Shown piece by piece: positions 1 through 49,734 of a stretch of DNA of 49,734 nucleotides. Numbering within the stretch: the stretch's first letter is position 1; each line of letters opens with the position of its first letter. Source of the stretch: Burkholderiales bacterium (lineage in GTDB: Bacteria > Pseudomonadota > Gammaproteobacteria > Burkholderiales > SG8-41); NCBI GenBank assembly GCA_046597455.1, contig JBKJKJ010000415.1:1-49734 (forward strand), given 5' to 3'. The notes beneath the pieces were generated by a model. The model made no database searches, had not been told where the DNA came from, and saw nothing but the letters and a program-made list of their open reading frames with translations. The position numbers and the translations under genes are program-made.

Positions 1-69
1 ATTTATTTCGCGTCCGAGATCGAACGCTACGCGAAGCTCGTCAAGGCAATCGGCCTGAAAATAGATTGA
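1..69 (+). CDS. 3' end of a Bug/TctC tripartite tricarboxylate transporter substrate-binding protein (partial)
   Basis: Frame 1 reads IYFASEIERYAKLVKAIGLKID*, the same C-terminal pattern as the complete Bug genes in this window. Confidence 0.8.
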   Translation: MYFASEIERYAKLVKAIGLKID

Positions 70-91
70 GCGGTACCCCCAGAATCCCCGA

Positions 92-316
92 GGAGTTTGT
101 CGGACTTGCGTGCGACAACTTCCTTAACTGGAAGACACGACGGACGAACGAGGAATGAGCATCCAGGTGAATGGTCCTTCCTGCAGAAGCCGCTTTGCAG
201 GCCCGCCTGTGTTCAAGTAGGGGTTTCGTGTAAGCAGCCTGTCCCCCGGTGCTGATCGAAGCGACTCGAATACGCTACGCACCGGTCTCGTGAAATCAAG
301 TCCGACAGGCTGCTAG
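92..316. mobile_element. MITE-like non-coding element with terminal inverted repeats
   Basis: TGTCGGACTTG (98-108) is the exact reverse complement of CAAGTCCGACA (297-307); GCAGCCTGTC (234-243) pairs with GACAGGCTGC (304-313); internal stem CCGGTGC (246-252)/GCACCGG (279-285); ends at CTAG (313-316); no transposase ORF. Confidence 0.55.
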
Positions 317-657
317 CGGCTTCGCCCGGCTTTCACGAAATCGAGCGAGGCCTGAAACAGCTCGAGATCCTTCTCGTAATCGGCCGCTTCAGCGCGGTCG
401 ATCTGTATCCACTCGCGCGAGCTCGTCATGCCGGCCGGCTGAAAGTGCACGACGTTATCCCGTGAGAAATGAAGATCCGTTGCAGTGGCCGCGGGCAGGC
501 GCAACCCGATGCCGCCGCCGCTGATGCAGGCGAACATCTTGTCGCTGACAAAGTAGGCGTCGAGGCCGTTGATTTTCCTCGCGCTGACGCCGGGAAGCTT
601 GAGAAGCAAAGCGTCGATCTGGGCCTTGCGGCTGGACTCGGGTGTGCCAGTATTCAA
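313..657 (-). CDS. TfoX N-terminal / YjbR-fold small protein
   Basis: 114 aa with the pattern AYFVSDKMFACI..G.IGLRLP....FQP.G...REWIQI typical of TfoX_N/MmcQ-YjbR proteins. Confidence 0.65.
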   Translation of the reverse strand: MNTGTPESSRKAQIDALLLKLPGVSARKINGLDAYFVSDKMFACISGGGIGLRLPAATATDLHFSRDNVVHFQPAGMTSSREWIQIDRAEAADYEKDLELFQASLDFVKAGRSR

Positions 658-766
658 TGGAGGATCCGTCGTGGTTGTCGTGGAAAGCGTGATTGAATCA
701 TAAACGCGAGGTCCGGTGTGCCCCTGCGCGCAGATTGCGCAACCCGCGCGCTCTGTGCCGACTATT

Positions 767-1705
767 TCAAAGCTCGGCAGACTGCTTGACGACCGTCATG
801 TTCTCGATCTTGCGGCGCGTCCATTGAGGGCCGAGGATCTGGATGAAATCGAACTCGTACGGCCTCAACAGCCGCTTGCGGTGGATGGCGATCGTCGCAG
901 TGCTGGGCGGAAAAAGATCGCCGCTGTCGAGCGCCCGCAATGCCGTGTCCCGCTTGCGATCGAAAGCGATCTCCGGCAGGACCGCTATTCCGAGTCCGTG
1001 CTCGACGCACGCCTTGATGACGTCGGCGTCGATCGCGCTGAGAATGACATGGGGCGTCGAGCCGACTTTCCTGAACGCATCGATTATGACCTGCCGCGCC
1101 GAGATCGAGTGCTCGTAAGTGATCAGTGGATACTGGGCGATCTGTTTGAGGGTCGGCTGTTTGTGCTGGAGCAGCGCGTGCCCTTTCGGGACGATCACGA
1201 GTCGGCGGTATTTCGAATAAGGTAATGCCAGGACGTCTTTCGTGACGGGCATTTCCCCCGCGATGATGCCGATCGCATCGGCTCGCGACACGAGGGAGGC
1301 CATGATCTCGGCAGCGCTGCCGTGCTTCACGTCGACCCGCACATCGGGGTGTTGCTTCGCAAAGGCTTCCAGCACCTGCGGCAGCACATACCGCGCCTGC
1401 GTGTGTGAAGTGATGACGACGAGCTCTTTCTTCCCATCGTCGCGCAGCGTGCGGGCGTAGGCGACGATGTAGTCGATGTCCGACAGCGCCGAGCCCAGCC
1501 GCTCGACGATGAACTCACCATGCGCGGTCAGGCCGCTCAGGCGGTTTTTCTCGCGAGTGAAAATGCTCACCCCCAGCTCTTCTTCGAGGAGGCGTATCTG
1601 CTGGCTGACGCCCGGCTGGGACGTGTGCAGCGACTTCGCGGCGCGCGACACCGACAGGCCGTTACGCGCGACTTCGCGGATGTATTTGAGCTGCTGCAAA
1701 TTCAT
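767..1705 (-). CDS. LysR family transcriptional regulator, CysB/Cbl subfamily
   Basis: N-terminus MNLQQLKYIREVARNGLSVSRAAKSLHTSQPGVSQQIRLLEEELG plus the TSHTQARYVLP and AIDADVIK segments characteristic of CysB/Cbl. Confidence 0.9.
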   Translation of the reverse strand: MNLQQLKYIREVARNGLSVSRAAKSLHTSQPGVSQQIRLLEEELGVSIFTREKNRLSGLTAHGEFIVERLGSALSDIDYIVAYARTLRDDGKKELVVITSHTQARYVLPQVLEAFAKQHPDVRVDVKHGSAAEIMASLVSRADAIGIIAGEMPVTKDVLALPYSKYRRLVIVPKGHALLQHKQPTLKQIAQYPLITYEHSISARQVIIDAFRKVGSTPHVILSAIDADVIKACVEHGLGIAVLPEIAFDRKRDTALRALDSGDLFPPSTATIAIHRKRLLRPYEFDFIQILGPQWTRRKIENMTVVKQSAEL

Positions 1706-1718
1706 AACTGCAAATTAT
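1704..1718. promoter_or_regulatory. Putative LysR recognition site (T-N11-A palindrome)
   Basis: ATAA-CTGCAAA-TTAT dyad overlapping the LysR start codon in the AT-rich divergent intergenic region, a typical autoregulatory LysR layout. Confidence 0.55.
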
Positions 1719-1783
1719 AAGGTATCGAAACAAATGATTCTTTTCTGTTCGGCGCCGGGCGTATCCTGAGCCCGGTTCTGCAC

Positions 1784-1804
1784 GAGAGGCGAGAGGCGAG
1801 AGGC
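1784..1804. repeat. Heptamer tandem repeat (GAGAGGC)x3
   Basis: Three exact copies in the leader of the catabolic operon. Confidence 0.85.
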
Positions 1805-1867
1805 ATCGCGGTGATGCGAGCTTGCACGGGAAGCACGAACAGGGCACGAGCGGTGCGGAGGATGCGG

Positions 1868-3055
1868 ATGGCAAATCTCGATGGATTGAAAGTGCTCGAC
1901 CTGGGCACCGCGCTGGCGGCTCCGTTCAGCGCAATGCTGCTGGGCGACATGGGCGCCGAAGTGATCAAGATCGAGAAGCCAGGGCGCGGGGATCTGATAC
2001 GCGCCACGGACGATTACGTGGGGCAGGGCGAGAGCGGCTATTTCCTCGGCATCAACCGCGGTAAGGAAGGCCTCACGGTCGACATCCGTAAGCCTGCCGG
2101 ACAGGAGATCGTTCGTGCGCTGGTGGCCGAGTGCGACATCCTGGTCGAAAACTTTCGCGCGCACCGCATGGCCGAGTGGGGCCTGGGCTACGAAGATCTG
2201 CGCGCGATCAACCCCGGTCTCATTTATTGCTCGATCTCGGTTTTCGGCGGCGCCCAGGGCTTCGAAGAAGTCGGCGGCAACGACATTATCGGCCAGGCCT
2301 ATTCCGGGATGCTGGACGTGACGGGCGACCCGGACTCGGCGCCGTCCAAGACCGGCACCCCCGTTGTCGATGCCTCAGGCGCCATGCTGGCAACGATCGG
2401 TATCTTGAGCGCGCTGCACAAACGGACCCGGACCGGCGAAGGCTCGCATGTTCAGATTTCACTGCTCGAGGCCGCGTATGCGCTCATGCCGAATTATGTG
2501 GTCAGCGTGCTCAACGGAGAGCCGAACTACACGCGGCAGGGCAGCGGCCATCCGCAGCTGGTGCCGTATCAGGCGTTCAGGGCAGCCGATGGCAAATATG
2601 TGGTCGTGGGCGCGTTTCACCGCGCGTCGTGGAAAGAGTTGTGCGCGGCCCTGGAGCGCGAGGATCTCATGGCGGATCCCAGGTTCAAGGATAACTGGGA
2701 CCGGGTGAAGAACCGCGGCGCGCTGATCGAAATTCTCGAAGCCGAAATGCTGCGCCGGCCCAGCGCCGAATGGCTGAAGATATTCGAGGCGCGCCAGGTT
2801 CTGGCAGCGCCTGTGCTGACGATCAAGGAGTCGCTCGGGACTTTCGAGAAGCTGATCGATGGGCTGGTCGTGACCACCGACCATTCCAAGCTCGGCAAGC
2901 TCAAAGAAGTTCGATGCCCCATCACGTTCGATTCCAGGCCCTCGTCGCAGCAGCGCGCCGCGCCGACGCTTGGACAGCACACCACCGAACGGCTGCTCAA
3001 GACCGGTTTCAGTGAAGAGAAACTGGCACGCCTGCGCGCCGACAAAATAATCTGA
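1868..3055 (+). CDS. CaiB/BaiF (family III) CoA-transferase
   Basis: LDGLKVLDLG...AAPFSAMLLGDMGAEVIKIE, NRGK, DILVENFR, PLVDASG-like catalytic Asp region (PVVDASG); GGAGG RBS before ATG 1868. Confidence 0.93.
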   Translation: MANLDGLKVLDLGTALAAPFSAMLLGDMGAEVIKIEKPGRGDLIRATDDYVGQGESGYFLGINRGKEGLTVDIRKPAGQEIVRALVAECDILVENFRAHRMAEWGLGYEDLRAINPGLIYCSISVFGGAQGFEEVGGNDIIGQAYSGMLDVTGDPDSAPSKTGTPVVDASGAMLATIGILSALHKRTRTGEGSHVQISLLEAAYALMPNYVVSVLNGEPNYTRQGSGHPQLVPYQAFRAADGKYVVVGAFHRASWKELCAALEREDLMADPRFKDNWDRVKNRGALIEILEAEMLRRPSAEWLKIFEARQVLAAPVLTIKESLGTFEKLIDGLVVTTDHSKLGKLKEVRCPITFDSRPSSQQRAAPTLGQHTTERLLKTGFSEEKLARLRADKII

Positions 3056-3098
3056 ATCCACCCGCCCAGCGCAGGACGTGGATCAACGAGGAGGATGC

Positions 3099-4058
3099 AT
3101 GAAAAGAGCGGTGATCGGAATTGCGGTATTACTGGCGCTGATCGAAACCAGTTCCGCGCAGGTGTACCCGACGCGCACGGTGCGCTTCATTGCGCCGTTC
3201 GCCGCGGGCGGCGGCAGCGATCTCATCGCGCGTAAGCTGGCCCACAAGCTCACGGATGCGATGGGGCAGTCCGTCGTCGTCGACAACCGGACGGGCGGAA
3301 GCGGCGTCATCGGTACCGAAATCGTCGCCAAAGCGCCGCCGGACGGCCACACCATCATGATGACCACGCCGACTTTCACGGTGAATCCGAGCCTGATAAC
3401 GAAGCTGCCATATGACAACATCCGCGACTTCGCACCGATCTCCCTGATCGCCACCGCGCCGCATCTGCTGGCGGTTCATCCTTCTCTGCCCGTGAAGACC
3501 GTGAAAGATGTCGTCGCGCTCGCGAAAGCACGCCCCGAGCAGCTCACATTTTCCTCCGGCAGCACCGGCGGATCGAGCCATCTGTCAGGCGAGCTTTTCA
3601 ATTCGATGGCACGCATAAAAATGACGCACATTCCGTATCGCGGCGGCGGGCAGGCCGTCCTGGCGATCGTGACGGGAGAAGTATCACTGGGTTTCGTGGA
3701 TCTCGTGAGCATGCTGCCTCACGTGAAAAGCGGCCGCGTGCGCGCCATCGCGCTCACCAGTCTGAAACGATCGTCCATTCTGCCGGGCCTGCCGACGATC
3801 GCCGAATCCGGATATCCCGGTTTCCAGTCGGGCATCTGGTACGGCGTGGTGGCGCCAGCGCGCACGCCGGCGGAGATCATCGCGCGACTCAATGCGGAGC
3901 TCGTGAAGATCGCGCGCAGTCCCGAGTTTGCGGACAGCCTGAAGGCTGAGGGGGCAGAAGTCGTGGCGAGCAATCCGGAGTATTTCGGCCGGTATATCAG
4001 GGACGAGACGGCGCGTTGGGCGAAGATCATCCGTGAAGCCCACATAGCCGCCAATTAG
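3099..4058 (+). CDS. Bug/TctC substrate-binding protein
   Basis: Signal peptide, YPTRTVRFIAPFAAGGGSD, VVDNRTGGSG, HIPYRG. Confidence 0.93.
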   Translation: MKRAVIGIAVLLALIETSSAQVYPTRTVRFIAPFAAGGGSDLIARKLAHKLTDAMGQSVVVDNRTGGSGVIGTEIVAKAPPDGHTIMMTTPTFTVNPSLITKLPYDNIRDFAPISLIATAPHLLAVHPSLPVKTVKDVVALAKARPEQLTFSSGSTGGSSHLSGELFNSMARIKMTHIPYRGGGQAVLAIVTGEVSLGFVDLVSMLPHVKSGRVRAIALTSLKRSSILPGLPTIAESGYPGFQSGIWYGVVAPARTPAEIIARLNAELVKIARSPEFADSLKAEGAEVVASNPEYFGRYIRDETARWAKIIREAHIAAN

Positions 4059-4182
4059 CGGTCGTATCGCAGCAGCGGTGCAAGGTGAACAGGCGGCAAG
4101 GCGGGAAGGTGACCAGGCGGGCGGGTGCCTGCCCTGCGCCGCGAAGCGTCTCGTTTCGGGTGATTATGAATAAGGAAACAGT

Positions 4183-5364
4183 ATGAGCAAGAGTCCTGCT
4201 TCGAAAGCACCGCTGAACGATATCCGCGTCCTCGACTTCACGAACATGCTGGCCGGTCCCTATTGCACCCGCCTGCTCGCCGACCTCGGGGCCCAGGTCA
4301 TCAAGGTCGAGTCCCCCAGCGGCGACCACAACCGGACCCGGCGACCCGTGCGGCAGGGCCATAGCAGTTTCTTCGGTCACCTGAACTGCGGCAAGAAAAG
4401 CATCGTCCTCGATCTGAAATCCACCGCAGGACGCGAAGCGGCCATCGCGCTCGCGCTCAAATGCGACGTCATCGTCGAGAACTGGCGCCCCGGCGTAGCC
4501 GATCGCCTCGGTGTGGGCTACAAGGCGATTGCAAAGCTCAATGCCCGAACCGTCTACTGCTCGATCTCGGGATTCGGCCAACAAGGCCCGAGCGCGCAGC
4601 GACCGGCTTACGCGCCGATCATCCACGCCGCCAGTGGATTCGACATGGCGCAGGTGGAGTACCAGGGCGGGAGTAAGCCCGCGAACACCGCGACTTATAC
4701 CGCTGACGTATTCGGCGGCATGTCGGCGTTCGGGGCGATTCAGGCAGCGCTCTATCACCGCGAGCACACCGGAGAAGGCCAATACATCGATGTCGCACTG
4801 CTCGACTGCATGCTGAACATCCTCGTGTCGGAGGTCCAGGAAGCTCAGGCCCCGTCGAAGGAAAAAACCCGCGTGTATCCGCCGCTGAAAACGCGTGATG
4901 GCTACGTCGTCGTCGCTCCCACCAGCCAGCGGAATTTCGAGCAGCTGACGCAGGTGGTCGTGCATCCGGAGTGGCTGGCGGATGCGCGGTTCACGACTTC
5001 AGGGACGCGGGAGAAAAACTGGGCCGAGCTCATGGAGCTGATCGAGCTGTGGACGCGTGAGCGGCCCGGGCACGAAGTCGAATCCCTGCTTCTCGCCGGC
5101 GGCGTGCCGTGCACGCGCTACCGCACTGTCCCCGAAGCCATGGCCGATCCCCAGATACAGGCGCGCGGCACGATGTCGCGGGTCGAAGATGACGCCGGTG
5201 CGTACTGGGTCCCGGGTGCCCCATTTCGTATGCCGGGTCTGGATACGTCGCCGCGGCCGGACGTCCCGGCCCTGGGCGAGAGCACCGCCGAGCTCCTCCA
5301 GCAAATGCTCGGGTATTCGAGCGAAGAAGCGAACGCATGCTCGGGCGAGCTCGCCCGGGTTTAG
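4183..5364 (+). CDS. CaiB/BaiF (family III) CoA-transferase
   Basis: PLNDIRVLDFTNMLAGPYCTRLLADLGAQVIKVE, NCGKKSIVLDLK, ENWRPGV, SISGFGQ. Confidence 0.93.
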   Translation: MSKSPASKAPLNDIRVLDFTNMLAGPYCTRLLADLGAQVIKVESPSGDHNRTRRPVRQGHSSFFGHLNCGKKSIVLDLKSTAGREAAIALALKCDVIVENWRPGVADRLGVGYKAIAKLNARTVYCSISGFGQQGPSAQRPAYAPIIHAASGFDMAQVEYQGGSKPANTATYTADVFGGMSAFGAIQAALYHREHTGEGQYIDVALLDCMLNILVSEVQEAQAPSKEKTRVYPPLKTRDGYVVVAPTSQRNFEQLTQVVVHPEWLADARFTTSGTREKNWAELMELIELWTRERPGHEVESLLLAGGVPCTRYRTVPEAMADPQIQARGTMSRVEDDAGAYWVPGAPFRMPGLDTSPRPDVPALGESTAELLQQMLGYSSEEANACSGELARV

Positions 5365-5435
5365 CGACTGCACGATAAACACAAGGGGCGCATGCGGACG
5401 CCAAGTCCGCAGCCACGTCCGGAGGAGAGCACGCT

Positions 5436-6407
5436 ATGAAGCGGTTTCGATTTTTAGCAGCAGGTCTGGCGGCGCTGACATGCGCGGGGGCCACGTTCGC
5501 CGCCGCGTTTCCCGAACGTCCGGTCCGGTTCATCGTTCCGTATCCGCCCGGCGGCGGGGCCGATGCGCTGGTGAGGATCATCACCAAAGGCCTGGCGTCG
5601 CGCTGGAGCCAGCCGGTCGTCGTCGATAACCGCCCGGGCGGCGATGCGACCATCGGTGTGCACCTGGCCGCGCAGGCGCCGGCCGATGGCCACACCCTGG
5701 TGCTGATCATCACCTCGCACGCAGTGCACCCGAGTATCAAGAAGCTGCCGTACGATCTCCTTCGCGACTTCGCGCCCGTCAGCAGCGTGCTCGAAGGGCC
5801 TGCCATCCTCATCGTCAATCCCGCCCTCAAAGTGAGCTCGGTGAAGGAGCTGATCAGCCTGGCCAAAGCGCGCGAAGGCCAGCTCAACTTCGGCGCGCCC
5901 GGTCTCGGCGGGCCGGGACATCTGAGCGGTGTGATGTTCAATTATCAGGCAGGCGTGAAGACCACTCACGTGCCTTATAAAGGCGCCGCAGCAGTCATCA
6001 CGGGTTTGCTCAGCGGCGAAGTGGATTTCATGTTCGCCACGGTTCTGTCCGGCATGCCGCACGTGAAGTCGGGGCGTGTCAAAGCGCTGGCAGTGACGAG
6101 TGCGAAACGCTCGCCGATCGTTCCCGAGCTGCCCACCATGATGGAAGCGGGCCTGAAGAATTTCGAGTCGGTCACGTGGTACGGTGTGCTCACGGGCGCG
6201 GGAACACCGGCGCCGATCGTGCAGAAAATCCATTCGGACATCCTCGCCGTCGTGAAGACGCCCGACGTCAGCCAGAACCTCACCTCGCAGGGCGTGGAGA
6301 TCGTGGGCAACACGCCGCAGCAGTTCGCGGCCCAATTGCGGTCCGAAATCAAGAAATGGGCATTGATCGTCAAGCAGGCGAACATGCACGACATACAGGA
6401 CAAGTAG
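5436..6407 (+). CDS. Bug/TctC substrate-binding protein
   Basis: Signal peptide, FPERPVRFIVPYPPGGGAD, VVDNRPG, HVPYKG. Confidence 0.93.
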   Translation: MKRFRFLAAGLAALTCAGATFAAAFPERPVRFIVPYPPGGGADALVRIITKGLASRWSQPVVVDNRPGGDATIGVHLAAQAPADGHTLVLIITSHAVHPSIKKLPYDLLRDFAPVSSVLEGPAILIVNPALKVSSVKELISLAKAREGQLNFGAPGLGGPGHLSGVMFNYQAGVKTTHVPYKGAAAVITGLLSGEVDFMFATVLSGMPHVKSGRVKALAVTSAKRSPIVPELPTMMEAGLKNFESVTWYGVLTGAGTPAPIVQKIHSDILAVVKTPDVSQNLTSQGVEIVGNTPQQFAAQLRSEIKKWALIVKQANMHDIQDK

Positions 6408-6450
6408 CGAGCCGCCCCGGCTTTTCATCATCGATTCTGGAGTGCGCAGG

Positions 6451-7581
6451 ATGAGTACGAAGACCAACGTTGTTGCTGTCGGCGACCTTGCGGGAAACCG
6501 GCCGGAGCCTGATTCGATATTCGAGCTGGTGAAAGGCGAAATTCAGAAAGCCGATGTCGCATTCGGCCAGATCGAGGCGGTGTATTCGAAGAAAGGATGC
6601 CTGAACGTGAGCGGCACCTCTTCGCCGTTGCGCGGCGATCCGGAGAACGTGGCGGCTTTGGCGCGAGCGGGTTTCACGATCGCTTCCCTGGCAAGCAATC
6701 ACTGCATGGATTACGGCGTCGAAGGATTCCTCGACATGATCCAGCAGTTCAGATCGAGCAACATAAAAACCTTCGGCGCGGGCGAGAACCTGGCTGAAGC
6801 CCGAAAGCCGCTGGTCGTCGAGCACAACGGCAACAGGATCGGCTGGCTTGCGTACTGTTCGATACTGCCCATGCGCTACTGGGCGGATGTCGACCGGCCC
6901 GGCTGTGCGCCCGCGCGGGCACGCACGGTTTACGAGACCCTGGAGCCCGATCAGCCGGGCACGCCGCCGCGCATCATCACCTATCCGAATGACGACGACC
7001 TCGAAGGTATGCTGAGCGATATCCGCACACTCAGGGAGCAGGTCGACGTGGTGATCGTATCAATGCACTGGGGTCTTCATTTCAGGGAAGCGGAGCTCGC
7101 CACCTACGAGGTGAAGTACGGCCACGCGGCAGTCGATGCAGGTGCGGACATCATCCTCGGCCACCATCAGCACATCCTGAAGCCGATAGAAATCTACCGG
7201 GGCAAGCCGATCTTCTACGGCATGGCCAACTTCGCGTTCGACATGTATTACCAGCCGGGGGAATTCGAGAAGCCGGAAAGGATGGAGCGCAGGGAGCGGC
7301 TGCATCCGGGCTGGACTCGCGACCCCGCGTATCCGACTTTCCCGTTTCCAGTCGATTCGCGCAAAGGCATGCTCGTCAACATCGTCGTGGAAGACCGGGC
7401 GCTCAAGCGCGTGAGCTGGAAACCCGTGATGATCAACCAGAAGTCACAGCCCCGATGCCTGACGCGATCCGATCCCGAGTTCGGCGAAGTGCTCGATTAC
7501 ATGAAGAAGATCACCAAAGCGCAAAAGATGTCCACCGAGTACACAGTGGATGGTGACGACATCGTTCTGGTTCGTCACTGA
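6451..7581 (+). CDS. CapA/PgsA-family metallophosphoesterase-like protein
   Basis: VGD, LASNHCMDYG, GAGENLAEARKP, VSMHWG, GADIILGHHQH, IYRGKPIFYGMANF motifs of the CapA domain. Confidence 0.88.
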   Translation: MSTKTNVVAVGDLAGNRPEPDSIFELVKGEIQKADVAFGQIEAVYSKKGCLNVSGTSSPLRGDPENVAALARAGFTIASLASNHCMDYGVEGFLDMIQQFRSSNIKTFGAGENLAEARKPLVVEHNGNRIGWLAYCSILPMRYWADVDRPGCAPARARTVYETLEPDQPGTPPRIITYPNDDDLEGMLSDIRTLREQVDVVIVSMHWGLHFREAELATYEVKYGHAAVDAGADIILGHHQHILKPIEIYRGKPIFYGMANFAFDMYYQPGEFEKPERMERRERLHPGWTRDPAYPTFPFPVDSRKGMLVNIVVEDRALKRVSWKPVMINQKSQPRCLTRSDPEFGEVLDYMKKITKAQKMSTEYTVDGDDIVLVRH

Positions 7582-7604
7582 TTGCGCGGCTTAAGGCCTC
7601 CCGA

Positions 7605-8519
7605 ATGAAGCAATACGGAAATTCAGAAACGATCGCGCACGCGCCCGGGCAGGTGCTGTACGAAAAGGACGCCTCCAGGCATATCGCGTGGATCACCCTC
7701 AACCGGCCCGAGAAGCACAACGCCATGAGCGTGCCGATGCGCGCGAGGTTGGCGGATCTCATGCGCGAGGCGGAGCGCGATGACGAGGTGCGCGTGATCG
7801 TCATCCGCGGCAACGGAAAATCCTTCTGCAGCGGAAACGAGATCAACGAGGACTGGGGCCAGCGGGTCCCCGGTCAGCGACGCATGACGCTGACCACGGC
7901 AAATCGCTACGCGACTGACATGAATTACGGCCGCCAGGGTTTCAGCCAGGCGATTTCGAGATGTTCCAAGGCCACGATCCTCCAGCTGCACGGTTATTGC
8001 GCTGCGGCCGCGTATTTCATGATCGCCACGAGAGCCGACCTGGTCATCGTGAGCGAGGACGCAAAAATCGGCGCACTGGAAGCCCGCTTCCTCGGCCCTG
8101 CCGGCGCGGTGTCCGCAATTCACATCAATCGCATCATCGGCACCAAGGCCGCTCGTCGGGCGGGGTATACCGCGTTTCCGTTCACCGGCAACGACGCTCA
8201 CCGGCTGGGCCTGGCGTATCGATGTGTGCCGGCAGAGAAAATCGCGGCCACGACCGACGGTCTCGCGGAAGAGATCGCACGCACGCCGCGCGAGCTCCTG
8301 CTCTATTACAAGGCGCGCATCCGCGCGGCCGAAGCGCTGCTCGACACCAGCGTTCGCGAAGTGACGGGACTGCTTTTTTCGCACTTTCTGCAGGCCGAGA
8401 AGGACGAAGCGCACTTCTGGACGAACGTGAAGAAGTCCGGCGTGGGCGGCGCGCTGGTCGCCGACAAGGCGCGGGTGGCGGCAGCGGCGGCGGCTGCGAA
8501 GGCGGGAGAGGAAAAATGA
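7605..8519 (+). CDS. Enoyl-CoA hydratase/isomerase (crotonase) superfamily protein
   Basis: AWITLNRPEKHNAM, VIVIRGNGKSFCSG, HGYC...D.VIVSEDAKIG. Confidence 0.88.
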   Translation: MKQYGNSETIAHAPGQVLYEKDASRHIAWITLNRPEKHNAMSVPMRARLADLMREAERDDEVRVIVIRGNGKSFCSGNEINEDWGQRVPGQRRMTLTTANRYATDMNYGRQGFSQAISRCSKATILQLHGYCAAAAYFMIATRADLVIVSEDAKIGALEARFLGPAGAVSAIHINRIIGTKAARRAGYTAFPFTGNDAHRLGLAYRCVPAEKIAATTDGLAEEIARTPRELLLYYKARIRAAEALLDTSVREVTGLLFSHFLQAEKDEAHFWTNVKKSGVGGALVADKARVAAAAAAAKAGEEK

Positions 8520-9283
8520 TCGAGATATCGCAAGCGGGCGCAATCGCAACCATCACACTGCCGGACTGCCTTGCGTTGTCTGTGCACGATCTGGCGTTCG
8601 GGCTCGAGCTGCGCGATGCGATTCGCGATTCAGCCGACCGGGACGAGATCAAGGCGATCGTCATACGCGCGCGCGGCCGCGATTTCAGTCCGGCCGCTAC
8701 GCCTGAAGCGCTGGCTGCGGCCGCCGCAGGGCGCAAGGACACGATCTGGTCGTCGTGGCACGAAGCGTATGCCGCATCGTCAGGGCTGTATCAGAACATC
8801 TGCTTCTGCAAGAAAGTGGTGATCACGGCTGTCGACGGAATCTGCTCCGGCGCGGGGAGCCTGCTCGTCCTGTGCTCGGACCTGACGCTCGCCACGCCCG
8901 ACGCGACGTTCGAGTCCCCGTTCGGCACGCTGCCCGAAGCGAATCTGGTGCTGGCCGCGCTGACCATGCGGCTGAATCGCGCGAAGTCGTGGCTGCTCAG
9001 CGGCAGACCCTTGCATGCGCAGCAAGCGTTCGACGCGGGTCTCATCAACCGTATCGTCGAAGCGAAGGCGCTGGACGAGGCTGTGCAAAGCATGGCGCAC
9101 GCGGTCACCCGCATGCCGCTCGACGGTATTGCGATGTCGAAGATCAACGTCGAGACGTGTCTGGACGCCCAGGGCGTCGGCCGCGAGTTCGACATGGCAG
9201 GCTTTTACGCCGTGACGATGCAGCGATGCTGGGACGAAGCGGGCGCACAGTCGCCCGGGCGGATCGAGGCGGCATCGAAATGA
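8516..9283 (+). CDS. Crotonase superfamily protein (atypical)
   Basis: ATGA overlap with the previous stop; IKAIVIRARGRDFS, KVVITAVDGICSGAG..L...SDL, GLINRIV. Confidence 0.85.
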   Translation: MIEISQAGAIATITLPDCLALSVHDLAFGLELRDAIRDSADRDEIKAIVIRARGRDFSPAATPEALAAAAAGRKDTIWSSWHEAYAASSGLYQNICFCKKVVITAVDGICSGAGSLLVLCSDLTLATPDATFESPFGTLPEANLVLAALTMRLNRAKSWLLSGRPLHAQQAFDAGLINRIVEAKALDEAVQSMAHAVTRMPLDGIAMSKINVETCLDAQGVGREFDMAGFYAVTMQRCWDEAGAQSPGRIEAASK

Positions 9284-10155
9284 GCGCTTCCATTCTGTGC
9301 CAGCGTGACGCTTCATCCCACATCGGCCGTATCGTCATCCAGCGGGCCGACAAATCCAACGCGTTCACCATCGAGATGGTCAACGCCTTTCGCGAGGCGC
9401 TGAGCGAGCTGGAGCGCGACGACAGCATCAAGGTGATCGTCATCTGCGCCGCAGGCGAGAACCTGACGCGCGGATTCGATCCCGCGCAGGTCGAGCAGAT
9501 CTTCAAGTCAGCGCCAGGGGGCGCCAGCCGCAAGGTCCCCAGCCAGCGGGCGCGGCTCCTCGCATTGGACGCGCTGTGGTGGGGGCCGAACGGCCTTTAC
9601 GGACGGCTGTTGCACTGTCCCAAGATCACCATACTCGCCGCCAAAGGCCTGTGCCATGAAGTGGGCCTTTATCTCACGCTTTATTCGGATCTGGTGTTCG
9701 CGTCCGAAAACGCGCGTTTCGCCAATCCGAGATGGCGGCACGTCGGTGTCGATGGCGATATCTCCATGCTGGTTGCCGCGGTGGGTCTGAAGCGTGCCAA
9801 AGAGCTCATGTATTGCGGAATGGAGTGGTCCGCGCGGGACGCGCTGGCGTACGGTCTGATCGACGAGGTCGTGAGCGAGGCGAGCCTGGAGGAAACCGTC
9901 GACACGACAGCCGCGCTGTGCACCCAGGTCATGCGCGACGGCATCGTCACCGAAAAGCACGTCGTTTTCGCGTCGCTGGCAAAAATGCAGATCGATACGG
10001 GCCTCGCGACGGCGGCCGTGATCGGCGGCTGGGCGAGCAACGTGCATTTCCGTCCGGGCGAATTCAATTTCCTGCGGGAAGTGAAAAATTCAGGCCTGGA
10101 TGCCGCGCTCGATGCGAGCGACGAGTATTTCAAGCGCTGGCCACGAAAACAATGA
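9280..10155 (+). CDS. Crotonase superfamily protein (atypical)
   Basis: ATGA overlap; I.RADKSNAF, IKVIVI, PKITILAAKGLC, SDLVFASENARFANP, GLKRAKEL, GLIDEVV. Confidence 0.85.
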   Translation: MSASILCQRDASSHIGRIVIQRADKSNAFTIEMVNAFREALSELERDDSIKVIVICAAGENLTRGFDPAQVEQIFKSAPGGASRKVPSQRARLLALDALWWGPNGLYGRLLHCPKITILAAKGLCHEVGLYLTLYSDLVFASENARFANPRWRHVGVDGDISMLVAAVGLKRAKELMYCGMEWSARDALAYGLIDEVVSEASLEETVDTTAALCTQVMRDGIVTEKHVVFASLAKMQIDTGLATAAVIGGWASNVHFRPGEFNFLREVKNSGLDAALDASDEYFKRWPRKQ

Positions 10156-11387
10156 ACGTCCCGATGAAGTCTCCGACGCGTGCCCCGACGCGTGCCCCAC
10201 TGGCAGGTCTGCGTATCGTCGAAGTCTCTGCATTCATCGCGGCGCCACTTTGCGCGATGACGCTCGCTCAACTCGGCGCCGAAGTGATCCGGATCGATCC
10301 GATAGGCGGCAACATCGACTACAACCGTTGGCCCCTGGCGCCCAACGGGAACAGCATTTACTGGGCGAGCCTCAACAAAGGCAAGCAGTCGGTGACGCTG
10401 GCCCTGGAGACACCCGAGGGCCAGGACCTGGCTCGCGCGATCATGTGCGCGCCCGGCGCGAACGCCGGCATCGTCGTGACGAATCTGCCAGCGAAGGGAT
10501 GGATGAGTTACGAGGCCCTGGCGCAACATCGCGCCGATCTCATCATGATGCGACTCGTTGGGAACTTCGATGGCTCGGCTGCGATGGACTACACCATCAA
10601 CTGCGCGAGCGGTTTCCCGATCGCCACGGGTCCGAGCCGCGAACCCGTCAACCACGTGCTGCCCGCATGGGATGTCTCGGCCGGTCTGTATCTGGCGTTG
10701 GGCGTGCTCGCAGCCGAACGCACCCGCCAGCGCGAGGGTACGGGGCAGGAGGTGGTGCTCGCACTGTCCGATGTCATGCTCGCTGCCGTCTCGAGTCTGG
10801 GTTATGTCGCCGACGTCCAGATCAACGGCAGCTCGCGTGAGCCGATCGGCAACGATTTGTACGGCGCGTTCGGCCGCAACTTCAAAACGGCCGACCAGCG
10901 AGAAGTCATGCTCGTAGCCATTTCGGAGCGGCAGTGGAAAGCGATCGGCAAGGCGACGGGGCTCACCGTAAAATTCGACATGATCGGCCCACTCATGGAA
11001 GTCGACCTGGGCACCGAAAGCGGGCTTTTCACGGCGAGGCACGCCATTGCTGCAGTCCTGGCGCCCTGGTTTGCTACCCGCACGCTCGAGCAGGTCAAAG
11101 AGGCCCTCAACGGCTCCGGCGTGCTCTGGGGCGTCTATCTGGATTTCAGGCAGCTCGTCGACGAAGATCGCCGCTGCTCTACTGACAATCCGATGTTCAC
11201 GACGGTGGATCAGCCGGGCATCGGCCAGGTTCTGTCGGCGCGCTCTCCGCTCGCATTTACGCGCGATGACGTGCCGCAAGCCTGCGCGGCGCCGGTCCTG
11301 GGCCAGGACACGGCGTGCGTGCTCGAAAACCTGCTCGGTCTTGCGCCCGCAGAAATCGGCCGCTTGCGCGAGCGGCGCGTGCTGTGA
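10152..11387 (+). CDS. mct: Mesaconyl-CoA C1:C4 CoA-transferase (2-methylfumaryl-CoA isomerase)-like family III CoA-transferase
   Basis: SAFIAAPLCAMTLAQLGAEVIRIDPIGGNIDYNRWP, CAPG.NAG, DYTIN, VNHVLPAWD, LYGAFGR.F, CSTDNPMF: segments I recognise from Chloroflexus-type Mct; ATGA overlap with the upstream gene. Confidence 0.8.
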   Translation: MNVPMKSPTRAPTRAPLAGLRIVEVSAFIAAPLCAMTLAQLGAEVIRIDPIGGNIDYNRWPLAPNGNSIYWASLNKGKQSVTLALETPEGQDLARAIMCAPGANAGIVVTNLPAKGWMSYEALAQHRADLIMMRLVGNFDGSAAMDYTINCASGFPIATGPSREPVNHVLPAWDVSAGLYLALGVLAAERTRQREGTGQEVVLALSDVMLAAVSSLGYVADVQINGSSREPIGNDLYGAFGRNFKTADQREVMLVAISERQWKAIGKATGLTVKFDMIGPLMEVDLGTESGLFTARHAIAAVLAPWFATRTLEQVKEALNGSGVLWGVYLDFRQLVDEDRRCSTDNPMFTTVDQPGIGQVLSARSPLAFTRDDVPQACAAPVLGQDTACVLENLLGLAPAEIGRLRERRVL

Positions 11388-11516
11388 CGCAGCTTCACAG
11401 CTGTTGTTCCCGCCATCGAGCAGGAAACTGCCTGTCCCCAAGCTCTCCTGCGACGCAGCGGGTTTTGGGCGCGAAGTAACCACGAACGACGTCGCACTTC
11501 GATTGAGGTGAAAAGC

Positions 11517-12284
11517 ATGGATGCACAAACGCCGGTAACGTATGAAGTTCATGATGAAGTCGCGCTCATCACGATGCGCAGACCCGACAAGCTCAATGCG
11601 GTGAACGCTGCCATGCGAGAGGGCATCATCGCGTCCTTTCTGCGTTTCGAGGCGGATGAGGGTGCGAAAGTCGCCATCCTGACCGGCGAGGGCAAAGCGT
11701 TCTGCGCAGGTGCCGACCTGAAGGAGATGGCCGAGACCGGCAAGACGATCCCCGGCGCGAAAGCGATCCCGCATATCGGCCGCACCCTCAATATTTCCAA
11801 AGTGACGATTGCGCAGGTGAACGGCATCGCCTATGCGGGCGGTTTTCTGCTCGCGCAGATGTGTGATTTGTGCACGGCATCGGACAACGCGGCTTTCGGG
11901 CTGACTGAAGTGCGCTGGGGGCGGGGCGCGCCGTGGGCGACGCCGCTGATCTGGATGCTGCCGCAGCGCGTGATGATGGAATTGCTCGTGACAGGGGAGC
12001 CGCTTTCCGCGAAGCGTGCGTATGAGCTGGGTTTCATCAACCGGCTGACGACTCCGGAGCGCCTGGCCGAGGAGACGATGACGCTCGCGCGCACGATCAT
12101 CGCGAATGCACCGCTCGGTGTGAAGGCCGGACGCCAGCTCACGTATGCGGCGACGGAGATGGGGCGCTCGGCGGCTTTCCCGGTTGGGGACCTGTGCTTC
12201 GAGCAGTCCTATCGCAGCGAAGACGCGCTGGAAGGACCGCGCGCATTTCGCGAGCGCCGCGCACCCCAGTGGAAAGGACGTTGA
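11517..12284 (+). CDS. Enoyl-CoA hydratase/isomerase family protein
   Basis: ITMRRPDKLNAVN, ILTGEGKAFCAGADLKE, VNGIAYAGG, FGLTEV, EGPRAF.ERRAPQWKGR. Confidence 0.92.
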   Translation: MDAQTPVTYEVHDEVALITMRRPDKLNAVNAAMREGIIASFLRFEADEGAKVAILTGEGKAFCAGADLKEMAETGKTIPGAKAIPHIGRTLNISKVTIAQVNGIAYAGGFLLAQMCDLCTASDNAAFGLTEVRWGRGAPWATPLIWMLPQRVMMELLVTGEPLSAKRAYELGFINRLTTPERLAEETMTLARTIIANAPLGVKAGRQLTYAATEMGRSAAFPVGDLCFEQSYRSEDALEGPRAFRERRAPQWKGR

Positions 12285-12289
12285 CCGGC

Positions 12290-13666
12290 ATGTCGGTGCG
12301 CAAGCAAACGGTGCGAATCGGCTGCGGTGCGAGCTCGTGGGGCGACGACGTCGGCGAGCCGCGGGAGCTGCTAACGCGCGCGCCGCTCGACTACCTCATC
12401 ATGGATTACCTCGCGGAAATCACGCTCTCCATCATGAGGCGGCAGATGGACCGCGACCCGGCGAAAGGCTATGCCACCGATGTCGTCACCGTCATCCGCG
12501 ACATCCTGCCGCTGCTCGCGCGCAACGGGACCAAAGTCGTGACGAACGCGGGAGGCCTGAATCCCACCGGCTGCGCTGAGGCGATCTACCAGGTCATCGC
12601 GGACGCGGGGCTTTCAGGGCGAATGCGCGTCGCGGTCGTCGACGGCGACGATCTGATGCCCGGACTGGGGGAGCTCGCGAAGACCGTGCCGTTCCGGAAC
12701 TACGACGACGGTCGCCCGTTTTCCGAGGTGGCGGATCGGGTGCTGAGCGCCAATGCCTATCTGGGTGCTCAGCCCATCCGCGCAGCGCTCGACCTGGGTG
12801 CCGATATCATCATCACCGGCCGGTGTGTCGATGTGGCGCTCACGCTGGCGCCCCTCATGCATGAATTCGACTGGGCGAACGATGACTGGGACCGCATCGG
12901 TGCGGGCATCGTGGCGGGGCATCTGCTGGAGTGCGGACCGCAATCCACCGGCGGCAACCACCAGGGCTGGAAAGCGGTTCCCGGCCTCGAGCACGTCGGC
13001 TATCCGATCGTGGAGGTGAGCCGTGACGGCTCGATCGTTCTGACCAAAGCGCCCGGAACCGGCGGGCTGGTCAACTGCATGACGGCAACCGACCAGCTGC
13101 TTCACGAGATATTCGATCCGAAAGCCTTCCTTTCGCCGGACGCCACGGTGGACTGGACCTCGTTCACGCTCGCGGACGAGGGCGGCGACAGGGTGCGCAT
13201 CGCGGGCGTCCAAGGGGCGCCTCCGCCTGACACGCTGAAAGTGTCGATGACCTATCGCGATGGCTATCGCACGGTCCTCATGTGGCCTTACGCATGGCCC
13301 GATGCGCGGCTGAAGGCCGAAACCGCCATCCGCAAGATCCAGCACACCGTGGGCCGCCTTGGCCTGCGTCTCGACGCGACGCGTGCCGATATTTTCGGTA
13401 TGGGGGCGATACACGGTGAGCGCCTGAAAGCTGCGGGTTTCGAGTGCGGTGAGCCGCTGGAAGTGTTCGCGCGCTTTGCGGCGCGCAGCGCATGGCGCGA
13501 GGACATCCAGCGACTCGCCGCGCAGCAGGCGCCCATGCACAAAGGGCCGCCCGGGCTGGCGGGACAGCTGGCCGGCGGGCGAGGCGACGTGGCGCCGATT
13601 TACACGCACTGGCCGACGACCATACCGGTGGATCAGGTCTGGCCGCGAGTCATGATGTTGGATTGA
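12290..13666 (+). CDS. AtuA/DUF1446 family protein (large part)
   Basis: VRIGCGASSWGD, DYLIMDYLAEIT, NAGGLNP, SANAYLGA, DIIITGR..D, AGHLLECG.QSTGGN. Confidence 0.9.
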   Translation: MSVRKQTVRIGCGASSWGDDVGEPRELLTRAPLDYLIMDYLAEITLSIMRRQMDRDPAKGYATDVVTVIRDILPLLARNGTKVVTNAGGLNPTGCAEAIYQVIADAGLSGRMRVAVVDGDDLMPGLGELAKTVPFRNYDDGRPFSEVADRVLSANAYLGAQPIRAALDLGADIIITGRCVDVALTLAPLMHEFDWANDDWDRIGAGIVAGHLLECGPQSTGGNHQGWKAVPGLEHVGYPIVEVSRDGSIVLTKAPGTGGLVNCMTATDQLLHEIFDPKAFLSPDATVDWTSFTLADEGGDRVRIAGVQGAPPPDTLKVSMTYRDGYRTVLMWPYAWPDARLKAETAIRKIQHTVGRLGLRLDATRADIFGMGAIHGERLKAAGFECGEPLEVFARFAARSAWREDIQRLAAQQAPMHKGPPGLAGQLAGGRGDVAPIYTHWPTTIPVDQVWPRVMMLD

Positions 13667-13741
13667 GGGGGCATTTAATGGAGCACGCCGGACCTGAGCG
13701 CTCGAAGCATGCGCCCGGTACGGTGTCATGAGGAGAGCGAC

Positions 13742-14719
13742 ATGTTGCAGGCACGTGTTACCGGCTTGGCGTTGGCGTTAGTGTGGACCGGACTTCTCCC
13801 CGGCGGCGCCATGGCGCAGTCCTACCCCGAAAAGCCCGTGCGGGTGGTGGTGCCGTACGTGGCAGGCGGCGCGACCGATCTTTACGCACGCATCATCAGC
13901 AAGAACCTGGCTGAAGCGCTCGACAAGCAGTTCGTCGTGGACAACCGGCCGGGTGCCGCCACCATCATCGGGGCGCAGACCGTGGCTCAGGCACCGAAGG
14001 ATGGATATACGCTGCTGTTTACGGTGTCGGCCACATTCTCGGCCAATCCGCATCTGCACAAGAAGCTCCCCTATTCAGTCGACGACTTTTCACCCATCGC
14101 GATGGTGGGCAGAAGCGCGGGATGGACGATTTCGCTGCATCCTTCCCTTCCCGCGAAGAACATCAAGGAGCTGATCGCATTCGTGAAGGCGCGACCGGGG
14201 CAGGTCGTGATGGGCTCGCTGGGGCGCGGCAGTGGTCCTTACCTGGTGGGCAAGAGCTTCGAGCGCCTTGCCGGGCTCAAATTAATCGAAGTCTCGTACA
14301 AGGGGTCGGCTGACGCCATGCGCGATCTCATCGCAGGCCACATCGCGGTGTACTGCGACGGGCTCGCCGGCGCATTGCCGCAGCACCAGGCCGGAAAGCT
14401 ACGCATGGTCGCGATCTCGGGACCGAAGCGCTCGTCCCTCGTGCCGGAGGTGCCTACGCTTGCCGAGAGCGGCTATCCGGAACTGGCCCTGACCAATTTC
14501 TGGGCGCTGTTTGCGCCGTCGGGAACCTCGCCCGAAATCGTGAAGCGCCTGCACGCTGCGACCGTCAAGGCCGCGGAACAGGAGAACTATCGATCGCGGC
14601 TCATCGCGGAGGGTGTGGTCACGGAAACCAGCACGCCTGCGGGCCTGAGCGACATGGTCAAGCGCGATACGGAGACCTGGCGGCGTCTCATCGCGGCGCT
14701 CAATCTCGCGCCGGAGTGA
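13742..14719 (+). CDS. Bug/TctC substrate-binding protein
   Basis: Signal peptide, YPEKPVRVVVPYVAGGATD, VVDNRPGA, DGYTLL. Confidence 0.92.
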   Translation: MLQARVTGLALALVWTGLLPGGAMAQSYPEKPVRVVVPYVAGGATDLYARIISKNLAEALDKQFVVDNRPGAATIIGAQTVAQAPKDGYTLLFTVSATFSANPHLHKKLPYSVDDFSPIAMVGRSAGWTISLHPSLPAKNIKELIAFVKARPGQVVMGSLGRGSGPYLVGKSFERLAGLKLIEVSYKGSADAMRDLIAGHIAVYCDGLAGALPQHQAGKLRMVAISGPKRSSLVPEVPTLAESGYPELALTNFWALFAPSGTSPEIVKRLHAATVKAAEQENYRSRLIAEGVVTETSTPAGLSDMVKRDTETWRRLIAALNLAPE

Positions 14720-14828
14720 GGGCGGCATTTGCAAAGCGGTGAACGTGTATCCCAACGGCTAGAGACGCCTCCTGCGACACCGCACAAAAACGTAACGCCT
14801 GTTCGGCGCATCAATTTCGGAGACATGA

Positions 14829-15995
14829 ATGAATTTCGCCCTCACTGAAGACCAGCTCGCAATCCGCAGTGCCGTCGAGCAGATCTGCGCGCCATTCGAC
14901 GCCGAATACTGGCTCGAGAAGGATACCAACGGCGGCTTCCCCCACGATTTCCACAAGGCGTTTGCGGATGCGGGGTGGTTCGGCGTTGCCATGCCGGAGC
15001 AGTACGGCGGCGCCGGACTCGGCATCGCCGAAGCAGCCATCATCATGGAAGCGATTTCGGGTTCGGGCGCAGGCTTGTCGGGCGCATCAGCCGTCCACTT
15101 CAATATATTCGGCCTGCACCCGGTCGTGGTCTTTGGCAGCGACGCGCAAAAGTCGCGCTGGCTGCCGCCGCTGATCAGGGGGGAACACAAGGCGTGCTTC
15201 GCGGTCACGGAGCCGAACACCGGTCTGAACACGCTCAAGCTCAAAACGATGGCCGTGAAGAAAGGGGATCGCTACATCGTAAACGGCCAGAAGGTCTGGA
15301 TATCGACGGCCCAGGTCGCGAACAAGGTCCTCCTTCTTGCCCGCACGACGCCGATCGAGGAAGTGACGAAACCGTCGCGCGGATTGTCCCTCTTCTATAC
15401 GGACCTCGATCGCAGCAAGATAGAGGTTCGCGAGATCCCGAAGATGGGTCGCAAAGCGATCGATTCCAATCAGCTGTTCATCGATGGGCTCGAAATTCCC
15501 GAGGCGGACCGCATCGGCGAAGAGGGCCGCGGCTTCGAATACATCCTGCACGGGATCAACCCGGAGCGCGTGCTGGTGTCAGCCGAGGGCATCGGGCTGG
15601 GCCGCGTCGCGCTCGCACGTGCGACGAAATACGCCACCGAGCGCGTCGTATTCGATCGTCCGATCGGCAAGAACCAGGGGATACAGCATCCTCTGGCCGA
15701 GCGCTGGATCGATCTCGAAGCCGGCACGCTTCTGTATCAGAGAGCAGCGTGGCTTTACGATCAGGGCAGGCCCTGCGGCGCCGAAGCGAATGCGGCGAAG
15801 TTTTTCTGCTGTGAGGCCGCGTTTCGCGCGTGCGAAACCGCGGTGCTGACGCATGGCGGCATGGGCTACGCGAAGGAATATCACGTCGAGCGTTACTTCC
15901 GCGAGTCGATGATCTCGCGCGTCGCGCCGGTTTCGGCTCAGCTTGCACTGTGTTTCATCGCCGAAAAAGTGCTTGGCCTGCCGAAATCTTATTGA
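14829..15995 (+). CDS. Acyl-CoA dehydrogenase
   Basis: PEQYGGAGLG, CFAVTEPNTG, YIVNGQKVWIS, R..FDRPIGKNQGIQH, HGGMGYAKEYHVERYFR. Confidence 0.95.
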   Translation: MNFALTEDQLAIRSAVEQICAPFDAEYWLEKDTNGGFPHDFHKAFADAGWFGVAMPEQYGGAGLGIAEAAIIMEAISGSGAGLSGASAVHFNIFGLHPVVVFGSDAQKSRWLPPLIRGEHKACFAVTEPNTGLNTLKLKTMAVKKGDRYIVNGQKVWISTAQVANKVLLLARTTPIEEVTKPSRGLSLFYTDLDRSKIEVREIPKMGRKAIDSNQLFIDGLEIPEADRIGEEGRGFEYILHGINPERVLVSAEGIGLGRVALARATKYATERVVFDRPIGKNQGIQHPLAERWIDLEAGTLLYQRAAWLYDQGRPCGAEANAAKFFCCEAAFRACETAVLTHGGMGYAKEYHVERYFRESMISRVAPVSAQLALCFIAEKVLGLPKSY

Positions 15996-16007
15996 GTCGA
16001 GATCCGG

Positions 16008-16364
16008 ATGACACGTCGATTGCTCGCCGATATCGCATGGGCCCACTCGGGCGACAAGGGTGACTGCGTCAACCTCGGCGTGGTCGCCAGGGACCCGCGG
16101 GACTATCCGCTCTTGCTGCGGGAGTTGACCGAAGCGCGTGTGCTGGCGCACTTCAGCGACATCTGCGAAGGCGAGGTGCGCCGCTACGCGCTTCCGAATC
16201 TGCATGCCGTCAACCTGGTGCTGACGCGCATACTCGACGGCGGTCCGATGCGATCGCTGCGGATGGATCCCCAGGGCAAGACGCTGGGTGATGCATTACT
16301 TTTGATGCGGATCTCCGAAGAAGCGACTGTAGCCTCAGCCCCGGCGCCGATCCCGGGTACCTGA
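16008..16364 (+). CDS. AtuA-related small protein (stand-alone AtuA C-terminal domain)
   Basis: LADIAWAHSGDKGD..NLGV, V.RYALPNLHAVNLVL..ILDGG...SLR.DPQGK. Confidence 0.85.
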   Translation: MTRRLLADIAWAHSGDKGDCVNLGVVARDPRDYPLLLRELTEARVLAHFSDICEGEVRRYALPNLHAVNLVLTRILDGGPMRSLRMDPQGKTLGDALLLMRISEEATVASAPAPIPGT

Positions 16365-16414
16365 CAAGCGCCTGCCCGGCGAACCGCGCGCGACTCGGGA
16401 AGCGCACGGGGGCC

Positions 16415-17413
16415 TCACTCCGCCTTCAGTCCCATCTGCTTCGCCACCTGGCGCCATTTGACGGCTTCGCTCGCGATGTAGCGCGCGAAAGCTTCAGGCG
16501 TGCTCGTCACCACGTCGAAGCCGATCGCCGTCAGCCGGTCGCGCACTTCGGGAACGTTCGCGGCTTTGATCGTCTCGGCGTTCAATCGGCTGATGATGTC
16601 GCGCGGTGTGCGCGCCGGCGCGAGCAGCCCGAACCAGCCGACGGCCTCGAAACCCGGATAGCCCGACTCGGCAATCGTGGGGATGTCCGGTGCGATTCCC
16701 ATGCGCGTCGTGCCGGTGACGGCAAGCAGCTTCAGCTTGCCTGCCTTGGCGTGCCCTGCGACTGCGGCCATGCCGCTGAACATGATGCCGACCTGTCCGC
16801 CCACGAGGTCGATGACGGCCTGACCGCTGCCTTTGTACGGGATGTGATTCAACTTGACTCCGGCCGCGTGCTGCAGGAGCTCGGCGCTCATGTGGCCGAT
16901 GGTGCCGACGCCTCCGGATGAGTAATTGAGCTGTCCTGGCTTTGCCTTCGCCAGCGCGACGAGCTCTTTGAGCGAACCGGCTGCGATGGAAGGGTGAACC
17001 GCGAGCACGTTCGCCGACGCCGTGAGCTGAGTGATCGCCGCAAAATCCTTCAGCGGATCGTAGCCCACGTCACGCGAGATCGCGGGATTGGTCGCGAGTG
17101 TCGCAATGTATGCGAGGCCGATCGTGTACCCATCGGGGGCGGCACGTGCGACGATCTGCGTGCCGATGGCGCCGTTGCCGCCGCTGCGATTGTCGAGCAC
17201 GACCTGGTGACCAAGTTGCTCGCCGAGGCGCGGTCCGATCAGGCGCGTGATGGTGTCCGAGCTGCCGCCCGGTGCGAACGGCACCACCAGCCGGATCGGC
17301 CGGGTCGGATACGATTCGCCGCTGCGTTGTGCGCCCCATGCAGTGGTTGAACAGAACGCGGTGAGCGCAAGCGTGCACCAGGCCGTCGCGAGCATACGTG
17401 TGGATCGTGTCAT
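16415..17413 (-). CDS. Bug/TctC substrate-binding protein
   Basis: Signal peptide, YPTRPIRLVVPFAPGGSSD, DNRSGGNG, HIPYKG. Confidence 0.93.
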   Translation of the reverse strand: MTRSTRMLATAWCTLALTAFCSTTAWGAQRSGESYPTRPIRLVVPFAPGGSSDTITRLIGPRLGEQLGHQVVLDNRSGGNGAIGTQIVARAAPDGYTIGLAYIATLATNPAISRDVGYDPLKDFAAITQLTASANVLAVHPSIAAGSLKELVALAKAKPGQLNYSSGGVGTIGHMSAELLQHAAGVKLNHIPYKGSGQAVIDLVGGQVGIMFSGMAAVAGHAKAGKLKLLAVTGTTRMGIAPDIPTIAESGYPGFEAVGWFGLLAPARTPRDIISRLNAETIKAANVPEVRDRLTAIGFDVVTSTPEAFARYIASEAVKWRQVAKQMGLKAE

Positions 17414-17559
17414 ACCGGCTTTTTCCTCGTCAGTGCCTGGCCGATAGACGGCTGGCCAGGTCATCATGGGTTGTTTTCAGTTCGCCGTGCGAAATCCGAC
17501 GTGTCCGCACCACGGGCATGAGGGGGTTGAACGCACCGGGCCCGCTTTTCCGCTGCGTC

Positions 17560-17790
17560 GAAAGCGAGGCGGATGCAATCCCGCCCGACGTTACCACGAT
17601 GCCCTTGCCGGTGTCGCGCCGCCCGAACACGTGCCGTGAACTCGGTCCGCCGAGGATGTTGCGCGGCGTATGGCACTCGCCGCAGTGGCCGAGCGCCTGC
17701 GTGAGATATCTGCCGCGATCGAGCGCACCGGCAGCTTTCGCGTTGACGGTGTGCGGCCCCGGCGTTTTTTTTAGCACGACGGTGAGCTAC
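17560..17790 (-). pseudogene. Remnant of a multihaem cytochrome c (gluconate/alcohol dehydrogenase cytochrome subunit type)
   Basis: RGRYLTQALGHCGECHTPRNILGG, containing a CxxCH in its family-typical context; in-frame TAG just upstream, no signal peptide, similarity lost downstream. Confidence 0.65.
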
Positions 17791-17965
17791 GGCGAAAGCC
17801 GCGCGAGGGATATCCACAGGCGCACTGGGCCGTTTTCCGCCACGCGGATCGGGCCCGAGTGCGGCGGAACGTGCGAAACTCGGGAGAGCACGCCGTGCAG
17901 AGCGTGCGCATGATGCTGCGCAGTCCGCGCGGTATCAGGAATAATCTTCGAGCACCGGAGGAAAT

Positions 17966-18961
17966 ATGTACCGACGCCTTTACGACCGTTACGTCATAGC
18001 AGGTTTGTTAATTGCGGCCCCGCTCGTCGCTGCGAACACCGCGCTCGCCCAGGGTGCGGCAGCGTATCCGTCGCGGCCGATCCGTCTCGTCGTGCCTTTC
18101 GTCGCAGGCGGCAGCACCGATCTGGTAGCACGCGTCGTCGGCCAGAAGATGGCCGAGCAGTGGGGCAAGCAGGTCGTCATCGACAACCGGGCAGGCGCCA
18201 ACGGCATCATCGGCATGGAGATCGTGGCGCGTGCGGCGCCCGACGGCTACACACTCGTTCTGGGCTATGTGGCCAACCTCGGAACGGCACCGGCGCTCAA
18301 CGCGAAGCTGCCGTACGACCCGGTTAAAGACTACGCGCCTGTCAGTCACATCGTGAGCGCGCCCAGCATCGGCGTCGTCCAGGCGAGCGGGGGCGTGAAA
18401 AACCTGCAGGCTCTTATCGCGCTGGCGCGTGCGAAGCCTGCCGCCGTTTCGTTCGGAACGGCGGCGGTGGGAAGCATCGGACATCTTGCCGGCGAGTTGA
18501 TCAACCGCACGGCCGGCATCACCATGCAGCACGTGCCTTACAAGGGTGGCGGACAGGCCGTGACCGATCTCCTCGCGGGACAGATCCCGCTGGTCATCAT
18601 CGGCATGACTTCGGTGACACCGCACATACGCGCCGGACGGCTCCATCCGATTCTTACGACGGGCGCCAAACGCTCGTTCGCCTATCCCGACGTGCCCACC
18701 GTCGCCGAGCAGGGTTTTCCGGGTTTCGCGGCCGACGCGTGGTACGGCATTCTCGCGCCTGCCGGCACGCCGCGGGCTGTCGTCGACAAGCTGCACGCCG
18801 AAATCATTCGCGCGATCAACCTTCCCGATACGAAAGAACGTCTGGGCAACGTCGGTTTCGAGATCGTGGGCAGCAGCCCTGCGGGTTTCGCGAAGCTCAT
18901 ACGCGACGAGATTCCCAAGTGGACCAAGGTCGTGCGCGACTCGGGCATCCGCGGAGAGTAG
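17966..18961 (+). CDS. Bug/TctC substrate-binding protein
   Basis: GGAGG RBS, signal peptide, YPSRPIRLVVPFVAGGSTD, HVPYKGG. Confidence 0.93.
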   Translation: MYRRLYDRYVIAGLLIAAPLVAANTALAQGAAAYPSRPIRLVVPFVAGGSTDLVARVVGQKMAEQWGKQVVIDNRAGANGIIGMEIVARAAPDGYTLVLGYVANLGTAPALNAKLPYDPVKDYAPVSHIVSAPSIGVVQASGGVKNLQALIALARAKPAAVSFGTAAVGSIGHLAGELINRTAGITMQHVPYKGGGQAVTDLLAGQIPLVIIGMTSVTPHIRAGRLHPILTTGAKRSFAYPDVPTVAEQGFPGFAADAWYGILAPAGTPRAVVDKLHAEIIRAINLPDTKERLGNVGFEIVGSSPAGFAKLIRDEIPKWTKVVRDSGIRGE

Positions 18962-18990
18962 CTCGCGCCGGTCCGGTCGGCGTTGTTGTC

Positions 18991-19272
18991 TCAGGACTTC
19001 CCTGCGCCTGCCGCATGCTTGATGAAAAGTATCAACGCCGCCGGCACATGGACCGCACCGAACGCGATCAGGAACGTGAGTAGCGCGGGCGCTTCGGCCT
19101 GGCTGAAGTTATCGGCAGCCACGTATCCGAAAACGAGTCCGAGTGCGATCAGCCCCGCGCGCATCAGCAGCGCCGCACGTGCGCTTGCGGTGTAACGCGC
19201 GATGGTGCGTTGGGCGTATATAGCCGCCGCCAGCGCGAGTGCGGCCGCCAGGATCATCGGCAAGACATTCAT
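18991..19272 (-). CDS. Small hypothetical membrane protein (about 3 TM)
   Basis: 93 aa, three hydrophobic stretches, GAGGAG RBS upstream. Confidence 0.75.
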   Translation of the reverse strand: MNVLPMILAAALALAAAIYAQRTIARYTASARAALLMRAGLIALGLVFGYVAADNFSQAEAPALLTFLIAFGAVHVPAALILFIKHAAGAGKS

Positions 19273-19461
19273 GGGGAACTCCTCAGGACAATGCTGTCGT
19301 AATAATTGCGGCCATCGCCTTCCTACGCCTCATTGGCAGTTTCGGTTGCGCGAAATAAAAAACGCTCGATCAACCGCAATATTCAGGCCTGTCCGGATTG
19401 CGATCTGTGCGCGTTCAGTCAATCCGGGCTCGCTATAAGGGCAGCTTTCGCGCCCTGCCGC

Positions 19462-19587
19462 ACCTGGGCCGCGCCCCTGCATCGAATGTATCCCGGATGG
19501 AACCGCTGGATGGCCGCCTATCGCCGCTTCAACGCGTCAGGCACGTTCAACAACAAATTCACCGACAGGCTGGGGATCTCGAATTAG
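19462..19587 (+). pseudogene. Possible C-terminal remnant of an FAD-linked (ALO/VAO-type) oxidase
   Basis: LHRMYPGWNRWMAAYRRFNASGTFNNKFTDRLGIS* resembles the L..xYP.W..F...R...D/N..G.F.N C-terminus of this family; no plausible start. Confidence 0.45.
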
Positions 19588-19686
19588 CGGACGTCTGATC
19601 GGCTGTGAATTGCTTTTCTTACGCGGATCAGTAGTGGGCAACAGCCCTCAAAGGGGCGAAAATGCGGCAGGGAAGAAAGGACAGCC

Positions 19687-21039
19687 ATGACCGCAAATAA
19701 GAATACCGTCCGTGTCGGAACCGGCGCCGGTTTTTCGGACGACCGCTTCGAGCCGGCGCGAGATCTCGCCGAGCGCGGAAAAGTCGATTACCTCGTATTC
19801 GAGTGCCTCGCCGAACGCACCATCGCGCGCGAGACGCTCTCGCGACTCAAGGACCCGGAACGCGGCTACACGCCGTATCTCGTCGAGCGCTTCGAGGCGG
19901 TGCTTCCGGCATGCATCGAGCAGAACGTGCGAGTCGTTACCAACATGGGCGCGGCGAACCCGGTCGCGGCGGCGCGCAAAGTGCGCGAAGTCGCACAGTC
20001 GCTCGGCCTGGGTGACATCCCGGTAGCCGTCGTCACCGGGGACGATGTGGCCGACGTCATCCGCAAGCATCCGGCGCTTTCGCTGATGGAAAGCGGCGAC
20101 CCGGTCGAATCGCTGTTGCCGAAAATGGCCGCAGCCAACGCGTATCTCGGCGCCGACGTCATTTGCGATGCACTCGCCACCGGTGCACCGATCGTGATGA
20201 CCGGCCGCGTGGCCGACCCGTCGATGTTCGTGGGCGCGCTGATGCACGCGCACGGCTGGAGCTATGACGATTACCCGAAGCTCGCGGTGGGCACGCTCGC
20301 GGGGCACCTGATGGAATGCGCGGCCCAGCTCACCGGCGGATGTTTCATCGATCCGGGCAAGAAGGACGCCGACGATCCCGTCAACATCGGCTTTCCCTAT
20401 GCCGACGTGACACGCGATGGCAGTCTCACGCTCGGCAAGCTCGAAGACAGCGGCGGGCGGCTCGACGTGCAGACGTGCACGGAGCAGGCGCTTTACGAAA
20501 TGCACGACCCGACGAGTTACATCACGCCCGACTGTGTGCTCGACATCACCGACGTGGAGTTCGCCAGCGAGAGCAAGCACCGCGTTCGCGCGACCGGCGC
20601 GAAGGCGAGGCCGCGCACGCCGAGCTACAAGGTGGTGATCGGCTATCACGACGGTTACATCGGCGAAGGTGAGGTGGGCTACGCCGGCCCCAACGCGCTG
20701 GCGCGGGCGCGGCTTGCGGAGCGCATCGTTCGGGAGCGCCTGAAAATGCGCGGCTTCAGCTATCCGGAAATCCGCGTCGACTACATCGGGATGTCCAGCC
20801 TGCACGGCATGGGCGAGAACCGGCCTGAGCCTTACGAAGTCAGGCTGCGCATGGCGGCGCGCAGCCCGGATCGCAAGGCGGCGCAGGCGGTGGGGTTCGA
20901 AATGCGCACCCTGCACGTGAACGGTCCATCCGGCGGAGGCGGCGGTACCAACGCGGTTCGCGAAGTGATGGGCATCAAATCGGTATTGTTGCCGCGCGAG
21001 TGGGTGACCCCGCGCGTGTCCGTGGAAGGAAGGCTATGA
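19687..21039 (+). CDS. AtuA/DUF1446 family protein (large part)
   Basis: VRVGTGAGFSDDR, YLVFECLAERT, NMGAANP, AANAYLGA, TGRVADPS, GHLMECAAQLTGG. Confidence 0.9.
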   Translation: MTANKNTVRVGTGAGFSDDRFEPARDLAERGKVDYLVFECLAERTIARETLSRLKDPERGYTPYLVERFEAVLPACIEQNVRVVTNMGAANPVAAARKVREVAQSLGLGDIPVAVVTGDDVADVIRKHPALSLMESGDPVESLLPKMAAANAYLGADVICDALATGAPIVMTGRVADPSMFVGALMHAHGWSYDDYPKLAVGTLAGHLMECAAQLTGGCFIDPGKKDADDPVNIGFPYADVTRDGSLTLGKLEDSGGRLDVQTCTEQALYEMHDPTSYITPDCVLDITDVEFASESKHRVRATGAKARPRTPSYKVVIGYHDGYIGEGEVGYAGPNALARARLAERIVRERLKMRGFSYPEIRVDYIGMSSLHGMGENRPEPYEVRLRMAARSPDRKAAQAVGFEMRTLHVNGPSGGGGGTNAVREVMGIKSVLLPREWVTPRVSVEGRL

Positions 21040-21347
21040 GTGTCACAGTGTACGATCTCGGTCACGCGCGGGCCGGCGACAAGGGCAACACCTCGAATGT
21101 CTCGGTGACGGCTTACGACGAGCGCTGCTGGGCCGTGCTTCGGGAGCAGCTCACGGTTGAGCGCGTGGCGCATGCCTACGCGCACATCGCGAAAGGGCCG
21201 ATCACACGCTATGAGTTGCCGCGGCTCAAAGCGCTCAACTTCGTCATCGAGAACGCGCTCGGCGGCGGCGTCACGATCTCGCTTGCGCAGGACGCGCACG
21301 GCAAGAGCCTGTCGTTCGTGATGCTCGGAATCGAGCTGCGCGGCTGA
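21036..21347 (+). CDS. AtuA-related small protein
   Basis: ATGA overlap; HARAGDKGNTSN, RYELPRLKALNFVIENALGGG...SL..DAHGKSLS. Confidence 0.88.
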   Translation: MSVTVYDLGHARAGDKGNTSNVSVTAYDERCWAVLREQLTVERVAHAYAHIAKGPITRYELPRLKALNFVIENALGGGVTISLAQDAHGKSLSFVMLGIELRG

Positions 21348-21399
21348 GGCTGAGTGCGCGCAGGGTCGTCGCCGCGAGCGCCGCGGAAGGTTTCCCCGC

Positions 21400-22371
21400 T
21401 CAGTTGAACTTCAGTCCCGCGGCTTTCACCAGCGCGATGTTGTTTTCGACCTCTTTCGCGATCATCGCGTCGAACTCTTTCGGCGTGAGCGGCATCGGCT
21501 CGACACCCTGCGCCTTGAGCTTGTCCATCACCGCCGGCAACTGCAGCGCTTTCTGCGTCTCTGCGTGCAGCCGGTCGACGACCGCGCGCGGCGTTTTTGC
21601 CGGCACCAGCATCCCGTTCCAGTAGGTGTAGTCGCTATCCGCGTAACCGGATTCGATCGTGGTGGGCACATCGGGCAATGCGCTGGAGCGCTTGCGTGTG
21701 CACACCGCGAGCGGGAGGAGCTGGCCCTGGCGCAGCAGGCCGATTGCAGAGCTCGCGCCGATGCACATGAAGTCGACGCGGCCGGTCATGACGTCGGTCA
21801 GCGCTTCGGGTCCGCCTTTGAAAGGCACGTGCGTCGCGTTGAAACCGGCGCTGAGGCGCAGCCGCTCGGCCGCCCAGTGCGTGGCGCTGCCCACACCTGC
21901 GGAAGCAAAAGTCATCTGGCCTTTCTTCGCCGCCTCGACCAGCTGCCTGAGGGTCTTGATCCCTTTCGACGGCGCGATCACCACGACATTGGGCACGATG
22001 CCGAAGTTGGCAACGGCGGCGAAATCCCGCGCGGCGTTGTAAGGCGCATTCGGATACACCGCCGGCGCGGAGGAGTGGGCGGACGCGTGGATCAGGATGG
22101 TATTGCCGTCAGGCTCGGCCTTGGCGACCACCGCCGTGCCGATCGACCCGCCTGCACCGCCGCGGTTGTCGACGATGATCGGCTGGCCGAGCGCTGCAGA
22201 GAGCGGATCGAGCATGATGCGGCCGATGATGTCGATGGTCGAGCCTGCGCTGAACGGGATGATCGCCCGGATCGGCTTGGTCGGCCATTGCTGCGCGGAT
22301 GCAAAGCGCGGCAGGGTGGATGCGGCGAGGGCGGAACCTGTCAGTTGCAGGAATTTACGGCGGGACGTCAC
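21400..22371 (-). CDS. Bug/TctC substrate-binding protein with Tat-like signal
   Basis: GTG start after GAGGAG; SRRKFLQ twin-arginine motif; WPTKPIRAIIPFSAGSTID, HVPFKG. Confidence 0.9.
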   Translation of the reverse strand: MTSRRKFLQLTGSALAASTLPRFASAQQWPTKPIRAIIPFSAGSTIDIIGRIMLDPLSAALGQPIIVDNRGGAGGSIGTAVVAKAEPDGNTILIHASAHSSAPAVYPNAPYNAARDFAAVANFGIVPNVVVIAPSKGIKTLRQLVEAAKKGQMTFASAGVGSATHWAAERLRLSAGFNATHVPFKGGPEALTDVMTGRVDFMCIGASSAIGLLRQGQLLPLAVCTRKRSSALPDVPTTIESGYADSDYTYWNGMLVPAKTPRAVVDRLHAETQKALQLPAVMDKLKAQGVEPMPLTPKEFDAMIAKEVENNIALVKAAGLKFN

Positions 22372-22539
22372 GTTGCGTTTCTCCTCAGTGTGGTGAAGTG
22401 CGTGCGGGGAGATTGTAATCAAAGACGGCTACGCGCCCGGGCGTTCGATGTGCACACCCCACCAGCCGGTGCGAGAGCGCATGCGCGGGTGATACGATCA
22501 CGCCTCAGGCCGCGTTGCAAATCAAAAGGGAGGACGTCG

Positions 22540-23541
22540 ATGCGTCGCTTCACTGGTTGTTCGTATCCGCCGCACGCGGAGCGCTGCCGCTGGCTGCTTG
22601 CTGCGGCGTCGAGCCTGTCGTTGTGCGGCCCTGTGCTCGCGCAGTCGTACCCGGCCAAGCCGATCCGGCTCATCGTCCCCTACGCGCCCGGCGGCGGAGT
22701 AGACATCGTCGCGCGCACGGTCGGGCAGGAGCTGGGGAAGCGCATCAACCAGACCGTGGTGGTCGAGAACCGCACCGGCGCCGGCGGTAATGTCGGGTCG
22801 GAAGCTGCCGCCAAAGCCGTACCGGATGGCTACACGCTGCTCATGGCGTCCCCGGCGAACACCATCAATTCGAGCCTGTATACCAAAATGCCTTACGATC
22901 CGGTGCGCGATCTGATGCCCATCGCGCTGATCGCTTCGGTGCCGACCATCCTGCTGGCGAATCGCTCGTTGCCCGTGGAGAACGTGAAGCAGCTGATCGC
23001 GCTGGCCAGAGCGAAGCCCGGCGCACTGACCTACGGGTCGGGCGGCAGCGGCACCACGGAGCACCTCGCCGGCGAAATGTTCAAGTCGCTCGCGGGCATC
23101 GACATGCTGCACGTTCCCTACAAGGGCGGCGCCCAGGTGCTCACCGACCTGCTCGGCGGCCAGATTGCGCTCATGTTCGTCAATCAGCTCTTCGCCCTGC
23201 CGCACGTCAAGGCAGGCAAGGTAAAGGCACTGGGTGTGGCGAGCGGCGAACGATCGGCTGCGCTGCCTGACGTTCCGACTTTTGGCGAAGCCGGTTTTCC
23301 CGACTTCAAGGTCTCGGTGTGGTGGGGTGTCATGGGGCCGGCCGGAATGCCGAAAGACATCGTGACTCAGCTCAACCGCGAGATCGTCGGTGCATTGGCT
23401 GCGCCCGAAATGAAGGAGCGCCTGCAAGCCATGAGCGCGAAGCCCATCGGCGGCAGCCCCGAGCAGTTCGCGGCTTTTTTCACCGACGAGACCGCGCGCT
23501 GGGCGCGCGTGGTGAAAGCTTCGGGCGCGAAGGTGGATTAG
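22540..23541 (+). CDS. Bug/TctC substrate-binding protein
   Basis: GGAGG RBS; YPAKPIRLIVPYAPGGGVD, VVENRTGAGG, HVPYKG. Confidence 0.92.
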   Translation: MRRFTGCSYPPHAERCRWLLAAASSLSLCGPVLAQSYPAKPIRLIVPYAPGGGVDIVARTVGQELGKRINQTVVVENRTGAGGNVGSEAAAKAVPDGYTLLMASPANTINSSLYTKMPYDPVRDLMPIALIASVPTILLANRSLPVENVKQLIALARAKPGALTYGSGGSGTTEHLAGEMFKSLAGIDMLHVPYKGGAQVLTDLLGGQIALMFVNQLFALPHVKAGKVKALGVASGERSAALPDVPTFGEAGFPDFKVSVWWGVMGPAGMPKDIVTQLNREIVGALAAPEMKERLQAMSAKPIGGSPEQFAAFFTDETARWARVVKASGAKVD

Positions 23542-23546
23542 CCGTC

Positions 23547-25535
23547 ATGAACGATGCATCGCTTTATCCCGCGCTCCTCGCGCCGCTCACACTCGCCGGC
23601 AAGCGGCTGCGCAATCGCCTCGTGCACGCGTCGATGACGACCCTCCTGGGCGAAAACGGACGCGTCACGCCGCGTCTGATCCAGTATCACGCCAACCGCG
23701 CACGCGGCGGCGCGGCGCTCATCGTCACCGAGCCTTTGAGCATGGCGCCGCACCAGAAACTCGCGAACAAGGTTCGGGTGTGGAACGACGACAACCTCGA
23801 AGGCCTGAAGCGCTGGGCCGACGCGGTCGAGTCGCATGACTGCCGCCTGCTCGGCCAGCTACAGGATCCCGGCCGCGGGCGTCACGCGCCCGGCCGCAAC
23901 CCGGATGCCGTGGGCGCCTCGGCACTGCCTGACGGCATCAGCTGGACCGTGCCGCATGCGCTCACCGTCGGCGAAGTGCGCCGCCTGATCGCCGACTTCG
24001 CGCAATCCGCATTCAGACTGAAGCGCTGCGGATTCAGCGGCGTGGAGATCTCGGCCGGGCACGGCCACCTCTATCACCAGTTTCTGTCGCCGTGGTCGAA
24101 TACGCGCGACGACGGCTATGGTGGGGACGTGGACGGGCGCACGCGGTTCCTGCGCGACACGATTGCGGCGCTGCGCGCAACCTGCGGCGCGGATTTCATC
24201 GTGGGCGTGAAGCTCCCGGGGGAGGATGGGGTGCCCGGCAGCATCGGACCCGAAGAAGCCGCGCGCATCGCCGATCGGGTCACGAGCGCGGGCGGCGTGG
24301 ATTACGTCTGCTTCGCACAAGGTAGCCACGCGCGCAGTCTCGAGCTGCACGTGCCGGATGGCTACGGTCCACGCGCGCCGTACCTGCCGCTCATCCGCAA
24401 GCTGCGCCGCGCCGTTAACGGTGTGCCGGTCGTGGCGCTGGGCCGCATCACCGACCCCGCCGAAGCCGACCACATCATCGAGAGCGGGGACGCGGAGCTC
24501 GTCGCGCTCGGGCGCGCGCTCGTGACCGATCCGGCGTGGCTCACGAAAGCGGCGCAGGGGCGCTCCCACGACATCCGCTACTGTGTCTCGTGCAATATGT
24601 GCTGGGATACGACCGTCACGTGGCACCGCCCGCTGGCGTGCGACAACAACCCGCGCGTGGCCGAGCCCGATGAGGTGGACTGGCATCCGGCGCCCGCGTC
24701 AGTGCGCAAGCGCGTGGTGATCGTCGGCGCCGGTGTGGCCGGCCTCGAGGCCGCGTGGGTCGCTGCGGCGCGCGGACACCACGTGACCGTATTCGGCCGC
24801 TCGGGCGAAGTCGGCGGCAAGGTGCGGCTGCACGCACAGCTTCCCGGCGGCGAAGCCCTCAGCAGCATTTACGATTATCAGCACGCGGCGGCTTTGAAAG
24901 CACACGTGCGCTTCGAGCTCGGTATGACGGCGGGCGCAGCGGACATTCTCGCGCTGAAGCCGGACGCGGTCGTGCTCGCGTGCGGCGCGGAGATGCTCCC
25001 ACCGCAGTGGCTGCCGAGAGACGCGCGTGATGCGGGGCTGGTGCCGGACCTGCGCAGCGCGATGCAGGGGCTGGCCGGTCACACGGCGCACGCAGGCGGC
25101 ACCGCCGTCATATTCGACATGGACCACACTGCCGGCACCTACGCGTGCGCCGAGCGGCTGCACGCGCTCTTCGAGGGCGTCGTGCTGATCACGCCGCGCG
25201 AATCGATCGCATCCGAAGTGCCGCTGGTGACGCGGCAGGGCATTGTGCGGCGGCTGCACGAAAAACGCATCCAGATTGTCGTGCATGCCGAGCCGCGCTG
25301 GAGCGAGCAGTTCGAGAACGGCGTGCTCGAATACGTGAACGTCTACAACGGCGACGTGGGCCGTATCGAGGACGTAGCGTTCCTCGCCTACGCCACGCCG
25401 CGTGTTCCGCAGGACTCGCTCGCGGCGCCGCTGCGTCTAGCCGGAATCGAAGTCCATCTCGTCGGCGATTGCGTGTCGCCTCGCGGCGTCATGGCCGCGA
25501 CGGCTGAAGGCCACCGCGCGGGCGTTGGACTTTGA
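23547..25535 (+). CDS. Old-yellow-enzyme-type NADH:flavin oxidoreductase with Fe-S and FAD domains (FadH/TMADH/DgcA superfamily)
   Basis: LRNRLV, RARGGAALIVTE, GFSGVEISAGHGHLYHQFLSPWSNTRDDGYGG, CVSCNMC...C cluster motif, VVIVGAGVAGLEAA. Confidence 0.9.
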   Translation: MNDASLYPALLAPLTLAGKRLRNRLVHASMTTLLGENGRVTPRLIQYHANRARGGAALIVTEPLSMAPHQKLANKVRVWNDDNLEGLKRWADAVESHDCRLLGQLQDPGRGRHAPGRNPDAVGASALPDGISWTVPHALTVGEVRRLIADFAQSAFRLKRCGFSGVEISAGHGHLYHQFLSPWSNTRDDGYGGDVDGRTRFLRDTIAALRATCGADFIVGVKLPGEDGVPGSIGPEEAARIADRVTSAGGVDYVCFAQGSHARSLELHVPDGYGPRAPYLPLIRKLRRAVNGVPVVALGRITDPAEADHIIESGDAELVALGRALVTDPAWLTKAAQGRSHDIRYCVSCNMCWDTTVTWHRPLACDNNPRVAEPDEVDWHPAPASVRKRVVIVGAGVAGLEAAWVAAARGHHVTVFGRSGEVGGKVRLHAQLPGGEALSSIYDYQHAAALKAHVRFELGMTAGAADILALKPDAVVLACGAEMLPPQWLPRDARDAGLVPDLRSAMQGLAGHTAHAGGTAVIFDMDHTAGTYACAERLHALFEGVVLITPRESIASEVPLVTRQGIVRRLHEKRIQIVVHAEPRWSEQFENGVLEYVNVYNGDVGRIEDVAFLAYATPRVPQDSLAAPLRLAGIEVHLVGDCVSPRGVMAATAEGHRAGVGL

Positions 25536-25556
25536 CGTCCGGCCGGCGGTAAGCGC

Positions 25557-26072
25557 CTAGAACGGCGCTTCGAACGACTTTACGGTGGATCGGGCCGGGG
25601 CCTCGATCCGCATGAAAGAGGTGTACGCGGCATCCTCCATTTCCTCGCTGGCCCCCCATTGCGCCGCGCTCTGGGAGCACGGCGTCCATGGATCACAGAT
25701 GCACGCGTCAGGACCCCAGGTCGTGTAGTCGGCGGGATTCGATCCTGCCGCGCGCCCGATCACCACCCAGCCGTGATCGCCATTCGTGAGGCACATCAGG
25801 TCGAGGGGATATATGCCGCGCTGCTTCAGGAATTCGACGGCCAGGGCCGACTGCTCGCCGCAATTACCGGCCTTCGCTTGTCTCGCGTATTCGGCGATAC
25901 GATAGAGGGCGCCGCCGCCCACTTCGACCAGGTCGACACGCATCCTGAGCAGGGCGTTGCCTGCCTCGTCCTGATGTGGATTGTCATTATTGTTCTCTGC
26001 GCCGAGCGTGAGCTTGCTTTTGACGTGGTTGATCGCGGCTCTGGCCATCGTGCGGTTCTGGGTAAGGTTCAT
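25557..26072 (-). CDS. Hypothetical protein with transglutaminase/papain-like Cys-His-Asp triad (HopX/AvrPphE-like catalytic domain)
   Basis: 171 aa from ATG 26072 with GGAGG RBS; motifs AGNCGEQS, DHGWVVIG, CDPW. Confidence 0.7.
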   Translation of the reverse strand: MNLTQNRTMARAAINHVKSKLTLGAENNNDNPHQDEAGNALLRMRVDLVEVGGGALYRIAEYARQAKAGNCGEQSALAVEFLKQRGIYPLDLMCLTNGDHGWVVIGRAAGSNPADYTTWGPDACICDPWTPCSQSAAQWGASEEMEDAAYTSFMRIEAPARSTVKSFEAPF

Positions 26073-26620
26073 GGCACCTCCGTCATCTGGAATTACAGTG
26101 TAGTTTCCGCAACGCACAGCTTGCAAACGCAGGATCGACGTCATCCGGCGCCTCACGCGGCAGGCGCATCGCATCTTTCGAGTGTTCACGGCACGGCTCG
26201 CTCCTCGGATTGTGTTTGGGCGATCCCGGTGGCACATCAGCCAAAAGGGTAGTGCGGCAACACAAAGCGTGTGATAGATCGCTCCGCTTTGTGCGACCTC
26301 GACTTGGTCGTGGCCCACCCCGCGCGAGGCGCGCTCACGGGGACGGCCGGCGACAGCGTCCCGCTTGCCGCAAACCATATCGCAGTATGCATGTCATGAT
26401 CGCCGTCGTCTGGTAGGCTCCCGACGGATCCGGCCGTGCAGCCCGAGGCGGGGATGCGCCTGAACGCTGCGACGCTGCGTTCTCGACGCGCGCACCGACA
26501 TTCGACCCGCGTGGCCTCTTTCGATATATCTTCACAGTGACGCTATGAAGCGTTCGGCGGGCGGGGAGCGCGGCATGCTATGTCGATTCAGCGGGCGCTC
26601 GATACCAACCTGGAGGCAGG

Positions 26621-27598
26621 ATGAAAAAAACGTTATCGCTCTCGCTGATTTCAGCACTCGTGATGTTCCCCGCAGTCACGGAGGCACAGGCGCAAAGCTA
26701 TCCCGATAAACCGATCCGCATGGTCGTGGGGTTTCCGCCGGGCGGGGGCACTGATGTGGTCGCGCGCATCATCGCGCCGCGGCTTGCTGAAAATATCGGG
26801 CAGCCGGTCGTGATCGATAACCGCCCGGGCGCGACCGGCACCGTGGCCGCGGGCATGGTCGCCAAATCGCTGCCCGACGGATATACGGTGATGATGGGTC
26901 ACGTCTCCGTGAACGCCATCGCGCCGAGCCTGTTCGCAAAGCTCCCGTACGACGCGTTGAAGGATTTCGCCCCCGTCACGCTTACCGCGTCGGTGCCGCA
27001 CTTCGTGGTGGTGCATCCGTCGTTGCCGGTGAAATCGGTGAAAGAGCTGATTGCATTCGCCAGGGCGCGGCCGGGCCAGCTGAACTTTCCGTCGGCGGGC
27101 AACGGCAGCACGCCGCACCTTGCCGGCGAAATGTTCAAGACGATCACGGGGATCAAGCTGCTGCACGTGCCTTACAAAGGCAGCGGGCAATCGATGCAGG
27201 GCTTGCTGGGCGGGGAGCACCAGGTCGCTTTCGACACGTTGCCCGCAGCAGGACCGTTCGTCCGCTCCGGCCGGCTGCGCGCGCTCGCCGTGACGAGCGC
27301 CGGCCGTCTGCCCGAGTTTCCGAACGTGCCGACGGTGGAGCAGGCGGGGGTGGCGGGTTATCGGATGACGACGTGGTACGGCCTCTTCGCGCCCGCAGCC
27401 ACGCCGGCGTCAATCGTGAACCGCCTGCATGCGGAGGTCACCAAAGCGATGCAGGCACCGGATACGCACGCGAGGCTGGTCGAGATCGGCGCCGACGATA
27501 CCGTCACGCGAACGCCTGCGGAGTTTGCAGCCATCGTGCGCGCCGATGTCGCGCGTTACGCCCAGCTCGTGAAGGAAGCGGGGCTGCAGATCGACTGA
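26621..27598 (+). CDS. Bug/TctC substrate-binding protein
   Basis: Signal peptide, YPDKPIRMVVGFPPGGGTD, DNRPGATG, HVPYKG. Confidence 0.93.
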   Translation: MKKTLSLSLISALVMFPAVTEAQAQSYPDKPIRMVVGFPPGGGTDVVARIIAPRLAENIGQPVVIDNRPGATGTVAAGMVAKSLPDGYTVMMGHVSVNAIAPSLFAKLPYDALKDFAPVTLTASVPHFVVVHPSLPVKSVKELIAFARARPGQLNFPSAGNGSTPHLAGEMFKTITGIKLLHVPYKGSGQSMQGLLGGEHQVAFDTLPAAGPFVRSGRLRALAVTSAGRLPEFPNVPTVEQAGVAGYRMTTWYGLFAPAATPASIVNRLHAEVTKAMQAPDTHARLVEIGADDTVTRTPAEFAAIVRADVARYAQLVKEAGLQID

Positions 27599-27604
27599 GC
27601 GCGT

Positions 27605-28567
27605 CTATCCGCCTTGCACGCCCAGCCGCTTGAGCAAAGCGCCATAGCCTTCGTAATCCGCCTTGAGCCTTGCCGAGAATTCGTCTGCGGTGCCGGTGTA
27701 GGTGTCCATGCCGCGCGTCTTCCACAGCTCGCGCAATTCAGCCGAATTGACCGCCGCGGCGATTTCCTTGTTGAGCCGCGCGATGACGTCGCGCGGCGTG
27801 CCGGCGGGCGCGACGACGCCTTCCCAGCTCTCGACTTCGTAGCCTGACAGCGTCTCGCCGACGGTCGGCACATCGGGCAGCAGCGAGTTGCGTTTCTTGC
27901 CGGTAAACGCGAGTGCGCGCAGCTTGCCTTCCGTGATGAACGGGTGCAGCACCGGAACCAGCCCGAACATGACGTCGCCGCGCCCGGCGATCAGGTCGAT
28001 CACCGCCGCCGTGCTGCCGCGGTACGGCACGTGAACCATGTCGACGTTCGCGCGCAGCTTGAACATCTCGGCGCTCAAATGGAAGTTGCTGCCCACCCCG
28101 GAGGTCACGTAGTTGAGCACGCCGGGCTTCGATTTCGCGATTGCGATCAGGTCCTTCATCGATTTCGCGGGCACCGATGGGTGCACGACGACGACCAGGC
28201 CATAGGTGCTCACCTGGATGATGCCCGTGACATTCTTCTTCGGGTCCCAGCCCTCTTTCGAATTCAGATGCGGGCTGATGCAGATGAACGATGAAGGCTG
28301 TAGCAGCAGAGTGTAGCCGTCGGGCGGTGCGTTCGAGAGCAGCTGGTTCGCAATCATGCCGGTCGCGCCTGCCCGATTGTCGACGATCACCTGCTGGCCG
28401 AGCGCTTCGGAGATCTTCTGTGCGATCGCGCGCGCCGTGAGATCGCCGCCGCCACCGGGAGCGGAGCCCGTCATGAGGCGCACGGTCTTGCTCGGGTAAG
28501 CCTGCGCGGTTGCCGCGGTGGGGCACAGCGCAAGCAGCAGCGCACCGATCGTAAATCTGTAACCCAT
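27605..28567 (-). CDS. Bug/TctC substrate-binding protein
   Basis: Signal peptide MGYRFTIGALLLAL, YPSKTVRLMTGSAPGGGGD, HVPYRG; the true start may be an upstream TTG nearer the RBS. Confidence 0.9.
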   Translation of the reverse strand: MGYRFTIGALLLALCPTAATAQAYPSKTVRLMTGSAPGGGGDLTARAIAQKISEALGQQVIVDNRAGATGMIANQLLSNAPPDGYTLLLQPSSFICISPHLNSKEGWDPKKNVTGIIQVSTYGLVVVVHPSVPAKSMKDLIAIAKSKPGVLNYVTSGVGSNFHLSAEMFKLRANVDMVHVPYRGSTAAVIDLIAGRGDVMFGLVPVLHPFITEGKLRALAFTGKKRNSLLPDVPTVGETLSGYEVESWEGVVAPAGTPRDVIARLNKEIAAAVNSAELRELWKTRGMDTYTGTADEFSARLKADYEGYGALLKRLGVQGG

Positions 28568-28578
28568 GGTTTTGACGG

Positions 28579-28605
28579 ATTCGTTCAATTCGTTCAATTC
28601 GTTCT
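28579..28605. repeat. 9-bp tandem repeat (ATTCGTTCA)x3, last copy imperfect
   Basis: Lies between the GAGGAG RBS and ATG 28567 of the minus-strand Bug gene. Confidence 0.85.
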
Positions 28606-28820
28606 CCTCGGGAGTGCTCGCTGAGTTTTTATGGGTGTGGAAGGGGAATGCTAGACCAAAGCGGGATGTTTTGGGGGGGAAGACAACCCGTCCGAGGTGT
28701 GCGCCCATTGCGCGAGACCGGCGCTTCGTCCTCGCGGGCCCGAGTCCTGCTGCTGTGAGACGCGCGTAGGGTCGTGTGTTGCGGTCTTCGCCTTCATGAT
28801 AAGAGGAACTGCTGAGAAAA

Positions 28821-29429
28821 ATGCCGAAAACCCCTGCACCCGCACCGCTGTGGCTGAAACTCGCGCTGACCTGCTTCGTCGCTTTTCTGGTTCCGTACTA
28901 CTGGCAACAGTACGGATGGCAAAATTTCCTGTGGCTTTCGGATATCTCGCTATTTCTGACCGTCGCCGCGCTCTGGCGTAGAAGCCGACTCATCATCAGC
29001 ATGATGGCGATCGGCATCATGCCGCTCGAGCTTTTCTGGAATCTCGATTACTTCACGCGCCTCATCTCGGGTATTCAGCTCACGGGTCTCTCCGAGTACA
29101 TGTTCGACGATTCGCGACCTCTGCTCCTGCGCGCCGTGTCACTCTTTCACGTTGCCCTGCCGGTGATCTGGATCATTTACCTGCGGCGATGGGGTTACGA
29201 TCGGCGGGCGTTGGCAATGCAGACGCTACTGCTGTGGACCACACTGGTTGCGACTCGTTTGCTGACCCGGCCCGACGACAACGTCAACTGGGTATTCGCG
29301 CCTTACAGCATGGGGTGGGCATGGCTTTCGGAGTGGGCCTGGCTGGTGGCGTTCATGGCAGTCGTCCCGCTCGCGATCCATTGGCCTTTGCACACGCTTT
29401 ATAGCCGCCGGCTGGGAAACGACGGCTGA
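28821..29429 (+). CDS. Hypothetical integral membrane protein
   Basis: 202 aa, Trp-rich, several TM segments, YGWQNFLWLSD, SLFHV, NVNWVF. Confidence 0.8.
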   Translation: MPKTPAPAPLWLKLALTCFVAFLVPYYWQQYGWQNFLWLSDISLFLTVAALWRRSRLIISMMAIGIMPLELFWNLDYFTRLISGIQLTGLSEYMFDDSRPLLLRAVSLFHVALPVIWIIYLRRWGYDRRALAMQTLLLWTTLVATRLLTRPDDNVNWVFAPYSMGWAWLSEWAWLVAFMAVVPLAIHWPLHTLYSRRLGNDG

Positions 29430-29463
29430 CGTACGAAGAGGCGCCACCGGCACCTCCCCGCGA

Positions 29464-30351
29464 TCAGGCCGGCTTGTCGCCCTCGAGCGTCACACGGTGC
29501 ATGACGCGTCTGAACCCGTGGTAATCGTTGACCGGATTGTGCTGCGCGCAGCGGTTGTCCCATAACGCGAGCGACCCCGGGTTCCACTGAAAGCGGCAGG
29601 TGAGCTCGGGCCGCACCTGGTGCGCGAAGAGATACGCCAGGAGCGGCGCGCTTTCCGCCTCGGTCCAGCCTTTGAAGTGACTGGTGTGGGCGACGTTGAG
29701 GTATAGCGCTTTACGCCCGGTCTCGGGGTGCGTGCGTACGACCGGGTGCTCCCCGGTCAGGGCCTTGAGCGTTTCGCCGCTTTCCCGCAGCCGGTCCTCG
29801 CGCGTCTTCGAGACTTCTGCTTTGGTCGATGTGCTTACGCCGATCAGCCCTGCGAGCGTTTGCTTGAGCCCTTCCGACAGGGTGTCGTATGCCCGGTATT
29901 GATTCGCGAACAGCGTGTCGCCGCCGTAGGGCGGGGTCTGCACCGCATAGAGCAGGCTCGCCATCGGCGGCGTGTCCAGATACGTCGTGTCCGAATGCCA
30001 TACGCCGCCGAAGTTGACGCGCTCGTGCTCGAGCTTGATCACGGGTGTGACGAACGGACAATCCGTGAGCCCTTTCAGCTGCGGATAGGCCATCGGCTCC
30101 CCGAAGGCGCGCGCAAACGTGACGAGTGCATCCGGCGTGAGTTGCTGGTCGCGCAGAAATATGACCAGGTGGTCGAGCCACGCCTGACGAAGCTCGACGA
30201 TGACTTCGGACGTGAGTGGACGCGAAACATCGACGCCACGCACTTCCGCACCCAGCGCACCCGCGATCGGATGGACTTCGATGTGGCTATAAATGCGCGG
30301 CGTGGCGTCGTCATTGCGCGCTTCGCCGGTCTCGTTGGTTGAATGGGCCAT
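29464..30351 (-). CDS. TauD/TfdA family Fe(II)/2-oxoglutarate dioxygenase
   Basis: WHSDTTY (HxD), GGDTLFAN, HPVVRTHPETGRKALY, WDNRCAQH, MHRVT. Confidence 0.95.
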   Translation of the reverse strand: MAHSTNETGEARNDDATPRIYSHIEVHPIAGALGAEVRGVDVSRPLTSEVIVELRQAWLDHLVIFLRDQQLTPDALVTFARAFGEPMAYPQLKGLTDCPFVTPVIKLEHERVNFGGVWHSDTTYLDTPPMASLLYAVQTPPYGGDTLFANQYRAYDTLSEGLKQTLAGLIGVSTSTKAEVSKTREDRLRESGETLKALTGEHPVVRTHPETGRKALYLNVAHTSHFKGWTEAESAPLLAYLFAHQVRPELTCRFQWNPGSLALWDNRCAQHNPVNDYHGFRRVMHRVTLEGDKPA

Positions 30352-30461
30352 CAGTCAGTCGGGATCGTTTCGAACATCCGGGCAAAAGCGCGTCAGCCTC
30401 GCGTTTCGAGCGCCGTGACGTCGTTCAAGTATACCTATGACGCAAGCAGCCGCACCCCACA

Positions 30462-31466
30462 CTATTGGGCTTCGATCCCGGCGGCTTTCACGACTTTCAC
30501 CCAGCGGGGCACTTCCGTTGCCAGCGTGTAGGCAAACTGCTCAGGGGTGCCGGCGATGGGCTCCGCGCCTTCCGCGGCCAGGATCTCTTTGATTTCGGGC
30601 GACTGAACGGCTTTCACCGCCTCCGCATTCAGTCTGGCTATGACGGGGCGCGGTGTGCCCGCGGGGGCGAGAAGTCCGATCCAGGACGCGTATTCGAACG
30701 TTTTCAATCCACTCTCGGCAACCGTGGGAATCCCGGGCGCCGCGCGGGAGCGGCGCGCCGTGGATACTGCGAGTGCGCGTAGCCTGCCTGTCTTGACGTG
30801 GGGCAGAGCGGTGGTGATCGTTGCGAAATTGACCTGCACCTCGCCGCTGATCAAACCGATCACACCCGGTGCGCCGCCTTTGTACGGCACGTGCACGAGC
30901 GTAATCCCGGCCATCGAAGTGAAAAGCGCCATCGACATGTGAGTGCCGGTGGCGACGCCGCTCGATCCGAAATGAATCTGACCAGGTTGAGCCCGCGCCA
31001 GCGCGATCAGCTCCCGGACCGACTTCGCCGGGAGCGACGGGTGCACGACGAGGATGTTGGGGAAAGCGGCGAGGTTGACGATGGGGGCGAGATCGCGCAG
31101 CGGATCGAACGGCAGCTTGTAAAGCGCCGGGCTCATGGTGATCGAAGCCGGCGCCGCAAGCAGCGTATAGCCGTCCGGTGCAGCCTTGACCACGAGCTCG
31201 GTGCCGATGACGCTCCCTGCGCCGGGACGGTTCTCGACGATGATGGGTTTGCCCAGCGCATCGCCAAGGCGGGTCGCGAGAGGGCGGATCAGGAAATCGG
31301 TCGAGCCGCCCGCGCTCGACGGCACGACGATACGGACGGGTTTGACCGGATACGCTGAATCGGTGCTCACCGAAAAGCCCTGCGCGCCTGCGCATTCGGC
31401 AACCCACGCGAACAGTGCCAGGGTGCATGCCGCGCTGAGCACACGCGGCACCGTCCCGGGTGTCAA
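30462..31466 (-). CDS. Bug/TctC substrate-binding protein
   Basis: TTG start overlapping the upstream TGA; YPVKPVRIVVPSSAGGSTD, ENRPGAGS, HVPYKGG. Confidence 0.9.
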   Translation of the reverse strand: MTPGTVPRVLSAACTLALFAWVAECAGAQGFSVSTDSAYPVKPVRIVVPSSAGGSTDFLIRPLATRLGDALGKPIIVENRPGAGSVIGTELVVKAAPDGYTLLAAPASITMSPALYKLPFDPLRDLAPIVNLAAFPNILVVHPSLPAKSVRELIALARAQPGQIHFGSSGVATGTHMSMALFTSMAGITLVHVPYKGGAPGVIGLISGEVQVNFATITTALPHVKTGRLRALAVSTARRSRAAPGIPTVAESGLKTFEYASWIGLLAPAGTPRPVIARLNAEAVKAVQSPEIKEILAAEGAEPIAGTPEQFAYTLATEVPRWVKVVKAAGIEAQ

Positions 31467-32389
31467 ACGCTCGTCGCCGCCATTACTCGCTTGGGGTCCA
31501 CGATTTTTTCGTAGCCGCTGTCCGCATCGAGCAGATCCCAGCCGGTCATCCAGTCGTGCAGGTATTCGTATTCCTCGCGCGTGTAAGGCCGCGGCTCGAC
31601 GTAGCGGAAGCGCGGAAGGTAGAAGTCATCCTCGGTGATCTTCAACTCCGGCGGCGTTTCGCGAATCATGTATTTGAGATAAGGGCGAATGTCGGCGTTG
31701 ATTTTCTTGACCGCCTTGTTGATCGCGCGAGTGATGGCCGCATACATCTGGGGGTCGACTTCGGGCGTCGCGACTTCCGCGCCTTCGTAGAAAGCCTCGC
31801 TGATGATCTTGAGACCTTTCCTGGCGGCAACGGTGATCCAGGGCTCCATCACGGCTGCGGCCTCGACCCGGCCTTCCTCGAGGAAACGCAGACGCTGCTT
31901 GGGCCCGCCCACGTGCACCGTGTGCACATCTTCTTTCCGATTCATCGACCCGCCGAGCATCGCCAGCGTGATGTAATGCGAACCTGCATGGAAGTTGACC
32001 GCGACCGATTTGCCACGCAAATCGGCAGGCACGTTGTAGGGCGAATCTGCCCGCACGACGATCGCCTGCGTGGCCACCGCGGAACGTTTGCTGATCACCT
32101 TGGCGTTGGTCCCGCTGTCCTGCGTGCGTCGAATCTGGCCCCACTCGCACGCGCGATACATGCAGAACTCGCCTTTCTCGATTCCTTCATGCCAGCCGTA
32201 GGACTTTACGATGCGGTGATCGGCTATGGGATTGACCGGCACCTCTTTGTCCCGATCGCGCCCCGAGCCTGCCGGCACGAGCTCGACGTCGTAACCTTCC
32301 GCCTCGAAAAAGCCTTCTTCTTTGGCCACGTGATACGGCAGGGAGAAAACGGCATTGTTCACTTCGATACGGGTGTGTTTGAGCGTCAT
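31463..32389 (-). CDS. SsuA/THI5-like type 2 periplasmic-binding-fold protein without signal peptide
   Basis: LPYHVAKEEGFFEAEGYDVEL, AIVVRADSP...ADLRGKSVAV, GRVEAAAVMEPW; no hydrophobic N-terminus. Confidence 0.8.
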   Translation of the reverse strand: MTLKHTRIEVNNAVFSLPYHVAKEEGFFEAEGYDVELVPAGSGRDRDKEVPVNPIADHRIVKSYGWHEGIEKGEFCMYRACEWGQIRRTQDSGTNAKVISKRSAVATQAIVVRADSPYNVPADLRGKSVAVNFHAGSHYITLAMLGGSMNRKEDVHTVHVGGPKQRLRFLEEGRVEAAAVMEPWITVAARKGLKIISEAFYEGAEVATPEVDPQMYAAITRAINKAVKKINADIRPYLKYMIRETPPELKITEDDFYLPRFRYVEPRPYTREEYEYLHDWMTGWDLLDADSGYEKIVDPKRVMAATSV

Positions 32390-32626
32390 CGCGAACCCTT
32401 TCCGATTTATTGTCAGTTGAAGGTGGACTGGAAGCGTGCGCAAAAGTGTAGCGCATGTCCCGCCGCGCACGATAGCGCCGCTGGCGCGCTTGCCGACGCG
32501 ACGGCGATGCGATAGACCCCGCCTGGGCCCAGGCATTCATTCAGGGAGCCGATCGGGCACTACGGGCGGGCGACTCTACGGGTTGCTCATGGGAAAGGGT
32601 GGGCACCTGTTTTGCTCAAGACGGGT

Positions 32627-32989
32627 ATGCGTATACTAATTGCAGACGACTTCGAAGACACCCGGCAGGTCATGAACCTGTTCCTCGAGATGAAAGGCCA
32701 CACGGTGGTCGAGGCGGCTAACGGCGAAGAGGCCGTGGAACGTGCCCTGAAAGACAGGCCCGATCTCATTCTGATGGATTTGAGCATGCCGGTGATGGAT
32801 GGACTGACGGCCACCCGCCGCATCCGGGCGCACCGCGAGACCGCAGGCATTCCCATCGTCGCCTTGAGCGCCCACTTGCACGATCCGGCATGGCGAGATC
32901 GGGCGCTGCGCTGTGGATGCAACCATTGCTGCCCGAAGCCTCTGGATCTGGCGGCTTTGGACGAGGTGCTGGAATACGCCTCAGCGTGA
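32627..32989 (+). CDS. Single-domain response regulator (CheY/DivK-like)
   Basis: ILIADD, PDLILMDLSMPVMDG, IPIVALSA, KP. Confidence 0.92.
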   Translation: MRILIADDFEDTRQVMNLFLEMKGHTVVEAANGEEAVERALKDRPDLILMDLSMPVMDGLTATRRIRAHRETAGIPIVALSAHLHDPAWRDRALRCGCNHCCPKPLDLAALDEVLEYASA

Positions 32990-32998
32990 CCTCGCCGT

Positions 32999-34318
32999 CT
33001 AGGTCTGGTGTCTTGCCCGGGAATAGCGGCGCGGCAGCACGACGCGGAACGTGGTGCCTTCCCGGGGTCTGGATTCGAGTTCTACGCTGGCATCGAGGAG
33101 CTCGCACAGACGCTTCACGATAGACAGACCTATGCCTTCCCCGGCCTCCCGATGTAACCGGCGACGATCGACTGACGGAAAGTTCGGGTCGGGCTCGACC
33201 CGTTGATTCCGGTCTTCGCCGTCCCGCGCCCTGTCTTCTACCTGGTTCGACTCGTCGGTGGCGTTTTCCAGTGCGCCGGCCAGCGGTGCGCCCGGGCCGG
33301 CATGCAGACCGGGCCCGGTGTCCTGCACGCAGAGCATCCAGCGCTCGGCATCGTTCTCCCGGCTGTTTCCCCAGCTCACCGTGACGCCGCCTTCGCGCGT
33401 GTACTTCAGTGCGTTGAGCAGCAGGTTCTGGGCGATACGCCGTATCTTGACGGCATCCCCCTCGACTTCCAAAGCGGCCGGGCCGTCGGTCTTCAGGTAC
33501 AAACCCTGATCAGCCGCGGTGGGCTGGAGGTTTTCGCATAACTCCGCCAGGAGCGCGGCAGCATCGAACGGCTCGACGTGGAGCTGCTCCTGGCCGGCCT
33601 GGAGGCGTGCGAGGCTCATCACGTCGTCGAGCATGGAACGCAGGGGTGACATGTTCTTCTGGAGCAGGCGCAGGAACCGATCCCGTGTGAGCTCGGGTAC
33701 GCCGTTCTGGCTCAATCCCGCCGTTGCATTCGCCACCACGCCCAGATTGCCGCGCAGATCGTGCGCGGTCTGCCGCCACAATTCCGCGCGTTGGCGTTCC
33801 AGCTCACGGAGTTGTTCGAGCGCCTGCTCCAGGTCACGCACGTGACCTGCAGCTTCGAGCTGCTGCAAATGGAAATATTGCGCCGTGCTGTCGCACACGC
33901 CTTCGCTGCACATTTCCGCCAGTGCCCGCCGCGCGCGGGACATGACGCCTTCTTCCAGTTCGGGGTGAGCGAAGGTGTAGCGTTCCAGCTCATCCACCAG
34001 ACACATTTGCAAGCGGCCCCACTCGCGGGTGACTTCGTTCAGGTGGTAACCCTGCTGCCATCGCAGCAGGCCGTGTGACGCCGCGTCCGCATGCTGCTCT
34101 TCTTTCGACGCAGGCGTCTCACCGGCGGAGCGCAGCTTGCGCGCGAAGCCGTCGAGCATATCGGGTACATGGTCGAAGAACTGCGTGCGCGGCAGCGCAG
34201 ATGCGGTGGTCAGCTCGGCGTCGCCGTTTACGGCTTTCTGCCACGCCTGGAGGATGGCGGGCCGTCTTGCCGCGAGGTGTTCCGCGAGCGCCGCCAGTTG
34301 CGCATCGATCTTCTGCAT
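32999..34318 (-). CDS. Soluble sensor histidine kinase with N-terminal RsbRD-N-like helical domain
   Basis: H-box AHDLRGNL, N-box QNLLLNALKY, DTGPG, GEGIGLSIV; no TM segments. Confidence 0.9.
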   Translation of the reverse strand: MQKIDAQLAALAEHLAARRPAILQAWQKAVNGDAELTTASALPRTQFFDHVPDMLDGFARKLRSAGETPASKEEQHADAASHGLLRWQQGYHLNEVTREWGRLQMCLVDELERYTFAHPELEEGVMSRARRALAEMCSEGVCDSTAQYFHLQQLEAAGHVRDLEQALEQLRELERQRAELWRQTAHDLRGNLGVVANATAGLSQNGVPELTRDRFLRLLQKNMSPLRSMLDDVMSLARLQAGQEQLHVEPFDAAALLAELCENLQPTAADQGLYLKTDGPAALEVEGDAVKIRRIAQNLLLNALKYTREGGVTVSWGNSRENDAERWMLCVQDTGPGLHAGPGAPLAGALENATDESNQVEDRARDGEDRNQRVEPDPNFPSVDRRRLHREAGEGIGLSIVKRLCELLDASVELESRPREGTTFRVVLPRRYSRARHQT

Positions 34319-34340
34319 TTGAGGTAATTTCCTCGAAGGG

Positions 34341-34397
34341 CACTCAACGCTCGCGCTAAACGTCTTGCGTCTTGCGTTCTGCGCCTTGCGTTGAGTG
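34341..34397. repeat. 10-bp inverted repeat enclosing degenerate heptamer repeats
   Basis: CACTCAACGC (34341-34350)/GCGTTGAGTG (34388-34397) flanking CGTCTTG CGTCTTG CGTTCTG CGCCTTG. Confidence 0.75.
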
Positions 34398-34628
34398 GAT
34401 GACGGTCGGGTTCACCGGCGGGATGAGGCAAACGGACGGGCTTGCCAAGCTTGACTCTTAGGCCCGCGATCTACGGACGGTAAGACACAATCGCCGTGTG
34501 TCAGTGTGACATTACCATGACCGGGCTGGTTTCAGACGGGGAATAGCCGAATCTTCCGCCTGCTTCTCGAATCTTGAGGCGTGGTTGGACCGCACTGCCG
34601 AAGACGCGGTCACGGACCCCCCGTCTGG

Positions 34629-35387
34629 CTACATCGGGCGGGATTCGCAGACGCCAAGCGCCAGAGCCTGCAGGGTGTCGCCGGAACGCGGGTCCTGGAC
34701 GAAGCTCGCAACGGCGAGGTCGGGGCGCTTCCAGCCCTTGTCGAGCTTGAAGACGTGAGTGAGCGGTCCGCTCGGGAAAGGCCCTGCGATGTCGCGCACC
34801 ACGAAGTCGTGCTGGAGCCGCTTGTTGCGGTTCTCGCCCGACGTGATTTCGCTCGAAAGACGGTTCTCGTAGAGCGCCAGCCACGCTTGCGCGGGTTGCG
34901 TAACGGTTGCCGACCAGGCGCCCGAAACGGTGAGCCGGTCCGTTGCCGGCTTGAGGTCGAGGCGTATCGAGGCGGCGGCTTTTCCCCGAGCGACGTCGGC
35001 AACCCGATGGTCGAAATCGTCGCTACTGCCGCGCCGGTAATCCCGGCCGTTCAGGACGAGCTGTGGCGTGTACACGACACGCGAGCCGATGCGGCTGTTC
35101 ACCAGACGCTGGCGCTCGCTGAAGCGCGACTGGCCGTAGCGGTCGATCCAGCCGAGCTTGTCCCAGTAATCGACATGAAACGCGAGGACGACCACGCGGT
35201 CGGCACCGTAGCCGCGGGCTCTGAGCTCGCTGACCCAGCGATCGGTGGGCGGGCAGCTGTCGCAGCCTTCGGATGTGTAGAGCTCGAGCAGGGGCACGCG
35301 GCGCTCGGCGCTGGCGGCTGTGCAGTCTGCGGCTGCCGCTCCGTTCGACAACAACAGGGCGCAGCACGCGATCGGGATCAGGCGCAT
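34629..35387 (-). CDS. DUF1223 family exported thioredoxin-like protein
   Basis: Signal peptide; ELYTSEGCDSCPP, AFHVDYWDKLGWID, VYTPQLVLNG, GEN...L.HDFVVR. Confidence 0.92.
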   Translation of the reverse strand: MRLIPIACCALLLSNGAAAADCTAASAERRVPLLELYTSEGCDSCPPTDRWVSELRARGYGADRVVVLAFHVDYWDKLGWIDRYGQSRFSERQRLVNSRIGSRVVYTPQLVLNGRDYRRGSSDDFDHRVADVARGKAAASIRLDLKPATDRLTVSGAWSATVTQPAQAWLALYENRLSSEITSGENRNKRLQHDFVVRDIAGPFPSGPLTHVFKLDKGWKRPDLAVASFVQDPRSGDTLQALALGVCESRPM

Positions 35388-35461
35388 GGAAACCTCCGGA
35401 CGTGAGTCGGTCGTCCCGGGGCAACCTTACACACGAATCGGCGGCCTCACCGCTGGAAGGC

Positions 35462-37546
35462 TCAGGCCGCCAGCGGGATCGCTTTTGAATGGAAGGCGAT
35501 CTGGTTGCGCCCGGCGCGCTTGGCCTCGTACATGGCGCTGTCGGCGTCTTTCACCAGGTCCTCAGCCGTATGCGGGCGATCGCCCGACAAGGCAACACCG
35601 ATGCTGGTGGACAGGTGCAATTCCGCCTCGTCGAAGAGCATGGGTCGCCGCACGGCATCGACGATGTTCTGTGCGACGCGAGCAGCGTCGGCCTGCGGCG
35701 CGTTCAGGTTCTCGATCAACACGACGAATTCATCTCCGGACAGGCGCGCCACCGTATCGGTTTCCCGCACACATTCGCCGAGGCGCCGGCCGAATTCGAT
35801 GAGCACCCTGTCACCTGTTTCATGGCCATGGGTGTCGTTGATCGACTTGAACCTGTCCACGTCCAGGAACATGACGGCGAGGGGTTTTTTGCTGCGCCGC
35901 GCGCGGGCGATGGCGCCGTGTAAATGCTGAAGGTAGGCGCTGCGGTTGGGCAGACCGGTAAGTGCGTCGGTCAGCAAGTCCTTCTGAAGCGCGATCTGAT
36001 AGTTCTTGCTGACCGTTATATCGTGTGCCAGCACATAGAAGCCTGCCACGCTGCCGTCCAACCTTATATCGGGTATGTGTTCGATTCTGAGATGCTGAAG
36101 CTCACCCTCGTGCATGCGCGGGAATTCGAAAGCCGCGTGATGACCCTGGAGCGCACCCTCGATGCGATGCGCCAGCTCCTCGTACATCGGTGCGCCGAGC
36201 ACCTCGCTGACTTTCGCGCCGACGATCCCGGCGATGTCGCGATGAAACCACTCTTCGAACGTCCTGTTGCAGAACCGGTAGCGCTGGTCGGCGTCCACGT
36301 AGGCGATCAACGCGGGAATGCTGTCCGTGATGGTGCGCAGCCGCGCTTCACTCGCGGCGAGCTGCTTCGTGCGCTCCGCTACGCGCTTTTCGAGCGACGC
36401 GTTGAGATCCTGCAAAGCCTGCTGGTTTTCCTGCAGATTTCCCACCAGCGATGACATCGAGGCGGCCAGCTCGTTGACTTCGAGGTAACTGGGCGCCGCC
36501 GTGCCGAGCGTGTCGGCGCGTCCCAGCCGCAACTCCCGCGCGGCTCTCGCGAGGGAAATCAACGGCCGGGTGATGTGCTCGGCGCCCACCAGCCCGAACA
36601 AGGTGAACAGCAGGGCGATTGCGAAACCACTCCAGAGCACCTTCGTGTGCAGTTCCCTGACGGGTGCGAAGGCCTCGGATACGTCCTGACGCACGATCAC
36701 CGACCAGCCCAGACCCGGATAAGTTCGCGCGCCGCGGGTGCGGCTGAAACCGACCAGATAATCCTTGCCGTCGGGCCAGCGTTCGACGGCAGACCTGTCA
36801 TTCCCGCTTCCCGTCGCGCCGCCGACGGGGCGCAGCAGTTTGCTGCCGATCATGTTTTTCGGGCCGAGCAGAATGGTGCCGTCCTGCGCGACGATGAAGC
36901 CTTCGATGCCGCCTTTCGCGACCATGGTGGTGATCACCGAGCGATCGACCTCCTCGGCCCATTTCCAGCTCATGTGTGCGCCGACCACGCCCACGATCCG
37001 TCCGTCGCGATCGCGATAGGGGAACGCCACATCGACGAAGCGAACGGGTTCGCCGGAAGGATTGGGCAGCTTGTCAGCCAGCAGTTTCGCGTCGTGCACG
37101 TCGCCGATATGAATGCTGCGAAGGGCGTTGAAGAACCACGGGCGCTTCGAGACGTCTGCGCCCACCAGCAGGCCGCCTGTTGCCGCCAGCACGTGACCTT
37201 TCAGGTCGGTCACGCCGATCCACGAGTAGCTGGCAAAGCGTTGTACCTGTTCGAGCAGGGCCTGCTTCTCAGCAATCGAAATCGACGGGTCACCCAGTGT
37301 AGGGCGCGTGGCGATGATCTGCATTTCGCGGTAGCGCTCGAACATCCCCTGGTCGAGCTTGTCGGTCGTCTGGTAGGCCAGATGGGCCAGATTCTGTCCG
37401 ATCTGATCGCGCATGGCAGCCGTGGAGGACACTTCGATGACGCGCGCCAGCGCCAGAGTCAATGCCACCGAAGTCAGGCAAAACCACAACGCGAGGTTGT
37501 CCCCCAGGCTGCGTGGTGAATTGCGTTTGAACGGTTTCATGATCAT
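35462..37546 (-). CDS. Membrane diguanylate cyclase (dCache-HAMP-PAS-GGDEF)
   Basis: Two TMs flanking a Cache domain (DVSKRPWF), PAS (IPALIAYVD..QRYRFCN), TDALTGLPNR, FLDVDRFKSINDTHGH..GD, RETD + ARLSGDEF. Confidence 0.92.
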   Translation of the reverse strand: MIMKPFKRNSPRSLGDNLALWFCLTSVALTLALARVIEVSSTAAMRDQIGQNLAHLAYQTTDKLDQGMFERYREMQIIATRPTLGDPSISIAEKQALLEQVQRFASYSWIGVTDLKGHVLAATGGLLVGADVSKRPWFFNALRSIHIGDVHDAKLLADKLPNPSGEPVRFVDVAFPYRDRDGRIVGVVGAHMSWKWAEEVDRSVITTMVAKGGIEGFIVAQDGTILLGPKNMIGSKLLRPVGGATGSGNDRSAVERWPDGKDYLVGFSRTRGARTYPGLGWSVIVRQDVSEAFAPVRELHTKVLWSGFAIALLFTLFGLVGAEHITRPLISLARAARELRLGRADTLGTAAPSYLEVNELAASMSSLVGNLQENQQALQDLNASLEKRVAERTKQLAASEARLRTITDSIPALIAYVDADQRYRFCNRTFEEWFHRDIAGIVGAKVSEVLGAPMYEELAHRIEGALQGHHAAFEFPRMHEGELQHLRIEHIPDIRLDGSVAGFYVLAHDITVSKNYQIALQKDLLTDALTGLPNRSAYLQHLHGAIARARRSKKPLAVMFLDVDRFKSINDTHGHETGDRVLIEFGRRLGECVRETDTVARLSGDEFVVLIENLNAPQADAARVAQNIVDAVRRPMLFDEAELHLSTSIGVALSGDRPHTAEDLVKDADSAMYEAKRAGRNQIAFHSKAIPLAA

Positions 37547-37864
37547 CAGCTATCCCACTTACGACCCGCTCACGCCTCTTGAAGAGGTTCTGATCGGCGC
37601 GGCTCTGTTCGGCCTCGCCGAGGATTTGGGTCTGGTGCGTCGGCAGTAAAAACCCAGTCCGAATCTGGGATGTGGGGATTACATCCTTTCGCGGCGCAAC
37701 ACCATCCGGGGAGAAAGACGGCATTTGCCCTGCATTTCGATCATTTTCGAGGTTTCAGGCATGGGAGTTGTATGAGGCGGTCGCTGGCAATGGCATTGCG
37801 GCAACTTAGGCAGGACCCCGTTGCCCAACCTGAACCACCACCAATCACCAGAAGAGGGGATCCC

Positions 37865-38074
37865 ATGTCTGCCACGCACGACATCGAATACAAAGGCAAG
37901 ATCATCAAGATCACGGTCGCCATGACCTCGCACGGCAAGCAGATCGGAACGTTCACGGTGCCGGGGACCGATCCGACGGTGCGCGGAACCGGCGCCGACG
38001 CGTCCAGCGCGAATTCGGCATTGCGCAGTGCCGAAAACAAGGCCAAGGAAATGATCGACCGGCAAACGCCTTAA
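37865..38074 (+). CDS. Small hypothetical protein
   Basis: 69 aa, GAGGGG RBS, coding-like codon use, MSATHDIEYKGKIIKITV...AKEMIDRQTP. Confidence 0.65.
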   Translation: MSATHDIEYKGKIIKITVAMTSHGKQIGTFTVPGTDPTVRGTGADASSANSALRSAENKAKEMIDRQTP

Positions 38075-38191
38075 CGATGCGCGCGCGTTGACGCGCACGC
38101 GCCGCCGGTCCACGGCGCCGCGCTACAATCGGCACGAACGATGGGTTTACGGCATGGAAGAGATCGCCGATTGCCTACAGGACCGAAGCCG

Positions 38192-39244
38192 ATGCATTCG
38201 ACTGTGATTCTTACAGGTGACGTCAACCTGATGGGCGTCGATGACCCCGCCGTGCCGTTCAGGCGGGTGGCTGATACGCTGCGTGAGGCCGACGTCGTGT
38301 TCGGCAATCTCGAGTGCTCTCTGTACGAGCCGCCCACGCCCCGCCGGATGATGCCGGACGAGCTTTCGGGCTACGAGGGTTTCTACGCGCCGCCCGCGGC
38401 CGGAAAGGCGCTGGTGCTCGGCGGCTTTCACTGCGTGGGCAACGCGAACAACCAGAACTACGGTCCTGAGCCGATCATGGCGTCCAATGCGGTACTCGAC
38501 GCGCTCGGCATTGCCCACGTCGGCGCCGGCGCGAATCGCAGTGAGGCGCGGCAACCGGCCGTGATCACTCGAAATGGCACGCGCTTCGGTTTCCTCCAGC
38601 GCACCTCCCAATACTGGCCCAACAACCATGAAGCGCTGGAGGCACGCGCAGGCGTGGCGGTGATCAAGGCCTATACGGCCTATCAGCCGGTGTACTACAA
38701 GGATGGCACGCTACCCCCGAACCGTCCGGGCACGCCGCCCAAGATCCTGACCTGGTGCGATCGCGATTACCTGGACCAGTTCAGGGCGGACGTGAGCGCG
38801 CTCAAAGCGCAGTCGGACATCGTCGTGTCCTCGCATCACATGGGGCATCGGGGGCCGATCCTCGACTTCCAGGTCGAGATCGCACACACCGCCATCGATT
38901 CCGGGGCCGACGTTGTGATGGCGCACGCCGAGCATTACCCCCTGGCGATCGAGATCTATAAAGGCAAACCCATCTTTTATGGACTGAGCAGCTTTTGTTT
39001 CATCAAGAGCAACAAGCGCTACCTCAAGGGGTGGGTCGGCGTCGTGCCGCGCCTCGCCTTCGAAGACCACAAGCTCGCGAAAATCGGTTTTTCGCTCGTG
39101 CGGCAGAACGATGCGACGGAGGTGGAGTTCAGGCCCCTGTCGGAGGAAGGCCCGGCCATTGCCGACATTCAGAAGATGTCGAAGCGGTTCAACACTAAGC
39201 TGCGCACAGCCGGCGACGAGGTGATCGTCAGCCAAGCCGCGTGA
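38192..39244 (+). CDS. CapA/PgsA-family protein (second copy, divergent motifs)
   Basis: LTGDVN, ADVVFGNLE, ANNQ, HVGAGAN..EARQP, GADVVMAHAEH, IEIYKGKPIFYGL. Confidence 0.85.
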   Translation: MHSTVILTGDVNLMGVDDPAVPFRRVADTLREADVVFGNLECSLYEPPTPRRMMPDELSGYEGFYAPPAAGKALVLGGFHCVGNANNQNYGPEPIMASNAVLDALGIAHVGAGANRSEARQPAVITRNGTRFGFLQRTSQYWPNNHEALEARAGVAVIKAYTAYQPVYYKDGTLPPNRPGTPPKILTWCDRDYLDQFRADVSALKAQSDIVVSSHHMGHRGPILDFQVEIAHTAIDSGADVVMAHAEHYPLAIEIYKGKPIFYGLSSFCFIKSNKRYLKGWVGVVPRLAFEDHKLAKIGFSLVRQNDATEVEFRPLSEEGPAIADIQKMSKRFNTKLRTAGDEVIVSQAA

Positions 39245-39336
39245 GCGGAGCGCTCGGCGCACCGCACCGTAGGATTCCAAGGCGCGTGACAAACTGCCGT
39301 GCCTCGCGTGCGCATAGCGTCTAAGCTCGGCTTTCG

Positions 39337-39424
39337 AATCGAAAGGGCAAACCCGACCGAAAGGAGGGGGCGCAAAGTCACCGGCCTAAAGAGCTCGGCT
39401 CCATGGCAGCGGAACCGCCGAAAT
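39337..39424 (+). ncRNA. c-di-GMP-I (GEMM-I) riboswitch aptamer
   Basis: TCG-AAAGGGCAAACCC-GACC-GAAA-GG-AGGG-GGCGCAAAG-TCACCGG-CCTAAA-GAGC/GCTC-CATGG-CAGCGG-AACCGCCGA: GGCAAA, GAAA tetraloop, GCAAAG and CCUAA..AUGG receptor in the GEMM order. Confidence 0.88.
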
Positions 39425-39518
39425 CAGCGCGCTGCACGTGCGCGTGCTCTGCTGTTCGCGCAGCGTTCCCGGCGATTGCACGGTCCCTTCGACCGAGATA
39501 ACCAGCTGTGGAGGCGCA

Positions 39519-39797
39519 ATGCGCAATCCCCCGGATGCAAAGGCGGGCACGAATACGTCGCTACTGGACGAGTCCGGCCCTGTGACGCAACGCGCGCCGT
39601 CGACCGACTACTTCGCGTTTTATCAGGCACGCGGGAGGTGGGCATGGCGCCGAGTCGATCAGACAGGGGATCTGGTCGAGTCTGCAACCGGCAGCTTCGA
39701 CGATTACGCGCAATGCGTCGCCGACGCGCGGGCACACGGCTGGGAGGGCAATCCGCTCGATGAGTTGCCGGCGCTGAGCTCCTCGACGGCGAGGTAG
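39519..39797 (+). CDS. Small hypothetical protein (YegP/DUF1508-like pattern) downstream of the riboswitch
   Basis: GGAGG RBS; FAFYQARGRWAWRRVDQTGDLVES...F..YAQCVADARAHG. Confidence 0.7.
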   Translation: MRNPPDAKAGTNTSLLDESGPVTQRAPSTDYFAFYQARGRWAWRRVDQTGDLVESATGSFDDYAQCVADARAHGWEGNPLDELPALSSSTAR

Positions 39798-39831
39798 TTC
39801 CGCGCGGTCCTCACGGTATCGCCCGGAAGAT

Positions 39832-40173
39832 CTACGGCAGCTCGAGCTTTGCCGCGACAGCCGCGGAGGCGATCACGATGGGATCGTGACCCTCTTCGCG
39901 CGGCACGTCCAGGCCGCCCTTGACGACCTTGACCGTCACTTGCCCGCGCGGCAGGCTGGCTTTCACCGTTGCAGCATCCACGCGGTCGGGCTGCTGCACG
40001 CCGATCGTGACTTCCACCTGCATCGCCTTCGAATCGAGCCCGAGTGAGCTGATCACGCTCAGGGACGAGTGGTGGAGTGCGTCCTGCACCGCACGCAGCG
40101 CGGCCTTGGTGTAGTCCCCGCCGTGCAGATCGTTGCCGGTGCCCATCTCGAGTATGACGCGTTTCAATGGCAT
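39832..40173 (-). CDS. Lin0512 family protein
   Basis: KRVILEMGTGNDLHGGDYTKAALRAVQDAL.H.S, V.VVKGGL. Confidence 0.9.
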   Translation of the reverse strand: MPLKRVILEMGTGNDLHGGDYTKAALRAVQDALHHSSLSVISSLGLDSKAMQVEVTIGVQQPDRVDAATVKASLPRGQVTVKVVKGGLDVPREEGHDPIVIASAAVAAKLELP

Positions 40174-40186
40174 GTTGTCGACCCCC

Positions 40187-40528
40187 TCAGGCGATGTCGA
40201 GGCGCACGATTGCCGCAGCATTGGCAATCACGGTCGAGCTCGTGCCCGCATCGTTGAATATCTCGAGCCCGCCTTCGACCACCATGACCGTCCCGGTGCC
40301 GTGCGGCAAAACGGCCAGGATCTCGGCCGTGTTCACCCGCTCCGGTTTGGGCACGCCGATCAGGACTTCAACCACCATCGAATCTGTCGGCTTACCCAGC
40401 GCGTCGGCGACGTTGAGCGAGTTGTGCCACAGCGCGTCGCGCAATGCGCGCACAGCGGCCTTGGTGTAATCGGCGCCCCGTATGTCGGTGCCCATGCCGA
40501 TTTCGACTACCACGCGTTTCATGGCCAT
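40187..40528 (-). CDS. Lin0512 family protein
   Basis: KRVVVEIGMGTDIRGADYTKAAVRALRDAL.HNS, LPHG...V.VVEGGL. Confidence 0.9.
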   Translation of the reverse strand: MAMKRVVVEIGMGTDIRGADYTKAAVRALRDALWHNSLNVADALGKPTDSMVVEVLIGVPKPERVNTAEILAVLPHGTGTVMVVEGGLEIFNDAGTSSTVIANAAAIVRLDIA

Positions 40529-40693
40529 CTTGAAATCCTTTCGCTGGTGCTGAATGCACACGCACGGTTCCCGATGTAACCCATCGAGTAGAGCGCCGCG
40601 GTTGATGCTACAGTAAATGCCACGCTCAGCGCCACGTCCTCGTCGGCCGACAACGCATAACGCTGCGACCGATACTGCACAAGGAGGAACAGA

Positions 40694-41881
40694 ATGCGGA
40701 GCAACAGTATGGAACGCGAGTCAGCGCGCGGTGGCTGGAAGTCATGGGCTGCTCATCTTCGTGGCGCGCCCGGTACGTTGTTTCTGGTCGCGGGAGCGAC
40801 CATCGTGTGTGCACTCGGGCAATGGCTGGTCTGCACAACCGCCGCAGCGCAGCCTTCCCCGGCGCAGAGCCGCAGCCTTCCGATGTTCGAGGTCGATCCG
40901 GCGTGGCCGCAGGTGCCTTCGAAATGGAAGCTCGGCGATGCGTCGAGCATAGCCATCGATGCGCAGGACAACGTCTGGGTCCTCCATCGTCCGCGCACCC
41001 TCAAGCCGGACGCCGCCGCGATGGCTGCGCCGCCGATCGTCGTATTCGACCCCTCGGGTAAATTCGTGAAGGCGTGGGGCGGCGCGGGCAAGGGATACGA
41101 TTGGCCCGAGCGCGAGCACGGCATTCATATCGACCACAAAGGCTATGTGTGGCTCGGCGGCAACCACTGCCCGACTTCAACGATCGCTGGCCTCAAGCCG
41201 GTAGCGGACGACGCACTGCTCAAGTTCAGGCAGGACGGCACGTTCGTCATGCAGATCGGCAGGAGCAACCAGAGCAAAGGCGACACGGACACCGCCAACG
41301 TGCATCGCGCCGCGGACGCGTGGGTCTATGCGCGCACGAACGAATTGTTCGTCGCCGACGGCTACGGCAATCACCGCGTCATTGTCTTCGATGCGGACAC
41401 CGGGGCGTTCAAGCGGACGTGGGGCGCTTTCGGCAAGCCGCCGGGCGGCGTGGACAGTTGCGCCGTTCAGGGGCCGAAGAGTTTCCCCGAAGGCGAAGGC
41501 CCACCGGACTACAACGTCGTGCACGCCATCCGCGTATCCAGCGACGGCATGGTGTACGTGGCCGACCGCGAGAACCGGCGACTGCAGATGTTCACTGCCG
41601 AAGGAAAATTCCTGAAGCAACTGGTCAGGACCGACATGCCATTTGCACGGGATCTCGCGTTCTCGCCCGACCGCGAGCAGCAATTCCTGTACGTCGGGGG
41701 CGGCAAGGGGATCGTGATCGTCGAGCCCAAGACGCTCGAAGTCATCGGCACGATTCAGGTACCCGGGCAGCTGGGCCCCGGTCACCACATCGCCACCGAT
41801 TCCAAAGGCAATATCTATATTGCGCAGACCAGCGCGGGCTTGCAGAAGCTCGTATTAAGGGGCATGACGCCGCTTCGATGA
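40694..41881 (+). CDS. NHL-repeat beta-propeller protein (peptidyl-alpha-hydroxyglycine lyase-like)
   Basis: FEVDPAWP, IAIDAQDNVWVLHR, EHGIHID, FVADGYGNHRVIVFD, VYVADRENRRLQ, HHIATDSKGNIY; start uncertain. Confidence 0.85.
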   Translation: MRSNSMERESARGGWKSWAAHLRGAPGTLFLVAGATIVCALGQWLVCTTAAAQPSPAQSRSLPMFEVDPAWPQVPSKWKLGDASSIAIDAQDNVWVLHRPRTLKPDAAAMAAPPIVVFDPSGKFVKAWGGAGKGYDWPEREHGIHIDHKGYVWLGGNHCPTSTIAGLKPVADDALLKFRQDGTFVMQIGRSNQSKGDTDTANVHRAADAWVYARTNELFVADGYGNHRVIVFDADTGAFKRTWGAFGKPPGGVDSCAVQGPKSFPEGEGPPDYNVVHAIRVSSDGMVYVADRENRRLQMFTAEGKFLKQLVRTDMPFARDLAFSPDREQQFLYVGGGKGIVIVEPKTLEVIGTIQVPGQLGPGHHIATDSKGNIYIAQTSAGLQKLVLRGMTPLR

Positions 41882-41895
41882 AGTGAACGGCGTCG

Positions 41896-42807
41896 TCAGG
41901 CGTGCTGGACGATCTCGGCGGCGCGGGAAATCGGAATCGCCGGTGCGCCTGCGGTCAGCGTCGTGCGCCGCAGGTCGCGCGGATATTTCAGATCCTCAAA
42001 CGACCGCGCGCGGTGCATGGTCGCCTGGTTGTCCCACATCACGAGGTCACCCACGCGCCACCGGTGCCGATAGACGAGCTCGCGCTGTGTCGCGTGTTCG
42101 GTCAGCTCGCGCAGCAGCATCAGCGCTTCCGGAACCGGCCAGCCGACGATGCGCCCGGCGTGCGACGAAAGGAACAGTGACTGCCGTCCGCTGCGCGGAT
42201 GAATGCGCACGAGCGGCTGGCGCACCGGCGCGAAGTCACGCATTTCCTGTTCGGTAAACGTGAAACCCAGCGCGCCTTTGGAGAAAATGCGACTGTGCTC
42301 GGTGACGAGATCCCTGACCTTGGCCTTGAGCCTGGGCTCGAGGGTGTCCCATGCCGCGCGCATGTCGGCGAACTCGGTGTCTCCGCCGTCGGGCGGAATG
42401 ACGTGGGCGCAAAGGGCCGAATACCGGGCGGGAATGGTCTTGTAACTGCTGTCGCTGTGCCAGAGCTGGTTGCCCATGGTGTTGAACATGCGCTTGCGGT
42501 CGTCGCGCGGGAGGATCTTGTCGCCCGGCGCGAGATTCGAAATATCGGAGAGCGCCGGATTGTCGAACCTCGCTCCTTCTTCAGCATGGATTTTGCGGTA
42601 GGGCGCTTCGAGCTCGCCGAGGCTGCGGGTAAACGCGAGCTGCTGCTCGGTGGTGAGCGCGATGCCGCGGCGAAACACCACAACCGCGTAGCGGTCCATC
42701 GCGTCGTGTATGGCCTCCGCGGTAGCGGGGGTGATCGGCTCACCGATGTCGACGCACGAGCATTCGGCGGCGAAGACGGGATGGAGCGGCGTGAAGGTCG
42801 GGCTCAT
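41896..42807 (-). CDS. TfdA-like Fe(II)/2-oxoglutarate dioxygenase
   Basis: DISNL, GNQLWHSDSSY, GGDTEFADMRAAW, LSSHA, WDNQATMHR, DLRRTT. Confidence 0.92.
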   Translation of the reverse strand: MSPTFTPLHPVFAAECSCVDIGEPITPATAEAIHDAMDRYAVVVFRRGIALTTEQQLAFTRSLGELEAPYRKIHAEEGARFDNPALSDISNLAPGDKILPRDDRKRMFNTMGNQLWHSDSSYKTIPARYSALCAHVIPPDGGDTEFADMRAAWDTLEPRLKAKVRDLVTEHSRIFSKGALGFTFTEQEMRDFAPVRQPLVRIHPRSGRQSLFLSSHAGRIVGWPVPEALMLLRELTEHATQRELVYRHRWRVGDLVMWDNQATMHRARSFEDLKYPRDLRRTTLTAGAPAIPISRAAEIVQHA

Positions 42808-42830
42808 GGCGCGTCGTGTCTCCTGATCCA

Positions 42831-42865
42831 GCAGCCTGTCGGACTCATCAGTCGGGACAGGCTGC
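42831..42865. repeat. Hairpin made of the same terminal repeat as the 92-316 element
   Basis: GCAGCCTGTC (42831-42840)/GACAGGCTGC (42856-42865); GCAGCCTGTCGGACT (42831-42845) equals the reverse complement of 299-313. Confidence 0.7.
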
Positions 42866-42997
42866 CACCCTTGGTTTGATCCCGAGGCTGCGACCCTTTT
42901 TACCGCACGCATCTCCAAAAGTCGAGCGACCGCATGGCGGCTTTTCCCGAGGCTGAAAACCACGGCACGACGTTACAGGCCGCGCGAGCCCCGCCCC

Positions 42998-44200
42998 TCA
43001 CGAACCCTTCAGGCTCTCCGGGCCGAAAGGATGAGGCAGCAGCTCGGGAAGCGTCATCACGCGTTCCACGCCCTCGCCGGATGCGAGGTGGATCCGGGCG
43101 TTGCGCGCGAGCTCGTGCATCACCTGCCGGCATGCGCCGCACGGCGTCGTGAGGATCACGCCTTCGGTGTAGACCGTGATCTCGCGGATATCGTAAAAAC
43201 CGGCCGCCACGGCGGCAGCGATGGCATTGCGTTCGGCACACATGGTCGATCCGGTCGCGGCGTTCTCGACGTTACAGCCGGAGAAAATCCGGGATACCGA
43301 GTCTTTCATCGCGAGCACCGATGCCCCTACGCTGAATCCCGAATACGGCGCGTAGGCGTTGTCGCGCGCGGCGCGTGCTGCTGAAACCAGTGCGGGGACC
43401 GATGCGAGGGCAGGTGCAGACGGGGGCGCTGCGGCGATCGCCTCTGGCGCCGGTGCGCGCTGTTTCGCCAGTCGCCAGCGTACGAAAATCGGCAGCATGA
43501 CCGTGCAGAACAGAACTGCACCGATCGCGATCACGGTCGCCGCGACGACGTTCGAATACCACGTGCTCGTCATCCAGTTGGCGGTGACGTCTTCGTTCAG
43601 GTGCACGTAGATGTACCACGGCAGCAGTCCCGCCACGGCGGCGAGCCAGTAGAAAATGCTGATCCACACCACAGCGCCGGTGTGGCGGATCGCCGCCAGC
43701 ATGTCGTGGTGAATATAAGGCGGCCAGTTGGCGCGTGCGGCGCGTTTCAGCTCGCCTTCGAACGCGTACCCCGCGTAGAAAATAGCGCTGAGCAACTGGT
43801 GATAGACCTTCGCGTCGATCAGCCAGATGAGCAGCGTGCCGAGCGTGGCGAGGAGCCCGATGCCGAGTATGAGGAGACTCACGCGCCGCACGTGCGCGAG
43901 CGAGGCTCTGGGCTCTTCGGGGGACACCGACTGCGACTGTGGCGGGGGCTCGATGCCGCGCTGCAGGCCAGGCGGCATCTGGGCCGCTGCCGCCTGGGCG
44001 GCGCGCGCCTCATGGGCCGCCTTGACCGCCGGATCCGGGCTGGTCATGAAATAGCCGATCGCGGCATAGGCAGCAAGGAGCAGGGTGATGGCGAGCTGAC
44101 GGTACTTGAACTGGAGCTCGTTGAAGTCGCGGCAGGCCTTGGCGATATCCGATATCGCCATCCAGGCCTGCTCGTAGGTCAGGCGCGCGCGATCGCTCAT
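42998..44200 (-). CDS. 4-TM membrane protein fused to a C-terminal cytidine deaminase domain
   Basis: GGGAG RBS; four hydrophobic helices, a Pro/Ala linker, then AYAPYSGF.VGA, GCNVENA, CAER, PCGACRQ, LLPHPF of homotetrameric Cdd (domain about 42998-43393). Confidence 0.85.
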   Translation of the reverse strand: MSDRARLTYEQAWMAISDIAKACRDFNELQFKYRQLAITLLLAAYAAIGYFMTSPDPAVKAAHEARAAQAAAAQMPPGLQRGIEPPPQSQSVSPEEPRASLAHVRRVSLLILGIGLLATLGTLLIWLIDAKVYHQLLSAIFYAGYAFEGELKRAARANWPPYIHHDMLAAIRHTGAVVWISIFYWLAAVAGLLPWYIYVHLNEDVTANWMTSTWYSNVVAATVIAIGAVLFCTVMLPIFVRWRLAKQRAPAPEAIAAAPPSAPALASVPALVSAARAARDNAYAPYSGFSVGASVLAMKDSVSRIFSGCNVENAATGSTMCAERNAIAAAVAAGFYDIREITVYTEGVILTTPCGACRQVMHELARNARIHLASGEGVERVMTLPELLPHPFGPESLKGS

Positions 44201-44235
44201 GGCGTCTCCCTTTGCTCAGGACGCAGCTTAGCCGA

Positions 44236-44327
44236 ATCGATCGGTGTGCGGCGAGCCGGACCGCGAGGCGTGCCTCATACGCGCGGTCTGCGTGTTGCGA
44301 CCCGCAGACCGCGCGCGCCCGATCGAT
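44236..44327. repeat. Nested inverted repeats in a divergent intergenic region
   Basis: CGCGCGGTCTGCG (44280-44292)/CGCAGACCGCGCG (44303-44315), and ATCGATCGG (44236-44244)/CCGATCGAT (44319-44327). Confidence 0.7.
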
Positions 44328-44389
44328 CGACAATTCGTTTCTGCATTAACATAAACTGCACTCGACCATGGAAAACGGGGAGGCGTTGC

Positions 44390-45121
44390 ATGGGGCTCCT
44401 GGAGGGGAAGACCGTCGTCATGACGGGCGGGGGCGGCGGGCTGGGACGCGCCTATGGTCTTGCGCTCGCGCACGCCGGCGCCGCCATCGCGGTATCGGAC
44501 ATCGACCTCGAAGCTGCAGGCGCGACTGCGCAGGCCATCATCGCAGCAGGCGGCAAGGCGATTGCCGTTCAGGCGGACGTGACGCAGGCGGCTGCATTCG
44601 AGCGTCTGTTCGATCGCGCCGAAGCCGAGCTCGGCGCGCTCGACGTATTACTGAACCTCGCCGGCACCTTTCCCAAGAACGCGCTCGCCGATCTGCCGGA
44701 GGCGGAGTGGGACGCGGTCATGACGCTCAATCTGAATAGCGTATTCCTGGGCTCGCGCGCTGCGGTGAGACGGATGGTTCCGCGCAGGCGGGGCATCATC
44801 GTAAGCGCGGCGTCCGGCACTGCGGCCCGGGGCGTACCCCGAGGCTCGGCTTACACCGCATCCAAGGCAGGCATCATCAGTTTTACGCGCTCGGTGGCGC
44901 TCGAGTTGAAGGATACCGGTGTGCGAATCAACTGTTTCGCGCCCGGTCCGACCGACACGGCGCTGTGGCGCGAAGGCCGGAGCGAAGCGGACATCGAGCG
45001 CGTGGTGTCCTCGCGCCTCGTCTATCAACCCGATGAATTTTCCAGCGTGGTCGTTTTTCTCGCGAGTGACCTGTCGGCGCCGCTCAACGGCGAATTCATC
45101 AATCGCGATCTGGTCCGCTGA
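44390..45121 (+). CDS. Short-chain dehydrogenase/reductase
   Basis: TGGGGGLG, NLAG, YTASK (YxxxK), RINCFAPG; GGAGG RBS. Confidence 0.93.
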   Translation: MGLLEGKTVVMTGGGGGLGRAYGLALAHAGAAIAVSDIDLEAAGATAQAIIAAGGKAIAVQADVTQAAAFERLFDRAEAELGALDVLLNLAGTFPKNALADLPEAEWDAVMTLNLNSVFLGSRAAVRRMVPRRRGIIVSAASGTAARGVPRGSAYTASKAGIISFTRSVALELKDTGVRINCFAPGPTDTALWREGRSEADIERVVSSRLVYQPDEFSSVVVFLASDLSAPLNGEFINRDLVR

Positions 45122-45144
45122 ACACATCCACAGGAGAACGCGAA

Positions 45145-46272
45145 ATGCGACTCGGTTATTTCACGATGCCCATGCACCCGCAGGAACGCAGTCCGACCGA
45201 TACGCTGCAGGAAGACCGTGAGGCGATCATTCTCGCGGACAAGCTCGGTTTTCACGATGCGTTCGTGGGCGAGCACCTGACCGAAAAAACCGAGAACATC
45301 ACCAACAGCATGCTCTTCCTCGCCACGCTGATTTCCGACACCCGGAATATCAGGCTCGCGACGGGCACGAGCAACCTGTCCCAGTGGCACCCGGTCATGA
45401 TTGCCTCGCACGCCGCGATGTTCGACCATCTCGCGAAAGGCCGCTTCATCTTCGGCATCAGCGCAGGCGCCTTGCGGTGCGACGCGGAAGCGCTGGGCAC
45501 GCTCAAGGAAGATCGCCAGAAGATGTTCGTCGACTGCATCGACGTGATCCTGAAGATCTGGGAGGGCGAGTCGCCCTACGATATCGACCTGCCTGACAAT
45601 CGATACAAGGTGACGACGGCCACCCAGCGCAATCTCGAAATCGGGCGCGGCCATCTCTACAAGCCGTACCAGCAGCCGCGGCCTGAAATCGTCGGCACGG
45701 TGGTCGCGCCGTTCTCCAAAGGTGTGATCGCGATGGGCGAGAAAGACTTCCATCCGCTTTCCGCGAATTTCCTCCTTTCGAAATGGCTGCCGAGCCACTG
45801 GGCGAATTACTCCGAGGGCCAGCGCAAGGCCGGCCGGACGCCGGATGCGAAAGACTGGCGGATCGCCCGCACGATTTTCGTCGCCGACGACGAGAACGTG
45901 GCGCGCCGTTATGCGCGGGACGATGCGGCGAGCCCATACCGCTTCTACTGGAAGATGCTGTACACCAAGATGACGCTCGGTGGGCGGCAGGGCGTATTCA
46001 AGACGGACAGGGAGCAGCCCGATTCCGAGCTGACCGAAGACTACATCCTCGACCGTCTGGTGATCCACGGCACCGTCGACAAGGTGGTCGACGAGATTCT
46101 CAGGCTGCGCGAGGAGGCCGGCGATTTCGGCGAGCTCGTCTACGCCGGCATGGACTGGGTCGATCCCGGGCTCGCGCGGCGCTCGATGGAGCTGATGGCG
46201 AACGAAGTCATGCCGCGCGTCAATGCGGCGATCGGGAGCGCGCAGAGCAGGAAGACGGCCGTCGCCGGATGA
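45145..46272 (+). CDS. LLM-class (luciferase-like) flavin-dependent monooxygenase
   Basis: ADKLGF..AFVGEH, IRLATG, HP..IA...A.FDHL.KGRFIFG, KPYQQPRP, EVMP. Confidence 0.92.
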   Translation: MRLGYFTMPMHPQERSPTDTLQEDREAIILADKLGFHDAFVGEHLTEKTENITNSMLFLATLISDTRNIRLATGTSNLSQWHPVMIASHAAMFDHLAKGRFIFGISAGALRCDAEALGTLKEDRQKMFVDCIDVILKIWEGESPYDIDLPDNRYKVTTATQRNLEIGRGHLYKPYQQPRPEIVGTVVAPFSKGVIAMGEKDFHPLSANFLLSKWLPSHWANYSEGQRKAGRTPDAKDWRIARTIFVADDENVARRYARDDAASPYRFYWKMLYTKMTLGGRQGVFKTDREQPDSELTEDYILDRLVIHGTVDKVVDEILRLREEAGDFGELVYAGMDWVDPGLARRSMELMANEVMPRVNAAIGSAQSRKTAVAG

Positions 46273-46337
46273 AACCGGACCCGGATCGCTGGTGCGATGC
46301 GGGATCCTGAATGCCGACTTCTCACGGAGAAATGCTC

Positions 46338-47351
46338 ATGAAACACGGGTTCGCCATGCGTATGAGCGCCATCGCCGCAAGCGTGCTGATCGGGTTCTCC
46401 ACCCTGGCGGCAGCGGCGACTCCACCGGCCCCGTCAACCGGCTACGCGCAGGCCTTCCCGGTGCGGCCCGTGCGGATGATCATCTCCAATGCAGGCGGCT
46501 CTGCGCCCGATGTCGTCGGCCGCCTGCTGGGCGCGAAGCTCTCGGAAACGTGGGGGCATCCCGTCGTGATCGACAACCGCCCCGGCGCCTCGGGCCTCAT
46601 TGCTGCAGAGACGCTCGCCAAGTCCGCGCCTGACGGGCACACCCTGTGGCTGAGCACCATGACGCAGCTGATCAGCACGCTCATGTACCAGCGTTATCCG
46701 CTCGCGACCGAATTCGCGCCCGTTGCCCTCGTCGGGACGACGCCTTTCGTGCTCGTGGTGAGCACGGCACTTCCGGTGAAGTCGGTGGCAGACTGGATCG
46801 CCTATGCCAAAGCGAGACCAGGTCAGCTGCTGTTCGGCTCCGGAGGCCAGTGGGGCTCATCGCATCTGTGCATGGAGTCGTTCAATTCGATCGCCGGGCT
46901 CAAGCTCGTCCACGTGCCGTACAAAAGCACGACCAGCGCGCTCACCGATCTCATCGGCGGCCAGATACACATCTATTGCCCGGCGGCGCCCTCGCTGCCC
47001 GCCTTCACGCAAAGCGGGCGCGTGCGGTCGATCGGCGTGACGTACCAGAAGCCCACACCGCTGGTGCCGGGCGTGGCGCCGGTTGCCGATACGCTGCCGG
47101 GATTCGAGCTCCTCGGCTGGTACGGGATGCAGGCGCCGCTGCGCACGCCGCAGAACGTCGTGTCGCGGATCAACGTCGATCTGGTCAAGGCGCTCGGCAA
47201 TCCGGAGCTTCAGGAGCGGCTTTTCGCAGTGGGGGCGCAGGCCGCGGGCTCGACGCCTGCGGAGTTCGGACACTTTCTGCAGAAGGAAACCGAGCGCTGG
47301 GAGAAGCTGATGCGCGAAGGCGGGATGGTTCCCGGGAGCAAAGCCCCGTGA
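46338..47351 (+). CDS. Bug/TctC substrate-binding protein
   Basis: Signal peptide, FPVRPVRMIISNAGGSAPD, DNRPGASG, HVPYKS. Confidence 0.9.
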   Translation: MKHGFAMRMSAIAASVLIGFSTLAAAATPPAPSTGYAQAFPVRPVRMIISNAGGSAPDVVGRLLGAKLSETWGHPVVIDNRPGASGLIAAETLAKSAPDGHTLWLSTMTQLISTLMYQRYPLATEFAPVALVGTTPFVLVVSTALPVKSVADWIAYAKARPGQLLFGSGGQWGSSHLCMESFNSIAGLKLVHVPYKSTTSALTDLIGGQIHIYCPAAPSLPAFTQSGRVRSIGVTYQKPTPLVPGVAPVADTLPGFELLGWYGMQAPLRTPQNVVSRINVDLVKALGNPELQERLFAVGAQAAGSTPAEFGHFLQKETERWEKLMREGGMVPGSKAP

Positions 47352-47354
47352 CGG

Positions 47355-48206
47355 TCAGTCGGACTTGCGGGGCGCGTACACCGCGTGGCCATCCCCCGCG
47401 ATGAAGCCCCGGGGCGCGACGCCCAGGCAGCGCCGGAACATCGTCGAGAACGCGCTCGGGCTTTCGTAGCCGAGGTCCATCGCGACCGTCGTCACGGGTG
47501 CGCCTTCGGCCAGACGACGAATCGATTCGAGTAGCCGGGCCTGCTGCTTCCAGCGCGCGAAGGTGATTCCGGTTTCTCTCAGGAAGCGCCGGTACAGGGT
47601 GCGGGAGCTCGTCTGCATGGCGTTGGCGTCGAAGCCGCACGGCCTGCGCGTCGACAAGTCCTCGAGTATGCGTTCGCACAATTGCGTCAGATCGGGGCTC
47701 TCGGGCAAAGGCAGGTCGAGCGCGCACTGCGGCAGGCACCGGATCTCCGCCATCAGCAAACGCATGAGCAGGCCGTCATCCCCGTGCTCGTCGTAGCCCA
47801 CGGGCAGCGCGACGGCGCGCACGACCAGCTCGCGCAGGAGCGGTGTCACGTCGAGCACGACGCACGAGGACGGCATGCCCGCTGCAGCCGCACCATTCAC
47901 ATAGAGGCTGCGCATTTCGACGCCGCCGTACATCTGGATCTCGTGCACGGTGTGCGAAGGCACCCACAAGGCGCGGCTGGGCGGCACGATCCAGGCCCGG
48001 CGGGGTGTGCGCACCGCCATCGTGCCCTCGACGGCGAAAACGAACTGGGCGCGGGCGTGCCAGTGCGGTTTGACGTGATGGCCTTTGGGATACGACGAAC
48101 GCCGCGTGACGATGGCGCGCGTGCTCTCGCCCTCGACGGGACTTTCGGGGACCGATGACAGATCGACCTCGTCAGGCGGGTGGGCGGCCGGGAGTGTAAT
48201 GTCCAT
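47355..48206 (-). CDS. AraC family transcriptional regulator (cupin + HTH, NimR-like)
   Basis: HWHARAQ, WIVPPSRALWVP...HE, SRTLYRRF..ETG.TF..W, LGYESPSAFSTMFRR. Confidence 0.92.
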   Translation of the reverse strand: MDITLPAAHPPDEVDLSSVPESPVEGESTRAIVTRRSSYPKGHHVKPHWHARAQFVFAVEGTMAVRTPRRAWIVPPSRALWVPSHTVHEIQMYGGVEMRSLYVNGAAAAGMPSSCVVLDVTPLLRELVVRAVALPVGYDEHGDDGLLMRLLMAEIRCLPQCALDLPLPESPDLTQLCERILEDLSTRRPCGFDANAMQTSSRTLYRRFLRETGITFARWKQQARLLESIRRLAEGAPVTTVAMDLGYESPSAFSTMFRRCLGVAPRGFIAGDGHAVYAPRKSD

Positions 48207-48300
48207 TTCTAGGGGGTTGGATGTAAAAGCTCGAGAGCAGGACGATTGTAGCCGAGGGAAACTCGGGGCGCACCCTCCTACCCTCTTCGAGTGATCACCC

Positions 48301-49542
48301 ATGTCGCTGGCGCCCTCCGCTTCCAACGCTCCCGCCCTGCCGCCGGACACAGACACGGCCGTCTGGTCCCCGATCGTGAGCCTGTTGCTGAACATCGCGC
48401 ACGGCATCGATCACATGTTCCTGCTGATCTTCGCGACCGCGGTGGGAACGATCGCGATCGAGTTTGGTTACACGAACTGGGCTGATCTCATGCCGTACAG
48501 CGTGGGCGCATTTGCACTGTTCGGCCTGGGGTCGCTGCCCGCCGGGAGGCTGGGCGACCTGTGGGGCCGCCGCGCCATGATGGTCATTTTCTTCGTCGGG
48601 ATCGGCGTGGCGGCATTGCTCACGGCGCTCACGCAAAATGCGTGGCAGCTCGCGATCGGGCTCATGCTCATCGGGATGTTCGCTTCGATCTACCACCCCG
48701 TAGGTATACCGATGCTCGTGCAGAATGTTCCGAATCCGGGCGCAGTGATCGGTGTGAACGGCTTTGCCGGCAATATCGGGATCGCGGTCGCCGCGCTCGT
48801 GACCGGCTTGCTGATCAAGTGGATCGGCTGGCGGGCCGCGTTTGCCGTGCCGGGCGTCCTCGCCATCCTCTTCGGTGTCGTCTTTGCCGTGGTGTGTCCG
48901 CCGGAGACCGAGGCGCCTTCGAAGCGCAAGGGCAAAGCGAAAGTCTTGCTGTCGCCCGCCATGCTGGTGCGGGTGTTCGCGGTCATGACCGTGGCTGCCG
49001 TCGCCGGCAGCCTCGTCTTCAACCTCACGACCAACGGCAACTCGCAACTGCTGTCCGAGCGGTTTCGCGGCGTGCTCGAAGATCCTGCCGTGCTGGGCGC
49101 ACTGCTCGCGGTGATTTACACCGTGGCGTCGCTCGCGCAGCTCGTCGTCGGGCGGCTGATCGACAGCATGCCTTTCAAGCCGCTGCAGCTGTGGATGTCC
49201 GTCATCCAGGTGCCGCTGCTGATCATCGCGGCGTACGCGCAGGACTGGTGGCTGTTCGTGGCGCTGCTGGCCGTGATGATTTTCGTATTCGGTTCGATTC
49301 CGTTCACCGACGCGATGATCGTGCGCTACGTCGACGACCGGCTGCGCTCGCGCGTGGCGGGGATGCGGCTCACGGTGGCCTTCGGCATCAGCTCGCTCGC
49401 CGTGTGGCTGCTCGGACCGATGGTCAAAGGCATGGGTTTCGCGGCGGTGCTCTGGGTGATGGCGGTGATCGCCGCGCTCAGGACCGCTATCGTTCTGTTG
49501 TTGCCTGACGAGCCGCCGACGCAGGACCCCGCGCGGACCTGA
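48301..49542 (+). CDS. MFS transporter
   Basis: About 12 TM segments, motif A GRLGDLWGRR, second-half GRLID; divergent from the AraC gene. Confidence 0.92.
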   Translation: MSLAPSASNAPALPPDTDTAVWSPIVSLLLNIAHGIDHMFLLIFATAVGTIAIEFGYTNWADLMPYSVGAFALFGLGSLPAGRLGDLWGRRAMMVIFFVGIGVAALLTALTQNAWQLAIGLMLIGMFASIYHPVGIPMLVQNVPNPGAVIGVNGFAGNIGIAVAALVTGLLIKWIGWRAAFAVPGVLAILFGVVFAVVCPPETEAPSKRKGKAKVLLSPAMLVRVFAVMTVAAVAGSLVFNLTTNGNSQLLSERFRGVLEDPAVLGALLAVIYTVASLAQLVVGRLIDSMPFKPLQLWMSVIQVPLLIIAAYAQDWWLFVALLAVMIFVFGSIPFTDAMIVRYVDDRLRSRVAGMRLTVAFGISSLAVWLLGPMVKGMGFAAVLWVMAVIAALRTAIVLLLPDEPPTQDPART

Positions 49543-49617
49543 CGGGTGCGGTGGTCGCGCGCTGCGCGTTCCACTGGGATCCGTTATGCGTGGACTTTCA
49601 GTTTGTCCGTCCGGCAG

Positions 49618-49734
49618 TCACGGCTTTCCCCATTTGAGCGCCCCGGCCTGCCGATAGGTGTTTTTGCCCGCGCGTTTGGCCTCGTAGAGCGCCTGATCGG
49701 CGCTGTTCATCAAGGCATCGACGTCTTCGCCGTG
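49618..49734 (-). CDS. 3' end of a GGDEF-domain protein (partial)
   Basis: HGEDVDALMNSADQALYEAKRAGKNTY, the canonical GGDEF C-terminus. Confidence 0.85.
   Translation of the reverse strand, partial: HGEDVDALMNSADQALYEAKRAGKNTYRQAGALKWGKP

Follow-up and report, generated by a model that had tools for sequence, protein, structure and literature searches.

A Cytidine Deaminase Fused to a Conserved Four-Helix Membrane Module in a Burkholderiales Bacterium: A Candidate One-Gene Conflict System

Tetrameric cytidine deaminases (CDAs) build their active sites across subunit interfaces. In the AvcD and dCTP deaminase type of defence, a zinc deaminase removes cytosine-containing precursors and starves the phage. 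A different arrangement pairs an enzyme with a membrane protein: a HAD-like hydrolase and a transmembrane (TM) protein encoded in a hotspot of P4 satellites inhibited T7, as reported by Rousset et al. 2022 (PMC9122126). PADLOC calls this system Hydrolase-TM; it is also listed as 'Rst_Hydrolase-3Tm'. Here, we describe a gene, named TM-Cdd, in which a cytidine deaminase (Cdd) is fused to a membrane module. It occurs in a stretch of 49,734 nt from a Burkholderiales bacterium (contig JBKJKJ010000415.1), hereafter called the window. A literature search of titles and abstracts found no published account of a TM module joined to Cdd, and the architecture is apparently undescribed, as had been supposed in an earlier interpretation of the bare DNA letters (the sequence-only reading).

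TM-Cdd is a single uninterrupted ORF of 400 amino acids starting with ATG, as called on the window; its features are collected in Table 1. The sequence-only reading had recognised the continuous ORF, omitting that it lies on the minus strand, as well as the lack of an internal start ahead of the Cdd part. Indeed, in-frame ATG, GTG and TTG codons are all absent from residues 236-294, and a separate start for the Cdd part is therefore ruled out. The hairpin and T-run beyond the stop codon suggest that the gene is monocistronic; the terminator consensus search gave five matches in the region against 0.7 expected, three of the five being inside coding sequence. The GC3 of the ORF is 0.81 (0.79-0.84 in the neighbouring genes), and its GC and codon composition is native to the genome.

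Table 1. Features of the TM-Cdd gene and its flanks, with coordinates in the window.
Feature	Residues	Coordinates	Strand	Basis
Whole ORF: membrane module, linker and cytidine deaminase	1-400	42998..44200	-	Stop codon 42998-43000
Shine-Dalgarno-like GGGAG		44206..44210	-	6-10 nt 5' of ATG, read from sequence
N-terminal cytoplasmic helix, conserved, continues into TM1	9-36	44093..44176	-	Fused-family alignment A1; AF2 helix 9-53
TM1	37-53	44042..44092	-	Hydropathy peak; AF2 helix
Pro/Ala/Gln loop, long, variable, low-complexity, putatively periplasmic	54-106	43883..44041	-	Alignments, composition, pLDDT dip
TM2	107-128	43817..43882	-	Hydropathy; AF2 helix
Conserved cytoplasmic helical segment	129-175	43676..43816	-	Alignment A3; hhalign A1 vs A2
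TM3	176-200	43601..43675	-	Hydropathy; AF2 helix
Short loop without Lys/Arg, putatively periplasmic	201-218	43547..43600	-	Residue composition
TM4	219-241	43478..43546	-	Hydropathy; AF2 helix
Basic stop-transfer stretch (RWRLAKQR), then Pro/Ala linker	242-270	43391..43477	-	Composition, no in-frame start, pLDDT
Tetramer-type cytidine deaminase domain: CNVENA, C321-A-E323, P353-C-G-A-C357, C-terminal LLPHPF	271-400	43001..43390	-	HMM and structure matches
Terminator-like hairpin and short T-run		42965..42985	-	13 nt past stop; consensus match only

The fused architecture is shared, end to end, by 14 full-length homologues from other assemblies (34-48% identity); query coverage is 97-99% in 13 of them, and the remaining one, P0013, aligns over its full length with an insertion. 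These homologues rule out an assembly artefact or a singleton, and the fusion is genuine and conserved. A shorter TM+Cdd form is represented by P0166 (377 aa; cluster of seven members); it may or may not have arisen independently, its branch in the Cdd tree being long and poorly supported. The gene is accessory and sporadic: the fusion was found in none of 12 genomes of the same genus and in none of 40 relatives, only four of which gave any Cdd-like match, while the class and order genome samples yielded no additional fused copies and the sole locus found among the GTDB species representatives matches the Cdd part alone. By single-query tblastn, 72,556 plasmids gave no match to the N-terminal module of the window protein or to P0044, one of its stand-alone relatives, and 50,697 phage records gave none to P0044; a profile-pattern scan of IMG/VR with the stand-alone-family profile A2 found nothing. 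For the fused family, there are just two informative gene contexts, without any neighbour in common.

Residues 271-398 score 121 bits against TIGR01354 (cut-off 113.65; 123.9 bits in the genome search), and the Cdd part also matches PF00383 (1.4e-15). It is 39-45% identical to solved tetrameric CDAs, with TM values of 0.80-0.89. The zinc ligands C321, C354 and C357 and the catalytic E323 are present, are kept in at least 90% of the family and align with those of the solved CDAs; likewise, CNVENA and ELLPHPF align to the human, mouse and B. pseudomallei enzymes. CNxEN is the ribose-binding motif of Cdd enzymes. The domain is thus intact, as first proposed, and its motifs predict for residues 271-400 a homotetramer-type enzyme that lies in the cytoplasm, is catalytically complete and deaminates cytidine/deoxycytidine. 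The unusual Thr that the sequence-only reading had remarked upon after ENA is real in the window protein, at a position that varies within the fused family (ENA is followed by SYG, AYG, ASG, AGG, ATG or SFG).

The membrane part does not belong to a Pfam family. Its proposed layout, with an N-terminal helix, four TM segments, a Pro/Gln/Ala loop and a Pro/Ala linker, is corroborated by Kyte-Doolittle hydropathy, AF2 helices and composition, and the motifs DFNELQFKYRQLAIT, WLIDAKVYHQLLSAIFYAGYAFE, CAE and PCGAC quoted for the protein are all found in the translated ORF. Four hydropathy peaks (19-residue windows) are centred at residues 44-45, 108-123, 183-190 and 222-236. Loop 54-106 consists for 49% of Pro, Ala and Gln, and its counterpart in the stand-alone family is short. 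A flexible linker of some 25 residues, with pLDDT below 50 at residues 249-264 (AF2), ties the Cdd domain to the membrane module. The distribution of Lys and Arg (five in segment 129-175, three after TM4, none in loop 201-218) is consistent with an N-in/C-in topology and agrees with the earlier placement of both termini on the same side.

Within the N-terminal helix, W13, R24, F26, N27, L29, Q30, F31, Y33 and Q35 are invariant in the fused family (alignment A1). Across the 104 sequences of alignment A3, D129 and E148 are invariant, and W126, Y133, L136, L137, F141 and P161 are kept in at least 90%. The conserved cytoplasmic face of the module comprises N27, Y33, R34, D129, Y133 and E148. When four copies of residues 1-250 were modelled, the complex scores were 0.61, 0.61 and 0.66 (best control, 0.00), the runs shared at least 76% of contacts and partner pLDDT was at least 65; in the calibration, 20 of 30 solved homomers scored at or above the mark, as did 1 of 23 single chains, counts that are only rough for four copies and a custom alignment. 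The predicted self-interface is formed by the conserved N-terminal helix (residues 9-36) and TM1 together with TM2 and the helix that follows it. Residues 1-245 are accordingly named here a predicted self-associating four-helix membrane module. Foldseek returned no match of the module to PDB folds at E ≤ 0.001, and its profile matched no PDB sequence at E ≤ 10.

The module is homologous to rare stand-alone membrane proteins of about 200 aa (hhalign 99.8%, E 2.1e-29, 144 columns). The module family also occurs in three conflict-type settings: joined to TIR and a STAND NTPase, next to a SIR2-like gene and, more distantly, with a HAD hydrolase and TM protein. The first is represented by P0256, a metagenomic protein with TIR_2 and nSTAND1 domains (confirmed by Pfam) and the same membrane module at its C-terminus (A2 profile, E 5.5e-50; A1 of the fused family against P0256, hhalign 97.9%, E 5.9e-13, query residues 8-199). 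In the second (G651), a stand-alone member is located 80 nt downstream of the SIR2-like gene on the same strand; the latter matches PADLOC Aga_SIR2 (1.9e-13) and, just below the cut-off of 24.5 bits, Pfam SIR2_2 (4.5e-5, 24.0 bits). As to the third, the PADLOC Hydrolase-TM membrane model PDLC03009 is matched by 19 of 29 scanned members of the wider family (E 2.5e-7 to 5.9e-3), and the A2 profile retrieves (E 4.2e-7) P0257, a fused HAD hydrolase and TM protein that matches both PADLOC Hydrolase-TM components (4.7e-88 and 5.6e-38). The comparison of A1 with P0257 is weak (hhalign probability 8%, E 0.004), as is the match of the window protein to PDLC03009 (E=0.029, residues 13-54 only), and the fused relatives P0002, P0009, P0015, P0016, P0039 and P0166 do not match that model at E ≤ 0.01. 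One fused homologue is encoded among conflict-type genes (locus L009): a CapV-like patatin gene lies 242 nt downstream (PADLOC CBASS phospholipase effector, 6.1e-55), and Trypco2, SpvB/TcdB-like and PLD genes are also present.

Apart from the membrane module, Cdd has other fusion partners, namely pyrimidine nucleoside phosphorylase, a phosphopentomutase-like metalloenzyme, HAD, YbeY and a CNNM-CBS-CorC membrane protein (P0023). The Cdd domains of the HAD-Cdd fusions group with the TM-Cdd family (support 81/94, unstarred). The idea of a 'HAD-Cdd-TM triangle' was dropped, since the HAD parts of these fusions match the defence hydrolase model in none of five cases.

The window itself was scanned with Pfam over 46 ORFs or sub-ranges, that is, 44 of the 46 called ORFs, the ORF at 47355-48407 and sub-range 44381-45121 of a longer ORF. 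In these scans, nothing belonging to phages, integrases or transposases came up, nor any recognised defence gene, and a defence island at the window is not borne out. The gene content is catabolic, transport and regulatory only (TctC/Bug receptors, CoA-transferases, AtuA, TauD, an SDR and regulators), in keeping with the original remark that TM-Cdd has no functional link to the genes around it. Six neighbours compared with PADLOC gave one match, that of a luciferase-like oxidoreductase to the generic candidate model C3a156 (2.6e-9). A HAD domain is absent from the TM-Cdd protein, from these six neighbours and from the window Pfam scans. No cyclase or other signal-producing enzyme was seen among the scanned window genes, which leaves the suggested analogy with the nucleotide-gated effectors of CBASS and Pycsar unsupported. 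Searched against the PADLOC models at E ≤ 1, the query matched no deaminase model and none over its Cdd part; the weak Hydrolase-TM match was the only one.

As relatives of its membrane module accompany known anti-phage enzymes, TM-Cdd may be a one-gene phage-defence system. We tentatively favour such an 'enzyme + membrane module' conflict system, at a little short of an even chance. TM-Cdd is predicted to be an inner-membrane protein of two modules (residues 1-245 and 271-400). In the proposed mechanism, the oligomeric membrane module would sense or respond to infection at the envelope and, via the linker, control the assembly of the four Cdd domains. Once assembled, these domains would start to deaminate the pool of cytidine/deoxycytidine (or of nucleotides), or their activity would be coupled to membrane damage. 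Inferred in this account are the part played in defence, which way control runs and what is deaminated. It is rather doubtful that the four-helix module is, more broadly, an unnamed ring-forming membrane sensor/effector domain of bacterial conflict systems, pluggable onto various nucleotide-targeting enzymes (HAD hydrolase, SIR2, TIR-STAND and Cdd), that gates an ordinary CDA tetramer here to make a single-gene, membrane-triggered abortive-infection or pool-depletion system.

The conserved architecture, the conflict-type partners of the module, the L009 context, the predicted tetramer, the accessory nature of the gene and the uridine-using enzymes that were not found argue for the conflict system. 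Against it stand the metabolic window, the native composition, the sole Cdd in the genome, the presence of NupC, the weak matches to PDLC03009 and between A1 and P0257, the lack of a PADLOC model for the Cdd part, the two unlike contexts and the empty plasmid and phage searches. Moreover, tetrameric CDAs act on nucleosides, the depletion of which hits a virus less hard than does deamination of dCTP. The defence idea of the sequence-only reading thus stands in part: it gains from the module homologues with TIR and nSTAND1, with a SIR2-like gene and, distantly, with Hydrolase-TM, and from the L009 homologue, but not from the window, which is no defence island.

The main rival, which we consider rather unlikely, is a membrane-tethered salvage enzyme, i.e., the cell's ordinary cytidine/deoxycytidine deaminase held at the inner membrane face, for example, near a nucleoside importer, with the module acting as a scaffold or anchor that plays no part in conflict. 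The TIGR01354 equivalog cut-off is passed by the Cdd domain with all catalytic and ribose-binding motifs kept, and no TIGR01354 match besides the window gene was found in the 87%-complete source genome. The separate housekeeping cdd looked for was not found there, so TM-Cdd could be the ordinary Cdd of the cell, with a plain metabolic role. Native composition and exclusively metabolic neighbours fit salvage too, as do the frequent fusions of Cdd to metabolic partners and that to the membrane protein P0023. The genome does encode a NupC-type nucleoside transporter, but on a different contig, and Udp, Udk, IU-nucleoside hydrolase and pyrimidine nucleoside phosphorylase, enzymes that use uridine, gave no match above cut-off at its 87% completeness. 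Furthermore, four helices bearing invariant polar residues would be superfluous in a bare anchor, as would a stand-alone existence, the other partners of the module are TIR-STAND, SIR2 and HAD hydrolase, and most relatives of the source organism are without any Cdd.

It is improbable that the protein serves envelope homeostasis, with the membrane part as a distant RipA/8xMP-like oligomeric housekeeping protein and Cdd as an add-on. By ESM-Atlas features, residues 1-250 are nearest to 8xMP/RipA clusters (21 of 30 hits, score 0.90-0.91), but, by the documentation of the tool itself, a score of 0.9 is also reached by 4-10% of shuffled proteins. Sub-threshold Pfam 8xMP matches occur in 3 of 29 family members and precomputed PF24838 assignments on two, and the helix order is broadly similar; however, the stand-alone family compared with 11 8xMP proteins is not significant (hhalign probability 0.5%, E 0.13), and PF24838 matches neither the query (E ≤ 1) nor the window gene in the whole-genome search. 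Membership of 8xMP/RipA (PF24838) is thus unsupported by HMM or profile-profile comparison. The least probable explanation is that the enzyme, after the manner of blasticidin S deaminase, detoxifies cytosine-nucleoside antibiotics or their analogues on entry, the module positioning it where they are taken up: the gene is accessory and sporadic, and the Cdd part (AF2 model) resembles blasticidin S deaminases (TM 0.67-0.73, 28-31% identity), but ordinary CDAs match it far better, TIGR01354 is passed and the window Pfam scans show no antibiotic-biosynthesis or resistance genes nearby.

If TM-Cdd were a defence system, attachment to a membrane module would have been enough to bring a nucleoside deaminase of housekeeping type into immunity, a portable membrane domain would be common to the otherwise unrelated HAD-TM, SIR2-TM, TIR-STAND-TM and Cdd-TM systems, and there would be a handle on how the validated Hydrolase-TM system works. 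If it served salvage instead, it would still be, as far as the searches here show, the first conserved family of integral-membrane cytidine deaminases, with a bearing on nucleoside uptake and channelling.

Among known proteins, the homotetrameric Cdd (TIGR01354; B. subtilis 1JTK, human 1MQ0, B. pseudomallei 3DMO) has the same fold as the last 130 residues, which keep its zinc ligands and catalytic Glu as well as CNVENA and, at the C-terminus, LLPxxF. Known Cdd are soluble, single-domain proteins of about 130 aa with a Tyr after ENA(S/A), whereas the window protein has 400 aa, an N-terminal membrane region of 265 residues with four hydrophobic helices, and a Thr at that position. With AvcD and dCTP deaminase, it may share the concept of depletion by a zinc deaminase; it differs in being membrane-bound, in having no kinase-like domain and in that its domain is of the nucleoside CDA type, not of the dCMP/dCTP-deaminase type. 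P0256, known from sequence alone, has the same membrane module, but at the C-terminus of a TIR-STAND core instead of on a deaminase. The octameric 8xMP/RipA family (PF24838) has a similar helix order and, judged by language-model features, lies closest of all clusters, but has no significant HMM or profile-profile match with the module. In Hydrolase-TM, too, an enzyme goes together with a membrane protein; the latter likewise has a helix with an FN motif at its N-terminus, along with a TM hairpin and a helical segment in the cytoplasm. The window protein is without the HAD hydrolase and the satellite hotspot; its enzyme is a Cdd, fused to the membrane part rather than encoded adjacent to it, and the module contains a long loop besides its four helices.

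A word-indexed search of 5.8 billion proteins, in which 8000 candidates were scored, returned 38 matches at E ≤ 0.001, query included. Fourteen of them (P0002–P0015; 383–515 aa) have the whole architecture of membrane module, linker and cytidine deaminase domain (TM-Cdd) in common; query coverage is 97–99% in 13 of the 14, while P0013 has a BLAST coverage of 57%, yet can be aligned over its whole length, with an insertion. With 14 homologues of the same whole architecture, an assembly artefact or singleton fusion is ruled out. P0016 is similar in the membrane part only, and in 22 others (P0017–P0038) the similarity is confined to the Cdd part. Where the sources annotate these proteins at all, it is as “cytidine deaminase”. 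The rows of the fused-family alignment are 34–48% identical to the query, with invariant residues in the N-terminal helix (W13, R24, F26, N27, L29, Q30, F31, Y33 and Q35) and past TM2 (D129, Y133, L137, F141 and E148). The same long loop occurs in membrane-only relatives: P0016, P0039 and a frameshifted copy in a metagenome contig (L012:3-789). The latter is the nearest relative of the window’s membrane part (56% identity), split by the frameshift and with no Cdd behind it.

Features of the TM-Cdd gene
Feature	Position	Strand	Basis
400-aa ORF, uninterrupted	42998–44200	minus	ORF reading of the window
GGGAG	6–10 nt 5′ of the ATG of the TM-Cdd ORF	minus	upstream sequence
Terminator-like hairpin	just past the TM-Cdd stop	minus	consensus match only

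The GC and GC3 contents of the gene are like its neighbours’ (GC3 0.81 versus 0.79–0.84). The sequence-only reading had described one 400-aa fusion of four TM segments with an intact Cdd domain, and the ORF, the hydropathy (four peaks, centred at residues 44–45, 108–123, 183–190 and 222–236) and TIGR01354 all agree: residues 271–398 score 121 bits against this homotetrameric cytidine deaminase model (cut-off 113.65). That no internal ATG precedes the Cdd part was likewise borne out; residues 236–294 hold no in-frame ATG, GTG or TTG, so that separate production of the deaminase part is impossible. Pro, Ala and Gln make up 49% of loop 54–106. Residues 129–175 include five Lys/Arg and residues 201–218 none, and a basic stretch lies C-terminal to TM4; these loop charges fit a predicted N-in/C-in topology.

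The deaminase part also matches PF00383 (1.4e-15). In the full-length AlphaFold2 model (mean pLDDT 73.4), solved cytidine deaminases are matched with TM scores of 0.80–0.89 at 39–45% identity, and a residue-level alignment to the human, mouse and B. pseudomallei enzymes shows CNVENA, CAE, PCGACRQV and LLPxxF to be kept. The Thr that replaces the Tyr of known enzymes after ENA(S/A), pointed out earlier, is present, at a position that varies in the family. None of the PADLOC deaminase models matches the TM-Cdd protein at E ≤ 1. The linker, of some 25 residues, has a pLDDT below 50. A second, shorter Cdd fusion of the module exists (P0166, a cluster of seven), which may be of independent origin; in the Cdd tree of 38 rows (12 near-identical cluster members left out) its branch is long and weakly supported. 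Five Cdd-only matches (P0022, P0025, P0026, P0028 and P0031) join a HAD hydrolase to Cdd. In the tree, the Cdd domains of these five fall together with those of the TM-Cdd family (support 81/94, unstarred); the defence “Hydrolase” model does not recognise their HAD parts. P0023 (575 aa) is a membrane-bound Cdd of another kind, a CNNM-CBS-CorC transporter-like protein with a Cdd domain.

Residues 1–265 have no Pfam family. When 1.84 billion representatives were searched exhaustively with HMMER, 221 module relatives came up at E ≤ 0.001 (19 at E ≤ 1e-10; 8 at E ≤ 1e-30), most of them stand-alone proteins of about 200 aa, in which the two matched stretches flank the long-loop position. An alignment of 50 stand-alone sequences (A2) matches the fused family with an hhalign probability of 99.8% (E 2.1e-29), and D129 and E148 are invariant across 104 module sequences. 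The domain model built with these 104 sequences (pLDDT 88.7, pTM 0.80) had no PDB neighbour (Foldseek, 0 matches at E ≤ 0.001; sequence-profile search, 0 at E ≤ 10). Four copies of residues 1–250 gave complex scores of 0.61, 0.61 and 0.66 (best control, 0.00), with contact agreement of at least 76% and partner pLDDT of at least 65. In calibration, 20 of 30 homomers of solved structure and 1 of 23 single chains came up to the mark, counts that are a rough guide for four copies with a custom alignment. The modelled interface is head-to-tail and involves the conserved N-terminal helix/TM1 and TM2 with the post-TM2 helix, from which we infer a cyclic oligomer.

Elsewhere, the module has other partners. 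P0256 (769 aa, metagenomic) consists of TIR_2, an nSTAND1 NTPase and a C-terminal four-helix module, with domains confirmed by Pfam; it is found by the A2 profile at E 5.5e-50 and by the fused-family alignment at an hhalign probability of 97.9% (E 5.9e-13). It is a membrane-embedded STAND protein. In another genome (L019:4904-6881), the co-directional gene of a 236-aa module member comes 80 nt after a SIR2-like gene (395 aa; PADLOC Aga_SIR2, 1.9e-13); the two together may form a two-gene “SIR2 + TM” system not described so far. PDLC03009, of the PADLOC system “Hydrolase-TM”, is matched by 19 of 29 module-family members scanned (E 2.5e-7 to 5.9e-3). It is also matched by a 150-aa three-helix protein and by the 520-aa fusion P0257 (“Hydrolase” 4.7e-88, residues 4–286; PDLC03009 5.6e-38, residues 294–459), and hence describes the membrane protein; the A2 profile retrieves P0257 at E 4.2e-7. 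Cupin_2 is fused to the module in P0083, P0095, P0106 and, weakly, P0092, Big_2 in P0116, and P0128 (408 aa) has two tandem copies. Two stand-alone members (L018, L020) sit alone amid housekeeping genes.

The fused gene is absent from all 12 same-genus genomes searched, and the matches in 4 of 40 relatives are all to the Cdd part only. In the class sample, none of the 399 other genomes has the module family; in the order sample, 3 of 400 others do. The hosts named in the sources are diverse and include Acidobacteria, Pseudorhodoferax, Longimicrobium and Geodermatophilus. Single-query tblastn searches with the window’s module and with a stand-alone member (P0044) gave no match among the plasmids; P0044 gave none in the phage collection either, nor did a pattern scan of IMG/VR for the module.

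Two independent contexts of the fused family inform: the window, and metagenome locus L009, which recurs as L010 and L011 (L008 is too short). The neighbours in the window are TauD, NHL-repeat, SDR, luciferase-like, AraC and MFS genes, along with CoA-transferases, AtuA and two-component regulators; as read earlier, they are unrelated to the gene. In kind they are catabolic, transport or regulatory genes. Ten TctC/Bug-family periplasmic receptor genes (3078–47351) stand amid CoA-transferase, AtuA, TauD and acyl-CoA dehydrogenase genes. Two slightly overlapping tandem Lin0512_fam genes (131 and 124 aa) occupy 39832–40561 (minus). A candidate 697-aa ORF at 9681–11774 (minus) has no Pfam match at 1e-5 and a GC3 of 0.68, below its neighbours’, and is overlapped by an opposite-strand candidate 551-aa ORF. 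Proximity to a defence island failed to appear: no mobile or defence genes were seen in the window, and one of six neighbours scanned matched PADLOC, by a generic candidate oxidoreductase model. In L009, a CapV-like patatin gene (11448–12512; PADLOC CBASS phospholipase-effector model, 6.1e-55) lies 242 nt downstream of the TM-Cdd homologue, which is flanked by Trypco2, SpvB/TcdB-like and PLD genes; the eight ORFs scanned gave no cyclase match.

TM-Cdd is, judged by its sequence, a conserved inner-membrane protein of two modules, with intact nucleoside-type deaminase motifs facing the cytoplasm. The homologues of its membrane module form a family that is found time and again in combination with conflict-type enzymes. 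Tentatively, and at somewhat short of even odds, we read the protein as a system of one gene, “enzyme + membrane module”. A D2 Cdd tetramer could be suspended from membrane modules lying in one plane, the linker being long enough. In tetrameric cytidine deaminases, the active sites are built across subunits, so enzyme activity could be turned on through the oligomeric state of the membrane ring. STAND proteins usually carry a sensor where P0256 has its module, which by analogy makes the module more likely a sensor or an anchor than a pure effector. A plain membrane-tethered salvage enzyme is a less probable reading. The separate housekeeping cdd sought earlier was not found: in the window’s genome (620 contigs, 87% complete), TIGR01354 matches the TM-Cdd gene only. 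A NupC-type transporter and two PNP_UDP_1 genes are present; uridine phosphorylase, uridine kinase, IU-nucleoside hydrolase and pyrimidine nucleoside phosphorylase gave nothing above cut-off, which is soft evidence at this completeness. Detoxification of nucleoside antibiotics takes a smaller share. So does an 8xMP/RipA-like envelope role, a lead from an Atlas score of 0.90–0.91 and sub-threshold Pfam matches, which was not upheld by profile-profile comparison (probability 0.5%).

We found no published description of a membrane-bound or transmembrane cytidine deaminase in open-access PMC and bioRxiv. Rousset et al. (2022; PMC9122126) report T7 inhibition by a pair from a P4 hotspot, a HAD-like hydrolase and a transmembrane protein, and for the latter they suggest the role of an abortive-infection effector. 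TM-Cdd is not a member of Hydrolase-TM, since it is without a HAD hydrolase and its match to the model is marginal (E = 0.029), as is that of the fused-family alignment to P0257 (hhalign 8%), but it may work in a similar way.
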